Below, one piece after another: positions 1-64,000 of a DNA stretch of 64,000 nucleotides. The notes beneath the pieces are model-generated. The model ran no database searches, was not told the origin of the DNA, and saw only the letters and a list, made by a program, of their open reading frames with translations. The stretch covers positions 192,001 through 256,000 of the forward strand of contig CAXXFL010000002.1 of NCBI GenBank assembly GCA_963674965.2, given 5' to 3'. Both the position numbers and the translations under genes were made by a program. Source of the stretch: a bacterium. Its GTDB lineage: Bacteria; RBG-13-61-14; DATKZS01. The first letter of the stretch is position 1; the number at the start of each line of letters is the position of its first letter.

Positions 1-1
1 G

Positions 2-160
2 GCCCATAAAGGGGACAAGGATACCTGCGAGTTGCTCCTTAAACTGGGGGCCGACGTCAACGCCAGGAACAAAAAAGGCCAGACGCCCGTCACCATAGCC
101 CTCCTGGCCGACAAGAAAAACGTGGCCAGGTTTCTCGAAAAACAGGGCGGGACCGAATAG
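2..160 (+). CDS. C-terminal end of an ankyrin-repeat protein (5'-truncated by window edge)
   Basis: Frame 2 reads AHKGDKDTCELLLKLGADVNARNKKGQTPVTIALLADKKNVARFLEKQGGTE*; LL.LGADVN...G.TP is the ankyrin signature. Confidence 0.85.
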   Translation, partial: AHKGDKDTCELLLKLGADVNARNKKGQTPVTIALLADKKNVARFLEKQGGTE

Positions 161-201
161 GGAGATCGGATTGACGGCGCTCATCTTGGAAAGGGATTCC
201 G

Positions 202-1695
202 ATGCATAAGAAGTTCGGCTGGCCCATGGCCGCCACCATTATCGCCCTGGCTGTCCTGGTGGTTTCCCACTGCGGCGGCAAGATACCGAGCGGTCCGGGC
301 AAGAAAAAGGCGCCGGCCTACGTGGGCGGTCCTTTCCAGGCCAGGCCGCTTCCGGCCAAGGACGTGGCGCCTCATCCATGTCTTTCGCCCACGAGCTGCA
401 TTCACTCGGACTCGTACAACTCCGACGTTGACGACCTGATGGGACCGCTTGGGGTGGACCCCTTCGTCAAGACGGGCTTTATCGGCATGTGTCCGATTAC
501 CATGTTCGACGGGAAGGGCCGGATGGCGTCCGTCTGCCTCGATAAAGAGGTCATCGGCATGGGCATCACGGCCATTGACCCGGACACGCTCGAGGTGATT
601 GACCGCTACGCCATTCCCATAGATTTCCGGAAGCTTTTCACGGGAGGGGAGGGCGACCAGGGGGTTTCTGTCAACGGTGGCTATTTCCATCTTGACGCGG
701 ACGGCCGGGCCATAGTGGGCACGCAGGACAACCGCTTCCTGGTGCTCGAGCTTCGGCCGGGCAAAGGCGGGGCCCCGAGATGGACGAAGATGAGGGAAGT
801 CGACTTGAACCCTCACCTTCCCAAGGGCCAGGTGCTGATCGACACGGTCCCCGATTGGGAGGGCCATATCTGGTTCGCCTCCTCGGGCGCGGCGATCGGA
901 TACCTGGACGAGCAAGACCGTGTCCGTAAGATGGACCTTCCGGGAGAGTTCATCGAGAACGGACTGGCCGTGGCCGAGGACGGGGTGTTCGTCCTGACCA
1001 GCGACGCCGCCTATCGGTTCGAGATCGGGCCGGACGGCGAGCCTCGCCCTACCTGGCGGGAGGGCTACGAGAGGAGCGCAACGGTAAAGCCCGGCACCTT
1101 CGCCCTGGGTTCGGGATCGACGCCCACCTTGCTCGGCGACGATCTCATTACCTTTACCGACAACGCCGACTCGCGCGTGAACCTCCTGGTCATGAGGAGG
1201 GGGAACGAGGTTGAAGGCTCCCGTACGATATGCAAGGTCCCTCTTTTCGAGGAGGGCAAGAGCGCGGTGGACGTGTCGATGATAGGATACGGCCGCTCGA
1301 TCATTGTGGAAAACATTTACAACGCGGGCGGTTTCCTTTCCGATTATCGCGGTCTCGAGCCGGGCCTCATTCGGATCGACGTGAGGGATGATCTCGGCGG
1401 ATGCGAAGAAGTCTGGGAGGCGCCTATACGGTCCACCACCGTACCCAAGCTTTCCACCAGGAACGGCCTGATCTACACCTATACTCAGGACGTCGATATC
1501 GAGGACCCGGTGGACGCATGGTATTTCACCGCCGTCGACTTCGAGACGGGCCAGGTGGCGTATCGGGTCCTGGCGGGAACGGGAAAAATGTTCGCCAACG
1601 CCTTCGGGGGAGTGGCTATCGGCCCGAACGGGGCCGTCTACCAGGGCGTGGCCGGCGGAGTGGTCTACATGAAGGACGGCAAAAACGGGCAATAG
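202..1695 (+). CDS. Secreted/lipoprotein hypothetical protein, probable beta-propeller
   Basis: 497 aa ORF with N-terminal hydrophobic signal and Cys, short repeated beta-strand motifs, host-like codon usage. Confidence 0.7.
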   Translation: MHKKFGWPMAATIIALAVLVVSHCGGKIPSGPGKKKAPAYVGGPFQARPLPAKDVAPHPCLSPTSCIHSDSYNSDVDDLMGPLGVDPFVKTGFIGMCPITMFDGKGRMASVCLDKEVIGMGITAIDPDTLEVIDRYAIPIDFRKLFTGGEGDQGVSVNGGYFHLDADGRAIVGTQDNRFLVLELRPGKGGAPRWTKMREVDLNPHLPKGQVLIDTVPDWEGHIWFASSGAAIGYLDEQDRVRKMDLPGEFIENGLAVAEDGVFVLTSDAAYRFEIGPDGEPRPTWREGYERSATVKPGTFALGSGSTPTLLGDDLITFTDNADSRVNLLVMRRGNEVEGSRTICKVPLFEEGKSAVDVSMIGYGRSIIVENIYNAGGFLSDYRGLEPGLIRIDVRDDLGGCEEVWEAPIRSTTVPKLSTRNGLIYTYTQDVDIEDPVDAWYFTAVDFETGQVAYRVLAGTGKMFANAFGGVAIGPNGAVYQGVAGGVVYMKDGKNGQ

Positions 1696-1730
1696 GCGCG
1701 GTGAAGGAATTGATGAAGGAAAGGAATAGA

Positions 1731-2555
1731 ATGGGACGGTTTGGGAAAGCGGCGGTTGTTTTACTGGCGGTTGTTTTACTGGGCGCGGCGCCCGAGATCA
1801 AAAAGGTCGAGTCCCTGCAAGGGCCCTTTTTAAAAAGAGGCTACGCGGGATGCGTTCTTATTTGCGACCTCGAGAAGGACGAGTACATGAGCGGCGATCC
1901 CGACAGATGCACGCGCCGCTTTTGTCCCGCCTCCACCTTCAAGATTTTCAACTCCCTGGTTGCCCTGGAAACTGACGTGGCCCTTGGTCCGGATTTCGTC
2001 ATTCAATGGGACGGCAGGAATCGGGGCAGACCTGAGGCCGACAAGGACCTGACCATGCGTGAGGCCATGGACCTTTCCGCCGTGTGGTACTACCAGGAAC
2101 TGGCGAGGCGGATCGGCAAGGAGAGGATGCATAAATACGTTGACCTCTACGGCTACGGCAACCGGGACCTGGCCTGCGGCATAGATACTTTCTGGCTGAA
2201 GGGGTGCCTCGAGATAAGCCCGCTCGAGCAGGTCGAGCTGTTGAAGTCCCTTTATCGTCGCGAGCTTCCCTTTAAAAAGGAAAACCAGGACGCGGTCTAT
2301 TCCATTCTTCCCGAGTACAAGGGCGATGGGTTCAGGATCAAGGCCAAGACCGGGACGTCGAGAAAAGAAAGATTCGTTAACTGCTGGTACGTGGGTTATC
2401 TCGAACTGGAGAAGGGAAAGACCTACGCCTTCGCCACCAACTTCGAGAGCGACTCGAGGGACTTCGAGGCCCTGGCCGAGGCGAGGCTGGGAATTTCCCT
2501 CGAGGCCTTCCAGGCGCTTGGTCTTATCGGACCGCCCGGTGACTCGCGGAAGTAG
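1731..2555 (+). CDS. Class D (OXA-like) beta-lactamase / penicillin-binding protein
   Basis: PASTFK, SAVW, YGN, DTFWL and KTG motifs; signal peptide; ATG 1731 after AAGGAA (ORF-track start at 1401 is over-extended). Confidence 0.85.
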   Translation: MGRFGKAAVVLLAVVLLGAAPEIKKVESLQGPFLKRGYAGCVLICDLEKDEYMSGDPDRCTRRFCPASTFKIFNSLVALETDVALGPDFVIQWDGRNRGRPEADKDLTMREAMDLSAVWYYQELARRIGKERMHKYVDLYGYGNRDLACGIDTFWLKGCLEISPLEQVELLKSLYRRELPFKKENQDAVYSILPEYKGDGFRIKAKTGTSRKERFVNCWYVGYLELEKGKTYAFATNFESDSRDFEALAEARLGISLEAFQALGLIGPPGDSRK

Positions 2556-2639
2556 GCCACCCGCGAACGGCCGGATGGAGGAGACCCATCCGGCGTGGGG
2601 CCTGGTTCCCGAGCGGTCTTTCGGACTTCATGGGCAATC

Positions 2640-3047
2640 TCAGCCGAGTATCTGATTGATCCTGGCCAGGAACTCCTCACGATCGATGGGCTTGGCGATG
2701 AAACCGTCGGGCGGCGGGACGTGTTTTCTGCTCGAGATGAATTTCTCGAACTCCTCGGATTTGTCTCCAAAGCCGGTTACAGCCGTGACCACCAGCACGG
2801 GCGTGTCCTTCAGCGCGTCGCTTTCCTTGACCTCCCGATAGACCTTGACTCCCGACTTCTCGGGCATGGACATGTCAAGCGTGATAAGGTCGGGCTTTTT
2901 CTGCTTGATTATGTCCATGGCCTCGTTTCCGTTGGAGGCCGCCATCGTCTCGTACCCATTGTCCTTTAAAAGGGTCGTCAGGTAAGTCCTCACGTCTCCC
3001 TCGTCGTCCACTACAAGAATAAGCTTTTTCGCGGCGTCTGCTGCCAT
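2640..3047 (-). CDS. Single-domain response regulator (receiver)
   Basis: LVVDDE...PDLITLDMSMP...KP motifs; start MAADAAKK with GAGGAG RBS. Confidence 0.9.
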   Translation of the reverse strand: MAADAAKKLILVVDDEGDVRTYLTTLLKDNGYETMAASNGNEAMDIIKQKKPDLITLDMSMPEKSGVKVYREVKESDALKDTPVLVVTAVTGFGDKSEEFEKFISSRKHVPPPDGFIAKPIDREEFLARINQILG

Positions 3048-3147
3048 GGTTAAACTCCTCCCTAATATTTCCTTCAAAGCGGGACTGGACCCCGACGCTC
3101 GCCGGCGGTCCCGCGCCTCGACTCGACGATCTTCTCCCGGGCGAGTC

Positions 3148-3657
3148 CTATTCGCCCTTCAATACCTTCAGCGCCTTGGCCAGTTTCTCCGGGTCGGCGT
3201 TATCCAGGAGGTCCTTGACCTCGTCCTTCATCTCGTCCGGCGACTCGGAGACCTCCATCTTCAAGGCCCGCTTGAGAGCGTTCACGTAGGTGTTAGCCTT
3301 GACGGGCTTCTCGAGATAGGACTCGGGGCCCACGATGGCCTTGCCGCTCATGACGTCCTCGAAGTCCTTCTGGCCCAGGTCGTCCTTGGCGTGGGCCGTG
3401 ACCAGCACCACCGGTATCTTCTGCCAGTCCTTGTTCTTGCGCATCTCATAGAGGAACTTGGCCCCCGATTTCTTCGGCATCACCAGGTCCAAAGAAATGG
3501 CGTCGGGAGCGCTCGTCTTCACCTTCTCGATGGCCTCGACGCCGTCCGCCGCCGTCTCGACCTTGAAGCCCGCGTCCTCGAGCGCGGTCTGAAGAAAAAG
3601 CCTCACGTTCTCCTCGTCGTCGACCACCAACACGGTTTTTTCAGCGGGTGTAGCCAT
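3148..3657 (-). CDS. Response regulator receiver with short helical C-terminal tail
   Basis: LVVDDE...PDAISLDLVMP...EKP; AAGGAG RBS before MATPAEK. Confidence 0.9.
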   Translation of the reverse strand: MATPAEKTVLVVDDEENVRLFLQTALEDAGFKVETAADGVEAIEKVKTSAPDAISLDLVMPKKSGAKFLYEMRKNKDWQKIPVVLVTAHAKDDLGQKDFEDVMSGKAIVGPESYLEKPVKANTYVNALKRALKMEVSESPDEMKDEVKDLLDNADPEKLAKALKVLKGE

Positions 3658-3698
3658 TTTAATCTCCTTCCTGCCATTGGTTATGGTTGATAAGCCCA

Positions 3699-5519
3699 TT
3701 AAGCCTTCTTGTTTTCGCCCGAGCCGGTAAGCTCGGGAAGCCGCGACCTTTTGAACTCGAGACGGAAAGTCGAGCCCTCGCCCTCCGCCGAGCTGAGGTT
3801 GACCCGGCCCCCGTGCTCCTGGGTGATCCTTCTCGTCACCAGAAGTCCCAGGCCCGTGCCCTTGCCCGAGCCCTTGGTCGAGAAAAAGGTGGTGAACACC
3901 TTCTTCTTGACCTCGTAATCCATGCCGCAGCCGTCGTCCCTAACCTCGAAGTAAAGCCAGTCGCCCTCCTCATAGGTCCGCATATGAACGCCGCAGTCCT
4001 TCTTGTCGCTCATCTCGCAGGCGTCAATGGCGTTCGAGACGAGGTTGACCAGGCAAGTGTGAATCCCCTCGTGGTCGAGGTTGGCCGGGGCTACGCCCTC
4101 CTGGAAGTCGGCCGTAAGCCTGACGCCCGACTGGGCCGCCACGTCCTTGTAGAGGTCGTACACCTCGCGCGCGATCAGGCTCGGGTCCTCCACCGTGACC
4201 GACGGGGCCCTGCCGCGGGCGAAGTTCAGAAAATCCTTCACGTAGGTGGTGATGCGCTCGATGTTGTTCTGAAGCATCTCCCAGCCCTTGCGGGTCAGTT
4301 CCCTGTCGTCCTTTTTCATGCCCGAGTTGACCACGTACATGCCGCCCTCGAGGCCGGTCAAAACGTTCTTGATCCCGTGAGCCAGGCCCGCCACGGTCTG
4401 GCCCACCGCGGCCAGCCGCTCGGCCTCCAGCATCTCCCGCTCGAGCTGCTTGATCTCGGAGAGGTCCTGGAAAAAGCCGGCCGCCCCCAGGTATTTGCCC
4501 TCGCTGGTCAGGCTGGTCCCGGTGAAGCGGGCGGGTATCTCGGTCCCCTCCTTGTCCGTGATCCTGGTCTCGATCTGAAAGCCTTCGTCGTTGCCCTCGG
4601 CCAGGGCCTTGACGAACTCGTGGGGAGCGAAGTTCTCGAGCGCTCTTAGGCCGATGACCTCCCTCGATCCGTATTTGAAAAGGCGCTCGGCCGAGGGGTT
4701 GAAGATCATGATCTTGCCCTCCTCGTCGGCCCCAATGATGCCGTCCATGGCCGAGTTGATAAGGCTTTCCTGAAAGTCGAAGGCCTCCTTTAGCCTCTCC
4801 TCCAGTATCTTGGTCTGGGTCACGTCAAGGGCCATCTCGATGACGTGGGTGGGCTTGTCGCCTCCCCGGCTCAAGGGGGCCGTGGTCACGATGTAATGCA
4901 CGGTCCTCCCGTGCTTGTCCGTGCCCACCTGGTAGGTCGTGTGCAGCCCGCCGTCCTCGAAGGTCCTCCGGGCCGGGCAGTCGCCGCAAACGTGGTCCTG
5001 CTGCTTATAGATATGGAAACAGCGCTTGCCGAGTGAGTCGCCGAAGGTCTTCCGGAAAAGCTCGTTGTTCCTCACGATGGTCATTTCCCTGTCGAGCACC
5101 ACCACGTAACAGGGAACGCGGTCGAAAAGGAGGTCGTACTCCCTTTGCAGCCGTCGCGACTCGGTCACGTCGCTGGACATCTCGATCACGTAGGCGACCT
5201 TGCCCTCCTCGTCCTTGATGGGCTCGAGGTGGACCACGTAATAGGAGTCGCGGCCGTCCTTGTTGAGGCGCCATTCCTCGGTTACGCGTCCTTTCCCGTC
5301 GTCGAAAGTAAGCTGGGCCTTGCAGCCCTGGCAGGGGGCCTCCCGGTTCTTGAAGACCTTGAAGCAAAGATGGTCGGGGCCCTCGCCGAACTCCCGGATG
5401 AAACTCTCGTTCGCCTCGACTATGCGGAAGTCGCGGTCGATAATCGCGATGTTCGCGGGTATCCGCTCGAACAGCTCGTTACGGAGCCAGTTTTTAAGTT
5501 CCCCGTCCCGCATGTTCAT
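3699..5519 (-). CDS. Cytoplasmic multi-PAS sensor histidine kinase
   Basis: Three PAS-like repeats (two with Cys-rich C..C motifs), H-box AHGIKN, N-box NLVSNA, G boxes DDGCGM/GTGLGL. Confidence 0.92.
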   Translation of the reverse strand: MNMRDGELKNWLRNELFERIPANIAIIDRDFRIVEANESFIREFGEGPDHLCFKVFKNREAPCQGCKAQLTFDDGKGRVTEEWRLNKDGRDSYYVVHLEPIKDEEGKVAYVIEMSSDVTESRRLQREYDLLFDRVPCYVVVLDREMTIVRNNELFRKTFGDSLGKRCFHIYKQQDHVCGDCPARRTFEDGGLHTTYQVGTDKHGRTVHYIVTTAPLSRGGDKPTHVIEMALDVTQTKILEERLKEAFDFQESLINSAMDGIIGADEEGKIMIFNPSAERLFKYGSREVIGLRALENFAPHEFVKALAEGNDEGFQIETRITDKEGTEIPARFTGTSLTSEGKYLGAAGFFQDLSEIKQLEREMLEAERLAAVGQTVAGLAHGIKNVLTGLEGGMYVVNSGMKKDDRELTRKGWEMLQNNIERITTYVKDFLNFARGRAPSVTVEDPSLIAREVYDLYKDVAAQSGVRLTADFQEGVAPANLDHEGIHTCLVNLVSNAIDACEMSDKKDCGVHMRTYEEGDWLYFEVRDDGCGMDYEVKKKVFTTFFSTKGSGKGTGLGLLVTRRITQEHGGRVNLSSAEGEGSTFRLEFKRSRLPELTGSGENKKA

Positions 5520-5917
5520 TCCTCGCCCAGGGCGCGCCCGACCGCCTCCAAGAGCCTCGAGGCGCCGACCGGCTTCTCGATGAAGGCCGCCGGCTCGGGC
5601 ACGCGCTTGTCGGGTATCAGCTTGCGGAAGCCCCGGCCGTCGAAATCACGCGCCAGGCTGAAGGCGCTGATGATGATGGCGGGCACGTCCTTGTAGCGCT
5701 CGTCCAGCTTGAGGTCCTTGTAAAAGGCTATGCCCGAGCGCCTGGGCATCATGACGTCCAGGGTGACGAGGTCGGGAACGGACTCCTCGAGCCTCGCCCA
5801 GGCCTCGTCGGCGTCGCCCGCCGAGACGACCTCGTAGCCGTTGTCCGAGAGCACCGCGCAAAAATAGGTGACTATATCGGGCTCGTCGTCAACGATCATT
5901 ATTTTTTTCCCAGGCAT
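5516..5917 (-). CDS. Single-domain response regulator (receiver)
   Basis: MIVDDE...PDLVTLDVMMP...EKP; overlaps kinase start by 4 nt. Confidence 0.9.
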   Translation of the reverse strand: MPGKKIMIVDDEPDIVTYFCAVLSDNGYEVVSAGDADEAWARLEESVPDLVTLDVMMPRRSGIAFYKDLKLDERYKDVPAIIISAFSLARDFDGRGFRKLIPDKRVPEPAAFIEKPVGASRLLEAVGRALGEE

Positions 5918-5980
5918 CTTATGTTCCCATCAACCGTTTGGATTCCATCGCTTATATTAGCATGGCCGCCGAGCGGGCCG

Positions 5981-7594
5981 TCAATGCATTTCCCACTCGA
6001 TAAAGCCGGGCTTGGCGTCCTCCATGCAGTTGACGATAAGCTCGACCAGGCCGCCGTAGCTTATATGGCTCTTGTTCCACATGTCGTAATATTTTATCAG
6101 GTCCCGAATCTGGCCCTTGCAGTTGGAGCAGGGAGCGCAAACGTACTTGTCGATCGAGGGGTCGAGCTCGTCCTTGAAGGCCCCCAGAATCTGCTCCATT
6201 TTCTTCCTGCCGCTGACCTGGGCCCTCCAGTCCTCGAAGTTGTGGCCGCTCATGATGGCGAAGCCCGAGCCGCCTCCGCAGCAGTAGTTCTCGACCCCGT
6301 GGGGCGTCATCTCGCGGAACCGGGGCGCGATGCGGTTGAGGATTCGTCTTTGCGGCTGGACGATTCCCATGTTCCGGACCATGTTGCACGGGTCGTGGAG
6401 AGTGACGGGGAAGTCGTTCCGGGACGGATCGAACTTGAGGTTGCCCCTGAACACGATCTCCTCCATGAGGGTCATCGAGCTTTCGCGCCGTATGTTGAGG
6501 TCGCCCGTCAGCACCCGGTCGGCTATGACCGTGAGCGCCTTGTGGGCGTGTCCGCACTCGCCCAGGACCATCTTCTTGACGCCCAGCTTCTGGGCGGCCT
6601 TGGCGTGCTTGATGGCGACCTTGGCCAGCATGAAGTCGTCGTAGAAGAGCCCGTAGTTGATGTTGTCGTAGCCCAGGGCGTCCATGGACTCGCTCGAGAG
6701 GGTCCAGCTTATGCCCGCCGCCTGGAACAGGGCCGCGAAGGCGCCGTGGTTCTCGGGCCAGGCCAGTATCTCGCCCGCGTTATGGATGAGCAGGATATCC
6801 GCTCCTTTCACGTCCCAGGGGGTCTTGATATCCATGCCCGTTTTTTCCGAGGTGTCCTCATCGATGAACTCGATGTTGTCCTTGACCACCTCCGGGTTCA
6901 TGCCGGTGGATGACCCCACCTTGAGCTGAAGCATGGCCCCCCGGTCGTGAAGCTCCTTGGCGTGAATGCCAAGCTCCTGGCTGAAGAGCTTTCTTAGGTC
7001 GTGGGCGATGAGGGCGTTGTCCACCCCGATGGGGCAGGTCTGGGCGCAGCGGCGGCACAGGTTGCACCGGTAGGCCAGCTCGGCCAGGCGCGTGACCGTC
7101 CGCCAGTTGAGGTCGATGTCGCCGTGGCGCCACTTGGCGAAGTACTTGCCGCCGGGCTTGAAGTACTTGAAGTAGACGCGGCGAAGAATCTCGGAGCGGT
7201 AGGTCGGGCGGTAAAGGTCGTTCTTGCCCGAGCTGGTGTAAATGTGGCACGCGTCCGAGCAGGTCTGGCACTTGGCGCAGTTCTCCATCGAGAGGGTCAG
7301 GGGCTGGAGAAAGGTCCAGTTGTTCTCCTTGCTGAAAAGCTTCTCCAGGCCGGATAAAAATTTCCGAACCAGGGCGTCCTCCTCCTCCTTGCTCTTGGGC
7401 TTGGGTATGTTGAGGACCAGGGTGTCGTCAAGAGAAGCGCAGTAATTGCTCCTGGCGTCATCGCTGAGCTTTTTCCAGTCCGGCATGGTCTCGAGACCGT
7501 AAGGCTCGGGAAGAGGAGTGCATTCCATTTTATTAACGTGAGATACCTGATCGACGTCCTTGCTTATGTCCTCTATTTTTAGTTTGTCGGCCAT
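5981..7594 (-). CDS. DsrK-like (HdrD-family) Fe-S protein with CCG domain
   Basis: Two ferredoxin motifs (CAKCQTCSDAC; CNLCRRCAQTC), ECGH, HDPC, CCGGG, PCSNC. Confidence 0.88.
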   Translation of the reverse strand: MADKLKIEDISKDVDQVSHVNKMECTPLPEPYGLETMPDWKKLSDDARSNYCASLDDTLVLNIPKPKSKEEEDALVRKFLSGLEKLFSKENNWTFLQPLTLSMENCAKCQTCSDACHIYTSSGKNDLYRPTYRSEILRRVYFKYFKPGGKYFAKWRHGDIDLNWRTVTRLAELAYRCNLCRRCAQTCPIGVDNALIAHDLRKLFSQELGIHAKELHDRGAMLQLKVGSSTGMNPEVVKDNIEFIDEDTSEKTGMDIKTPWDVKGADILLIHNAGEILAWPENHGAFAALFQAAGISWTLSSESMDALGYDNINYGLFYDDFMLAKVAIKHAKAAQKLGVKKMVLGECGHAHKALTVIADRVLTGDLNIRRESSMTLMEEIVFRGNLKFDPSRNDFPVTLHDPCNMVRNMGIVQPQRRILNRIAPRFREMTPHGVENYCCGGGSGFAIMSGHNFEDWRAQVSGRKKMEQILGAFKDELDPSIDKYVCAPCSNCKGQIRDLIKYYDMWNKSHISYGGLVELIVNCMEDAKPGFIEWEMH

Positions 7595-7599
7595 TTTTA

Positions 7600-8532
7600 T
7601 TACTCCATTTCCTCGGTCGCTATGTCAACCCAGTTCTTTCTGCCATCGCCCTTTATGTGGTCGGCGGCCCAGCTCACGGGGTATTGGACCTGCTCGATTA
7701 TCTTCTTCTCGACGTCGCTTCCCACCTCGTTGGGCTCGTCGTCCCACCTGATCTTGTGGTAGGTGAACCATTTGAGGAAAAAATGGGACATGTGGGTCAT
7801 GGGAATATAGGCCATCAAAAGGGTCGCCAGAACCACCTCGAGTCCAACCAGGAAGGACCCCACTGGACGGTTGAGGTCGAAGGTAATTAGGCCGCCCACG
7901 AAACCGCGCGTCAACTCGAAGTCGCCGTCGGCAAAGGCAAAGGCGAGCCAGGCCACGCCCAGAACGGCCATGAAGGCCACCAGGTTGAACATGGTCCCGA
8001 AAGAGGCGAACTCGCGAAGACCATGGTCGGTCTTCCTTAAAATATAAAGGCCGAAGGCCCCGGCGAAGGCCAGGGTCAAACCAACGAAGGCCAACGCGAT
8101 GGTGGCGTAGTAAACCGCCGCGCCAAGAAAGCCGGCCTGGGCCGAGACGTCCATCCCGATCAGTTCCATCAAGGCCCCGAGCACGATGAGGCCGATCAGG
8201 CCGGCCAGGCAGTACAGCCCGAAGTGGAAAGGGAAGGACCGGTACCAGAGCTTTCGATTGTGCTCGAAAAGGGCGACCAAAAGGGTCATCTCGGGAATCA
8301 TGACCCTAAGCTCTCCCATGAGGGACTTGTCTCTTTCCTTGGTCCACCAGTCGATCTCCTCGAGTATGGAGCCGCCGTAACGGGCTTTTGCGTACTCGTG
8401 GGCGACGGGATAGAGCTCCCACCTAAGATGCATGGGCATCCTCCACATCTTGAAGAAGCGGTAGGCCACCACTCCTCCAAAGGTCGCCACCGCCGCGTAG
8501 ATTATAAGGTGGATTAATACGGTACCGCTCAT
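7600..8532 (-). CDS. DsrM-like (NarI/HdrE family) membrane b-type cytochrome
   Basis: Several TM helices, RWELYPV, FHFG and THMSHF His motifs; adjacent to the DsrK-like gene. Confidence 0.82.
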   Translation of the reverse strand: MSGTVLIHLIIYAAVATFGGVVAYRFFKMWRMPMHLRWELYPVAHEYAKARYGGSILEEIDWWTKERDKSLMGELRVMIPEMTLLVALFEHNRKLWYRSFPFHFGLYCLAGLIGLIVLGALMELIGMDVSAQAGFLGAAVYYATIALAFVGLTLAFAGAFGLYILRKTDHGLREFASFGTMFNLVAFMAVLGVAWLAFAFADGDFELTRGFVGGLITFDLNRPVGSFLVGLEVVLATLLMAYIPMTHMSHFFLKWFTYHKIRWDDEPNEVGSDVEKKIIEQVQYPVSWAADHIKGDGRKNWVDIATEEME

Positions 8533-8598
8533 TATGTCCCTCCTTGAAGTCCTTTTTATTTTTCATGCCCGGCCCGGAGGCGCGGCCATAGTCATAGT

Positions 8599-9060
8599 TC
8601 AGCAGGGCAAGGATTCGCCCCTCTCCTCGTGGGATTCTCCCACCATCTCCATCATCTTGGTCTCGGACAGGTCGTCGAGGCTGTAATCGTAGAGCACGTC
8701 CGTAATCCGGGTATTGATGAGACCCCACATGCGGCGTGATCCGCATACGTCCTTGAACTGGCAGTCCGAGTCGCCGTCAAGGCAGTCCAGGAGCTTGATG
8801 GGTCCAATGGACGCCTCGACGATTTCCCCGATTTTAATGTCTTTAGGTTCCCGGGCCAGGAAGTAACCGCCGTGCTTTCCGATAATGCTTTTGATAAGCG
8901 AGGCATTCTTGAGAGGTACCACGAGCTGTTCGAGGTATCTCATTGAAAGGCCTTGCATTTTGGCGATTTCTTTCAGTCCGATGGGTTTTTCGGCAGAGGC
9001 GTGATCGGCCAGATAGATAAGCATTCTGACCGAGTATCTTGCCCTGGTTGATAGTTTCAT
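8599..9060 (-). CDS. Rrf2-family transcriptional regulator with three Fe-S cysteines
   Basis: MKLSTRARYS...YLEQL...G..GGY.LA; C-x6-C-x5-C. Confidence 0.92.
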   Translation of the reverse strand: MKLSTRARYSVRMLIYLADHASAEKPIGLKEIAKMQGLSMRYLEQLVVPLKNASLIKSIIGKHGGYFLAREPKDIKIGEIVEASIGPIKLLDCLDGDSDCQFKDVCGSRRMWGLINTRITDVLYDYSLDDLSETKMMEMVGESHEERGESLPC

Positions 9061-9074
9061 CTCGCCGCCTTTAG

Positions 9075-9200
9075 TCCTGGTATTCCTATAGGAAAACTAA
9101 TTCGAGGAGCAAAAAAAATTTCGCCCCTTGTCTTTACGGCCTTCCTTTCCATGTCTTTGTCCGCTGTGTTCTTCATCATTCTCCTACCATTCCTATAGGA
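9075..9200. promoter_or_regulatory. Two candidate Rrf2 operator boxes (TCCT-N11-AGGA)
   Basis: TCCTGGTATTCCTATAGGA (9075-9093) and TCCTACCATTCCTATAGGA (9182-9200) upstream of the rrf2 start. Confidence 0.65.
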
Positions 9201-9202
9201 TT

Positions 9203-9231
9203 AATATGTAGTAAAGAACGGATTACGTCAA
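9203..9231 (-). promoter_or_regulatory. Candidate sigma70 promoter of the rrf2-dsrMK-like operon
   Basis: Minus strand TTGACG-17 bp-CATATT. Confidence 0.45.
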
Positions 9232-9349
9232 ATGTCAAGAAAAAAATGAAAACCAAATTAAAAAAAATTGCTTCTTAAATAAAATCAGTCGTTTGTAAAA
9301 GAATTGAGATGGATATAATCTTCTGAAGAGAGTATAAACACGATCTAAA

Positions 9350-9535
9350 TGGCCTTTTGCAAAAGCCCCGATTTGGAGTGCGGCGGCTTGACGCCGCTTT
9401 TCCACCGAGCGGCTTGACGCGAGGAAAGGCTTTGAATTGATTGGCCTTGTTAAGCCAAGGACATCGAAAGCGGTCTCAAGCGACCGTACTCCAAAGCAAA
9501 TATGCCTCCAAGAAAACAGGCTATAACAGAGGCTT
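9350..9535 (+). mobile_element. Degenerate copy of 186-bp MITE carrying a REP doublet
   Basis: Aligns along its length with 44062-44247; terminal repeats eroded. Confidence 0.75.
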
Positions 9536-11400
9536 CAAAGTCTGGTGATTTCGAGCCGCGTCACTTCCAGATACCCATACCCCGTGAAAAGCACCCGGGT
9601 TTCGACATAAGATGGCCACACGTGTCCTTCTACAGTGAAAGTGTCTGTAATTGTAGATAACTCTCCGCCAATGTCGGGAAGGGCTTTTTTCTCCGTCCTT
9701 TTTTTGCCCACTATAACGTCCCACTTTCCGGCCGGCTCGCTATTTTCCCCCAGGCTTGAATATTCAATCTTCAGCATGTAATCGCCAGGTTCGAGGAACC
9801 GGTAGGGGCCATAAATAAGATGCCCCTTTACATGCCGGCCGCTCTGGGCGTAACGGGCCGTTCCTTTAAGTTCACCCACGTTGGAGGGGAGGTCTGCGGC
9901 ATGATAGCCCAGAGGGCCTTTGTCCGGAGTGGCGAAGAAAAGCATAATAAAACAACAAAGCATGATGGCGGCCCGGACGCGGTTTATCCACCTTGCGCGG
10001 TTTAACCCGTTTATGCCAAAGGTGATCAAAACGATCGAAAAGATAAAGAAAGCATAGTTGGGCGGATGATGGAGAAAGGCGGGATTGAAGGTGAAGTTCG
10101 GCATATAGCTCGTGATGATGGGATAAAAAGTGGCGCGGGCGTAATCGGGACTCAGGGCCTCGGCTTTTAACAGGAACTGATCCCGATACCAGCCGGGGAC
10201 AAGCAAAAGCTGGAACAATAAAGCCATGGCAAAGAGCGCGTATATCGCCTTTTCATGTCGGTCCTTTATAGAACCAAGTGCAAAGGAAACGGGATAAATA
10301 AGCAAGGGATAGGAACTCCAGCCATAGCGCCCGGGAAAACAAAAGCCTCCGAATTTAACGTGGTGAAGGGAGTTTACGCCCAGGAGACTCATGTAGACCA
10401 TGAAAGCGAAAAGGAAAAATGTAAGGTTTTTTCTCGCCATGGGAACAATGCCGACAAGGGCGAGGAAGAACAGTGGGTCCATCATGAATATGCCCGAGAC
10501 CTGGTCCAGGTGATGGCCGAGAAACCCCATCACAAATGGCCAGAATTCTAAAACCAAAGAGCCCTTGCCGTAATGTCCTAAGATACTCCCGGTGTAGTGG
10601 TAATGGTAGAGCGGATAAAGCCCGATGGACGCGGCCAGCATGACGGGAGCGGCCAGAAGATATATGGGCCTCTTGAGAAGGTCGGCCGCGCCCTTTTTGC
10701 CCTCACCCAGAAAAGCAAAGCCCAGTATGACCAGGGCCGCGAGGCAGTTCTTGAAATGCAGCCAGGGCAAAAAGGCCAGGGCCAAGCCCAAAGCCAGGGC
10801 CCTGGCCGGACCTTTTTGCGGTTTTCCCCAGCCTTTCCGGCAGGCCTCGACGCAAAGGAGCGCCAGAACGCCGGTGGGTAAATCGGGAAAAATCTGGTTG
10901 GCCGCGGGCAAGAAGGGCAGGGCAAGGCAAAGGGCCAGCGCGCCAAAGACTGCCATCTTCGGCTTCCCCGTTTCCTCCAGCAGAACGCGATAGAAAATAA
11001 GGGGCAGGGCCGAGGCGAGAATGGCCATGAAGACCCTGGCGCCCGCGGTCCCGAAAAGCGCGTAGGGTACGAGAATAAGGAGTGGCACGCCCAGGTTGTG
11101 GTGGCTGAAGGTCCTTCCGTCGGGCAGGATTTCCTGGGGCTGGGGTTTAAGTCCCCTCAGGATATAGCCGTGCTCCATCTCGTCCTTAAAGTTATTGGTC
11201 AGGTCGAGGTCGAAGTCCTTCCATATACTTCTGGCGATCACCAGGTAATGCGGCTCGTCCCCCGTGATCTCATATCTCTTCTTCTTTTCCCAATCGAGCG
11301 GAATAAAGATATAGGCCACGATCGGGATAATGAGGAGCCATTCGACTCGAAAGGCAAGCGCTTGTTTCAGCGCGACCGCTGATTTGGATGGGAGAGGCAA
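9535..11400 (-). CDS. Polytopic membrane glycosyltransferase (GT-C fold) with C-terminal soluble beta domain
   Basis: GDEPHYL motif after TM1, many TM helices, C-terminal YGPYRFLEPGDY motif; lower GC than the flanks. Confidence 0.75.
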   Translation of the reverse strand: MPLPSKSAVALKQALAFRVEWLLIIPIVAYIFIPLDWEKKKRYEITGDEPHYLVIARSIWKDFDLDLTNNFKDEMEHGYILRGLKPQPQEILPDGRTFSHHNLGVPLLILVPYALFGTAGARVFMAILASALPLIFYRVLLEETGKPKMAVFGALALCLALPFLPAANQIFPDLPTGVLALLCVEACRKGWGKPQKGPARALALGLALAFLPWLHFKNCLAALVILGFAFLGEGKKGAADLLKRPIYLLAAPVMLAASIGLYPLYHYHYTGSILGHYGKGSLVLEFWPFVMGFLGHHLDQVSGIFMMDPLFFLALVGIVPMARKNLTFFLFAFMVYMSLLGVNSLHHVKFGGFCFPGRYGWSSYPLLIYPVSFALGSIKDRHEKAIYALFAMALLFQLLLVPGWYRDQFLLKAEALSPDYARATFYPIITSYMPNFTFNPAFLHHPPNYAFFIFSIVLITFGINGLNRARWINRVRAAIMLCCFIMLFFATPDKGPLGYHAADLPSNVGELKGTARYAQSGRHVKGHLIYGPYRFLEPGDYMLKIEYSSLGENSEPAGKWDVIVGKKRTEKKALPDIGGELSTITDTFTVEGHVWPSYVETRVLFTGYGYLEVTRLEITRL

Positions 11401-11426
11401 ATGGTTTTCCTTGAAGCTTTACGGCG

Positions 11427-11611
11427 GAGCCGTTGTAAAAGTCCTTTTCTTGGCGGCATAGCCGCTTTGGAGTGCTCTCGCTTGAGACCGCTTTCTATGG
11501 CCTTGGCTTGACAAGGCCAAAAAATACAAAGCCTTTCCTAGCGTCAAGCCACTCGGAAGAAAAGCGGCGTCGGGCCGCCGCGCTCCAAAGCGGGACATTT
11601 GCAAGAGGCTC
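11427..11611 (-). mobile_element. MITE copy (inverted) carrying a REP doublet
   Basis: GAGCCGTTGTAAAA...ATTTGCAAGAGGCTC; colinear with 49138-49323. Confidence 0.8.
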
Positions 11612-11788
11612 TGGTATTTCCTTATTTCCTCGCGAACTCTTAATCAAAGAAACTGGAACCATCATATATCAGGATATCCTTGCCCTTCAAACCGCATATG
11701 AGGAAAGCAATCTTTCATCTCGCCGTTTTCGGCTCTTGTCTTTCCGGCCTCTGGTCACTTTCCCTTTTTGCGTATACAATCATTATCC

Positions 11789-13141
11789 GTGGCTAAGAGG
11801 GGACATGGAACGGGCGCTCCCGTTATCGCGCTGGTGGGACGGCCCAACGTGGGCAAGTCCACGCTGTTCAACAAGCTCACCGGGGCCAGGAAAGCCCTGG
11901 TGGACGACATGCCCGGCGTGACTCGCGACCGCAACTACGGGACCATGGACTGGCTGGGCCAGAAGTGGACCCTGGTGGACACGGGCGGTCTCGATCCCAG
12001 CGCGGAGGGCGACGTGCTGGCCGAGATGCGCGTGCAGACGGAGGTGGCCATACTCGAGGCCGACGCCGTGGTCCTCATGCTGGACGGAAAGGACGGCGTG
12101 ACCCCCGGCGACCACGAGGTCTGCGGCATGCTGCGGAAGTCGGCAAAGCCCGTCTTCTACGCGGTCAATAAAATAGACGGGCCGCGCCACGAGGAGAGGG
12201 TGGCCGAATTCTACGAGCTGGGGGTCGATCTCCTGACCGGTATTTCCGCGGAGCACGGCTACGGCCTTGACGACCTTCTCGACCTGATCAAAGACAAGCT
12301 GCCCGGCGCTCCCGAGTTCGAGGAGGAGGACGAGGCTGACCTGGTCCCCCGCGTGGCCGTGGTGGGAAGGCCCAACGTGGGCAAGTCCACCTTGATCAAC
12401 TCACTCCTCGGGGAGCAAAGGCACCTGGTACACGACGAGGCCGGCACCACTCGGGACGCCGTGGACAGCCTGGTCAACCTGGGCGGTGAAAAGTTCCTCT
12501 TTATCGACACCGCCGGCATGAGAAGGAAAAGCCGGATCGACACCAGGCTCGAAAGGTACTCGGTCATGAGGACCCTGAAGAGCATCGAGCGCTGCCACCT
12601 GGCCCTCCTCCTCATGGACGCCCAGGGCGGGATCGTCGATCAGGACGCCAAGATAGCCGGACTGGCCCACGAAAGGGGAAGGGCCCTGGCCATACTCTTC
12701 AACAAGTGGGACCTCATCGAGGACAAGGAAGCCGCCAGGCAAAGGCTCGAGAGGGAAATCAAGGAAAAACTTCCCCACGTGGATTACGCCCCCGTGCTCA
12801 CCCTTTCCGCCAAGGAGGGAAAGCGGGTGGGAAAGATCGGGGACCTGGTAAGGCGGGTTATGGGGAACTTCAACCATCGGGTCACCACCGGCGAGCTAAA
12901 CCGGAACCTCGAGACCTGGGTCGAGGCACATCACCCGCCGGCCAGGGGGAAAAGGCCGCTCACCTTTTATTACGCCACCCAAAGCGGGGTGCGGCCCCCC
13001 ACCTTCGTCTTCTTCGTCAACCGGCCCGACCAGGTGCCGGCCTCATACGAGCGCTACCTGGTCAACAGGATACGCGAAACCTACGGCTTCGAGGGCTGCC
13101 CCCTCAAGACCCGCTTCCGGGCGAGGAAAAGGAAGGGATAA
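11789..13141 (+). CDS. der: Ribosome biogenesis GTPase Der (EngA)
   Basis: Two GRPNVGKS/DTxG/NKxD GTPase domains plus KH-like C-terminus; exact start uncertain. Confidence 0.97.
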   Translation: MAKRGHGTGAPVIALVGRPNVGKSTLFNKLTGARKALVDDMPGVTRDRNYGTMDWLGQKWTLVDTGGLDPSAEGDVLAEMRVQTEVAILEADAVVLMLDGKDGVTPGDHEVCGMLRKSAKPVFYAVNKIDGPRHEERVAEFYELGVDLLTGISAEHGYGLDDLLDLIKDKLPGAPEFEEEDEADLVPRVAVVGRPNVGKSTLINSLLGEQRHLVHDEAGTTRDAVDSLVNLGGEKFLFIDTAGMRRKSRIDTRLERYSVMRTLKSIERCHLALLLMDAQGGIVDQDAKIAGLAHERGRALAILFNKWDLIEDKEAARQRLEREIKEKLPHVDYAPVLTLSAKEGKRVGKIGDLVRRVMGNFNHRVTTGELNRNLETWVEAHHPPARGKRPLTFYYATQSGVRPPTFVFFVNRPDQVPASYERYLVNRIRETYGFEGCPLKTRFRARKRKG

Positions 13142-13284
13142 ATTTTTGGGCCTCTTGCCCGCTACTCCTAAAGTCTAAAGACGTCGTTAAACCTATCGTT
13201 TTCAGTAATTTCCTTTTAACGCGGAAATAATGGGCCGTAATTATGCGGGTGAAGTAAGCGAAGAGCGGTGATGATTCCCGGCAA

Positions 13285-13412
13285 GCCCGCGGCTTACGCC
13301 GCCCATGCATGATGCATGGGCGAGCCAGGCTTGTGGATCGTTGCAGAACTTTCAGTCATATTTAATTCAGGGTCGCCCACGCATTTTGCGTGGGTGAGCG
13401 TGGCGAACCGGC
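13285..13412. repeat. REP-like palindrome pair (family B)
   Basis: CCCATGCATGATGCATGGG and GGTCGCCCACGCATTTTGCGTGGG between convergent genes. Confidence 0.85.
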
Positions 13413-13484
13413 TTAATGCCTCGGCATGGAGGGCGCTTGGCGGCGGTTTTGGTTTCCGCCCGCGCGTTTGGCCGGTAAGTTCGT

Positions 13485-14273
13485 CTATCTTCTTTTCGCG
13501 CCGACGTTCCTCATGTCCTTTAAGAACGGGAACCTGGACCTTACGCTCCGCGTCTCGTCGGGATCGATCTCGATGGCAACGTACTCGAGGCCGGACCCCG
13601 CGAGGAGCAGCTCTTTGCCGAGGGGACAGTACGCGGCCGAGCCGCCGGCGTATTGGATTCCGTTGCCGTCCCGGCCCGTCCGGTTTACTCCGATCGTAAA
13701 GCACTGGTTCTCGATGGCCCGGGCCTTGAGCAGGGCATGGAAGTGATCGGCCCGGGACTCGGGCCAGTTGGCGATGACCAGGATCAGGCTTACGTCCCTG
13801 GCCACGCGGCGGAAGACCTCGGGGAAGCGGAGGTCGTAGCAGATGAAAACGGCCGCCGGAACGCCCGCCAGCAGGAATGGCCCCAACTCGTCGCCGGGAA
13901 CGAATACCTTGTCCTCCCCCGCCAGGCTGAAAGGATGTATCTTCTCGGCCTTCATGAGGATCGAGCCGTCCGGGCCAATGGCCGCCGCCAGGTTCCGGGC
14001 CTTGTCGCTCGAGGCCTTCTCCGCGTAGCCCGCCACCACCGTTATCTTGTGGCGCCCGGCCATCTCCTTCAGGCCCCGCTCGGTGGGCCCGTCCCAGTCC
14101 TCGGCCACTTTCGCCACGTTCATGGAGAAGCCCGTCGAGAACGTCTCGGGAAAGATTATCGCGTCCATCCCCTCGTCGGCCGCCCTCTTGATGAAGACCT
14201 CCGCCCGGGCAAGGTTGGCCTCCTTGTCCTCCCACCTGGCGTCGAACTGTATCAATGCAAGCTTCATGGCCAT
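13485..14273 (-). CDS. Carbon-nitrogen hydrolase (nitrilase family, omega-amidase-like)
   Basis: FPE, KIHPF, ICYDLRFPE, ARAIENQ (Glu-Lys-Cys triad). Confidence 0.92.
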   Translation of the reverse strand: MAMKLALIQFDARWEDKEANLARAEVFIKRAADEGMDAIIFPETFSTGFSMNVAKVAEDWDGPTERGLKEMAGRHKITVVAGYAEKASSDKARNLAAAIGPDGSILMKAEKIHPFSLAGEDKVFVPGDELGPFLLAGVPAAVFICYDLRFPEVFRRVARDVSLILVIANWPESRADHFHALLKARAIENQCFTIGVNRTGRDGNGIQYAGGSAAYCPLGKELLLAGSGLEYVAIEIDPDETRSVRSRFPFLKDMRNVGAKRR

Positions 14274-14392
14274 CGAAAATTATAGCGGCCGAACGCGAGC
14301 GGGTCCAGTGGCGGCGGGCTGAACTCTTCTGACGCCAACCGTATTGATCGGTCCATTATAAAGTGGATAAGCAAAAAATCGCTTAATCAGGA

Positions 14393-15198
14393 CACTGCTG
14401 TCCAAAATAGGACGGACCTTGCCTTTGCCCCATTATAAAACGGGGATTCAGATGGTCAGACTATGGGTTTCCAGGTTGAGGTTATCCCTTTTTTTCCCGC
14501 CGGGGCTGTCCAAGACCGCTGATGGGAAGATATAGTTGCTCGGGTTTGGGCACGATCGGCTCCACGCCGAAGGGATTGTGCAGCCATTCCGTCAAATCCC
14601 GATAAGTAAAGAGGTTCAGCCGCGGCATGGAGGCCAGGTTCGAGAACGACCAGCCGGCCATGGATATGTAATGGAGCCACTTTAAAATAAGGATGGCGAT
14701 CAAGGCTGTCCAAATCTGGATGAGCGGCGCGTTCTCGCTCGTGCCCACGAAGGACTTGATTTTGAGGTTTTGTTTCAGGGCCTTGAAGAATATCTCGATC
14801 TCCCACCGGTCCTAATAAAGCGCGGCGGGCCGGTTTTTGTTGGCGTAGGCGAGGGTCGACTTGTTGGGGTCCTTTTTGACGCCGAGGTGGACGAGCTCGC
14901 CCATGCAGCACTTGAGTCCGTTGCAGATTTCACGCGGGGAGTCGGCCCTCGCGAGTTGGCGGAACATCATGGCCACGAACTGGTCCCAGCAGGTGAAGCC
15001 CTTGGCCTTGTACTCGGCGTTGTTTTTCCTGACCAGGGCCGCGAACTCGGAGCGGGGAAAATGTTTCAATACTTGACTGAACAGGCTGGATACGCGTACC
15101 ATAGTATAGTCCTCCTTGTTGCCATGGATTTTTGTGTAATAAAAGTATCCCACGGCATGGAGGACTTTTCATTTGAAAAGCTATCTTGGACAAGAGTG
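14393..15198 (-). mobile_element. Internally deleted IS4-family element (806 bp)
   Basis: Terminal IRs CACTGCTGTCCAAAATAG / CACTCTTGTCCAAGATAG enclose a transposase remnant. Confidence 0.85.
14482..15102 (-). pseudogene. IS4 transposase pseudogene (DUF4372-type N-terminus joined to C-terminus)
   Basis: MVRVSSLFSQ...FTCWDQF...STLAYAN..RPAALY* continues in frame into DRWEIEIFFKALKQNLKIKSFVGTSENA; central DDE region missing. Confidence 0.88.
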
Positions 15199-15319
15199 TT
15201 CTTTCCTTGTCTTTCATTTCATCCTCTCCGCCCGCGCGCATTGGCGATCAGATTCTCTATCCAACTCCACTTTTAAATACGACCGGCTTTATTTTTCAAG
15301 CCGCCACCCACCCGGCCAA

Positions 15320-15354
15320 GAAAAAGCGCGAGGGCTTTTGGTCCCCCGCGCTTT
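15320..15354 (-). terminator. Rho-independent terminator after ilvE
   Basis: GCGCGGGGG/CCCTCGCGC hairpin followed by T-run on the minus strand. Confidence 0.65.
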
Positions 15355-15374
15355 GGGTTTGGTTATTTTGATCT

Positions 15375-16445
15375 TCAGGTCTCGATGACCACGGTCCATC
15401 CGTGGGGGTCGTCGAGCTTGCCGTACTGGATGCCGGTGATGGTATCGTAGAGCTTCTGGGCGAGGGGACCCACCTTTCCGCCGCCGATGGTGACGGTCTT
15501 TTCCTTGAAGGCAAGGGAACCCACGGCGGAAATGACCGCTGCCGTGCCCGTGCCGAAGCTCTCCTTTAACTCCCCGCTCTGGGCGGCGTCCATTACCTCG
15601 CCGATCGATAGCCTCCGCTCGCTCACCTTCATGCCCCAGTCCCTGGCCAGCTGGATCACGCTGTCGCGGGTCACGCCGGGCAGGATGGTGCCGGTAAGGG
15701 GCGATGTAACCAACTCGTCGCCTATAAGGAAGAAAATGTTCGAGGTCCCCACCTCCTCGATCCACTTGCGCTCGTTGCCGTCCAGCCACAGGACCTGGGT
15801 AAAGCCCTTGGCCGCGGCGCGCTGGGCGGCGAGCAGGCTGGCGGCGTAGTTGGCGGGGGTCTTGGCCTCGCCCAGGCCGCCGATGGCCGCCCGGATGAAC
15901 TCGTCCTCCACCAGTATCTTCACCGGCGCGAAGCCCTCCTTGTAGTAGGCCCCAACCGGGGACAGGATGATGAAGAAGATGTACCTGTCCGACACGTGGA
16001 CCCCGAGGAAGGGCTCGGTGGCGATCACCGTGGGCCGGATGTAAAGGGCCGTGCCCGCGCTTTTGGGCACCCACCTCGAGTCGGCCGCCACCAGCTCGGT
16101 GATGGCCTGAAGGTGGTCGGCCTCGTCCAGCCTGGGTATGCAGAGCCGGTCGTTGGACCTGTTCATCCTGTCGATGTTGGCCTGGGGCCGAAAGAGGATG
16201 ATCCTGTCGCCCGCGTGGAAAGCCTTCAGCCCCTCGAAGGTGGCCTGGCCGTAATGGAGCATGATGGTGGCCGGGTCCAGCGTGAAGGGCCCGTAAGGTA
16301 CAATCCTTGGGTCATACCATCCTTTGTCCTTTTGATAGTCCATGATGAACATGTGGTCGGTGAACGCCTGGCCGAACCCGAGCTTGTCCTCGGGGGGCAT
16401 GACGCCCTGTTTTCCGGACTTGGTGATGGAAATCTCCAGGGTCAT
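15375..16445 (-). CDS. ilvE: Branched-chain amino acid aminotransferase
   Basis: LHYGQATFEGLKA, LYIRP, AKTPANY, EEVGTSN, ILPGVTR, GTAA. Confidence 0.95.
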   Translation of the reverse strand: MTLEISITKSGKQGVMPPEDKLGFGQAFTDHMFIMDYQKDKGWYDPRIVPYGPFTLDPATIMLHYGQATFEGLKAFHAGDRIILFRPQANIDRMNRSNDRLCIPRLDEADHLQAITELVAADSRWVPKSAGTALYIRPTVIATEPFLGVHVSDRYIFFIILSPVGAYYKEGFAPVKILVEDEFIRAAIGGLGEAKTPANYAASLLAAQRAAAKGFTQVLWLDGNERKWIEEVGTSNIFFLIGDELVTSPLTGTILPGVTRDSVIQLARDWGMKVSERRLSIGEVMDAAQSGELKESFGTGTAAVISAVGSLAFKEKTVTIGGGKVGPLAQKLYDTITGIQYGKLDDPHGWTVVIET

Positions 16446-16589
16446 TACAATTGTACCTCCTTAAATTAAGCTAAATAAATATGTATACTCCCAAACGGCC
16501 ACGAGGTCAAAAGCGGACCGGTTTGGGAAAACAAATAAATTAGGAAGCCGAAAAAACGTTGGCTAACGCCATCGATTCCGAGGCCAAAA

Positions 16590-16951
16590 GCCCGTTCGCT
16601 TCGCTCACCCACGCAATATGCGTGGGCGACCCGGAATGGTGGAGGCTGGAGGTTGTTTACAAGACCCATGAGCATGGGTCGATATTACAATCAGGGTCGC
16701 CCATGCATCATGCATGGGCGGCGCAAGCCGCGGGCTGATTTCCTCACGCCTCCATTATTCTCTTACTAAGAACGAATATTAGTCTCTTTATAATCTTCTA
16801 ACCCCGCGTCCACAGCCCGTTCGCTTCGCTCACCCACGCAATATGCGTGGGCGACCCTGATTCGTGCCGTGGTTGGAAATCAGGCAATGAGCTTCAAGCC
16901 AGGGTCGCCCATGCATCATGCATGGGCGGCGCAAGCCGCGGGCTGATTTCC
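16590..16951. repeat. BIME-like array of four alternating REP palindromes (family B)
   Basis: Units at ~16590, 16693, 16815 and 16901 in alternating orientation. Confidence 0.88.
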
Positions 16952-16976
16952 TATACCATGGGGCCGGGAATTTTGA

Positions 16977-17891
16977 TTACGTCCGGGCCAGGAAGTCCAG
17001 GATATGGCCGGCGATCTCCTCGCCCTTGTCCTCCTGGAGGAAGTGGCCGGCGCCCTTGATGGCAATCTCCGGCTGCTCTTTGGCCGTTGGAATGATGAAG
17101 CGAAAATATACGTCGCCCATCCTGGTGATGGGGTCCCCATCCGAGAAAAGGGGAATGGCCGGCTTGTTCCAGGTCTTGAGGAACTCCTGGGCCGCCTTCA
17201 GCTCGGGCGCGGCCTCGTACTCGGGCGTGACCGGGACCATGAGCGGCCAGGCCCTGGCGCCGGCCTTGTACTCGGGGCCGGGGAAAGGCGCCTCGTAGGC
17301 GGCCATCACCTCGGGCGCCATCGCGAGGCCCTTGCCTATGGGATGTTCCTCGTCCAGCTCGAGGAATCCTCCCTTTAATATCTCGCCGATGGGAAGCTCG
17401 TCGGTTGCCTTGACGTAATTGATCCACGTGGTCAGGGCCGGCGGAAGCGGTCCCTCCCCGGTGGGAAGGCCCGTGTTCATGATGACCAGACGGGAGAAGC
17501 GCTCGGGCATGAGGCTGACCACCCGGAGGCCGATCAGTCCGCCCCAGTCCTGGCACGCGAGCGTGATATCCTTGAGGTCCAGCTTCTCGATAAGGGACAT
17601 GATCGTGTCCCGGTGCATCTTGTAGGAATACTCGCCCACCTCGGTGAACTTGTCCGAGCGCCCGAACCCGATGAAGTCCGGCGCGAGGACCCGGTGGTCT
17701 TTGGAGAGGGCCGGGACCATCTTCCGGTAAAGATAGCTCCAGCTCGGCTCGCCGTGCAGGCAGAGGATGGGCTCGCCCGACCCCTCGTCCACGTAATGGA
17801 CGCGCGTCTGGCCTAGCTGGGCGTAGTTGGGCCTATACGGATATCCCGGCAGGTCCTTGAATCTATCGTCAGGCGTTCTGATGACGGCCAT
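16977..17891 (-). CDS. Haloalkane dehalogenase-family alpha/beta hydrolase
   Basis: IRTPDDRF, HGEPSW, GFGRSDK, QDWGG nucleophile, GHFLQED. Confidence 0.88.
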   Translation of the reverse strand: MAVIRTPDDRFKDLPGYPYRPNYAQLGQTRVHYVDEGSGEPILCLHGEPSWSYLYRKMVPALSKDHRVLAPDFIGFGRSDKFTEVGEYSYKMHRDTIMSLIEKLDLKDITLACQDWGGLIGLRVVSLMPERFSRLVIMNTGLPTGEGPLPPALTTWINYVKATDELPIGEILKGGFLELDEEHPIGKGLAMAPEVMAAYEAPFPGPEYKAGARAWPLMVPVTPEYEAAPELKAAQEFLKTWNKPAIPLFSDGDPITRMGDVYFRFIIPTAKEQPEIAIKGAGHFLQEDKGEEIAGHILDFLART

Positions 17892-17914
17892 GGTCCCTCT
17901 CCTTGTAAGTCCGA

Positions 17915-19735
17915 TTACTTGGCCAGGTTCTCGAGGAAGCTTAGCCTTTTGCCGCCCTTGCCGATAAACTCGGTGACTTTATCCAGGCCGGCGCCCGCCA
18001 CGATGCTTCCATCCTTGATCGGCTCCGGGCGATGCATGCCTCTTCCCTTTTTGACCAGCACCTCGTCGCCGTAGGTATTGTAGTAGGTCCAGCGGACCGG
18101 AGTCTCGTGGGACTTGGGCCCTCCGTTATTAAGCTTGGCTTTCTTCTTGACGCCGTGGGTAATATACCTGGCCATGCCCCTGGTCAGAAGGGTGGGCGGT
18201 CCGATCTCCTTTTTATAGCGGTCCTCCAGGGCGGCCGCCTTCCTTCGTACCTCGTCGCTCGGGTGATGGGTCTTGATCGAGTGCATGAACGAGTAAAAGC
18301 CCGAGGCGATGAGCTTGTCGCGCTTGGCCAGGGCCTGGCGGAAGGGGTCCTGGTCGTTTTTATATTTGGCGTAGGCGTCCATCACGCTTTCCATCATCTG
18401 CATGGTGGGCGGCCCGTTCACGTCTCTCAGCCGGTCGTGGGCGTACTCGAACATCTCGCTGACCTCTTCCCGCGTGATGTTCTTGTAGGAGAACAACTGA
18501 TCGCCCCAGAAGTGGGCGTCCTCCCACCGGTAGGAATCGAGAATCCGCTCCTCCTCCAACATGCGGTCGTATAGCTCCGTTCCCGGGCAGGGAAGGATAT
18601 GCGATATCTGGTAGAACATGGGCTTCAATTGCACGAACTGCTCGATGTCCTCCTTCAAGTTCTCCTTGGTGTGGAAGTCGAACCCAACCACCATGGAACC
18701 GGTGGGCTGAATCCCGTGGGTACGCAAGCCCTCGAAGACCTCCTTGACCTGGTTGCCCTGGCGTTTCTGGTAGGTGTCCGAGGTCTCGTTCTCGCCCGCG
18801 AGAAAACTCTCGACCCCGATCCATACCATCTGGCAGCCGTTGTCCCTTATCTCCTCGGGCGTGAACTGGGAAAGGGACCTGATCGAGCCGAAGGTGTAAT
18901 ACCTCACTCCCCAGGTGCTCTTGTGAGAGCGAAGGAGCCTTCCCAGTTCGTGGACGTATTCCTTGTTGATGAAAAAATCCTCGTCCCAGAGCATGATAAG
19001 AAGTTCCCTAAAGCCCATGCGGCGCTGGAAGTTCCGGATAAAGCGGTAGACCTGCTCGGGCTCGGCCACGTAGATTTTATTCCTCTTGAAGAAGGCGCTG
19101 GTGTTGCAGAAGTCGCAGCCGCTGGGGCATCCCAGGCTGACGAGTATGGAGGGAATTCGAAGGCGGGCGCCGTCCGATTTAATCCCGCCCGAGTGTCCGA
19201 GGAACCCGCTTATGGAGAACATGGGCATGTTGTACTGGGTGATCTCCCTGTCGATGGGCTCGTCGCCCAGGACCCGGCGCAGGAAGCGCACTCCTTCCTC
19301 GCGGCAGAGGAAGTCGGCGTTCTCGCGGATGTAGTCGGCGTCGCCCTCGACGTCGCCGGGAACGGGCGTGGACAGGGCCGAGACCCCGTATCCGCCCACG
19401 ATGATCTTTGTGTCGGGACACTTCTCCCGCGTCAGTTTGATCATCCGGGCTATCTTGGCGGTGTGAAGGCTTTTGAGCTGGAAGCCCACGTAATCGTAGC
19501 CGTTCTCGAGTTCGGCCTCGAAGTCCTCCCAGGTGGGGTTCTCGAGCACCGTGGTCGGGTTGGTGACGTTTTCCGCCAAAAGATAAAGCGCGAAGTAATG
19601 GCCATACATGTCGAGCTGGAAATCCCCGTGCTTTCTGGTCCACCTGGTACTCATAAGGTTGAGGGGGTCCTCGCCCCGGAGGGGGGCGTTGGGGCAGTAG
19701 CTCGCCGTTAAAAGAACTCTCGGTTTGTTATTCAA
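17915..19735 (-). CDS. Cobalamin-binding-domain radical SAM protein
   Basis: N-terminal B12-binding-like segment (IIVGGYG), GCPSGCDFC, IGVES, PGT.LY; TTG start. Confidence 0.85.
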   Translation of the reverse strand: MNNKPRVLLTASYCPNAPLRGEDPLNLMSTRWTRKHGDFQLDMYGHYFALYLLAENVTNPTTVLENPTWEDFEAELENGYDYVGFQLKSLHTAKIARMIKLTREKCPDTKIIVGGYGVSALSTPVPGDVEGDADYIRENADFLCREEGVRFLRRVLGDEPIDREITQYNMPMFSISGFLGHSGGIKSDGARLRIPSILVSLGCPSGCDFCNTSAFFKRNKIYVAEPEQVYRFIRNFQRRMGFRELLIMLWDEDFFINKEYVHELGRLLRSHKSTWGVRYYTFGSIRSLSQFTPEEIRDNGCQMVWIGVESFLAGENETSDTYQKRQGNQVKEVFEGLRTHGIQPTGSMVVGFDFHTKENLKEDIEQFVQLKPMFYQISHILPCPGTELYDRMLEEERILDSYRWEDAHFWGDQLFSYKNITREEVSEMFEYAHDRLRDVNGPPTMQMMESVMDAYAKYKNDQDPFRQALAKRDKLIASGFYSFMHSIKTHHPSDEVRRKAAALEDRYKKEIGPPTLLTRGMARYITHGVKKKAKLNNGGPKSHETPVRWTYYNTYGDEVLVKKGRGMHRPEPIKDGSIVAGAGLDKVTEFIGKGGKRLSFLENLAK

Positions 19736-19942
19736 TTTATTTTCCTTATCCGCGCGAGGCGCGTTTTCGCGCGAGCGTCTCCATAAAGAGCGGACGCCCG
19801 CGTCCGGTTAGACTGAGGTTATTTGGATTTCACTCCCCAAGTCGGCCGGCAAAGGGGGGGCCGGATTTCCGTTATTCCCTCTCACGCGGGAAGTCCCCAC
19901 ACGGACGGGCCCTTTGGATATTTCCCTTCCAACCGACAATCA

Positions 19943-19971
19943 AGTCTAATGAGAAAAACTCGATTTGTCAA
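19943..19971 (-). promoter_or_regulatory. Candidate sigma70 promoter for radical SAM-dehalogenase genes
   Basis: Minus strand TTGACA-17 bp-TAGACT. Confidence 0.6.
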
Positions 19972-20155
19972 ATTCTTTGTTCAAATATAAAATGGCCCCC
20001 AAACGCGGGAAACCCGCTTGTTGAGCAGGTGGTAAAGAATATACACCAGTCGGTAAACCGGATAATATTGACGAAATATTATCATTCAATAGTATCCATG
20101 ACGCCAGGACATGGCAATAAAATACGGCCGGCGCCAACGCTTTTGGGGCGCTTGT

Positions 20156-21559
20156 TCACCGGTCGGGTCCGAAGTCCACGTCCGCTGCGGGCAGGTCTAG
20201 GTAGCGCCCGCTTTCGAGGGCCATCCTTACCGCTATGCCCAGGGCGTCGACCAGGTCGTCGTGTCCGGACTCGGGGAAGGCCAGCATCTCCTCGATCAAG
20301 TCGCCCGCCCCGGTCTCGGGAAAAGTAATCCTTCCCGTCTGCACCAGTCCCTGCAGCCTCATGGCCCGGGCCACCTTGTCCCTGGTCTGCACCACCGACG
20401 AGACCGGGACCCGGCCGTCGCCGCGCAGTCTCTGGACCAGGGCCTCCTGGTAGGAGTTGGACTCGATACCCACCGTCACCACGGGAAAGTCGGTCGAGTC
20501 GTGGGCCGCGAACAAGGTCTTCACCGTCTCGAACTGTTCCTCAAAGGTCAGGCGCGAGCGGTAGATCGAGACCAGGTGAATAGATTTGCCCGACGAGGCC
20601 ACGGTGACGTGGGCGAAGTAGTCGTTGTGGTCCGCCAGGCCGATGGCCAGGTCCACGCCCTGGAACTTCCGGCCCGCCGGCGGGGCCGGGCCGAAACGTA
20701 TCCACTCGGGACGGAATATCTTGCCCTGCATCAGGCTCACGTCGTTTTGATACTGGGAGTTGAATATGGCCGGGCCCGCCTCCTCCCGTTTTTTCCGCAG
20801 GGCCTTAAGAGGGAACTTCTCCTCCCACAGGGCCTTCTCCGATTCTCCGCTTCCCGTAATGGCCTTCTCGATATAAACGGGGACACCCCTTTTAATAAGC
20901 CGCCCGTAAAGGTCGTCGTAATGGTAGCGGGTGCCGATGACCCGAAGCTTGCCTCCGGGCTCGAGGGTGGGTAAAAGTACCTTGTAGTACCAGTTGAAGA
21001 GCCGCTCCCTGCCGCTCCTGGACCTGGCCGACTCCTCGTCCACCACGTCGTCCAGGATGATGAGGTCGTAATGCTTGCTGATGACGGGTCCCAGCGCGCC
21101 CAGGGCGGTGACGGTCGGCTCCTTGGCCGTTTTCGTTCGGGACGCGAGGCATATCTCGGTCTCGGTCCAGGGGGTCCCCTTCAGGCCTCCGGCGATCCGG
21201 ACCACCTCGGGGTTGGACTCGAGGTGGCTCTTGATCTCGCGCAGGAAACCCGAGGCCTGGGCCTGGGTGCTCGAGGCGATGAGCACCCTCACGTCGGGGT
21301 CATCGAGCGCCCGCCGCAGGGTATAGGCCACGGTCATGACGGTCGACTTCCCGTGCCCGCGAGGGGCGAGAAGGAGGGACGTCTCGCGGTCGGCGGCGAA
21401 CCTCCACCATCTCGAGTGGAAGTCGAGGAACTGGTAATTGAGGGTCTTGGTAACGAACTCTTCGTCGTCCTCCAAGGCCTCGGGCTGATCCCGGTTCTCG
21501 AGGAAGTCGATCCAGTTTTCAATCATCTCTCGCCTTTGCTTCCCACTGGCCTTACTCAT
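20156..21559 (-). CDS. Phage-type terminase large subunit
   Basis: Walker A APRGHGKST, Walker B IILDDVVD, IGTRYH, SQYQN, nuclease motifs GVDLA, IESN, HDDLVDAL. Confidence 0.92.
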   Translation of the reverse strand: MSKASGKQRREMIENWIDFLENRDQPEALEDDEEFVTKTLNYQFLDFHSRWWRFAADRETSLLLAPRGHGKSTVMTVAYTLRRALDDPDVRVLIASSTQAQASGFLREIKSHLESNPEVVRIAGGLKGTPWTETEICLASRTKTAKEPTVTALGALGPVISKHYDLIILDDVVDEESARSRSGRERLFNWYYKVLLPTLEPGGKLRVIGTRYHYDDLYGRLIKRGVPVYIEKAITGSGESEKALWEEKFPLKALRKKREEAGPAIFNSQYQNDVSLMQGKIFRPEWIRFGPAPPAGRKFQGVDLAIGLADHNDYFAHVTVASSGKSIHLVSIYRSRLTFEEQFETVKTLFAAHDSTDFPVVTVGIESNSYQEALVQRLRGDGRVPVSSVVQTRDKVARAMRLQGLVQTGRITFPETGAGDLIEEMLAFPESGHDDLVDALGIAVRMALESGRYLDLPAADVDFGPDR

Positions 21560-21605
21560 TTTTTCCTCCCTTCTATCCTGGTTGAAAGCTTTGCGCCGCC
21601 GCGAT

Positions 21606-22076
21606 TAGCCTGGGTCGCCCATGCATGATGCATGGGCGGCGCAAGCCGCGGGCTGATTTCCAATCTCCTTCGGGACCCCTTCCGGCCCTATCGGTCGCGA
21701 TTAATTACTTCGTCAAAATCTTCCACCCCCGCGTCCCCAGACCGTTCGCTTCGCTCACCCACGCATGATGCGTGGGCGACCCTTCGTGCCGGCGGAGTCA
21801 CCCCGCCCAGCGCGGGTGGCGCGGATAGCTCGCCTATCCGCGCGGCGAAGCCGTTGGATTTTCATGTACTAGCCTGGGTCGCCCATGCATCATGCATGGG
21901 CGGCGCAAGCCGCGGGCTGATTTCCAATCTTCTTCGCGACTTCTTCCGGCCCTATCGGTCGCGATTAATTACTTCGTCAAAATCTTCCACCCCCGCGTCC
22001 CCAGCCCGTTCGCTTCGCTCACCCACGCATGATGCGTGGGCGACCCTTCGTGCCGGCGGAGTCACCCCGCCCAGCG
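21606..22076. repeat. Direct duplication (~207 bp unit, 264 bp period) of a family B REP doublet, with a family C palindrome between the units
   Basis: 21606-21812 nearly identical to 21870-22076. Confidence 0.92.
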
Positions 22077-22704
22077 ATAAACCCGCGCAGATGGCGGCCA
22101 GGGCCTCGCCGTCCTCCTCGGTGCCGGTCTCCATTTTGACTTGCTCGATCCTTTGCTCGATGACTCTTTTTTCGTCGGGTGAGACGACGGCGGCGAAGAG
22201 CTCGAACTCGGGCTGAGGAACGCTCTCTGCTGCCGCGGCCTGGAGGGCTCCTTCCGCCTCCCCGGCGCTTTGGATGACCGACTCGATCATGCACTCGATC
22301 TCGCGGTCGGACCAGGGCAAGAGTGACGCCATCTCGGCGGCGCTCATCTCATGGCTCAGCTTTTCGAGGAGGGCGGCCAGAAGCTCGGGATCGTTTTCTC
22401 CATGGAGCTCGTTCATCTGGAGGGTCTTAAGCATGGCCTGGGCGTCGTCCAGTTCGGCCACCACCACCGGGACCCGGTCCAGTCCGGCCATATGGGCCGC
22501 CATAAGACGGTGTTCTCCGTCCACCACCTCGAGGCCGCGGCCTTTCCTTCTGGCCAGGATGGGCGCGGAAAAGCCTCGTTGTTCTATCTCCCGCGCCAGC
22601 TTGGCCAGCTTGACCGGACCCATGCGGTTGGGGTTCCATGGGTTGGGCGCGAGGTCCCCGGTGGGTACCCACTCGATCTCAATTCGGCTCGATCCACAGT
22701 CCAT
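21952..22704 (-). CDS. ParB/Sulfiredoxin N-terminal domain protein (phage type)
   Basis: L.PNPWNPN, GF..PI, VVDGEHR; 3' end reads through REP repeat. Confidence 0.85.
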   Translation of the reverse strand: MDCGSSRIEIEWVPTGDLAPNPWNPNRMGPVKLAKLAREIEQRGFSAPILARRKGRGLEVVDGEHRLMAAHMAGLDRVPVVVAELDDAQAMLKTLQMNELHGENDPELLAALLEKLSHEMSAAEMASLLPWSDREIECMIESVIQSAGEAEGALQAAAAESVPQPEFELFAAVVSPDEKRVIEQRIEQVKMETGTEEDGEALAAICAGLSLGGVTPPARRVAHASCVGERSERAGDAGVEDFDEVINRDR

Positions 22705-23326
22705 AGTAATAAACCATCCTTCCCCTTTTCCAGGCGTCAATGAATCCCTTGATCGCGAACCCTTTCCTTTCGGCCAGGTCGCGCCAGTACGCTTTCACGG
22801 CCAACTCGTGGTTGGCGGCCAGGACCGGTCCCGGCTTGGCCCATTGGCCGCCTCTTCGGCCCCCCGGCCTTCCCGGCCAGAGGGCCTCCGCCTTGACTTT
22901 TCCTCCCCTGGCCATGGCCAGCCTCGAGCCGTCGGTAACGGCGACGGCCACTCTCTCCCTTGGTCTCCAGTCCCGGAAAAACGCCTCGATCGTGGGCGCG
23001 GGATTTCCATAGGCGTCGAAGTCGAGGTAACAAATTCCCCCCAGCCTCGGGGCGATCTCCCGAGCGAACCGGAGGTTGTTCATCCTGAGGGGAATGACGT
23101 TCGAGACCGACTCCGCCTCGAGCCTCGAGAGGAGGGCCGAGAATTTTTTAGGGCTTCTCTCGACGGCAAAAACCCTCTCGAAGCCGCCCAGGACGCCGGC
23201 GGCCAGGGAACCGTCGCCCGCGTAAAGGTCGGCGGCCTCGCCGGGACGGACGCCCGCCGCGAGCCTCCTCCTGAGTATCCACTTGATCTCACGGAAACCG
23301 TGGTCCTTTTTTCGTCTCCCGCTCAT
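22679..23326 (-). CDS. SAM-dependent methyltransferase-like protein
   Basis: Motif I DLYAGDG, acidic VE after strand 2, motif IV-like DFDAYG; overlaps ParB start; GGGAGG RBS. Confidence 0.7.
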   Translation of the reverse strand: MSGRRKKDHGFREIKWILRRRLAAGVRPGEAADLYAGDGSLAAGVLGGFERVFAVERSPKKFSALLSRLEAESVSNVIPLRMNNLRFAREIAPRLGGICYLDFDAYGNPAPTIEAFFRDWRPRERVAVAVTDGSRLAMARGGKVKAEALWPGRPGGRRGGQWAKPGPVLAANHELAVKAYWRDLAERKGFAIKGFIDAWKRGRMVYYYGLWIEPN

Positions 23327-23360
23327 GGCGCTTCCTCCCGAGGAGCGCGTTGACTCGCGC

Positions 23361-23392
23361 TTGACAATACTCGCCAGAATGCCATAATTATA
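23361..23392. promoter_or_regulatory. Candidate overlapping divergent promoters
   Basis: Plus strand TTGACA-16 bp-CATAAT; minus strand TATAAT at 23387-23392. Confidence 0.5.
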
Positions 23393-23418
23393 AGTATGGA
23401 ATATTCAGGAGAATCGAC

Positions 23419-24666
23419 ATGAGTCTTGACAAGGAAAAACCCGGGACCGTGAAAGAGGAATGCATCGAGGACCACGAGGCCGAGACCGCGGCCCACGAGG
23501 CCTTCCAGGAGATGAAATCGGAGTCGGCCAAGCAAAGCGAGCGCGAGTACCAACGCATGGCCCTCGACCTCCGCTGGGAGGTCCTCGAGTACGTGGACGC
23601 CCATCCCGAGAAGTCGGTCGTCGAGATCGCCAGGCTCTTTGGCATCAAGGAGGGGTCCATACGGGCCTGGAAGGCGCACAGGACCATGGGAACCTATCGC
23701 GAAAATATGGCGGGCAAGGAAAAAACTACCCACCGGGCAAGACAGGCCCCGCTCTTCAAGAGCGAGGCGACGCCCAAGAACAATACGAGGAATTTCATCG
23801 AGAGGAAGCGCTACTCGAACTTCATCCACTTTTTCGACAAGACGCCTCCGGGCGTGGTGTGCCCCCATTTTTATATCCTGGCCCACGCCAACGGCTGCCC
23901 TTATTTCTGCGACTACTGCTACCTTCGGCTCACGCTCCGCCATTACCCCGAGCCCACGGTCTTCTCGAACACGGCCCGCATGTTCCAGGAGATTCGGGAC
24001 TGGCTCCTTTCCAACGAGAGGCCATCCATGCTCAACGCCGGAGAGCTTAGCGACGCCCTGGCCTGGGACCATGAAACCGGGCTCTCGGCCAATCTCATCT
24101 CGCTTTTCTCGGGGCAGTCGAGGCACAAGCTTCTGCTTTTGACCAAGTCCACCAACGTGGAGGGCATCCTTGGTCTCGAGCCCACGCCCCAGGCCGTGAT
24201 CAGCTTCTCCATCAACGCGGCCAAGGTCGCCCGCGCCTATGAAAGGGGGGCGCCCCCGCCGGAGAAAAGGCTCGAGTCCGCGGCGCGCCTGGCCGAGGCG
24301 GGGTGGGAGGTCCGGCTCCGGCTCGATCCCCTCATTCCCATCGAGGGATGGCGAGACGAGTACGCCTCCATGATCGACAAGATCAACGCCGTCGGACCCG
24401 GCGCGGTCACCCTCGGGTCCCTCAGGTTCTTTCGGGCCCTCCTCAGTCACGCTCCCCGCGGAACGGACGTCTTCGAGCATGGGGTCAACCATCAGGACCC
24501 GGACAACCGCCTTCGGGTACCGCTCGAGAAAAGACTCGAGATGTACCGATTCTGTCTCGAGAGGATCGAGGCCCCCCGCCTGGGCCTTTGCAAGGAAACC
24601 GAGCCGGTCCACCGGGAACTGGGACTTCCCGGCATGGGCCAGTCCTGCAACTGCACGGTCGAGTGA
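23419..24666 (+). CDS. Spore photoproduct lyase-like radical SAM protein with N-terminal HTH extension
   Basis: GCPYFCDYCYL, GELSD, LLTKS, RLDP, CKET, CNC; N-terminal SVVEIARLFGIKEGSIRAWK HTH; AGGAGA RBS. Confidence 0.85.
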   Translation: MSLDKEKPGTVKEECIEDHEAETAAHEAFQEMKSESAKQSEREYQRMALDLRWEVLEYVDAHPEKSVVEIARLFGIKEGSIRAWKAHRTMGTYRENMAGKEKTTHRARQAPLFKSEATPKNNTRNFIERKRYSNFIHFFDKTPPGVVCPHFYILAHANGCPYFCDYCYLRLTLRHYPEPTVFSNTARMFQEIRDWLLSNERPSMLNAGELSDALAWDHETGLSANLISLFSGQSRHKLLLLTKSTNVEGILGLEPTPQAVISFSINAAKVARAYERGAPPPEKRLESAARLAEAGWEVRLRLDPLIPIEGWRDEYASMIDKINAVGPGAVTLGSLRFFRALLSHAPRGTDVFEHGVNHQDPDNRLRVPLEKRLEMYRFCLERIEAPRLGLCKETEPVHRELGLPGMGQSCNCTVE

Positions 24667-24673
24667 GTTTGGT

Positions 24674-25063
24674 CTATTCATCTTCCATCTTCTCCCGCAA
24701 GGCCTCGATGATTTTTTTCTTCACGTCCTTGCGACGGATAATCGGACCCAAAGAGGGCACTTCCTCCATGGCCTCCCAGAGGACCTTCAGCTCGGTCATG
24801 GGTCCCGCGTCCTCCCCCTTGTCCGACTGGGCCAGGATGCGCATCTGGACCTCGATGGACTTGAGGGCGATCTGGGAGAGCTTGATCCTGTCGGCGCCTG
24901 TTTTGTCCTCGTCCTTTTCCGACATCAGTTCCTTGATGCTTATCATTTTCACGCCCTGGGTCTCGATGAACAGGTCTTCCAATTTGGCGGAACGCCTATC
25001 GAGTTTCGCCTTGGAACGAGCCGGTTTTTTTAGCCTTGCCGTCTTTTTTACCGTCTTTTTCAT
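24674..25063 (-). CDS. Small basic/helical hypothetical protein (possible terminase small subunit-like)
   Basis: 129 aa, GGAGG RBS, Lys/Arg-rich N-terminus, co-oriented with terL; function is inference. Confidence 0.6.
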   Translation of the reverse strand: MKKTVKKTARLKKPARSKAKLDRRSAKLEDLFIETQGVKMISIKELMSEKDEDKTGADRIKLSQIALKSIEVQMRILAQSDKGEDAGPMTELKVLWEAMEEVPSLGPIIRRKDVKKKIIEALREKMEDE

Positions 25064-25529
25064 GGTCCCTCCTTTGCCATTTTCAAGAAGCGCCGATTTC
25101 GGGTGGCCACAGCCTTGCTAATTGCCTTGGTTTTAGCTTGGCAAATTGCCTTCCTACTATAGGGAATTGGGGCGCACCAGAGATTACTTTTTTACATCAT
25201 CATATTGGTGGAAGTTGCTCGAATTACCTGAACCGAGTGGTACATCCTATGGCCCATCATGGAAAAAGGCTTGTAAATCAGCGGTTTACGATTGACTGAT
25301 ATTTACCGACATTTTAAATGGCGGACTTTGGCGCAAAATGGCATTATATTGCTTATATGTCTGGAATTGTTGCATAATATTAAATATGTACTTATATATC
25401 ACAGATCGGTTGCACGAGCTTTATCCATTCCAATATTTAATGGCGTCAAAAAATGATTTTTCAGGTCCCGGGCCAATTGTCAATATATCTCTTCGATTTT
25501 AATAGAGAAATATTTTTTATTGTCAAAGT

Positions 25530-25545
25530 TGGCCCGCGAATTGCT
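25530..25545 (+). promoter_or_regulatory. Candidate sigma54 (-24/-12) promoter
   Basis: TGGC-CCGCGAA-TTGCT with canonical spacing, 35 bp before an ORF. Confidence 0.5.
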
Positions 25546-25579
25546 ATTTAGGCGTGTATAATATGAAAGGAGCGATAAA

Positions 25580-25849
25580 ATGGAACGGTCCCGTAAAGTA
25601 AGAATAGTTATGATGAGTTCCGACGTGATGAAGCTTTATGACGTCATGGGTACCCGAGACGACTTCGAGTTTCAGCCCATCACCTTCTACGATCCCCAGG
25701 AATGCCTGGACATGCTCATCGACGTCGACCCCGAGGAAGAGGACTATGGCGGGTCGATCGAGAGGACCAACGCCGAGAAACTGGAAAAGCAGTGGGGCGA
25801 ACTCGAGCTTCGGCTTTCCTTCTTCACCGACGCCCAAAGGTGGCAGTAA
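25580..25849 (+). CDS. Small acidic hypothetical protein
   Basis: 89 aa, AAAGGAG RBS, host-like codons. Confidence 0.65.
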   Translation: MERSRKVRIVMMSSDVMKLYDVMGTRDDFEFQPITFYDPQECLDMLIDVDPEEEDYGGSIERTNAEKLEKQWGELELRLSFFTDAQRWQ

Positions 25850-26162
25850 TTGGATCGGCCGACCCCGTTCGCGGCCATGCGGCCTTTCGGACCGAGCTTC
25901 GGCCCGAAGCCGGAGCCCATCGCTCAGATATTGCCCCAGCCCGACAATTCCCGGCGCCGTTATATCAATCCGTTCTAATTTACCCGACATAACCGATCCC
26001 TTGTCCGTCCGAAGCGAAGCCGTACCTTGCCCGGAGTGAGGCCTCCCGATTTCCGCCGGCGTGACACTAACCGCAAAATATGATACCCTGTATAAATATA
26101 AACGGAGGCGCCGTGCCCTTATGCCGGGACCCTGGGCCGCCGCGATCTCCGGGGATTGAAAA

Positions 26163-26699
26163 ATGAAGATTGGAGTCATATCGGATACCCACGTGTCGGG
26201 CGCAAGCCTTCACCCCAAGAAACTCGCCAGCCGCGTCATCAATAAAGTGAACGAGTCGGCCTCCGTCCTGTGCGAAACCGTGCGGCCCTACTTCGGCGAC
26301 GTGGACCTGATCCTTCACGCCGGCGACTTCGTGTGCATCGACGTGATGACGGCCCTCGAGGAGTTCGCTCCCGTCGAGGCGGTGGCCGGAAACATGGACC
26401 CCTACGAGATCAGCTCGAGGCTCGAGACCAAAAGGGTGGTGAGCGCGGGCGGCATGAAGATCGGCATGATGCACGGGTGGGGCCCTCCCGCCGGGCTCGA
26501 GAAGAAAATCAGGAAACACTTCGACGACGTGGACCTGATCGTTTTCGGACACACCCATTACCCCTTTGATAAAGAGGTGGCCGGCGTCCATATGTTCAAC
26601 CCCGGCTCTCCCACCGACCGAAGATGGGCCCCCTCCCACTCGATAGGAATCATCGAGGTGGACAAGGAATTGAAGACCAGCCACGTTCAACTGGACTGA
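26163..26699 (+). CDS. YfcE/MJ0936-family metallophosphoesterase
   Basis: ISDTH, HAGD, GNMD, HG, GHTH, NPGS. Confidence 0.92.
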   Translation: MKIGVISDTHVSGASLHPKKLASRVINKVNESASVLCETVRPYFGDVDLILHAGDFVCIDVMTALEEFAPVEAVAGNMDPYEISSRLETKRVVSAGGMKIGMMHGWGPPAGLEKKIRKHFDDVDLIVFGHTHYPFDKEVAGVHMFNPGSPTDRRWAPSHSIGIIEVDKELKTSHVQLD

Positions 26700-26768
26700 A
26701 AATTTTCGCCTGGGCCCTTTTTCTGGGCCTTTTTTCATTCGGGGATTTCTCTTGCCGGCATATTTCTC

Positions 26769-26802
26769 TTGACAACGCTTCTTTTAGTTAGTATTAACTA
26801 AA
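26769..26802 (+). promoter_or_regulatory. Promoter with overlapping TetR-type operator
   Basis: TTGACA at 26769; perfect inverted repeat TTTAGTTA-GTAT-TAACTAAA at 26783-26802. Confidence 0.7.
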
Positions 26803-26858
26803 TAGACCGGCGGGTATATCCTATTCGCCGGTCTTAAAGGAAGGAGAAAAGGCGGCGC

Positions 26859-27494
26859 ATGGCGAAAAACCGGATGAAGGCCGAGGACAGGAGGCGGGAG
26901 ATACTCGAGGCGGCGGTGAGGACCATCGCGGCCAACAACTTCGAGAAGGCCACCACCGCCATGATCGCGAGGGAGGCGGGGGTCACGGAGCCGCTTATCT
27001 ATCACCACTTCAAGAACAAGCGGGGCCTGCAACTGGCGGTGCTGGAGGCGGTCAAGGAGAACGTGCTCTCCAGGTCCGAGGAGATGAAGGAACTGGATTC
27101 CGTCTCCATGAGCCGTCTTCGCTCTTACGGCAAACAAAGGCAGCGCGAGATAAGGCGCAACCCGGAGCACGTCAAGATCATGATCAAGGCCCTGGCGGTG
27201 GAGGACAAGAAGATCAAGGAGAAGGCCTGGGAGATCATGGAGTCGGGCCAGTCGCTGGTCCGGATGCTTCTCTCGAGGGCGGTCCGGCAAGGCGAGTTGG
27301 ACGACAAGGTGGACGTCGAGATGGGCGCCTGGCTGATCGTCGCCTGGGCCGGGCTATTATCCATCGTCAATATCCTGGGCAAGGCCGAACGGATTCCGGA
27401 GGAGCGGATCGACCGGTTCGTCGCCCTGATGGACTCGTACATGACCCTGGGCATGGCGCCCGAGGGCAAAAGCGCGTCCACAAGAAAGAAGTAA
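26859..27494 (+). CDS. TetR/AcrR-family regulator
   Basis: RRREILEAA...IAREAGVTEPLIYHHFKNK. Confidence 0.93.
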   Translation: MAKNRMKAEDRRREILEAAVRTIAANNFEKATTAMIAREAGVTEPLIYHHFKNKRGLQLAVLEAVKENVLSRSEEMKELDSVSMSRLRSYGKQRQREIRRNPEHVKIMIKALAVEDKKIKEKAWEIMESGQSLVRMLLSRAVRQGELDDKVDVEMGAWLIVAWAGLLSIVNILGKAERIPEERIDRFVALMDSYMTLGMAPEGKSASTRKK

Positions 27495-27514
27495 TTATCG
27501 CCAATGAGGAGGGA

Positions 27515-28990
27515 TTGATGAAAAAAACGTTTTTAGTTTTCGGAGCGGGCGCGGCGGTCGGCGTTTTCCTGGCCCTGGCGGCGGGGTGTCTTTCCTCGAA
27601 AAAGGGCGGACCCATAATCAGGGAACCGGACAGGCCGGGAGAGTCCACCCTCGAGTACGAGCCGCCGGGACCGCCCCAGATACCCTCGGAGATGGTGACC
27701 AACTACCTTCCCATGATCAGGCGCATGATAAGCCCCACGGTCAAGGAGGTCGCGGACGACGTGTTCCTGGCCATGGGCTATGGGCTGGGCAACGTCATCG
27801 TTATCGTCACGGACGAGGGTCTGGTCGCGCTCGACTCGAGCGACTCGCAACAGGTGGCGAGCGAGATCATGCGGGACATGAGGAAACAAAGGAAGATAGG
27901 GGACAAGCCGGTCAAATACCTCATCTATACCCACTTCCATCCCGACCATACCAACGGGTCGCGCTCGATCTGCCAGGAGGGGACCGAGGTCATAGCCGCG
28001 GAGGAGTTCCTCTACTGGATCGACTATCAGAACCGCTTCCTGGCCGAGCATCACCAGCGGGCCAGGACCAACCAGTCGGGGGGCGCCGCCCCGGACTATG
28101 CCTTCGAGATTCCCCTTCTCGGGCAAAGCCCGGTCAGGATCGACCGCGACAAGGCCCCGGACGTGGTCATGCCCACCATCACCTTCAAGGAGAAGTACGC
28201 CTTTACATGCGGGGGCAAGAAGTTCGAGCTTTACCACGCGCCGGGCGAGACGGAGGACCACCTTATCGTCTGGATGCCGGAGGAGAGGATCGTGTTTCCC
28301 GCGGACCTTTATTACCACTCCTTCCCCAACCTCTCGACGCCCATGCTCGAGAGCCGGCCGGTTCGGGGCTGGATTAACTCCCTGGAAAAAATCATGGCCC
28401 TCCGGCCGCGCCTGATGGTCCCCCACCACACCTGGCCCATCGAGGGGGAGGACGAGGTAATGGAACACCTCACCAATTACCGCGACGCGGTGAAGCTCGT
28501 GCACGACGAGACGGTGCGCTGCATCAACGAGGGCAAGACGGTTGACGAGGCGGTCAAGGAGGTCGCGCTTCCCGAGCGGCTGGCCTCGCTTCCCTACTTA
28601 AAGGAGAACTACGGCCGGGTCGAGTGGTCTGTCCGCGGCATCTACCACGGCTATAAGGGCTGGTACGACGGGACGGGCTCGACCCTTTATCCTCTCCCGC
28701 CGGAGTACGCGGCCCGGGAGCTGATCGAGCTGAGCGGGGGAGCGAACCACGTGTTAAAGCGGGCCATCGAGCTTCAAAGGCAAGGCGAGCATCAGCTTTG
28801 CATGGAGCTTTGCGACGTGGTGATCAAGGCCAACCCGAGGGACTCGCTGGCGCACAGGGTCAAGGCCGAGTCTCTGCATCAGAACGCTTACGTTTACGCC
28901 AACCTCAACACCTTCGGGTTCTTCCGCTCCGCCTATTCCCTGGAGATGAAGGCGGCCGAGGAGGGAGAAAAGGTATCCAGACTGGACTGA
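27515..28990 (+). CDS. Alkyl/aryl sulfatase (SdsA/BDS1-like MBL fold), lipoprotein
   Basis: THFHPDH, APGETEDH, FPNL, dimerisation motif VRGIY..Y.GWYDG; lipobox LAAGC. Confidence 0.85.
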   Translation: MMKKTFLVFGAGAAVGVFLALAAGCLSSKKGGPIIREPDRPGESTLEYEPPGPPQIPSEMVTNYLPMIRRMISPTVKEVADDVFLAMGYGLGNVIVIVTDEGLVALDSSDSQQVASEIMRDMRKQRKIGDKPVKYLIYTHFHPDHTNGSRSICQEGTEVIAAEEFLYWIDYQNRFLAEHHQRARTNQSGGAAPDYAFEIPLLGQSPVRIDRDKAPDVVMPTITFKEKYAFTCGGKKFELYHAPGETEDHLIVWMPEERIVFPADLYYHSFPNLSTPMLESRPVRGWINSLEKIMALRPRLMVPHHTWPIEGEDEVMEHLTNYRDAVKLVHDETVRCINEGKTVDEAVKEVALPERLASLPYLKENYGRVEWSVRGIYHGYKGWYDGTGSTLYPLPPEYAARELIELSGGANHVLKRAIELQRQGEHQLCMELCDVVIKANPRDSLAHRVKAESLHQNAYVYANLNTFGFFRSAYSLEMKAAEEGEKVSRLD

Positions 28991-29012
28991 CTAACGCGAG
29001 GGGGAAGGGACA

Positions 29013-31733
29013 ATGAAAGAGAATCGCAAAAAGGACAATAACGCTGAGCCGGTTTTAAAGGGACCGAAAGGTCAAGGCGCGGGTTTTTCCCGGCGCGTGT
29101 TCATCAACCGGGGCCTGGCCACGGCCGGAGGGGCGGCGATCCTGGCCAACGCCAAGAGCTGGCCGGCCTGGGCCGACGTGATGGAGTTCGAGGGGACCCA
29201 CACGAGGATGGGCCAATTGGCCTATGACCCCGAGACCAAGAGCACCTGGCAAAGCTACGTGAAGATCGAGGTCGAGGTCGAGGAGATAGACACTGAATGG
29301 GGACCGACCAAGGCGACCTCCGCCTCGGACTCGGTGATGGTCAAAGGCAAGGAGGGCCGCGGGTACGGCTCGCCCGTGAATCTGAGCTCGGGCCTTGCCC
29401 ACGCCAAGCTCGAGCCCCGCCTGGACGCGAGGGCCGGCCGAGTAGCCGTGGTCTGGTGCGGCTCGGACCCGGATACGAGAGAGTGGAGCGTTCACGCGTC
29501 CTATTTTGACGACCAGGGCTGGACCGGTCCCATGGAGGTCGCCGGCGGCATGGCGCTTCATCCGGACGTGGCCCTGGACCCCGCCTCCGGCCGGGCCTTT
29601 GTGGCCTACGAGGACTGGAAGGACAAGTCCATCAAGCTCGCGGCCTTTGACGGAAAGAAATGGGGGACCCCGGTGAAGATCAGTGAGGCCGGCTATAATT
29701 ATCGTCCCCATTTGATCGTGACCGACGGAAGCGGCAAGCACGGCGGGAAAATAGCGGTGGTATGGGACTCCTACCGGGACCTCCAGTACGATATCCATAT
29801 GCGGCTAATAAGCCAGGACGGAAGCATGGGCGAGGAGATGAGGGTCACCAGGTGCGCCCGCTGGGACTCGATGGCCGACGTTATCGAGGACAAGGACCAC
29901 AACATCTGGGTGGCCTGGGTGAGGGCCTCGAACGAGCTCAGCGAGTTTAACGCCATGCGCAACGTGCACGCCAGGTTCTGGGACGGCGAGCGCTGGCTTG
30001 TCCCGTCCGTTCCCGAGAAGCTCTATAACGGCTCGGAATTTATCCATCCCACCTACCTGAGCGACCATGGCGCCAAGGACAATAAAGAGTTGAGAAGGGC
30101 CCTTGGCGGAGAGGGCCGCGAGGAGGGAGACGGCCGCGTTTCCTGGTATTCCGTCTGCTGGTTCCCCACCCTCCAGGTGGACGACAAAAACAGGGTTTAC
30201 GTTTTCTATCGAGAGTCGGACCCGCTTATTTTTCCGCTTTACTCTCACCTTGACTACCGGGTCTACGAGGGCGACAAGTGGAGCGGTCCCCGGCGCCTCA
30301 AGCTGGGCAGGGGCGCCAACATCACCAGGATGATGTGGGGGCTGTCCGTCGCCGTCAAGGCAAAGGAGATCGAGGCCATCTGGGAACAAGGCTTCGTGAA
30401 CAATCCGCGCGTGATCAAGCGGGCGCCCAGGAAACTTTTAGCCGGTCTTTCCGGTCCCATGTTCCATCCCTGGGGAGAGGATAGCGAGGAGACCCTCTAT
30501 CCCGGCTGGAAGCCAAGGGAAACCATGAGGCCAGCGCCGGAGATGGAGGTGGACGGCGAGCGGCATTTCCTCATCTTCGGCGACACTCACGCCCATTCCT
30601 GGACAAGCGACGGGGCGGACCCCGCGGATTACTACTACCATTACGCCCGGGACTTCGCCCGGCTCGATTACTTCGGTCTTTCGGACCACGACTTCCGTAT
30701 TTCCAATACCCCCGGCATCGAGGCTTATATCGCCTTTTTGCCGAAGGTCTTCTCGGAGGACGACTTCATCTGCTTCCAGGGTTACGAGTTCACCTCGGGG
30801 GCGAAGGGGCACCGGTGCGTGGTCTTCGAGGGAGACGACAAGCCCACCTTGCCCCACCGCGTTTTCACTCCCGGCAAGGGGGACAAGGTCGTCAGCGTGG
30901 GGGACCTGAGCGGCTTTATCCACAAATTCGGACTCTCGCCCGACTCGAGGGTCATGGTCAGCGCCCATAACATGTTCGACCTGGGAAACGACTTCACCGA
31001 GTACGACGAGTCCATCGAGCCTCTCTACGACGTCATGAGCCAGCATATAGCGGCGGAGAAGACGCTCGAGGAGTACGTCAAGGAGGGAGTGATAGGCTCG
31101 GCCGGGTCCAAGGCCGCCAGCGTGCTTATGAAACTGAACCAGGTTGTCTCGGGAGACGCCGTAACCCGGGACCCGGCGAACGGTTGGTACTCGTGCTGGA
31201 GGCACTGTCTGGACGCCTCCCTTCCGCTGGGGGCCTACGGCAACTCGGATACCCACGCGGTGTGCGGCCTGGGCTGGATCACCAGCGGGCTGTGGGTCCG
31301 GGCCAAAAACCGGAAGGCCATTTTCGACGCCATGTTCGAGAGGCGCTCGATCGCGCTTGACAACCTGGTCCGTAACTTCGACGTGTTCAACACCTTCCCC
31401 TTCCGCGAGGAAAGGGTCAAGGACACGCCCGTCCTTCGCATGGACGTCCGTTTCTGGGCGGACGATCACTTCATGGGGGCCAGGCCCAAACTGGCCGAGG
31501 CCCCCCTGCTTCGGGCCAGCGTGAAGGGCCATAACCCGGACGACGCGGTCAGGAGCGTAACCTTCGTCAAGAACGGTCGCGAGGTCCACGTGGCGCGTGG
31601 AGGCGGCGATTCGTCCCTCCAGGCCTCGTGGAAGGACGACCACTTCCTGGCGGGAAAAAATTACTATTACGCCCGGGTCGAGTTCGAGAGCGGCAACCAG
31701 GGTTACTCTTCGCCCGTGTTCGTTAACTACTGA
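29013..31733 (+). CDS. Tat-exported protein with propeller-like N-terminus and PHP-type (DUF3604/CehA-like) metallohydrolase domain
   Basis: SRRVFI Tat motif; GDTHAHS..SDG, SDHD, GYE, GHR, NSDTH; C-terminal YYYARV...YSSPVFV. Confidence 0.75.
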   Translation: MKENRKKDNNAEPVLKGPKGQGAGFSRRVFINRGLATAGGAAILANAKSWPAWADVMEFEGTHTRMGQLAYDPETKSTWQSYVKIEVEVEEIDTEWGPTKATSASDSVMVKGKEGRGYGSPVNLSSGLAHAKLEPRLDARAGRVAVVWCGSDPDTREWSVHASYFDDQGWTGPMEVAGGMALHPDVALDPASGRAFVAYEDWKDKSIKLAAFDGKKWGTPVKISEAGYNYRPHLIVTDGSGKHGGKIAVVWDSYRDLQYDIHMRLISQDGSMGEEMRVTRCARWDSMADVIEDKDHNIWVAWVRASNELSEFNAMRNVHARFWDGERWLVPSVPEKLYNGSEFIHPTYLSDHGAKDNKELRRALGGEGREEGDGRVSWYSVCWFPTLQVDDKNRVYVFYRESDPLIFPLYSHLDYRVYEGDKWSGPRRLKLGRGANITRMMWGLSVAVKAKEIEAIWEQGFVNNPRVIKRAPRKLLAGLSGPMFHPWGEDSEETLYPGWKPRETMRPAPEMEVDGERHFLIFGDTHAHSWTSDGADPADYYYHYARDFARLDYFGLSDHDFRISNTPGIEAYIAFLPKVFSEDDFICFQGYEFTSGAKGHRCVVFEGDDKPTLPHRVFTPGKGDKVVSVGDLSGFIHKFGLSPDSRVMVSAHNMFDLGNDFTEYDESIEPLYDVMSQHIAAEKTLEEYVKEGVIGSAGSKAASVLMKLNQVVSGDAVTRDPANGWYSCWRHCLDASLPLGAYGNSDTHAVCGLGWITSGLWVRAKNRKAIFDAMFERRSIALDNLVRNFDVFNTFPFREERVKDTPVLRMDVRFWADDHFMGARPKLAEAPLLRASVKGHNPDDAVRSVTFVKNGREVHVARGGGDSSLQASWKDDHFLAGKNYYYARVEFESGNQGYSSPVFVNY

Positions 31734-31756
31734 AGCCGGGACCCGAGGGAGGAAGG

Positions 31757-32662
31757 ATGAAGACTTTAAGGGGAAAGGTCGTCGCCCTCACCGGCGCGGC
31801 CTCGGGTATTGGAAGGTGTCTGGCCGTCGAGTTGGCCGGACAGGGCGCTCATCTGGCCCTGGCGGACGTGAACGAGGAGGGACTTCTCAATACGCTAAAA
31901 ATGATTGAGGACAGGGGCGTCAAGGTGACCACTCACCTGGTGGACGTGGCCGACCGGGCCCGTGTATTCGAGTACGCGGAGGAGGCCGCGGCGGCCCACG
32001 GCGGCGTGGACGTTATTATCAACAACGCGGGCGTGGCCATAGGCAACGATATCGAGAACGCGAGCTTCGAGGACCTCGAGTGGGTCATCAACGTCAACTT
32101 GTGGGGAGTTATACACGGGACCAAGGCGTTCCTTCCTCACCTCCGGAGGAGGCCGTGGGGTCACATAGTCAACGTCTCCAGCATCAACGGCATCGTGCCC
32201 TTTCCCAACAACGGGCCTTATAATATAGCCAAGTACGGGGTGAGGGGCCTTAACGAGACGCTCATGCAGGAGCTCAGGAAGGACAACGTGCGCGTTTCGT
32301 CGGTCCATCCCGGCGGCATCCAGACCAACATCGTGAGGAACATGCGCTTTACCGAGTTCGTCTCCGACGAGATGAATCATAACCAAATGGCGGCCATGTT
32401 CCAGGCTATCGCCCTGACCACGGCCGAGGACGCCGCCCGGATTATCGTGCGGGGCGTCAGGAAGAACAAGAAAAGGATCATGGTGGGAATCGACTCCCGG
32501 GTGATGGAGTTCTTCTCCCGCCTGGTCCCCATTACCAACGTGGTGGTCACCGGGATGGTAACGGAGCTCCTGGTGCTTCCCCGGACCCGCGCCATTATCG
32601 ATCGCGTAGCCGGGCTGAGGGATAAAATAAAGGGAAAAGACAAGGAAGAAAAAAATGGATAA
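31757..32662 (+). CDS. Short-chain dehydrogenase/reductase
   Basis: TGAASGIG, NNAG, YNIAK. Confidence 0.93.
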   Translation: MKTLRGKVVALTGAASGIGRCLAVELAGQGAHLALADVNEEGLLNTLKMIEDRGVKVTTHLVDVADRARVFEYAEEAAAAHGGVDVIINNAGVAIGNDIENASFEDLEWVINVNLWGVIHGTKAFLPHLRRRPWGHIVNVSSINGIVPFPNNGPYNIAKYGVRGLNETLMQELRKDNVRVSSVHPGGIQTNIVRNMRFTEFVSDEMNHNQMAAMFQAIALTTAEDAARIIVRGVRKNKKRIMVGIDSRVMEFFSRLVPITNVVVTGMVTELLVLPRTRAIIDRVAGLRDKIKGKDKEEKNG

Positions 32663-32937
32663 TACCAACTTCCGTTCGACGCTTTTTCCGCGAAACTGAT
32701 GGATACCATGGATATTGCCGCCGCCTCCTTTCCGTGCCGCGGGCAAGACTCCAGCGTGGGGGAGCGCCTATTCGGAGCCAAATCTTTTTGTTCGCTCTAG
32801 AATATTTCCGCCAAGCTCGATCTGCCGAAATACTCCGCTTTCTAATTTTTGTTTCGGCCGACGTCTTTTAATGGTAATATTTCCAATGATCCGGCGCTCG
32901 CCGCCGGGGCCAAAGCCAAGCCGGACGCGAAAGGGGA

Positions 32938-33810
32938 TTGATGGAAGGAACAGGGCTAATTTACGACGGCCTTTTGATGATGCAGGCGAAAGGCATCCTT
33001 TACGTCTTTTCCTTTTTATTCGGGGCCTCGGTGGGAAGCTTCCTCAACGTCTTCATCTACCGCTGGCCGGAGGGGCTCTCGCTCGTGTCCCCCGGCAGCC
33101 GCTGTCCAAGCTGCGAGACGCCCATTCCCTTTTACTGGAACGTTCCCGTGTTGAGTTGGCTCCTCTTGCGGGGAAAGTGCAAATGGTGCGGGACCGGGAT
33201 ATCCCCCCAGTACGTGCTGATCGAGCTTGCCATGGGGGTCTGGTGCTCTTTCCTCCTTTGGCGGTTCGGCCCGACCGTAACCTTCCTGGCCTATTTCGTC
33301 TTCAGCGCGGCCTTGTTCGGCGCCAGTATAATCGATCTTCGCCACCGCCTGCTGCCGGACGCGGTCACTTTGGGCTCGATACCGCTGGGGCTGGCCCTGG
33401 CCTACTTTTACCGGCCCCTCGATCCCGCGTATCCGGTCACGATTTGGGAGTCCGTCTCGGGCGCCGCGGTTGGAGCGGGCCTTTTTTTCGTGGTCCAGGT
33501 CGTATTCAAGCTGGCCTCGGGCAAGGATGGGCTGGGAACGGGCGACGTGAAGCTGATGGGCGGCTTCGGGGCCATGTTCGGAGTGACCGCCGTTCCTTTA
33601 ATAATCCTGCTCGGCTCGACCTCGGGCATCATAGCCTGGCTCATCCTCCATTGGAGGGGCAAGGTGGGCCGGGATTATCTTATACCCTTCGGTCCCTTCC
33701 TGGCGGGGGCGGCGGTCATGGTTATGCTTTTCAGACAGTGGTTCGAGAAGAATTGGTTCATGCTCAAATGGCCGGCGGTGCTGGACATTTTTTACTTTTT
33801 CAAATATTAA
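32938..33810 (+). CDS. pilD: Type IV prepilin peptidase
   Basis: GSFLNV.IYR.P, SRCPSC, GKCKWC, IIDL, GLGTGDVKL, IPFGPFL. Confidence 0.93.
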   Translation: MMEGTGLIYDGLLMMQAKGILYVFSFLFGASVGSFLNVFIYRWPEGLSLVSPGSRCPSCETPIPFYWNVPVLSWLLLRGKCKWCGTGISPQYVLIELAMGVWCSFLLWRFGPTVTFLAYFVFSAALFGASIIDLRHRLLPDAVTLGSIPLGLALAYFYRPLDPAYPVTIWESVSGAAVGAGLFFVVQVVFKLASGKDGLGTGDVKLMGGFGAMFGVTAVPLIILLGSTSGIIAWLILHWRGKVGRDYLIPFGPFLAGAAVMVMLFRQWFEKNWFMLKWPAVLDIFYFFKY

Positions 33811-33843
33811 TCTTTATGGCGGCTTGGCGACGAAGGCCCATGG

Positions 33844-35079
33844 ATGGAAGAACGTGAAAACAAAGAGTTGACGGAGGCCGAGACGGAGGAGGGGGACTCG
33901 AGCGGGGCTTTTTCCTTCCTGCTTCGCTCTCGGCGCGACAACTCGGTGGTTACGGAGATAGTGGCGAACATGACCGTGCTCATGTTCGCGGCCGTGATCA
34001 TGATCGCCCTGGTGCTGGGATGGACGAGGGAACTTCTCGAGCACGAGGAATACTCCCGTTACGGCGTTTTTATCCAGGTGACCTACATAGTGATCTTCGG
34101 CCTGACCGTGGCCGTTTTCGGGTGGCGGCTTATCTCGAGGGTAATAGTCAAGCCCATCCGGGTACTGGTGGAAGCGACCAATAAAGTGGCCGGCGGCGAT
34201 CTGTCCTGCCGGGTCGAGGACCTGGACGACAACGAGATCGGAGACCTGGCCCAGGCCTTTAACAACATGACCTCCCGCCTCGAGCGAAACAGGCTCGAGC
34301 TCGAGTCCAACCTTACCCAGATGAAAGACATGAACGAGAGCCTGGCAAGGGCCCAGAGGGAAGTGCTCAGCTCGGAGAAGCTGGCCTCCATTGGCCGGTT
34401 GGCCGCGGGCGTGGCCCACGAGATCGGCAATCCCCTGGCCGCCATAACGGGCTATCTCGAGATAATCTCGAAAAGGGAATATCTCCCGGAAGGCGACCGG
34501 GAGATGGTCGAGCGGGTCCAAAGCGAGGTCTTCCGGATTAACCTGATTATCAGGGAGCTTCTAGACTACAGCCGGCCTCAGGACGAGTCCCTGGCCAAGG
34601 TCAGCCTCAACGAGGCCATAGCCTCGACCCTCACGCTGATGAAGGCGCAAAAGGACTTCGGCCGGGTCGAGGTCACCCTGGAATTGAATGACGTGCCCGA
34701 CCTTTTGTCCAACGGGTCATCTCTTCAGCAGCTTATAATGAACCTCGTCCTTAACTCGGCCCAGGCCATGGACAATGGAGGCAAGCTCTCCATTTCGACT
34801 TCCCGGGAAGAAAGGGTTGGCAAGGACGGAGTATTGCTGATAATATCCGATACTGGTCCGGGCATACCCGAGGAAATTCAGGACAGGATTTTCGACCCCT
34901 TTTTCACCACCAAGGAGCCCGGAAAAGGGACGGGGCTAGGACTCTCGATATGCCAGCGGATCGTGGAGAACATGAAAGGCAAAATCGATCTGGAAAACAA
35001 AGAACAAGGAGGAAGCCTGTTTCGAATCTGGTTTCCTCTTGATCGACGGTCGTCAAAGGATCACCCTGAGACGACGTGA
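33844..35079 (+). CDS. Membrane HAMP histidine kinase (PilS-like position)
   Basis: 2 TM, HAMP, AHEIGNPL, FFTTKEPGKGTGLGL. Confidence 0.9.
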   Translation: MEERENKELTEAETEEGDSSGAFSFLLRSRRDNSVVTEIVANMTVLMFAAVIMIALVLGWTRELLEHEEYSRYGVFIQVTYIVIFGLTVAVFGWRLISRVIVKPIRVLVEATNKVAGGDLSCRVEDLDDNEIGDLAQAFNNMTSRLERNRLELESNLTQMKDMNESLARAQREVLSSEKLASIGRLAAGVAHEIGNPLAAITGYLEIISKREYLPEGDREMVERVQSEVFRINLIIRELLDYSRPQDESLAKVSLNEAIASTLTLMKAQKDFGRVEVTLELNDVPDLLSNGSSLQQLIMNLVLNSAQAMDNGGKLSISTSREERVGKDGVLLIISDTGPGIPEEIQDRIFDPFFTTKEPGKGTGLGLSICQRIVENMKGKIDLENKEQGGSLFRIWFPLDRRSSKDHPETT

Positions 35080-35099
35080 TCTCGCGTAAATGGAGCGTT

Positions 35100-36488
35100 A
35101 TGAGCCCCAGGATACTTATAGTTGACGACGAAGAGAACATGCGGCATATGCTTAGCGTTCTTTTATCCGAACATGGCTACCACTGCGAGTTGGCCCAGGA
35201 CGGGGCCGAGGCCATCGAGAAGATCAGAGAAAACAATTTCGACTTTGTTCTCAGCGATATACGCATGCCGCGCATGGACGGGCCCGAGCTTTTGCGGGAG
35301 ATCAAAAACCTTGAATATGGCCCTCCCGTCATCATGATGAGCGCCTACGGCACCATCGACACGGCCATCGAGACCATGAAGCAGGGGGCCTACGACTACA
35401 TAACCAAACCTTTCAGGACCGACGAGATACTGCTGACCATCAAAAAAGCCGAAGAGAGAGAGGGCCTGGTCAAGGAAAATCTCCGTCTTAAAAGCGCCTT
35501 GCACGGGGAATCGGCCACTTCCGGAATCATTACCAACAACAAGCGCATGAAAGGGGTTATTGAGGTTATTCAAAAGGTCTCGGTGTATAAATCCACCGTC
35601 CTTATTACGGGGGAAAGCGGCACGGGAAAGGAACTGGTGGCCCGGGCTATCCACGACTTGAGTCCCAGGGCGTCCAAGCCTTTCATCCCCGTCAACTGCG
35701 GCGCCATACCCGAGAACCTGCTCGAGACGGAACTCTTCGGACACGTAAAGGGGGCCTTTACCGACGCGTCTCATACCAAGACGGGCCTTTTCGAGGAAGC
35801 GGACGGTGGGACCATACTGCTCGACGAGATAGGCGAGTTGCCCCTGTCTTTGCAGGTCAAGCTTCTTCGGGTGCTGGAGGAGGAGGCGGTAAGAAAAGTC
35901 GGCGCCACCGAGAACGTCAGGATAGACGTCCGGGTCATCGCGGCCACATTGAAGGACCTCGCCGAGGAAGTAAAAAGGAAAAAGTTCAGGGCCGACCTTT
36001 ATTACAGGCTGAACGTTTTGACCGTTCACGTGCCTCCTTTAAGGGAAAGAAAGGACGATATACCGCTTCTGGTGGATTTTTTCGTGAAACGGATGAACGA
36101 AAGGCTCGGGAAAAACGTCAAGGGATTCTCGAGAAAGGCCATGGCCGATTTCATGACCAAGGAGTGGGAAGGAAACGTAAGAGAGCTCGAGAACTCGGTC
36201 GAGCGGGCCATGGCCATGGCCGACGGCGACATGATCGGGGAGGAACTCCTTCCCCCCGACGCGGACCATGAAATGGATCAAAGCATGTTTTGCATCTCTG
36301 ACGACGATTTGAGCATCAAAAACATGACCAGGAACGTCGAGGAGATGATGATACGCCGGGCCCTTGTAAAAACGGGGGGCAACAGGACCAAGGCGGCCAA
36401 GTTGCTTCAGATCAGTCACCGTACCTTGCTGTACAAGATAAAAGAATACGGCGTAAAGGTCGAAACGGGACATGAAAAGGATGAATAA
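35100..36488 (+). CDS. Sigma54-dependent response regulator (PilR/NtrC-like)
   Basis: Receiver, GESGTGKE, GAFTDA, Fis-type HTH. Confidence 0.93.
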   Translation: MSPRILIVDDEENMRHMLSVLLSEHGYHCELAQDGAEAIEKIRENNFDFVLSDIRMPRMDGPELLREIKNLEYGPPVIMMSAYGTIDTAIETMKQGAYDYITKPFRTDEILLTIKKAEEREGLVKENLRLKSALHGESATSGIITNNKRMKGVIEVIQKVSVYKSTVLITGESGTGKELVARAIHDLSPRASKPFIPVNCGAIPENLLETELFGHVKGAFTDASHTKTGLFEEADGGTILLDEIGELPLSLQVKLLRVLEEEAVRKVGATENVRIDVRVIAATLKDLAEEVKRKKFRADLYYRLNVLTVHVPPLRERKDDIPLLVDFFVKRMNERLGKNVKGFSRKAMADFMTKEWEGNVRELENSVERAMAMADGDMIGEELLPPDADHEMDQSMFCISDDDLSIKNMTRNVEEMMIRRALVKTGGNRTKAAKLLQISHRTLLYKIKEYGVKVETGHEKDE

Positions 36489-36615
36489 GACGATATTTTT
36501 ATTGAGCTAACGCTTCATTTATGCTAAGATAAATATGGGCCGAAATAAGGGCCCGGGGGAACGGACAGGGAGACGACGAACCACCGTCCTTTTTGGACGG
36601 ACGAGGAGACCTGAA

Positions 36616-37275
36616 ATGCCATTACGCGGCAAAGGCGGAAAATCTGGGTTTACGCTGATCGAGTTGATGATAGTCCTCGTTATCATCATGGTCCTGGCCA
36701 GCGTGGCCACTTTCACCTACATATCGCAGATTGAACAAATCACCTTACGAAGCGACGTGAGAGAGCTGATAGGGGCCCTCGAGATGGCAAAAATGCGGGC
36801 CATAGCCAGCGGCGAGCCTCATGGAGTGGTCTTTATAAGAGGAACGGGAGACGAGCCCGACGCCTTCTTCGTATACCGGGACTGTACGCCCGGTGACCAG
36901 AGGTTCACCGACCCCGATGGAAACCCCCGCAACAACATTTGGAGCGACGATTGCTCGGCAATCACCTACGACCCCAAGCTAAGAGAGGGGGGATTAATCG
37001 AGCTTCAACGGGACGACCATTTCACAACCGTCTTTGGCGGGGAAGACGCCTCCAACTCCGTCATTTGGGGCACGGGGGCCACTCACGAATACGTACAGTT
37101 CAACAACCTGGGTCAGGCTTTTAAGAACGGTAATCTGATCAACGGTGAGTTCATTTTCATGCAGAACCAAAATAACACCGGCGGCGGCGACAAAGTCGAT
37201 CAGGTCGGCGTGCGTATATTCGGGGCCACCGGGTCCATCGAGTACGTGCCTTTGACCGTCGCCGACCCCGTATAA
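36616..37275 (+). CDS. FimT/GspH-like minor pilin
   Basis: Class III signal G|FTLIELMIV, L..A+..A pattern; GAGGAG RBS. Confidence 0.85.
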   Translation: MPLRGKGGKSGFTLIELMIVLVIIMVLASVATFTYISQIEQITLRSDVRELIGALEMAKMRAIASGEPHGVVFIRGTGDEPDAFFVYRDCTPGDQRFTDPDGNPRNNIWSDDCSAITYDPKLREGGLIELQRDDHFTTVFGGEDASNSVIWGTGATHEYVQFNNLGQAFKNGNLINGEFIFMQNQNNTGGGDKVDQVGVRIFGATGSIEYVPLTVADPV

Positions 37276-37307
37276 TAAGTAATTCAACTTCTCAAGCGTC
37301 CACAAAT

Positions 37308-37347
37308 AAAACTATCCATCAGCCGCGGGGCCGGGGGATAGTTTTTT
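37308..37347 (+). terminator. Probable rho-independent terminator
   Basis: AAAACTATCC...GGATAGTTTTTT inverted repeat after the pilin gene. Confidence 0.5.
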
Positions 37348-37486
37348 CTCGCCTCTCGGGAAAGATGTTTCGGGCTTTATTTACGCCCGCCTTGCCGGCG
37401 CGCGATGGCCAATCAATTGACTTTGCCCGCATAATCGCGCTATATCAGTATCTTCACGGCTTATTCATTTTACCGGGAGTATATTA

Positions 37487-39493
37487 ATGCAAGTGAAAGC
37501 GACTGGCGCGGGGTTCGATCTGGGAGGAAAATTCCTGCCCGCCATCAGCGGAGCGGTCCATTACTGGCGCATAGAACGCGACAAATGGGGACGGGTCCTT
37601 GACGCCGTCGCCGAGCTCGGCTTCAACGTTGTCGAGACCTACGTGCCCTGGAGCGTGCACGAGCTTGCCCGGGGGTCCTTCGATTTCGGGGAGAGGGACC
37701 CGTCCAAATCCCTGGACGAGTTCATCGAGGCCTGCAAGGCGCGCGGCCTTTACCTGATACTTCGGCCCGGGCCGCATATCAACGCGGAGATCACCCTGTT
37801 CGGTTACCCCGAAAGGGTCCTGAGAGATGATAAGTGCCTGGCCGTCAGCGTTGACGGAGACAAGGTCTGGCTGCCCGCCCCTCCCAAGATGTTCCCTGTC
37901 CCGAGCTACGCCTCCGAGGCCTTTCTCGCGGAGGTGGGGACCTGGTTCGACGCCCTGGCCCCTCGCCTGAAGGGACGCCTGGCCTCGGAGGGCGGAAACG
38001 TGGTCGCCATCCAGATCGACAATGAATTCTCCAATTTTTTCAGGAACTCCGCCTTTGATCACGACTATCATGAAGACTCGATCAAGCTCTGGCGTGAGTT
38101 CATGGTTCAAAAGCACGGGTCCGACGCGCCCACCGGCGATCCGCCGCGGGAGTTCCGAGCCTCGAAAAAGGAGGACCTTCCCCAATACCTGGACCTGGTG
38201 GAGTTCAAGGAATTCTACATGCAGCGCGCCCTGACCCGACTGAAAACCATGTGGGAGGACAGGAAGATAACCGGCGTGCCCTTCTTTCACAACTACTGCT
38301 GCGGGCACGACGTTCCTCCCAACAACTTGGCCCAAATCGAGACAACGCTTGATTTTCAGGGGGCCGACTCCTATCCCACCCGCAAGCAATATATCGGCCT
38401 CAAAGCCCTTGCCTGCCATCTCAGCGGTGAATCCAGGTTCCCTTACATTCCCGAGTTCAGCTCGGGGGCCTTTTTCTGGACCTCGCCGGTCTCGGCCAGG
38501 GACCAGGAATTTACCACGCCCGTCTGTTTCATGCACGGCGTGAAAGGGATAAATTTCTACATGCTCGTCGAGCGGGAGCGCTGGTACGGCTCTCCCATTA
38601 CCCGCGACGGAAACAAAAGGGAAAAGCACTGGGCCCTTTTCGAGGACTTCCACCGCTGGATGAAGAGGACGAAGGTCTACAACCTCAAGAAAAAGGCCGA
38701 CGTACTCCTCCTGGCCCAGCGCGACTATCAGAGGCTGTCCATTGCCTCGACCCTGCTCGATCCACTACCTCCCCTGTTGCCCGATCTCATACCAGCCGAG
38801 ATGCACTGCGCGGACGAGGACTTCGGGCTGGGAGACGTGATCCAGATCGACTCGGAAAATCAGTGGTACGCCATGTTCCACGGCCTTTCAACGGCCAAGG
38901 TCCCTTTCAATTGCGGAAATACCAGCCAGTCCCTCCAGGATTTGTGCAAATACAAGATGGTCCTTTGCCCCTCATACGCCTTCATGGCCGCCGAGGTCCA
39001 GAAAAAACTGGCCGACTACGCCCGCCAGGGAGGCGCCCTGGTAATAGGCCCGAGACTGCCGGACCTTGACGAAAAAATGAACCCCCATGATGAACTCAAG
39101 CGGGAATTCGACAAGGGCATGGTCTTCGAGGACCAAACGGCGGTTTCCGTGAAGGTCGCCAAGGGCAGTATCACCTTTTTGAAGGACCCGCTGCCTCGCG
39201 CCTCGGCGAGAAAAAGACCGGAGGGGTTGGAGGAACTTTTCCAGACCCTGGCTCAAAGGTTTGGCGTGGCTCGGCCCTATCCGGCGGAGGACCCGGCCGT
39301 CGAGACCACCCTCCACGAGGGGGAAGGAAGGAAAATCCTCTTCGTGGCCAACCCCACCAAGAAAGCAAGGACCGCGTCCATCTCCCTTGACGGAGAAAAA
39401 CTGGTGGACGTAAAAACCGACCGGGCCTACGAGCCGCCTATCGCCCAAATCGAAATGGAGGCCTACACGGTCGGGATATTCGAGGTCGTCTAA
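37487..39493 (+). CDS. Beta-galactosidase-like glycoside hydrolase (GH35 catalytic domain with GH42-like C-terminus)
   Basis: GAVHYWR, ETYVPW, RPGPHINAE, QIDNE, PEF. Confidence 0.85.
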   Translation: MQVKATGAGFDLGGKFLPAISGAVHYWRIERDKWGRVLDAVAELGFNVVETYVPWSVHELARGSFDFGERDPSKSLDEFIEACKARGLYLILRPGPHINAEITLFGYPERVLRDDKCLAVSVDGDKVWLPAPPKMFPVPSYASEAFLAEVGTWFDALAPRLKGRLASEGGNVVAIQIDNEFSNFFRNSAFDHDYHEDSIKLWREFMVQKHGSDAPTGDPPREFRASKKEDLPQYLDLVEFKEFYMQRALTRLKTMWEDRKITGVPFFHNYCCGHDVPPNNLAQIETTLDFQGADSYPTRKQYIGLKALACHLSGESRFPYIPEFSSGAFFWTSPVSARDQEFTTPVCFMHGVKGINFYMLVERERWYGSPITRDGNKREKHWALFEDFHRWMKRTKVYNLKKKADVLLLAQRDYQRLSIASTLLDPLPPLLPDLIPAEMHCADEDFGLGDVIQIDSENQWYAMFHGLSTAKVPFNCGNTSQSLQDLCKYKMVLCPSYAFMAAEVQKKLADYARQGGALVIGPRLPDLDEKMNPHDELKREFDKGMVFEDQTAVSVKVAKGSITFLKDPLPRASARKRPEGLEELFQTLAQRFGVARPYPAEDPAVETTLHEGEGRKILFVANPTKKARTASISLDGEKLVDVKTDRAYEPPIAQIEMEAYTVGIFEVV

Positions 39494-40812
39494 GATATTT
39501 TGCCTCTGGCCATGGCCTTCAGGCGGGACAGCTCCCGAACCGTGAGCTCGGGCGCGGCGCACGGCGTGAGGGTGTTGTTGTGAAACAGCGGCTCGGACTC
39601 GATATCGTAGCGGCTCGCCTGGACGGCCCGCTTCCACATGGGACTCCTGGGCACGGGCGAGTACTCGCTGACGATGGGACGCGCGCCCGCCTTGATGACC
39701 TCCTTAACGCCTCGCTCGATTTCCTCCGGCGGCTGGCCGGGAAGGCCCGCCAAGAGATACACCCCGATCTCGTCTCGCCCGTAGCCGGCGCGGGAGAGCT
39801 TTTCCACGGCCTGGTAGAGGTCGTCAAGATCGGCTTTGCCTCCCAGTTCCCTGGCGCGCTCGGGGTCGGCGGTCTCGAGGCCGAACCGCAAGGTGGACAC
39901 CTTGGCCCTCTTTAAAAGGAAAGCCAGCTCGGAGGTCATGCCCTTTAAATGAAGCGCGTTGATCGCGTGAAGCCGAAGGTCCAGCCCCGCCTTGATCACT
40001 CCCTCCAGTATGGCCGAGATATGATCGTCCCCTCCCGCCCTTAAGGCGTCGTCGTAAAAGGCCGCGTCACGGACCCCGAAGTCGGCGGCAAGCCTGGCTA
40101 TCTCCACCACCACCAGGCCGGGATCGCGGCGCTTTAACTGGGGCTTCATTACGTGGGCCGCGCAATAAGGGCAACGGTAAGTGCATCCCCTCCCGGTGAT
40201 GACGGCGGCGGCTTCCAGTCTTTTATAAAGGTCCCAGGCGGGAAAGACCTCGCCCCGATGGAAGTCCGAGGGAAGGGACAGTCCGTCAAGCAAAGGTGGA
40301 AGAGCGTCGCGGTAATCGCCCGGGGCCACGTAGTCGGCGCCGCATGACACGGCCGCGTGACCGGGCATGAGCGTGGCGTACACCCCGCCCAGGATGACGG
40401 GAGTATCGGGAAAGGCCGACCGGACGACGGCTATGGTCTCGGCCACTCCCGTGTACCAGTAGGTCATGACCGAGCCGACCAGGACCGCGTCCGGCCGCTC
40501 GGAGGCCTCGAGGGCGTCTCGCAGGCGGGCCTCGGAGATTCCGTAACGCTTGAACTTCCGGGGCACGCCCGCCAGCGCCGGCGGCTTATTGATGACGGAT
40601 TTGAAAAAACGGCCCGTGCCGTTGTCCTTCCTCTTGGGGAAGGACCGCCCCGAGGTCTCCCCGTAAACGTCCAGACAGTCTATGAGCGAGACGGCGTAAC
40701 CAGCGGTCCGAAGGCTCGCCGCCATTTCCAGGAGAGCCAGGGGCCTGGACCAGAAGTCATAGGCCGCGAAATCGTGTATCCAGGGATTTATTAATAATAC
40801 GCGTGGTTTCAT
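39490..40812 (-). CDS. B12-binding domain radical SAM protein
   Basis: LLINPWIHDFAAYDFW, LGGVYAT, RGCTYRCPYCA, FYDD, GLET. Confidence 0.88.
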   Translation of the reverse strand: MKPRVLLINPWIHDFAAYDFWSRPLALLEMAASLRTAGYAVSLIDCLDVYGETSGRSFPKRKDNGTGRFFKSVINKPPALAGVPRKFKRYGISEARLRDALEASERPDAVLVGSVMTYWYTGVAETIAVVRSAFPDTPVILGGVYATLMPGHAAVSCGADYVAPGDYRDALPPLLDGLSLPSDFHRGEVFPAWDLYKRLEAAAVITGRGCTYRCPYCAAHVMKPQLKRRDPGLVVVEIARLAADFGVRDAAFYDDALRAGGDDHISAILEGVIKAGLDLRLHAINALHLKGMTSELAFLLKRAKVSTLRFGLETADPERARELGGKADLDDLYQAVEKLSRAGYGRDEIGVYLLAGLPGQPPEEIERGVKEVIKAGARPIVSEYSPVPRSPMWKRAVQASRYDIESEPLFHNNTLTPCAAPELTVRELSRLKAMARGKIS

Positions 40813-41040
40813 TCGCCGCTCTTATTATGCCGAATTACCAGATAATACTACATTCGATCCGAATTCGTACAAGTCGGGGACGATATTTATAAACTGCAAC
40901 TTTTAGCACTGACGTCTATATCGGGCGTTTGGCTCCCAACTCCGTTAATCGAATTTTCCCTTGGATATGAAAACGCTAAACGTATATAATGAGGATAGGG
41001 AGATCGCCGGGGAGGATAAACCGGCGGTGGAGGTTCGCGA

Positions 41041-41592
41041 ATGGGATACAACGTGAAGGGCGTTCTTTTCCAGGATTACGTCCGCATGATTCGCAAGTAC
41101 AAGGACGTCGACTGGGGCGCTCATCTTAAGCCGGTTGACTTCGAGATTCTTGACCAGATCGTCTTAAGCTCGAGGTGGTATCCTCGAGAGTCTTATATCC
41201 GGCTGGGCCTGGCCGTGTTCAAGGAGCTCGGCAAGGAGGACCTCGAGGCGGCCCGTGCCTGGGGCCGTAACTCGGTCGACCAGATACTCAAAACCTACAA
41301 GGACCTTATCGAGGAGAACGATCCGGAAAAGACCCTGGAGAAGCTGATGGCCCTGAGGCGAAGGCTTATAGACTTCGACATGGTCGAGGTGCAAAAACTG
41401 GAGGAGGGCCGGTTCAGGATATCGCTCGATATAGCTTTTATCGGGGAGGGGCAAGAGCCCTACGCCCACCAACTGGCCGGCATATTCGAGAGGGTCCTCG
41501 AAATGGCCGGGGCCGAGGAAGTGGTCTCCGAGATCGCGGCCAAAAGCTGGGAAGCGGACCCCTTGACCGTCATCGAGCTAAGCTGGAAATGA
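41041..41592 (+). CDS. Hypothetical protein, DUF2378/V4R-like
   Basis: VKG..F...WYP...G..ER.LE.AGA pattern; GGAGG RBS. Confidence 0.55.
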   Translation: MGYNVKGVLFQDYVRMIRKYKDVDWGAHLKPVDFEILDQIVLSSRWYPRESYIRLGLAVFKELGKEDLEAARAWGRNSVDQILKTYKDLIEENDPEKTLEKLMALRRRLIDFDMVEVQKLEEGRFRISLDIAFIGEGQEPYAHQLAGIFERVLEMAGAEEVVSEIAAKSWEADPLTVIELSWK

Positions 41593-41720
41593 ATAAATCT
41601 CCGCTCGAATATATATAAAGGAAGGTCCATAAGGGCCCTGACCGAGGCGTCTTGACTTTTCTTGTCATTCCGATGGATACTTCCATTCACGAAACACGCG
41701 CTCGCGCTGGAGGGTAATCA

Positions 41721-42551
41721 ATGAACTTAAGAATCACCATCGGCATTTTACTATTGGCTCTCCTGGCCATGGCTCCCTTTTCTTCCCGGGCCTTTGAGCC
41801 GGAAAAACCCGTCAGCCAGGTCCCCGAGGCGTCCGCCTTGATCGAGGAGGTCTGGAACGGGCTGGGAGGAAACCTCGGGGTGCCCGAGTTGGACGACTCC
41901 ATCGCCAAGCTTGAAAAGGCCGAGCGCCTCGACCCCTCCAATCACGACCTGTTAATTATCCTCTGCGACCTTTACTGGGAAAGAGGCGAGCGCGTAAAGG
42001 ACGCCTCCGAGCAAGGCAAAAAGGAAGCGGAGTGTTTCTTCCTGAAATGCCACGAGACGGCCAAGCGGGCGCTCGAGATCGAGGATAGCGCCGCGGCCCA
42101 CTACTACGCGGCCATCGGCCTGGGCGCCGTCGCCGAGAACCAGAGCATCTTAAAGCAGGTCTCCAGTTTCCCCGAGGTCCGGTCCCACATGGAGTGGATC
42201 GGCGAGAACGACCGCCACTATGGGGACGGAGCCTACGCCAGGTTCTGGTGCGACTGCTACGTCAACGCGCCCAAGCCGATTATCAAGGTAATCGGACACG
42301 GCCAGGACGAGGTGTGCGACATGCTCGACGAGGCCATCGAGCATAACCCGGAAGACGTGTCCAATTACATGTACCGCATAAGGTGCTGCCACGACGAGAC
42401 CATGAAGGAAAAAAGCGTGAGCCTTCTGGAAAAGGCCCTCAAAGCCGACGAAAAATCAGCGCCAAAGCAAAGACAATATAACGCCTACTTCCGCGAGAAG
42501 GCCCTTAAATACTGGAAGGAACTGACCGGCAAGGAATATCCCGCCAGATAA
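41721..42551 (+). CDS. Secreted TPR-like helical protein
   Basis: Signal peptide, TPR-like helices (AKRALEI...AHYYAAI.LG). Confidence 0.7.
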   Translation: MNLRITIGILLLALLAMAPFSSRAFEPEKPVSQVPEASALIEEVWNGLGGNLGVPELDDSIAKLEKAERLDPSNHDLLIILCDLYWERGERVKDASEQGKKEAECFFLKCHETAKRALEIEDSAAAHYYAAIGLGAVAENQSILKQVSSFPEVRSHMEWIGENDRHYGDGAYARFWCDCYVNAPKPIIKVIGHGQDEVCDMLDEAIEHNPEDVSNYMYRIRCCHDETMKEKSVSLLEKALKADEKSAPKQRQYNAYFREKALKYWKELTGKEYPAR

Positions 42552-42716
42552 TTTCGCCTCGCGCGGCCCCAACCGGACCGCGAATGGCAACCTGCCGGAC
42601 ATGCTGATACAATGGACTTGTCAGTCGCGAGCGGGAAAACGCGTTCCCCTCGCGCCCGTTTTTTTACGGTCCTTTTCAGGCCCGAAATCATTATAAAGTT
42701 ACAAGAGGGCGGCTTT

Positions 42717-43865
42717 ATGTCTGACGATCATTTAACGCCTCCGGGCAACAAGCCGATGGTTACCCCCATCGTCAACTCGGTCAACTACCAGTACGGGTCC
42801 TTCGAGGTACTCAGAAAAATCAGCGCCAAAGAAATCGAGGGCTTCGCCTATCACCGCGACGACAACCCCACGGTGAAAAAGGTGGAGGGCGAACTGGCCC
42901 GCCTCGAGAACGCTCCCGAATGCTTGCTTTGCACCACGGGCATGGCGGCCTGCGCCATGATTTTCTTTACTTATCTTTCGGCGGGAGATCATCTTCTAAC
43001 CTTCCACGACGTGTACGGCGCCAACTACAAGGTCAGCCTGATCCTGGAGCGGATGGGGATCGAGATCACCTGGCTCGACGCCTCCCATCCGGAAAAGGTA
43101 CCGGAAAACATTCGGGAAAACACCAAGCTGATCTTTATGGAAACGCCCACCAACCCGCTCCTCAAGGTCCTCGATATCAAGTGGCTGGCCGACCTGGCCC
43201 ATGAAGCGGGGGCAAAGCTGGCGGTGGACAACACCTTTGCCACGCCCCTCCACCAAAGGCCGCTCGAGCTGGGGGCCGACTTCGTGGTCCACAGCGCCAC
43301 CAAGGCCCTGGCCGGGCACAACGACGTTATGGCCGGGGCCATAGCCTGCTCCGAGTCGGACTACGAAAAGCTATGGTACACACGGCAGGCCATCGGGACC
43401 ACACTCGACCCCAACTCCGCTTTCCTTCTCGAGCGGGGGCTTAAAACATTCGAGATACGCGCCGCCAGGATGAGCGAGAACGCCATGGCCATGGCCGAGT
43501 TCCTTGACGGGCAAAGCGCCATATCGAGGGTATACTACCCGGGCCTTATCGATTCGCCCGGCCACGAGGTCGCGAGCGAGCAGATGACCGGCGGCTACGG
43601 CGGCGTCCTGGCCTTCGACGCGGGGCAAAGCGCGGAGGACGCCAAGAAGTTTATCGGCGGCCTCAAAAGGATATATCACGCCGTCAGTCTCGGGGCCACC
43701 GAGAGCCTGATCTGCATCCCTTACCTGACCACCATGCTCTACCTGCCGCCGGAAAGAAGGACCGAGTTCGGCGTCAAGCAAAACACCGTCCGCCTATCAG
43801 CCGGCATCGAGAACATCGACCTCCTGATCGAGGACCTCGAAGCCGGCCTGGCCGCTCTCGGGTAA
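42717..43865 (+). CDS. PLP-dependent trans-sulfuration enzyme (cystathionine gamma-synthase/methionine gamma-lyase family)
   Basis: Y.R..NPT, GMAA, ETPTNP, DNTFATP, HSATK, SLG..ESL, RLSAGIE. Confidence 0.92.
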   Translation: MSDDHLTPPGNKPMVTPIVNSVNYQYGSFEVLRKISAKEIEGFAYHRDDNPTVKKVEGELARLENAPECLLCTTGMAACAMIFFTYLSAGDHLLTFHDVYGANYKVSLILERMGIEITWLDASHPEKVPENIRENTKLIFMETPTNPLLKVLDIKWLADLAHEAGAKLAVDNTFATPLHQRPLELGADFVVHSATKALAGHNDVMAGAIACSESDYEKLWYTRQAIGTTLDPNSAFLLERGLKTFEIRAARMSENAMAMAEFLDGQSAISRVYYPGLIDSPGHEVASEQMTGGYGGVLAFDAGQSAEDAKKFIGGLKRIYHAVSLGATESLICIPYLTTMLYLPPERRTEFGVKQNTVRLSAGIENIDLLIEDLEAGLAALG

Positions 43866-44061
43866 CGCGAACAAACGGGCCGCCGAGCCTCAATCAAAAT
43901 GGAAGAGGGTGTCGGCGCGCCCACCAGTTACGACGCGTCCTTCTCCCCCTGAGGATCGGTCGCCACGCGTCCACGCTCGAATTCGGGCAAGCGTTGAGGT
44001 GGCAAAACAGACGGCGCCAAAGGCCGCCCTCATCGCGCTTCCGGGCAAGGAAAAGTATATA

Positions 44062-44247
44062 GAGCCTCTTGCAAAATTCCCGCTTTGGAGTGCGGCGGCT
44101 CGACGCCGCTTTTCTTCCGAGCGGCTTGACGCGAGGCAAGCCGGTGTATAAATAGGCCTTGTCAAGCCAAGGCCATCGAAAGCGGTCTCAAGCGACCGCA
44201 CTCCAAAGTGGCTATGCCGCAAAGAAAAGGACTTTTGCAAGAAGCTC
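44062..44247 (+). mobile_element. 186-bp MITE with 15-bp TIRs, TATA target duplication and internal REP doublet
   Basis: TATA|GAGCCTCTTGCAAAA...TTTTGCAAGAAGCTC|TATA. Confidence 0.9.
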
Positions 44248-44334
44248 TATAGAATAGGCGATTGTTTTCCGTTCCCTTCGACCGGAAAAAAGGGCGCCCC
44301 CGCTGATTTGCCGTCACATGCCGGTGATTTTCTA

Positions 44335-44363
44335 TTGACAAGTCTGATCGAAAAAGCTAGATT
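44335..44363 (+). promoter_or_regulatory. Candidate sigma70 promoter
   Basis: TTGACA-17 bp-TAGATT. Confidence 0.55.
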
Positions 44364-44542
44364 AAACGCACAAAGCATGCCGGAGCACCCCGGCGTTTTT
44401 TTGAGCCGCAAAACAAAGTTGACGGCGTAATTCGCGATTTCACCAAAATATGGAGACAAGGTTGTTCATCCGCAAGACGGACTTTTTCATTTAATGCACG
44501 TGGCGCCACGAACGGGGCGCGTATCAACAACTTCCGGGAGGT

Positions 44543-46951
44543 ATGTCCATGAAAAAGTATTCCATTGGTCCGCTTTGTTTTTCGATCGCCCTTCTTCTTT
44601 CCCTTTGCCTGTCCTTCGCCTGCGGCGGCGGCGGGGGAGGAGACGACGGAGGCGGCAGTCCCGCGGACGTTTGGATTTCCGGCGACAGGTCGTGCTTGCC
44701 GGGGGAGAGGATCGTGTTAACCGTCAGGACCGGCAAAAGCTGCGACGTTTTCCAGTTCATGCTCGAAAGCGACGGCGGGGAAAAGACGGTATGGCAAGAC
44801 GATCCTGCATTCGCCCTTTACCTGGATGACGCGGGTTCCTTCAATTTCATGGGGCATCTCATGTGCGACGGCGAGAGGTTCTCCAGTTCCTGGTTCCAGG
44901 TCAAGAACAACGCGGCCGATTACGTCCTTATATCGAGCGAGAGCGACCTGGCCGCCAACGTTCCTACCGGCGTCGTTTTCCAGATAGACTCGGGCGGGGT
45001 GGACCACGCCTCGATCACGCTTAACAACGTTACCAACGGTCAATCCTACTTGATGTACGACGACGGCGCGGCGTTCAACGGCGACGCCGTGGCCGGCGAC
45101 GGCATTTACTCTTGCCTTTTAAGCCTTAGCCTTCCCGAGGGCGTTTACTCCTTCCAGGGCGCGGCCGGCAAAAGGAGGACCAATTTTCTCAACGTCTATT
45201 CCATCGCCAGGCCCACCGACGACGTGCTCGAGGCTGAAGTGGACGACGTGGCCCTGGCCGAGCAATACGTGATGGACAACGCCGTGGGCAAGACCATCCA
45301 GGAGTTCATCGACTCTTTTCCCTCCACCCTGGGCGGGTCGGAGCAGATATCCGCCATACGAAAGAGCGACGACTATATCGCCGTCCTTTTCAATTCCGGC
45401 GCTTATCACCTGATCGAGTTCACCGCCGAGGACCAGGACCAGGCCCCGGGGACCATGCTGAAGAACAACCTCATTGACGGCCACGTGATCGGCTCGGTCC
45501 TCCCCCAATACGCCGGCCGAGCGGACGCGAGGACCATTTTCGACGGCGAGGCCTATATCAAGGATTACAGCGGCCTTTTATATTCGGCCAATTACAGGAA
45601 CAGGCACGGAAGAGACGCGGGCGAAAGGATATCCGGCCTGCTTGGAGCGGACCCCGACTTTTCCGGCAACGTGACCTGGCTGACCGACAGGGACGTCACC
45701 GTGGACAGCATGACCAGGGCGCACGGACAAGACTGGTCCGATTTCGGAGTGATCGCGATTCACGCTCATGGTAATTCGAGGGTTTTTCAACTTGGCGAGT
45801 TGGTTAACGACGAAACCGATAAAAAATACGCCGAGCAGCGACAGAAAAACACGGTCTACACCAGCACTAACGGCGACGCCACCACGACTTCGCCCGATGG
45901 TACCATTACCCACGTCGAGGAGAGCGTTTATGCCATCCAGACGCAGTTTATCGCGGACGAGAACGAGTTCAACCTTAACGGCAGCTTCTTCTACGCCGCC
46001 GCCTGCAGCGGCGGTCTCGCCATGCAACACATCATTCCATCCGAGTACAGGCGCGAGACCACGGAGATAGGCTCGGCCCTTTTCGGTTTTGACGCCACCG
46101 TCACCTCGCCCAGGGTGGTGGACCTGGCCGAGACCCTGTTCAACAACCTCCTGAACGGCAACCTCTTGAAGGACTCCTTCAGCTCCGATTGGGACGGCAA
46201 TGAAAATGACGGAGACGACAAGGTGGCCCGCCCAGTGGTGTGCGGCAATAACAACCTCAAGCTGGAAGTCCTTAACGTGGTCTTTTCCGAGGATTTCGAG
46301 TCCTACCCCCTGGACCAGCCCCTGGCCACGGCCAACTGGACCATCGAGAACTCCGGCTCGGGAACGACCTATATCAAGAAGCCCCTGGTCAACGAGGACC
46401 AGTCAGTGGTTTTTCTCGACCCGGACGAGACCTCCTATTCCCACATCCGCAAGACCTTCGCCCAGGACGTAAGACAGGGTACCCTGGACTTTTACGTCCG
46501 GCCCAACCAGGCCACCTGCACGGGGGTCCGGCTGGAGGGAAGCCTGGGTGACGACTACTGGGACATGCTCGGGCCCTACGCCTTTGTATGCGACTATTAC
46601 GGGACCTTCGGAGTGTACGCCTACGACGTGCCCTCAAGGTCATTCGTCCTGGCCCAAAGTATCTCGCCTTACCAGGAATACAGGATCACGCTCAATTTCG
46701 ACCTGGACGCCGGGACATACAACCTGGACGTGAACGGCCAGCAAAAGCTCTCCAATATTCCCGTACAGGACATAGCAAGGGCGTATTACATGCGAGCCGG
46801 CACGTTCTCCGACGCCGAGTCCAGCGCCAACGTCTATTTCGACGACTTCACGTACGTGGATAAAAGCGACGCCTCGGCCCCCGTCGCCGTCCGAGCGCCC
46901 GAGGATTCTTACGTGTCGCCTTACTCGGACCTCTACGCCTCGCCCCAATAG
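44543..46951 (+). CDS. Large surface lipoprotein, multi-domain
   Basis: Lipobox SFAC then Gly linker; choice-of-anchor-X-like YDDG...GD..AGDGIYS; central HAHG...AACS segment; C-terminal FSEDFES...YFDD lectin-like domain. Confidence 0.7.
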   Translation: MSMKKYSIGPLCFSIALLLSLCLSFACGGGGGGDDGGGSPADVWISGDRSCLPGERIVLTVRTGKSCDVFQFMLESDGGEKTVWQDDPAFALYLDDAGSFNFMGHLMCDGERFSSSWFQVKNNAADYVLISSESDLAANVPTGVVFQIDSGGVDHASITLNNVTNGQSYLMYDDGAAFNGDAVAGDGIYSCLLSLSLPEGVYSFQGAAGKRRTNFLNVYSIARPTDDVLEAEVDDVALAEQYVMDNAVGKTIQEFIDSFPSTLGGSEQISAIRKSDDYIAVLFNSGAYHLIEFTAEDQDQAPGTMLKNNLIDGHVIGSVLPQYAGRADARTIFDGEAYIKDYSGLLYSANYRNRHGRDAGERISGLLGADPDFSGNVTWLTDRDVTVDSMTRAHGQDWSDFGVIAIHAHGNSRVFQLGELVNDETDKKYAEQRQKNTVYTSTNGDATTTSPDGTITHVEESVYAIQTQFIADENEFNLNGSFFYAAACSGGLAMQHIIPSEYRRETTEIGSALFGFDATVTSPRVVDLAETLFNNLLNGNLLKDSFSSDWDGNENDGDDKVARPVVCGNNNLKLEVLNVVFSEDFESYPLDQPLATANWTIENSGSGTTYIKKPLVNEDQSVVFLDPDETSYSHIRKTFAQDVRQGTLDFYVRPNQATCTGVRLEGSLGDDYWDMLGPYAFVCDYYGTFGVYAYDVPSRSFVLAQSISPYQEYRITLNFDLDAGTYNLDVNGQQKLSNIPVQDIARAYYMRAGTFSDAESSANVYFDDFTYVDKSDASAPVAVRAPEDSYVSPYSDLYASPQ

Positions 46952-47270
46952 GCCTTCTTCAACCCGCTCCCATGGTCCCGGACGAATATCGGTCCTCCGG
47001 GACCATGGGGCGGAAATAGGGCGCCTTGCTTGCCATAGACTCCGCATGGGGTCACGCCCCCGTGGGCAATGGGTTGCCCGCCGAGTCCCGAGGGACGGCG
47101 CAAACGTACAAGGCCCGGGAAAATACTGCAGTCTTCCTGGATGGTAAATCCGCGCCGCGCTCGATTATTTTTCTTGACCTCATACCCAGGGTTACGGACG
47201 CGGAGCGCTTCCTCCACGCCTGGGCTATAGACCTTCGCCCCGTTCTTGGCTTTGCGGGAGCGACAAGGGC

Positions 47271-47396
47271 GGGGTGGCCCCGATAGCTTGCCTATCGGGG
47301 CGCCGAAGGCGCGGGAAGGGTAAATAAAAGGGCACGGGCCATGTTCATTTTCAATCCAGCGGCTCGCGCCGCGCGGATAGGCTATCCGCGCCATCC
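47271..47396. repeat. Inverted pair of REP-like palindromes (family C)
   Basis: GTGGCCCCGATAG..CTATCGGGGC and inverted GCGCGGATAGGCTATCCGCGCCA; related to 21814-21852. Confidence 0.7.
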
Positions 47397-47483
47397 ATGA
47401 TCCAAGTCAGAGCCCGGCGGCTTGATCCGCCTTGCTTTTCAAAAATCGAATTTCTCCCGGCCGCGGATAACTTTAGGAGCCGG

Positions 47484-49106
47484 CTAAAGCAGCCCCGTAA
47501 TCAGGTCGTTCATATAGGGGAGGTATTCCTTCCCATAGTCTCGCCAGAACTCGCATTTTTGCTCGACCCCGGCCGGTTCTTGCCTGGTGACCTCGTCGAT
47601 CACGATGACCTGGGCGTCTTCCACCTGGAAAGGCTCCCATTGTGGAAGTCCGGGGCCGTTGGGGTCGCCGGTTTTGGCGAAGTTAGTCCAGTATCCCTGC
47701 ATGACCTCGGTGATGACCCGGGTGGCGTCCTCCTGTTTCTTGCCGTAGAGCATGGCCGCGGGAGGGCGGTCAAAGGAGTCGAAAATAAAGGGCAGCTCGG
47801 CCGTGTGGAAGGAACCAAGATACTTGCCGAACTTCATGCCCTTGTAATCGAAGCGATAGAAATAGGCCTGGCCTCCCCAACCTTTCACCGCCTCGAGCAG
47901 CCTGTAGGTCGGGCAGCGCATGGCGGCGTCGGCGCCGAGCATCTGGCCCATGGCCTCGACGGGCCGGTCCTTGTACTCGGACGGGGGGTAGAGCGCGGCA
48001 AGCTCGGAAGCCTGCTCGTCGGTCATGTCGAAGCTCTTGGTCAGACGCTTCTCGTATCCGGCGGGCCGGGTGTAATAGTAGGAAGGATTCAGCTTGACCA
48101 TCTTTCCGAACTCGTCCAGGACCGTGCCCGCCATGATCTCGACCTTCGAGCAGTCGCCGCTCTCGATCATTTTCAAGGGCGTGTCCTTTAAGAAGTAGCC
48201 GTCGTGGTGGGGAGTATAGTTGAACCCGTCCATCAAGGTGCCGCCTATTTTATTTACCAGCCTGGCCGCGGGTATCTTTCTCATGCACTCGATATCGTGA
48301 TAATCGCATCCCATTTGTTTCATTAAATCGCGGGCTTGATCGTATCCATCCGTGAGGTCCTGGCTTAGCTCGCAAGTCCCGCTCTGCATGATGGCCCGCG
48401 CGAAAAGCCCCCGCGTAAGGGGAGTGGCCACCATGGAGCAGACGCTGATACCGCCGGCGGATTCTCCGAATATGGTTATATTGTCGGGGTCGCCGCCAAA
48501 GGCCGCGATGTTTTCATGGACCCATCTCAGGGCCTGGGCCTGATCGAGGGAGCCGTAGCTTCCAGTGGACCCGTTGGGGTCCTCGTCCCGAAGGTCCGGA
48601 TGGGTGAGGAAGCCGATCACCGAAAGCCGGTAGTTGATCGTCACCACGATCACGTCACCCGCCTCGGCCAGCCGGTCTCCCAAGTACTGGGGCTCGCTGC
48701 CCGCGCCCACGTAGTAGCCGCCGCCGTGAATCCAGACCATGACCGGAAATACGCCCGATTTCCTCGGCTTCCAGATATTCAGGAACAGGCAGTCCTCCGA
48801 GGTGGGATCGCTTTTCCTGCCGCCCATCATGTCCTTGCCCTGGACGCACTGGTCGCCGAACTCGAGGGCCTCCCGGACCCCCGACCACTCCGGCATGGGC
48901 TGGGGCGCTCGCCAGCGCAAATCGCCAAGAGGCGGCGCGGCGTAGGGGATGCCCTTCCACACGCAGGTGTTGGTGGCCAGGTCTTCGGACCCGCTGACAA
49001 GACCCGATTCGGTCTTTACCGGCTCGTCGCAATCGACGCCGGCATGGGCGGACAAGGAAAGGGCAAGCAAAGAGACGGCAAAAATAAAGGCGACGATCTT
49101 TTTCAT
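47484..49106 (-). CDS. Secreted type-B carboxylesterase
   Basis: GIPYA.PP, SEDCL.LNIW, WIHGGG, FGESAG, FHTAEL; true start MKKIVAF with GGAGG RBS. Confidence 0.93.
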   Translation of the reverse strand: MKKIVAFIFAVSLLALSLSAHAGVDCDEPVKTESGLVSGSEDLATNTCVWKGIPYAAPPLGDLRWRAPQPMPEWSGVREALEFGDQCVQGKDMMGGRKSDPTSEDCLFLNIWKPRKSGVFPVMVWIHGGGYYVGAGSEPQYLGDRLAEAGDVIVVTINYRLSVIGFLTHPDLRDEDPNGSTGSYGSLDQAQALRWVHENIAAFGGDPDNITIFGESAGGISVCSMVATPLTRGLFARAIMQSGTCELSQDLTDGYDQARDLMKQMGCDYHDIECMRKIPAARLVNKIGGTLMDGFNYTPHHDGYFLKDTPLKMIESGDCSKVEIMAGTVLDEFGKMVKLNPSYYYTRPAGYEKRLTKSFDMTDEQASELAALYPPSEYKDRPVEAMGQMLGADAAMRCPTYRLLEAVKGWGGQAYFYRFDYKGMKFGKYLGSFHTAELPFIFDSFDRPPAAMLYGKKQEDATRVITEVMQGYWTNFAKTGDPNGPGLPQWEPFQVEDAQVIVIDEVTRQEPAGVEQKCEFWRDYGKEYLPYMNDLITGLL

Positions 49107-49137
49107 AAATATCCTCCGGAAAGTAAGGCTATTGTTA

Positions 49138-49323
49138 GAGCTTCTTGCAAAAGTACTTTTCTTTGCGGCATAGCCGCTTTGGAGTGCGGTCGCTTGAGAC
49201 CGCTTTCGAGGGCCTTGGCTTGACAAGGCCTATTAATACACCGGCTTGCCTCGCGTCAAGCCGCTCGGAAGAAAAGCGGCGTCGAGCCGCCGCACTCCAA
49301 AGCGGGAATTTTGCAAGAGGCTC
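49138..49323 (-). mobile_element. 186-bp MITE (inverted) with GTTA target duplication
   Basis: GTTA|GAGCTTCTTGCAAAA...TTTTGCAAGAGGCTC|GTTA. Confidence 0.9.
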
Positions 49324-49861
49324 GTTATTCTACCCCGCTCGAACAATATAGCACACTATCGCGTCGGCAAAAAACAATCAAGGATAAAAAAAGACAATTG
49401 ACCGGAATTGTGGCGGCTCGGAGCTTAACCGGGACGCCTTCCTTTGCCGATTCCCGTCTTAACCTTACGAGTAGCGGCTTTGAATGAGAATAATGAAAGG
49501 GAGCCGAATAGACCAAGAATGGCGGCTCTTATTTTATAATAAGTTTATATATTAGTCATATCAGATAATTAGCCGTTTCTTATTAATCTATTTTATAGTT
49601 CCATCTATTTATATATCTATATTATTGAAATTATCTTGCGATGAAGCCAAAAGGACATATCCTTATTTTCTGACTTTGCCATAAGGTTTTGCTTACCGGC
49701 GGGTAAAATTCGTTTTGCCGCCAATTCCTTGGAAGATTAGTTATTCATCTGTTATATAAGGCGAAAAGTATTGCCGCGATTTATAAAGATGTAAATAATT
49801 CTTGATTTTTCAAGCTTTTTTGATACAATGGGCAAGGATTGACGTGGAAGGAGCGTTCTAT

Positions 49862-50704
49862 ATGCGGAAGCTCAACGATCTTACCTGCCTTTCCGGACGG
49901 ATTGCGGCCATTACCGGCGGAGCCGGCGAGCTTTGCGGGAAGATGGCCGAGGCCCTCTCTGAACTCGACGTAACCACGGTAATAATCGACATTAACGAAA
50001 AAAGGGCCCAGGAAAAAGCGGAAAGCATTGTAAGAAACGGACATAAGTCCATCGGTCTTTCGGCGGACGTAACGTCCCGGGAAAGCCTGGAAAAAGCGCG
50101 TGATCGAATAAGGAACGAGTTCGACGGCCTGGATATTCTTATTAACGGGGCCGGTGGAAATCATCCCGAGGCGACCACCTCGGACAAGTTGCGCTTTTTC
50201 GACCTGCCCCCCGAGGCCGTCAGAAAGGTTTTCGACCTGAACTTTCTGGGGACACTGCTTCCGTGTCAAATACTTGGAGAACTCATACTGGATACGGTAT
50301 TGAAAAACGAAAGCCATGGCAACATCGTCAACCTGAGCTCGATGAACTCGTTTCGGCCCCTTACCCGTATTCCCGCCTACAGCGCGGCAAAGGCGGCCGT
50401 GTCGAACTTCACCCAGTGGCTCGCCGTGCATATGGCTCAAAATTACACGCCCCGGATCAGGGTCAACGCCCTGGCCCCCGGGTTTTTTCTGACGGAGCAA
50501 AACAGGTTCCTCCTGATCGACGAGTCGGGCAAAGACTTCACCGCCCGGGGCCGGACCATACTGGACCATACCCCCGCGGGCGAGCTCGGCCGGGCGGAGG
50601 ACCTGATATCGACTCTACTTTGGCTATTAAACCCGGCCAGTAGATTTGTAAGCGGCGTCGTGGTCCCTGTTGACGGCGGATTCAGCGCGTTCAGCGGCGT
50701 GTGA
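49862..50704 (+). CDS. uxuB: SDR-type D-mannonate oxidoreductase/fructuronate reductase
   Basis: LINGAGGNHP.AT, PLTRIPAYSAAKAA, NFTQWLAVH, APGFFLTEQNR; adjacent to uxaE-like gene. Confidence 0.75.
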   Translation: MRKLNDLTCLSGRIAAITGGAGELCGKMAEALSELDVTTVIIDINEKRAQEKAESIVRNGHKSIGLSADVTSRESLEKARDRIRNEFDGLDILINGAGGNHPEATTSDKLRFFDLPPEAVRKVFDLNFLGTLLPCQILGELILDTVLKNESHGNIVNLSSMNSFRPLTRIPAYSAAKAAVSNFTQWLAVHMAQNYTPRIRVNALAPGFFLTEQNRFLLIDESGKDFTARGRTILDHTPAGELGRAEDLISTLLWLLNPASRFVSGVVVPVDGGFSAFSGV

Positions 50705-52194
50705 CGAGTGGAGGATGGAAATTGGAAGCCGAAACTAAAATAATCGAGGAAAATCCCGTTGATCTGAAGATCGGGTCCAACTACCTGGGAAAGAAACACC
50801 ACCCGGCCATCGGCATCCGAATCCCGGAGATTTTCCTTACCGGCATCGTCAACTCCCTGCAAAAACACAAGTGCGCCGCCGGGCTGATGCTCAGCTTCGG
50901 TCGCGAGACCGCGCCGGACGAGATCATCAACGCGCCGCCCGGCCGCTACGAGATCACCCTCGGCCACACGGGCACCTCCATCCGCAAGTACCTGGTCGCC
51001 GGATCGAGGGCCGCCAGAAGCGCGGCCATACCCGTCGAGATGGAGGCGGACCACCTCATTATCACCGAGTCGTCCGCCATCGCCGTCAAAAGGATCGAGG
51101 GCATCAAAACGCCCAAGCTGATCGGGAACGCGGCCCTCGAGAAAGCCATCAAGTACAACGTCCAGGCCGTGGAGGAGGCCGTCAGCACCGGGCTGGTGCG
51201 GGCCTATACCACCGACGCCTCCGACCTCTTCGACGAGGACGTGACCAAGTTCAAGATGACCGCCCTCAGGAAAAGGCTCAACGAGTACTTCACCGAGGAG
51301 GAGCGCGAGTACATCTCCAAGAACCTGGTGGGAAAACACCGCCTGCGCGGCGCGGACAACAAGGTGGTGAGACTCGAGATCAACAAGGAAAGGGCCATCA
51401 AGCTGGCCCTCAAGTACCGCCACTCGGTGAATATCAACGCCCGCCTCTTCGAGGAGATTAGCTCGAGGATGAAGCACCCCTTCGCCTGGGAGATATCACT
51501 GGACGAGACGGAAAAACCCACGCCGCCGGCCGACCTTTTCATCTTCCTGGGCCTTTGGAAGATGAAGGGGCTGCCCTGCGACTACGTGGCCCCCAACGTG
51601 GGCTTCCAAAAGCGCGAGGACTTCACCGGCGACATGGAGATGTTCAGAAACCGGGTCCGGGCCCTCAACGCCGTGGCCGACCTTTACGGCTCCATGCTCA
51701 GCTTCCACTCCGGCTCCGGGGCGACCCCCTATTCCGGCAAGGGACAGGGCGTGTACGAGACCATCCTCGAGGCCACGGGCGGGAAACTCAAGTATAAAAT
51801 CTCCGGCGTCTACTACGAGCTCCTAATCGAGCTGCTGGCCGGCCATAAGAAAGGCACCGACGCCAGGATCCTCTACGAGCTCATCCACAAGGAGGTCATG
51901 GACTTCCTCCGCAAACAGATCGAGACCAAGGGCCCGCTTCACTCGGAACTCCTCAAAAAACAGATATCCACATACGACCAGGCCAAGCAGGAATTCGACC
52001 CCCGCGCCGAGTGCTTCAGGTACAACTCCTTCCTCGCCCTCAACTTCAGGGACCAGAAGGGAAGAAGATACTACAGGGAAAGACTCATAAGGCTCTACCT
52101 GGACGACCTGAAACTCAAAAAACAAGTCGACCAGGAAGTCGAGGCCCTCACCTCGAGACTCATCGAGGGACTTAAGTTCGCGAATAATTATTGA
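50701..52194 (+). CDS. uxaE: Tagaturonate/fructuronate epimerase-like protein
   Basis: ADH, DAS, EISLDET, APNVGF.K..D, SFHSGS, YKISG motifs. Confidence 0.7.
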   Translation: MTSGGWKLEAETKIIEENPVDLKIGSNYLGKKHHPAIGIRIPEIFLTGIVNSLQKHKCAAGLMLSFGRETAPDEIINAPPGRYEITLGHTGTSIRKYLVAGSRAARSAAIPVEMEADHLIITESSAIAVKRIEGIKTPKLIGNAALEKAIKYNVQAVEEAVSTGLVRAYTTDASDLFDEDVTKFKMTALRKRLNEYFTEEEREYISKNLVGKHRLRGADNKVVRLEINKERAIKLALKYRHSVNINARLFEEISSRMKHPFAWEISLDETEKPTPPADLFIFLGLWKMKGLPCDYVAPNVGFQKREDFTGDMEMFRNRVRALNAVADLYGSMLSFHSGSGATPYSGKGQGVYETILEATGGKLKYKISGVYYELLIELLAGHKKGTDARILYELIHKEVMDFLRKQIETKGPLHSELLKKQISTYDQAKQEFDPRAECFRYNSFLALNFRDQKGRRYYRERLIRLYLDDLKLKKQVDQEVEALTSRLIEGLKFANNY

Positions 52195-52327
52195 CGCGAA
52201 AAAGGGCTTTCGTCTTGGGTGTCCTATCCGGATACCTCACGCGTTCCGCGCGTGTGAGCCATGCGAACGGGCTGATGACGAAAGGATAAAGGGACGTCAT
52301 CAGCATGCCCTTATAATACGGAGGTCG

Positions 52328-52597
52328 ATGAGTATGAAGGTAAAGAAAATATTTATTATTATTTTCACATCCATGGCCGCAATGGCGGCCGCCGCGCCAA
52401 TTCATGACCCTGATGATAATTTTACCAAAGAAGAAATGATAAATACCATCTATGAATTGCAGGGCCTTCTCAATCAGGCAAGTGATCCCGCCATGGAAGA
52501 TTATACTGGGTTGTTTGCCTATATTGAGGGGCCGGAGCATATAGCGCATAGCTTGTATTTTAATACCGACTTACTAATGAGGTCTCTAAATAGATGA
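52328..52597 (+). CDS. Short AT-rich exported hypothetical protein (possibly truncated)
   Basis: GGAGG RBS, signal-peptide-like N-terminus. Confidence 0.45.
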   Translation: MSMKVKKIFIIIFTSMAAMAAAAPIHDPDDNFTKEEMINTIYELQGLLNQASDPAMEDYTGLFAYIEGPEHIAHSLYFNTDLLMRSLNR

Positions 52598-52779
52598 CAC
52601 TTGGGATTGTTCACACAGCGAAACCCTCTTTGTTAGACGTGCAAATAACTTGGGGCTTTCAATAGTGTCACCTACAAATTGATCTGAGTAATATAAGGCG
52701 GTATAACCGCCATGGGTAACTTGTGGTTGGAAAATGGCCTTTAAGTGAATATCCGCCAATAAAGGAGTATTGAGAAATC

Positions 52780-53349
52780 ATGCAATATTCGAACGTCTAC
52801 CTATTGGCCATGGGTATAGCGATACTTATTCTTACGGGATGTAATCAAGTCAAGCACGAACAGAATAATGAGGCACGGATATCGCTTTCAATGGCTGAAA
52901 GCGTCCTTGTGAAGGAATCACTAGTTGGAGTGTCACTCGGTGAAGAGTATGAAACGATCATAAACAATTTTGGGGAGCCTGATGAAACGGTTTGTGAAGG
53001 TCAATGTATAAACAACGGCTGTACCTACTTCATTCACACATTCGCGTCACGGAATTTGAGGATATTCGAGTGTCGTTACGGAAAGTCAAAGGAGCCAGGA
53101 CATGTATCAGATATAATTGTATCAGGGGACTCCAAGGCTGAAACGGCGCGGGGCATAAGCATAGGCTCAAACAGGTCCCAAATATTGCAGGCTTACGGCC
53201 ATTTGGTTTCTTGCGAGGAAGACCACTGCAGCGTCCAAGATGATAATAAACTGAATCTTCCATGGAAGAAATCCAGGATTCTGTTGTCTTTTGATATGAT
53301 AGGAGACAAGGTGGCAACAATAGCTCTTCGAGATAATCTTTGTCTTTGA
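52780..53349 (+). CDS. AT-rich hypothetical lipoprotein
   Basis: AAGGAG RBS, lipobox LTGC, two GV/ISLG...FG.P / T.RGI.IG...YG repeats, paired Cys. Confidence 0.75.
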   Translation: MQYSNVYLLAMGIAILILTGCNQVKHEQNNEARISLSMAESVLVKESLVGVSLGEEYETIINNFGEPDETVCEGQCINNGCTYFIHTFASRNLRIFECRYGKSKEPGHVSDIIVSGDSKAETARGISIGSNRSQILQAYGHLVSCEEDHCSVQDDNKLNLPWKKSRILLSFDMIGDKVATIALRDNLCL

Positions 53350-53464
53350 AATATTTTTTTTGACAATAAGATTTGTCTAGAAACCGAACTGGGAGTAGAT
53401 GTAGATTAGAGGCCTGGATACTCCTACCAAGATTATGCTTTACTGCCATGCGATAATCTCAAGT

Positions 53465-53487
53465 CACTCTTGTCCAAGATAGCTTTT
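53465..53487 (+). mobile_element. Orphan IS4 terminal repeat
   Basis: CACTCTTGTCCAAGATAGCTTTT is the exact reverse complement of 15176-15198. Confidence 0.75.
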
Positions 53488-53927
53488 AATTAATATTGTT
53501 ATCAAAACGCGTCATTTGCAGACATTCGACTTCAAAGGGGAGATTTTGCATTTGATTGCAATGTACGCGGGTTCACTCCCGTGTAAATTTTTACATAGCC
53601 GTTCCTTGTTTTGCACATTGTCGGTTTTTAACGGATGACTCGTCCGTTTTCGAAGAAACCGGGCGGGACCCTCAGCCGCGAAAGCCGTATGGCTCTCTGA
53701 TATAAGGACTCGGGCGGAGGTTGTAAAGGACTCACGCGATTTCCGTTTCACTTATTCAACCGCTTTTTTGCCCTTGCGTTGGATTTTGTTTGACCTTATG
53801 ATAATCGGTTAAATTCGGCCGCCTTCCAGCCGGGAGGCGAGGCGTGGAATCCGGACAAATCCACATATACGCGAGGCGCGATCAATAAAGAAAAGAACGG
53901 CAATGGTCCGTTCAGAGGGAGGAGTTT

Positions 53928-55442
53928 ATGGCGAGTTTCGACAACGAACGGTATTTAAAGGCCCAGACCGAGGCCATCAGGAAACGCATCGACCTTTTCA
54001 AGGGCAAGCTCTACCTGGAGTTCGGCGGGAAGATGATCCTGGACATGCACGCCTCGAGGGTCCTTCCCGGGTACGACCCCAACGTGAAGATCAAGCTCCT
54101 CACCCGGCTCAAGGACATACTCGAGATAATCTACTGCATCCACGCCGGCGACATCGAGAAGGGCCGCATACGCGGCGACTTTGGTCTTCCCTACGACACG
54201 GCCACCCTTCGCACCTTCGACGACCTTGAGGACTTCGGCTTCAAAATCTCCGCCGTCATCGTGAACCGCTACCGGGGGGAAAGGAGCGCGGAGAAGTTCA
54301 TCGGTTTCCTTAACAGGAGGGGCATTCGCGTTTACACCCAGCCCTCGATAGACGGCTACCCCTCGGACGTTGAGAAGATAGTCAGCCCGGAGGGATACGG
54401 CAAGAACCCCTTCGTGGAGACGATAAAACCCCTGGTGATCGTTACGGGCGCCGGTCCCGGCAGCGGCAAGATGTCCACCTGCCTCTCCCAGGTTTACCAC
54501 CATCATCTGATGGGGGAATGCGCTGGTTTCGCCAAGTTCGAGACTTTTCCCATTTGGGACCTTCCACTCAAGCACCCCGTCAACATCGCCTACGAGGCGG
54601 CCACCGCCGACCTGCAGGACGTGAACATGGTTGACCCCTTCCACCTTTCCGAGTACAACGTGACCGCCATCAACTACAACCGGGACGTGGAGAACTTCCC
54701 CATTTTGAAGAAGATCATCACCCGGATCAGCGACGAGAACTCGCCCATGAACTCCTATAAGTCTCCCACCGACATGGGCGTCAACATGGCCCGGCAGGGG
54801 ATAGTGGACGACGAGGGCGTGGCCGAGGCGGCCAGGCAGGAGATAGTACGGCGATATTTTCGCTACTCCCGCGAGTTCAAGCAGGGCCTGGAGAAAAAGG
54901 AGACCGTGGACATAGCCGAGAAACTGATGCAGGAGGTGGGGATCAAGCCCGCGGACCGGCCCACCGTTCCCGCCGCCCGCGAGGCCGCCGAGAAGGCCAG
55001 GGAACTGGGCAAGGGCAACCGGGGCGTATACTGCGGGGCCGCGCTCCAGTTAAAGGACGGCCGCGTTATCGTGGGCATGAACACCCCTCTCATGCGCTCG
55101 GAGTCGGCGGCCATCCTGAACGCCGTCAAGGTCCTGGCCGGCATTCCCCGCGAGATAGACCTCTTGCCCGAGCTCATCATCCAGAAAATAGCGACCTTGA
55201 AAAAGAACATCATGGGTCGAAAGTCGGAGAGCCTGAACGTGCAGGAGGTCATTATCGCCCTGACCATCAGCGCGGCCCTCAGCCCCGCCAGCGAGGTCTG
55301 CCTGCACAAGCTCGAGGAGCTTGACGGCTGCGAGTTCCACTCGAGCCACGTTCTCGGCAAGGGAGATGAGGACGGCCTCAGGCGCCTCAAGCTCAACGTG
55401 ACCACCGACGGACTGCCCACCTCGAGGGGCTTTTATTACTGA
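53928..55442 (+). CDS. DUF1846 (UPF0371) family protein
   Basis: KLYLEFGGK...D.HASRVLPG, GPGSGK, KFETFPIW, YEAATADL, YNRDVE, SPTDMGVN. Confidence 0.9.
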   Translation: MASFDNERYLKAQTEAIRKRIDLFKGKLYLEFGGKMILDMHASRVLPGYDPNVKIKLLTRLKDILEIIYCIHAGDIEKGRIRGDFGLPYDTATLRTFDDLEDFGFKISAVIVNRYRGERSAEKFIGFLNRRGIRVYTQPSIDGYPSDVEKIVSPEGYGKNPFVETIKPLVIVTGAGPGSGKMSTCLSQVYHHHLMGECAGFAKFETFPIWDLPLKHPVNIAYEAATADLQDVNMVDPFHLSEYNVTAINYNRDVENFPILKKIITRISDENSPMNSYKSPTDMGVNMARQGIVDDEGVAEAARQEIVRRYFRYSREFKQGLEKKETVDIAEKLMQEVGIKPADRPTVPAAREAAEKARELGKGNRGVYCGAALQLKDGRVIVGMNTPLMRSESAAILNAVKVLAGIPREIDLLPELIIQKIATLKKNIMGRKSESLNVQEVIIALTISAALSPASEVCLHKLEELDGCEFHSSHVLGKGDEDGLRRLKLNVTTDGLPTSRGFYY

Positions 55443-55458
55443 AGCGCGGCCATCAGGG

Positions 55459-56145
55459 TCAGTACGGGGTCCTCCCGAAAAGGAACTCGTGGCCCCAGAA
55501 AATCATGGCGAAATAAATCAGCGAGGCGACCACCAGAAGCGATACGCTGATCTCGGTGGGATCGAGTCTGGTCTTTCCCCTGACCACGGCGGCGAAGGGG
55601 AAGACGGAGGTCTTTCTCGCGTACTCGGCAAAGGCCTCGCCTTTTTCCCGGGCCTTCCTGGCGTCCTGATGATACGCGCCGATGAAGCCGACCACGAAGA
55701 GGGAGCCGAAAAAGAAGACCGGTCCCACCGAGCCGTTGGTCAGCAAATGAGCGACGCCCAGGCAGGCAAAGCCCATGTTCATGGGATGCCGCGTGATCCT
55801 GGTCATGCCCAGGGGCTCGAGCTTGGCCGGCGCCATGCCCGTGGGACTGGGCTGGGCCGCGGCGAAGACTATCAAGACGATGGCCGCGAACATGAGGATG
55901 TACGCGGCCGGATAGGCCGCCCAGCCGGGAAGGGCCCACAATACCGATCCCATCGAGGCCTCGTCGGCCGTAACGAGCATGTACCCGGCGCCCACCAGCG
56001 TGACCAGGCTGATAATGGAATAGATGGCCCGAAATCCCATCAACCCGAACTTCTTAACCTGCATTTCCCGAATGCCGCCGTGCGAGAGCAGGATATGGGT
56101 CGCCGCGAAGAAAACGCTCAGTACCACCACTAAAACGAGTTTCAT
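55459..56145 (-). CDS. NnrU-family membrane protein
   Basis: FAATH, YS.ISL, RITRHP, HQD.RK, TS..PF.A; AAGGAGG RBS. Confidence 0.85.
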   Translation of the reverse strand: MKLVLVVVLSVFFAATHILLSHGGIREMQVKKFGLMGFRAIYSIISLVTLVGAGYMLVTADEASMGSVLWALPGWAAYPAAYILMFAAIVLIVFAAAQPSPTGMAPAKLEPLGMTRITRHPMNMGFACLGVAHLLTNGSVGPVFFFGSLFVVGFIGAYHQDARKAREKGEAFAEYARKTSVFPFAAVVRGKTRLDPTEISVSLLVVASLIYFAMIFWGHEFLFGRTPY

Positions 56146-56267
56146 TGCCATTCCTCCTTGTTCCCTTTTGGAAACGGATTCAAGGCTAAGTTTCCAACTT
56201 ACGGAAACTCTTGTCAATAGAAGAAGACCACTTTGTTGACTTGCCTTGGACCCTTCATTAAATTGGT

Positions 56268-57761
56268 ATGATGCCAAGTTCAAGTCGCGAGGGCGGCCGC
56301 TCTTTAATCTTGCCGGCCGCCTTGGTCCTTACCATCGCCTACCTGGCGGCCCTGTCCTTTACTCCGGATTTCCTTATCGGGACTCCCGAGTACAAGTGGC
56401 CCGTGCTGAAACACGGCCAGCTCTCGCGTCTTCCCCTCGCCGCCCTGGTCATGGCCCTGGCCTCCGCCGCGTCGCTTCTTCTGTTCCGCGAGGTCAAGGA
56501 GATAGCCGCCGCCAAATGGGGACGGGCTAAAATATTCGCGGCGCTTTTCCTTATCGGCGCAGGCTTCCAGACCGGGCCGGCCCTGGTCCATAAGATGGGC
56601 GCCATCGAGCTTCCGCTTCGGGTCTATCTTCCCGACCACACCTCATATTTCACCGACGCGGCCAAGATCGGGGACGCGGGGGAATGGGCCAGAAACTTCC
56701 CGAAAAACGTGAAGAACATGGCCACCCATACCAGGACCCATCCTCCCGGCGCCACCCTTCTTTTCCTGGCGGTCCAGAGAATGATGGAGCGGACGCCAGC
56801 GCTTTCCGAGGCCTACGTGGACCACGCGCCCAGGAGCGCCGAGGCCATGAAGAGGTTCGGGCTATCGCCCAGCCAGGTAACGGCCGGGGCCTTTAGCGCC
56901 TTGCTGCTTTTCCTGGCGTCGGCCTCCGCGGCGCCCCTTACCTTCGCCATCGCCAGGATCATGATGGACGATAAATCGGCGTTACTCGCGACGGCGCTAT
57001 TCGCGGCCGGACCGGTTTTCGCCCACAAGACGCCCGTGCTCGACCACTTGTTGGGAGTTATTATCCTCCTCTCCCTCTGGCTATGCCTTTCGGCGGTCAG
57101 GCATAAGCACATGTGGCGCATCGGGTTGGCCGGGCTGTTGATGGGAACTGGGGTATGGATGGGCACGGCGGTCCTGGCGGCTTTACCCCTTTGCGCGGCC
57201 TATCTGGCGGCGGCCTTTTTCGTCTTCGCCAAAAAGGACGTAAGCTACGCGAGACTCGCCGTTCTTCTCGCCTGCTGCATACTTGTATTGATGGGGGCGG
57301 CCTTGTTTTCGATCACGCTCGTGGGCGTCGTCCTGGGCGTGGGCTTTCCCGAGGTTTACGCCGCCATCACCGAGACGGGCTGGTATAACAACAACACCGT
57401 CTCCGGCAGGGTCCACTCATGGATGTGGATAGCCTTCAACCATTACGAGGTCCTGGCCTGGGCGGGCGTCCCGGTCGCCATTATGTTCATCGTCGCGGTC
57501 GTCAGGACCGTAAACGCCGCTCGGCAGAAGAGGTTTTCCAGCGTCGATCCCTTCCTCGTGGCCCTGGTGGTATTCCTTTTAGCCCTCAACTTCTCGGGCA
57601 AGGTCTGCTACGAGGCCGCTCGCCTGACCTGGTTCTGCTTTCCCCTGATAGCCATGGCCGGGGCCAGGGAGGCCGCGGCGGAAAAAAGCGGCTGGAAGCT
57701 CCCGGCCGCCCTGGTGGCCATGCAGTCCGCGTCCACCCTGGTCTTCCGAATGATATTCTGA
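56268..57761 (+). CDS. Polytopic membrane glycosyltransferase (GT-C/PMT-like)
   Basis: Many TM helices, H.RTHPPG motif. Confidence 0.7.
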   Translation: MMPSSSREGGRSLILPAALVLTIAYLAALSFTPDFLIGTPEYKWPVLKHGQLSRLPLAALVMALASAASLLLFREVKEIAAAKWGRAKIFAALFLIGAGFQTGPALVHKMGAIELPLRVYLPDHTSYFTDAAKIGDAGEWARNFPKNVKNMATHTRTHPPGATLLFLAVQRMMERTPALSEAYVDHAPRSAEAMKRFGLSPSQVTAGAFSALLLFLASASAAPLTFAIARIMMDDKSALLATALFAAGPVFAHKTPVLDHLLGVIILLSLWLCLSAVRHKHMWRIGLAGLLMGTGVWMGTAVLAALPLCAAYLAAAFFVFAKKDVSYARLAVLLACCILVLMGAALFSITLVGVVLGVGFPEVYAAITETGWYNNNTVSGRVHSWMWIAFNHYEVLAWAGVPVAIMFIVAVVRTVNAARQKRFSSVDPFLVALVVFLLALNFSGKVCYEAARLTWFCFPLIAMAGAREAAAEKSGWKLPAALVAMQSASTLVFRMIF

Positions 57762-57770
57762 TGGTCCTCG

Positions 57771-58190
57771 TCAGGAGAGGGTCTTCTTGAGGTAATCCGC
57801 CAACAGGTCGTCCTCGCTGGACTCCCCGGTCTCGTCGGCTTTTTTCGCGGCCGCTTCTTCGGCCTTGGGGGAAGGAGCGCCGGCCCCCGCGATCATAACG
57901 GCCATGTAGCCGGGCTCGACGTCATAAGGGGTCTCCCCGAAGATGCAGGAATCGAGGTAGAGGTCGGCGCCCTTTTGGGCCAGTTCCTCCTCGGTGAGCA
58001 CCATGCCCACCACGCCGTGGGGGTCCTCGCCCCCGCCGCTGACGCCGAGCACCCGGCAGGCGGGCTCGAGGCTGTATTCGCGTTTCCCCTTGGGCGTGTT
58101 TATCTCGAGGGCGTCTCCTCCCATCTTGACCTTTTCATCGTCATGCCACGAGTCGATGAGGGTCTGGGAAAAAAAGTACTTGTCGCTCAT
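57771..58190 (-). CDS. Conserved hypothetical protein
   Basis: 139 aa, overlaps the upstream gene stop, acidic tail DDLLADYL. Confidence 0.75.
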   Translation of the reverse strand: MSDKYFFSQTLIDSWHDDEKVKMGGDALEINTPKGKREYSLEPACRVLGVSGGGEDPHGVVGMVLTEEELAQKGADLYLDSCIFGETPYDVEPGYMAVMIAGAGAPSPKAEEAAAKKADETGESSEDDLLADYLKKTLS

Positions 58191-59149
58191 CCCTGTCTTC
58201 TCCGCTCCCTCTCCTCGGCCACGGCCATCATGAGGAGGGGGAACATTATCTCGTGGTGTCCGGTCAGCCTGTACCCTTTTCCTCCCGTGCGGGTAGGCCG
58301 TCCCACCACGTTGACGTTAGGCCGGTAGTGCTGGATAAAATCCATGTTGACGGTGGTGAAGGTAAGAGGACCGCTGGTCTTGTTGCGCGAGAGGCTGATG
58401 GCCTTGAGGAAAACCTCGGGCAACACCACCGCCGAGCCCAGGTTGATATACACCCCGCCCTCGAGATCGGATACCATGGACGTGAAGATGAGGAAATCCC
58501 TGAGCGATCCCTTGCCGATGGCGGCCCCGTCGGCGGCCGGGTGCATGTGTATTATGTCCGAGCCCATCGAGACGTGGACCGTGACCGGCGCCTCCAGCCT
58601 CGCCGCCTGGGCCAGGAGGCTCATGTCCTTGTAAGCCGCCTCCGAGCCCAAAATGGCCTCCCCCACGGCCCGGCCCAGGCCCACGTCCTCGGCGCCGCAG
58701 CGAGAGATCACCCGGTTGAGCCAGTCGCCCGTCTCCCGCGTCATGCCGAACATGCCCGTGTCCAGCACCTCGGCCACGTCCTCGCTGGTGTTGCCCGCGA
58801 AGGCTATCTCGAAGTCGTGGATTATACACGAGCCGTTCATGGCCAGGCCCGTGATCACGCCCCGCTCCATCATCCCGATAATGAGGGGAGACAGGCCCAC
58901 CTTGATCACGTGTCCGCCCATGCCCAGGATCACGGGGCAGTTGTTCTCCCGGGCGTCGGCGATGGCCCTGGCTATGTCTCGCACGTCCTTGGCCGCCAGT
59001 ATCTGGGGCAGGGAGTCGAACCACTCGCCAAAGGTCATGCCCTGGAAAATCTTTCCCGCGAAGGCCCTCTCGTTCACCTTGCTCGGGCGCTCGGTGATGG
59101 ACACCGTGCGGATGCCGGCGGGGTTGAAGGGGTTTTTCGGATCAGCCAT
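58187..59149 (-). CDS. Deoxyhypusine-synthase-like fold protein
   Basis: GGHVIKVG, HDFEIA..G.TSEDV, G.DIIH.HP, GSAV.LPEVFLKA, GHHEIM. Confidence 0.7.
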   Translation of the reverse strand: MADPKNPFNPAGIRTVSITERPSKVNERAFAGKIFQGMTFGEWFDSLPQILAAKDVRDIARAIADARENNCPVILGMGGHVIKVGLSPLIIGMMERGVITGLAMNGSCIIHDFEIAFAGNTSEDVAEVLDTGMFGMTRETGDWLNRVISRCGAEDVGLGRAVGEAILGSEAAYKDMSLLAQAARLEAPVTVHVSMGSDIIHMHPAADGAAIGKGSLRDFLIFTSMVSDLEGGVYINLGSAVVLPEVFLKAISLSRNKTSGPLTFTTVNMDFIQHYRPNVNVVGRPTRTGGKGYRLTGHHEIMFPLLMMAVAEERERRRQG

Positions 59150-59732
59150 CCGCCTTGCCCCCGAATAGCTCCCGCTCGACCGCCTCGCAAATTATATGGG
59201 ACGCCATGAGGTGAATCTCCTGGACCACGGCGGTCACGTCGTCGTCCACCCACAGGCAGTGGTCGCAAATCTCGCCGATCTTCGAGCCGGGCCTTCCAGC
59301 CATGCCCAGGGTTTTAAGGCCCATCTGCCTGGCGGCCTCGAGGGCGAGGATCACGTTTTTCGAGGTCCCGCTGGTGGACAGGCCCCAGGCCAGGTCGCCG
59401 GGCCGTCCCAGGGCCTTGACCTGCTTGACGTAGACCTCGTCGAAGCTGTAGTCGTTGGCGATGCTGGTCAGGTTCGAGGTGTCCGTGGTCAGCGCGATGG
59501 CGCCGAGCGGCTCGCGGTCGAGCACCATGCGGTTCACGAACTCGGCCGCTATGTGCTGGGCCTCGGCGGCGGACCCGCCGTTGCCGAAGAGGAGGACCTT
59601 GCCCCCGTTCCGATAGGTATCCAGAACCATGTCGATGGCCCTGGCCAGGTCCTCGGCCCTTTTCTCGGCGTAGAGCCGCGCCGCGTCGCTGGTCCGGATG
59701 ACGCGCGTTTTAATCGATTCCAGGTTGGCCAT
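59142..59732 (-). CDS. gmhA: D-sedoheptulose-7-phosphate isomerase
   Basis: FGNGGSAA.AQH.AAE, IANDY, STSG.S.NV, QEIH. Confidence 0.93.
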   Translation of the reverse strand: MANLESIKTRVIRTSDAARLYAEKRAEDLARAIDMVLDTYRNGGKVLLFGNGGSAAEAQHIAAEFVNRMVLDREPLGAIALTTDTSNLTSIANDYSFDEVYVKQVKALGRPGDLAWGLSTSGTSKNVILALEAARQMGLKTLGMAGRPGSKIGEICDHCLWVDDDVTAVVQEIHLMASHIICEAVERELFGGKADG

Positions 59733-59848
59733 GTAATTCCCCTTGATTAATTTATCCTGAAAGGCCGGCGGCGGTCAAGAAGGCCGCCTCAAAAGAATCC
59801 CGCCGGAGACTGGATGGTCCCCGGCGGGTTGTTAGGACGCGTTACGAG

Positions 59849-61945
<2,097 letters not shown>

Positions 61946-61959
61946 TTACCAATACCTCC

Positions 61960-62532
61960 TTACTCTTTTTTACTCGAATTGAACTTATTCATGGCCGGTT
62001 CGATCCCCTCGCTCATGGCGAAGAGGGCCGCCTCGGCCCCAATCTCGATAGCCTCTTTTATCTTTTCCAAATCTTCCGGCCCGAAGGTCTCGAGAACGTG
62101 GTCTATGGTGTCCCCTTCTCTTCCGGGCTTTCCGATCCCGATCCTGACCCTGGCGAACTGGTTGGTACCCAGTTTTTCCATGATGGAGGCGAGTCCCTTA
62201 TGGCCTCCGGTTCCTCCTCCCCTTTTCACCTTGACCCTGCCGGGCGCAAGGTCGAGGTCGTCGTGAACGACCAGGAGATTATCTTTCTTAATCCGGAGCG
62301 AGTCAAGCGCGGCTTTGACGCTTACGCCGCTCAGGTTCATATAGGTGCGGGGCTTAATAAGGACCAGGTCTTGTCCCTTGTATTTCCCCTTGCCAACCCT
62401 TGCCTTGTAATTGAATCCTCTTATCTTGATCCCGGCCAGCTCGGCTATCCGGTCCACGACCATGAACCCGGCGTTATGCCTGGTGAGCCGGTATTTCCGG
62501 CCGGGGTTTCCAAGTCCCACGATAAGGTACAA
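61960..62532 (-). CDS. pth: Peptidyl-tRNA hydrolase
   Basis: GLGNPG..Y..TRHNAGF, TYMN.SG, HDDLD, GGH.G. Confidence 0.96.
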   Translation of the reverse strand: MYLIVGLGNPGRKYRLTRHNAGFMVVDRIAELAGIKIRGFNYKARVGKGKYKGQDLVLIKPRTYMNLSGVSVKAALDSLRIKKDNLLVVHDDLDLAPGRVKVKRGGGTGGHKGLASIMEKLGTNQFARVRIGIGKPGREGDTIDHVLETFGPEDLEKIKEAIEIGAEAALFAMSEGIEPAMNKFNSSKKE

Positions 62533-62573
62533 TTAGCGTCCCATGAGCCAGGAGTCGGAGAAAATCCTCGTTC

Positions 62574-63242
62574 CTAGTTCTCCTCCGCCTTTTTATCCTC
62601 GGCGGCCTCTCCCTCGGCCTCGCCTTCCTCTCCCTCGGCGCCCACTCCGGCGGCCCGCTCAGCCACACGGGGAGCGGCGATGGAAACGACGGATGCCTGC
62701 ATCTCGCCGAGTATCTCGATGCCCTCGCCCACCTCGAGCTCGCTGGTCTTGAGGGCGTCGCCGATTTTCATCTTGGCCACGTCGATGACGATCTCGACGG
62801 GTATCTTCTCGGGCACGCACTTGATCTCGAGGTGGCGGAGGTGCTGGTCGAGCGTCCCGCCCAGGTCCACGCCGATGGCGTGTCCCTTAACCGTGATGGG
62901 GATCACGGTCCTGACCACGCGGTCGGAGTAAACCTCCATGAAGTCCACGTGGAGGAACTCGCGCGTAAGAGGATGGCGCTGGATTTCCTTGACCATCGCC
63001 TTCTTGCCGTCGAGGCCCTCGTGGTCCGCCGTCAAAACGATAATGGTGTTCTTGAGCTTGGGAGTGTCAAGGGCGTCCACCAGGTCGTCCGGGTCCACGC
63101 TGAGGGCCACCGCCTCGGACTTGGAGCCGTAAAACACGCCGGGGATGCGCCCGGATTTCCTGAGTTTTCTCGCCACGCCCTTTCCCTTGGCCGAGCGATA
63201 CTCGACTTTCATTTCCCTTATGCCTTCCGCGTTGTTGTTCAC
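62574..63242 (-). CDS. rplY: 50S ribosomal protein L25/general stress protein Ctc
   Basis: R..KG..RKLR..G.IPGV.YG, HVDF; between prs and pth. Confidence 0.95.
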   Translation of the reverse strand: MNNNAEGIREMKVEYRSAKGKGVARKLRKSGRIPGVFYGSKSEAVALSVDPDDLVDALDTPKLKNTIIVLTADHEGLDGKKAMVKEIQRHPLTREFLHVDFMEVYSDRVVRTVIPITVKGHAIGVDLGGTLDQHLRHLEIKCVPEKIPVEIVIDVAKMKIGDALKTSELEVGEGIEILGEMQASVVSIAAPRVAERAAGVGAEGEEGEAEGEAAEDKKAEEN

Positions 63243-63322
63243 TTTTTCAAACCTTCCTTGTAGTGAAGTAAGGCGTCCTTTGTTCCCGCGCTCTTGTAAC
63301 GGGAACGAGTAATATCTTGGCT

Positions 63323-64000
63323 TTAAACGAAAAGCGAAGACACGGAGTCGCCTTTATGGATCCTTTTTATGGTCTCGCCCAATATGGACGCGACCGAGAG
63401 CACTTTAAACTTGTCTATCATCTTCTCCGGCGGAATGGGCACGGTGTCGGTGACCGTGACCTCGATCAGGTCGCTCTTGGCCAGCCTTTCCCTGGCCGGT
63501 CCCGAGAGCACGGCGTGGGCGCCCATGGCCCGGACTTCCCTGGCGCCCTTGTCCAGGAGAATGCGGGCCGCCTGGGTGATGCTTCCGGCCGTGTCGATGA
63601 TGTCGTCAACCAGGACGCAGCATTTGCCGCGCACGTCGCCGATGACGTTGAACATCTCCGTGGCGTCCCTGTTGCCCACCCGCCTCTTGTCCACGATGGC
63701 CAGGTCGGCGCCCATCCTCTTGCCGTAGGCCCTGGCCCGGGCCACGCCGCCCGCGTCGGGGCTGACGATCACCAGGTCTTTGAAGTCCCTCTCCTGGAGG
63801 TACTTGATGAAGATGGGCAGGGCGTACAGATGGTCCACGGGAATGTTGAAGAACCCCTGGATGGCCTCGGCGTGGAGGTCCATGCAGATGATGCGGTCGG
63901 CGCCCGCGGCCGAGATTATATCCGCGATGAGCTTGGCCGTGATGGGCACTCGGGGCTGGTCCTTTTTGTCCGACCGGGCGTAGGCGTAATAGGGCAGCAC
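63323..64000 (-). CDS. prs: Ribose-phosphate pyrophosphokinase (5'-truncated by window edge)
   Basis: PYYAYAR.DKK, DLHA, SPDAGG, VDDIIDTAG. Confidence 0.96.
   Translation of the reverse strand: MLPYYAYARSDKKDQPRVPITAKLIADIISAAGADRIICMDLHAEAIQGFFNIPVDHLYALPIFIKYLQERDFKDLVIVSPDAGGVARARAYGKRMGADLAIVDKRRVGNRDATEMFNVIGDVRGKCCVLVDDIIDTAGSITQAARILLDKGAREVRAMGAHAVLSGPARERLAKSDLIEVTVTDTVPIPPEKMIDKFKVLSVASILGETIKRIHKGDSVSSLFV

Follow-up and report, generated by a model that had tools for sequence, protein, structure and literature searches.

GTAs and other viriforms (RcGTA-type Rhodogtaviriformidae, BaGTA, VSH-1) share a small set of head and tail genes that originated in tailed phages. A true GTA is defined by particles that deliver randomly packaged host DNA to other cells, and GTA attributes are listed in the available part of 10.1101/2022.06.10.494566. 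Phage DNA-modification modules are also comparable to the locus reported here. As far as the accessible sections of these papers go, phage M6 owes a thymidine hypermodification to an SPL-like radical SAM enzyme (PMC8989533), a DNA base-modifying enzyme is activated by phage ParB homologues (PMC13229309), and phage proteins often combine the ParB fold and a DNA methyltransferase in one fusion (PMC12704722); in the main text of the last, as available, terminase and radical SAM have 0 occurrences each.

The window, i.e., the whole 64-kb stretch of DNA that was analysed, comes from genome G000 of a small uncultured phylum with 13 genomes, 11 from one order (G000-G010) and two from family f5 (G011 and G012). 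It holds a five-gene cassette at 20156-25063, >190 kb inside a 769-kb contig (C2) with host genes on either side. The first-pass annotation had described TerL, a ParB-like and a methyltransferase-like gene that overlap each other, a 129-aa ORF and, inverted within the run, an HTH-radical SAM gene; all five were confirmed in place (Table 1), and the ParB-methyltransferase overlap measured 62 nt. Two other minus-strand ORFs, one of 452 aa (23323-24681) and 'orf211' (25544-26179), were rejected as antisense shadows of real genes. In our view the cassette is probably (about 0.6) the packaging module of a GTA-like particle system ('viriform') that derives from a phage, was domesticated and was already in the phylum ancestor, as judged from sequence comparison.

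Table 1 Features of the cassette, its flank and the head-tail block. Positions are those of the window unless a contig is named.
Feature	Position	Strand	Description
TerL (large terminase, packaging ATPase + nuclease)	20156..21559	-	467 aa; phrog_38 E 1.5e-95, Terminase_6C E 7.2e-11
REP-like palindromic repeat cluster	21600..22065		between ParB and TerL; ~45-60 genomic matches per unit
ParB/Srx-fold protein (ParB_N)	21952..22740	-	262-aa ORF; PF02195 E 5.9e-12
Small class I SAM methyltransferase, Trm1/RsmD-like type	22679..23326	-	215 aa; model and PDB profile matches
Predicted near-consensus sigma-70-type promoter of the radical SAM gene	23361..23388	+	TTGACA, 16 nt, TG-CATAAT; 11/12 positions
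HTH + SPL-like radical SAM enzyme	23419..24666	+	415 aa; PF20903 E 2.8e-24, HTH_28 E 0.005
orf129, basic helical protein	24674..25063	-	129 aa; lysine/arginine-rich N-terminus
AT-rich intergenic region	25064..25579		GC ~0.47; promoter-like sites; between orf129 and 89-aa gene
89-aa acidic protein	25580..25849	+	beside orf129 in family-f1-type loci
Portal-capsid-tail block	G000 C1:111053-124360		13.3 kb; on another contig than the cassette (C2)

TerL scored 61.3 bits against TIGR01630 (cut-off 41.65). Its ATPase and nuclease motifs were intact, as first described, and the Walker A (APRGHGKS) and Walker B (DLIILDDVVDE) motifs and the nuclease acidic residues (D303, E366, D434/D435/D438) were invariant among 10 aligned orthologues. 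All 12 phylum relatives carried a single-copy orthologue (48-62% identity), that of G007 being interrupted by N runs. The closest TerL of a GenBank phage was 28.7% identical, and the closest in IMG/VR 42%.

TerL, portal and capsid were each present in one copy in 13/13 phylum genomes. Capsid identity to G000 was 74-77% in the family, 62-71% in the order and 53-55% in f5, compared with 60-64%, 49-56% and 52-54%, respectively, for the host GTPase Der; the divergence of TerL, portal and capsid was the same as or below that of Der (Spearman rho vs Der 0.68-0.71, descriptive only). Of the 45 rows in a TerL tree, the 20 from the phylum grouped in one clade (SH-aLRT 94) apart from the 25 of IMG/VR, with f5 basal (100), f1 as one clade (100), and f3 and metagenome relatives as another (100). 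The comparison of TerL and host phylogenies that had been proposed with the first-pass annotation thus showed a TerL tree that tracks the host families, and inheritance of TerL and the head genes looks vertical. For three close pairs, dN/dS was 0.17-0.21 for TerL, 0.17-0.33 for ParB and 0.13 for the radical SAM gene, and 0.13-0.33 across these and the methyltransferase gene, by which measure selection on the four is purifying. The claim of a retained, selected module rather than a decaying prophage therefore stands: orthologues occur in 11/11 order genomes, not in one strain only, its dN/dS is well away from 1, and the catalytic motifs are invariant. The 13 genomes are kin and some metagenome loci may be from the same organisms (the L117 TerL is identical to the G003 TerL), so these counts overstate independence.

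The cassette had been called an orphan with no virion genes. This holds for the neighbourhood, where the queries used found no portal or capsid in the 64-kb window, but not for the genome, as the genome-wide search suggested at the time found a matching block on contig C1. Six G011 proteins (portal, scaffold-like, decoration, capsid and two more) matched G000 C1:117775-124351 at 33-57% identity and nowhere else, and in G011 those six genes come directly after the TerL orthologue. The C1 block genes are intact, the last encoding a lytic transglycosylase, and have matches to a head decoration family (phrog_122, E 7.6e-18), phrog_24071, phrog_27684, Mu Gp36, minor tail protein and SLT. Capsid and portal were assigned from gene order together with weak family matches under the cut-offs (Phage_capsid_4, E 0.001; Portal_Mu, E 0.005).

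TerL is followed on the same strand by portal and capsid in G001, G002, G004 and G005, lies 9-12 kb from them and inverted in G003 and G007, and is on a separate contig in G000, as well as in G006 and G008-G010, whose assemblies are fragmented. The contiguous order is orf129, the divergent HTH-radical SAM gene, methyltransferase, ParB, TerL, portal, scaffold-like, decoration, major capsid protein, connector, tail proteins and lytic transglycosylase; in G001 the element spans ~18.5 kb (C18:33669-52155), with its tail-end flank syntenic with G000 C1:108985-111032. The best reading is that rearrangement split the system of G000 into two loci, the first five genes on C2 and the portal-to-tail block on C1. 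A second TerL of G000 (C6) has its own portal-like and MuF genes and was found in only 2/13 genomes (88% identity); as this TerL is part of a patchily distributed element that includes a portal of its own, the C1 block has no alternative terminase in G000. Among the three functions initially proposed for the cassette, the dispersed GTA packaging unit is the best fit, given a partner block in the genome that directly follows TerL in four relatives; defence and DNA marking are further candidate roles, mainly for the ParB/methyltransferase/radical SAM trio.

In such a system, TerL would cut DNA and pump it into procapsids built of C1-encoded proteins. In relatives, translation of the ParB-like protein is coupled to that of TerL; this protein may be a DNA-binding or adaptor partner, with either a small-terminase-like role or one as activator of modifying enzymes. 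ParB, the Trm1/RsmD-like methyltransferase and a DNA-directed SPL-like radical SAM enzyme would together form a module marking DNA before or during packaging, though the nearest folds of the methyltransferase are RNA enzymes, not DNA enzymes, which counts against a DNA-modification role. Every known member of the phylum has inherited the head-tail gene set, and this vertical, phylum-wide inheritance makes it a candidate new GTA with an unusual DNA-modifying module. Set against the attributes in the available part of 10.1101/2022.06.10.494566, it is likewise small, fully endogenised (in two loci in G000), vertical and co-diversifying with its host. It differs from known GTAs in belonging to another, uncultured phylum, with nearest phage TerLs 29-42% identical, and in having a ParB-like gene, a methyltransferase gene and a divergent radical SAM gene before TerL, where no recognised small terminase was found.

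PBSX-like elements are killer particles, and the same conservation data would suit a conserved defective prophage kept for another purpose (a PBSX-like killer particle, lysis-linked release, or biofilm or predation), with packaging a by-product. The lytic transglycosylase at the end of the block is in line with this, and the data are compatible with any fate of the packaged DNA. We nevertheless consider it rather unlikely, since phylum-wide purifying selection on an intact ATPase-nuclease terminase and a portal suggests that packaging itself matters.

The trio accompanies TerL in 11/11 order genomes. The cassette is syntenic in G001-G005 and G007-G009, and the methyltransferase and ParB genes adjoin it in G006 and G010. 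Among 30 metagenome loci, the methyltransferase gene adjoins the radical SAM gene in all 24 that hold upstream sequence, with ParB in 21 and TerL in 14. In G011 and G012, TerL lies in the head module with no methyltransferase, orthologous ParB or orthologous radical SAM gene found, and the trio is therefore dispensable for the particle set as such. Beside lexA, distant from TerL, G011 has a trio made up of a ParB-like gene, an N6/N4 methylase gene and an SPL-like radical SAM gene, so such trios can exist alone.

The conserved part of ParB covers about residues 13-218, and its motifs NPWNPNR, DGEHR and KTLQLNxLRGE were fully or almost fully conserved across 18 orthologues. It matched phrog_723 (E 6.2e-25) and, via the ParB N-terminal domain, phrog_498 (E 4e-21) and PADLOC MTase_II (E 1.3e-11). 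The C-terminal ~44 aa are non-conserved and REP-derived, bearing out the earlier report of host REP insertions; relatives have ParB and TerL abutting or overlapping by 4 nt in place of the repeat cluster. The AlphaFold model of the methyltransferase (pLDDT 82.4) had Trm1 3axs as its top Foldseek PDB match (E 2.7e-9, TMq 0.66), and the PDB profile search led to RNA methyltransferases. It is thereby similar to Trm1/RsmD-type N2-guanine RNA methyltransferases, but has a length of just 215 aa, lacks the Trm1 C-terminal domain (target-normalised TM-score 0.39) and is encoded in a terminase operon; the TIGR00308 match was weak, far under the family cut-offs, and one family member carries a PF03602 tag. 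The motifs DLFAGxG, VEKD and DFDAYGxP were kept across 27 orthologues of a family with just 34 clusters in 5.8 billion proteins.

The radical SAM gene is divergent from the methyltransferase-ParB-TerL operon, and a TTGAC(A/C)...(A/T)-rich -10 arrangement also lies 5' of it at the orthologous loci inspected. Its product shares the PF20903 fold family (86 bits, cut-off 27) and the CX3CX2C cluster motif with spore photoproduct lyase (SplB; PDB 4fhc and related), matched SPL 4fhg in the PDB profile search (E 5.6e-20), and presumably has a DNA substrate. Unlike SplB, it reaches only 97.5 bits on TIGR04070 (equivalog cut-off 400), has an extra N-terminal HTH segment and conserved C-terminal cysteines, and is found in a terminase operon instead of a sporulation or repair context. 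The CPYxCDYC motif, C391/C410/C412 and the HTH segment were invariant in nine orthologues, and the full-length form occurred only in G000-G010 among 401 genomes searched.

By analogy, the trio resembles phage DNA-modification modules, which is its predicted role. As far as the available parts of the three papers describe them, gp53 of Pseudomonas phage M6 is likewise an SPL-fold radical SAM enzyme (the M6 one acting on DNA) in a phage-derived context (PMC8989533), ParB-dependent thymine dioxygenases likewise have a ParB-fold partner gene adjoining modifying-enzyme genes (PMC13229309), and the phrog_498 fusions likewise pair a ParB N-terminal domain with a SAM methyltransferase near packaging genes (PMC12704722). 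In contrast to those fusions, the cassette has two separate overlapping genes, and its methyltransferase is of neither N6_N4 nor Methyltransf_23 type. It also differs from phage hypermodification modules in being chromosomal and phylum-wide, in its Trm1/RsmD-like methyltransferase and the N-terminal HTH and C-terminal Cys motif of its radical SAM enzyme, and in that the five proteins had no match to kinase, amino-acid:DNA transferase or dioxygenase families.

An autonomous defence or DNA-marking system, in which the trio modifies the chromosome and TerL is a capsid-independent translocase-nuclease effector on unmodified (e.g., phage) DNA, would account for a cassette that travels as a unit and in many lineages lies physically apart from the portal, and for the lone trio beside lexA. 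It would also suit f3-type loci, where insertions of further radical SAM genes, a PF04463 gene and an HTH-M78 regulator separate ParB from TerL, and the SPL-like radical SAM fusions of two other phyla, whose neighbours include a ResIII helicase, a Schlafen/AlbA_2 protein and a DprA-like gene. This seems improbable for the cassette as a whole: TerL is orthologous to the f5 TerL inside a head module, each TerL-bearing genome has exactly one matching portal and capsid, for which G000 has no other terminase, and PADLOC defence models matched none of TerL, the radical SAM protein and orf129.

Intact genes throughout the five-gene cassette and the head-tail block, and head and packaging genes of a kind typical of tailed phages, would be expected of an active, unusual small temperate phage or satellite widespread in the phylum. 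We consider such a phage very unlikely, given the single copy and host-like divergence in 13/13 genomes, the tail-end flank syntenic between genera and the split across two G000 contigs (769 kb and 1.6 Mb). A tRNA search of the window was negative, and a general (not integrase-specific) scan of ORFs turned up no genes for replication or integration. Pattern-seeded IMG/VR scans, which may miss relatives, gave no close relatives, and 80 IMG/VR loci had no BLAST match to portal, capsid, radical SAM or methyltransferase. By these comparisons the element is not a circulating phage. The least credible reading is a prophage remnant in decay or an assembly artefact, as a window with no virion genes and a cassette invaded by host REP elements might suggest; it is contradicted by the conservation data (the dN/dS values and invariant motifs), the position deep inside a contig between host genes and the intact partner block.

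The cassette has a GC content of 0.60-0.64 (contigs, 0.57-0.60). The estimate of about 15 CTCGAG sites proved exact, 15 being counted in the cassette, or 3.06 per kb against a genome average of 1.66 per kb and 0.31 per kb expected from base composition; at least 15 sites occurred in 8% of 1,322 same-size genome tiles.

orf129 is kept at the same position in G001, G002, G003, G007 and five metagenome loci (20-37% identity) and was predicted as a helical hairpin at low confidence (pLDDT 58). In Atlas it lies closest to viral clusters, of which the first with a name is a T5 small terminase (score 0.87, a lead only), and it had no detectable homology to the small proteins 5' of TerL in f5; it is possibly a small-terminase-like or scaffold-like factor. 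The adjacent intergenic region had no Rfam match. The Atlas search with the 89-aa protein was uninformative, and tblastn located it at 44-55% identity in G003/L117, L131 and L119.

The five genes that the first-pass annotation had predicted were all recovered at the proposed positions by ORF and profile evidence: a basic helical ORF (orf129), an HTH-radical SAM gene, a methyltransferase-like gene (MTase), a ParB-like gene and a large terminase gene (TerL), hereafter the cassette. The source genome, G000, comprises 6.5 Mb in 7 contigs, of which C2 contains the window (C2:192001-256000), and ordinary metabolic genes flank the cassette in the window. As expected of a Terminase_6-type enzyme, TerL combines a Walker A/B ATPase with an RNase H-like nuclease whose catalytic residues are acidic. 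Orthologue alignments of the cassette enzymes show no variation in their ATPase, nuclease, Fe-S or SAM-binding motifs. Beyond orf129, a 516-bp AT-rich intergenic region precedes a conserved gene for an 89-aa acidic protein, for which an Atlas search was uninformative. The opposite-strand 'orf211' (211 aa) is a shadow of this gene, and a 452-aa ORF on the strand opposite the radical SAM gene was likewise rejected as a shadow. The structure model of orf129 (pLDDT 58) was too low in confidence for a fold search, and an Rfam scan of 19000-27500 gave no match at E <= 0.1.

Features of the cassette and related loci. Bare coordinates are those of the window; coordinates with a contig name (C1 to C6) are those of G000 unless another genome is named.
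Feature	Location	Strand	Details
Cassette, whole	C2:212156-217063		
TerL	20156-21559	(-)	467 aa; phrog_38, E 1.5e-95; Terminase_6C
REP-like palindromes	21600-22065		ParB-TerL gap
ParB/Srx-fold protein	21952-22740	(-)	262 aa; PF02195
MTase	22679-23326	(-)	215 aa; overlaps ParB
HTH + SPL-like radical SAM	23419-24666	(+)	415 aa; PF20903, E 2.8e-24
orf129	24674-25063	(-)	129 aa; helical model
Intergenic region, then 89-aa ORF	25064-25849		
89-aa acidic ORF	25580-25849	(+)	
Portal-capsid-tail block, whole	C1:111053-124360		
Block gene 1	within C1:111053-124360		portal, 439 aa
Block gene 2	within C1:111053-124360		371-aa protein
Block gene 3	within C1:111053-124360		decoration protein, 120 aa
Block gene 4	within C1:111053-124360		capsid-like protein, 339 aa
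Block gene 5	within C1:111053-124360		463-aa protein
Block gene 6	within C1:111053-124360		Mu-Gp36-like connector
Block, next genes	within C1:111053-124360		several tail-like proteins
Block, last gene	within C1:111053-124360		SLT transglycosylase
Portal-upstream motif	C1:124398-124440		29-43 nt; just upstream of portal gene
Gene in 4-5 copies, preceded by the portal-upstream motif	C5:346690-347859; C5:567987-570227; C6:6735-7760; C3:165057-166238		
Portal-upstream motif, motif-only site	C5:227434		
Second phage-like remnant (L028)	C6:956041-967423		TerL-like, 508 aa; inserted AbiEi/AbiEii pair; lambda-type portal-like, 549 aa; MuF fusion, 1523 aa
Stand-alone set of G011	G011 C1:122736-126292 (L173:4847-8403)		lexA; 123-aa ORF; ParB-like (in-frame TAA); N6_N4 DNA methylase; SPL-like radical SAM

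The cassette had been described as an orphan without virion genes, a view that does not hold across the genome. Searching G000 with the head proteins of G011, a relative from family f5 of the same phylum, revealed a matching portal-capsid-tail block on a separate large contig, and host genes surround both loci. The profiles PF04860, PF05065 and PF05133 had no matches in G000 because its portal and capsid are too divergent, and the G011 orthologues alone brought them to light. A capsid profile matched none of the PDB sequences. The capsid and portal assignments are tentative, with weak family matches and gene order pointing to them.

Relatives within the phylum show how the two parts may be arranged. 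Portal and capsid directly follow TerL in G001, G002, G004 and G005, and the contiguous element of G001 is ~18.5 kb long, with a tail-end flank syntenic with that of the G000 block. The cassette is inverted and lies 6-12 kb from the portal gene in G003, G007 and three metagenome loci (L117, L126 and L127). In f5 (G011 and G012), TerL is followed by portal-like, scaffold-like, head-decoration and capsid-like proteins; upstream of it, a sigma-r4-type HTH protein and a small ORF take the place of ParB, MTase and radical SAM (the trio). The two small proteins upstream of f5 TerL had no detectable homology to orf129 (hhalign probability <1%).

The collection searched holds 13 related species genomes of the phylum. 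Portal and capsid are single-copy in 13/13, and each of the 12 relatives has one TerL orthologue (48-62% identity); an apparent split of the G007 gene, which could be taken for a pseudogene, reflects N runs. Gene order from orf129 through radical SAM, MTase and ParB to TerL is kept in G001-G005 and G007-G009, and in G006 and G010 the MTase and ParB orthologues adjoin TerL or the radical SAM gene. The cassette flanks, by comparison, show no conservation among relatives. dN/dS values of 0.13-0.33 were obtained for TerL, ParB, MTase and radical SAM across three close pairs.

Amino acid identity to G000 by taxonomic rank. The order comprises G000-G010; Der is a host GTPase.
Protein	f1	Rest of order	f5
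Capsid	74-77%	62-71%	53-55%
Portal	69-72%	61-64%	57-58%
TerL	59-62%	49-55%	48-49%
Der	60-64%	49-56%	52-54%

A quick IQ-TREE phylogeny was built from 45 TerL sequences, 20 from the phylum and the 25 best IMG/VR terminases. The phylum sequences formed one clade (SH-aLRT 94) apart from the IMG/VR terminases, with f5 basal and f1 and f3 each forming one clade, in agreement with the host families.

Taken together, we read the cassette, with a probability of about 0.6, as the packaging part of a phage-like particle system that has been domesticated and is known here from its genes. Gene transfer agents (GTAs, viriforms) are described by six attributes in 10.1101/2022.06.10.494566. Three can be assessed from sequence, and all three apply. 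A tailed-phage origin of genes able to build a phage-like particle is indicated in gene content only, by the TerL, portal-like, decoration, capsid-like, connector, tail-like and SLT genes. The system is fully endogenised, at two loci in G000, and GTAs often occupy several. Inheritance appears mostly vertical and co-diversifying, given the presence in 13/13 genomes and a TerL tree and identities that track rank and Der. The other three are experimental: packaging of mostly random host DNA, a head too small for the system's own genes, and delivery to other cells (same source). A particle with the same genes that has been kept for a purpose other than transfer is the strongest alternative, although a fairly unlikely one.

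An autonomous defence or DNA-marking system, as the first-pass annotation had also entertained, seems distinctly less probable. Among PADLOC 2.0 models, TerL, the radical SAM protein and orf129 had no match, ParB matched MTase_II models through its ParB domain only, and MTase had a single weak mad2 match (E 2.9e-4); by its system-specific models, the cassette does not belong to a known anti-phage defence system. An active phage is very unlikely. Identity to TerL reaches 28.7% among GenBank phages and 42% in IMG/VR, and portal, capsid, radical SAM and MTase were found in 0/80 IMG/VR loci. IMG/VR scans with radical SAM and capsid alignments, which were pattern-seeded and may miss relatives, yielded no confirmed relatives. 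The universal rather than patchy distribution, the host-like divergence and the lack of any tRNA in the window also differ from what is expected of an integrated prophage, for which scattered occurrence, hosts that are more alike in it than in their own genes, an integrase and an att site are typical. A decaying remnant, to be set against the dN/dS values and the invariant motifs, can be given hardly any credence.

The second phage-like remnant of G000, on C6, is distinct from the cassette. Its TerL occurs in only 2/13 phylum genomes and is 88% identical to that of G003. In this respect the C6 element behaves as an ordinary mobile element, unlike the universally distributed cassette.

The trio resembles known enzyme families at the level of folds. 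ParB fits the ParB_N fold model only, scoring 42.2 bits against the partition-protein model TIGR00180 (cut-off 58.45). The AlphaFold model of MTase (pLDDT 82) has Trm1 as its nearest structure, and its profile matches are RNA methyltransferases; with 15.9 bits against TIGR00308 (cut-off 280.65), the resemblance is at fold level and does not extend to Trm1/RsmD membership. A search of 5.8 billion proteins yielded only 34 clusters for the MTase family, and each is an orthologue-level match. A complex prediction for MTase with ParB scored 0.08, against a mark of 0.32, and speaks neither for nor against an interaction. The radical SAM protein falls in the spore photoproduct lyase (SPL) fold family but outside SPL proper (97.5 bits against TIGR04070; equivalog cut-off 400), and it differs from SPL by an added HTH segment and C-terminal cysteines. 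Among 401 genomes searched, the full-length protein was found in G000-G010 only, and its catalytic domain is widespread (104/388 genomes of other phyla at E <= 1e-25, best 8e-77). The promoter of the gene is near-consensus and kept across lineages.

MTase adjoins the radical SAM gene in 24/24 metagenome loci with upstream sequence (30 loci in total), some of which duplicate the phylum genomes and are hence not independent. In the near-identical loci L121 and L122, the MTase-radical SAM spacer is 241 nt in one case and 2,068 nt in the other, which amounts to an insert of ~1.8 kb. In f3-type loci (L124, L125, L126, L128 and L132), 1-7 kb of additional genes lie between ParB and TerL, including a second SPL-like radical SAM (384 aa), another radical SAM (313-323 aa), a PF04463 2-thiouracil-desulfurase-like gene and an HTH_3 + Peptidase_M78 regulator. 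The radical SAM protein of the stand-alone set in G011 has the cassette enzyme as its closest match in G000 (31% identity).

In other phyla, an SPL-like radical SAM domain was seen within fusion proteins of 673-719 aa (L167 in G167:C10 and L168 in G384:C223). Pfam matches near the G167 fusion include a Schlafen/AlbA_2-HATPase_c_4 protein, a ResIII helicase and a DprA-like protein, and this neighbourhood suggests an island for defence or DNA modification. The ORF layout in G384 is similar, judged on layout alone.

Published precedents come from phages: phage M6 has an SPL-like radical SAM enzyme that introduces a hypermodification into DNA (PMC8989533), phage ParB homologues switch on an enzyme that modifies DNA bases (PMC13229309), and ParB-methyltransferase fusions are common (PMC12704722). 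The trio may serve to modify DNA, stand in for a small terminase, or do both. The broader proposal, that the phylum carries a new type of GTA whose ParB-fold adaptor, Trm1-like MTase and SPL-like radical SAM mark the transferred DNA, is speculative and on balance improbable. If true, transferred DNA would be covalently marked, possibly by an undescribed base modification, and the mark could help it pass the restriction barriers of recipients or be recognised as 'self'.

To our knowledge, independent GTA lineages number no more than a handful, and GTA research is largely based on alphaproteobacterial examples. In a literature search by gene content, neither this cassette nor a GTA from a lineage of this kind was found described. 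A phylum-wide, single-copy and selected head-tail-terminase set would represent an independent phage domestication in an uncultured lineage. No earlier case of this kind would have had its own ParB, methyltransferase and radical SAM module attached to the terminase. The HTH-SPL-like radical SAM and the MTase family are compact candidates for new DNA-directed chemistry, and comparing relatives in which the parts are split, inverted or contiguous offers a natural way to ask which genes need to stay together.

The cassette of G000 also bears marks of its host genome. ParB and TerL adjoin or overlap in relatives, whereas in G000 the gap between them is occupied by REP-like palindromes, the unit of which has ~45-60 matches across the genome; one copy overlaps the 3' end of ParB, which lengthens that ORF by ~44 residues. 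About 15 CTCGAG sites had been reported for the cassette interval, and the count is exactly 15. This richness is a host-like trait, since CTCGAG is over-represented five-fold across G000 (1.66 per kb, 0.31 expected from base composition). Strongly avoided words in G000 include CCTAGG (0.016 per kb), CAGCTG (0.021) and GGATCC (0.033). The portal-upstream motif is seen again in front of a 4-5-copy gene and at one motif-only site; it may represent a promoter common to these genes or a scar left at the rearrangement breakpoint.
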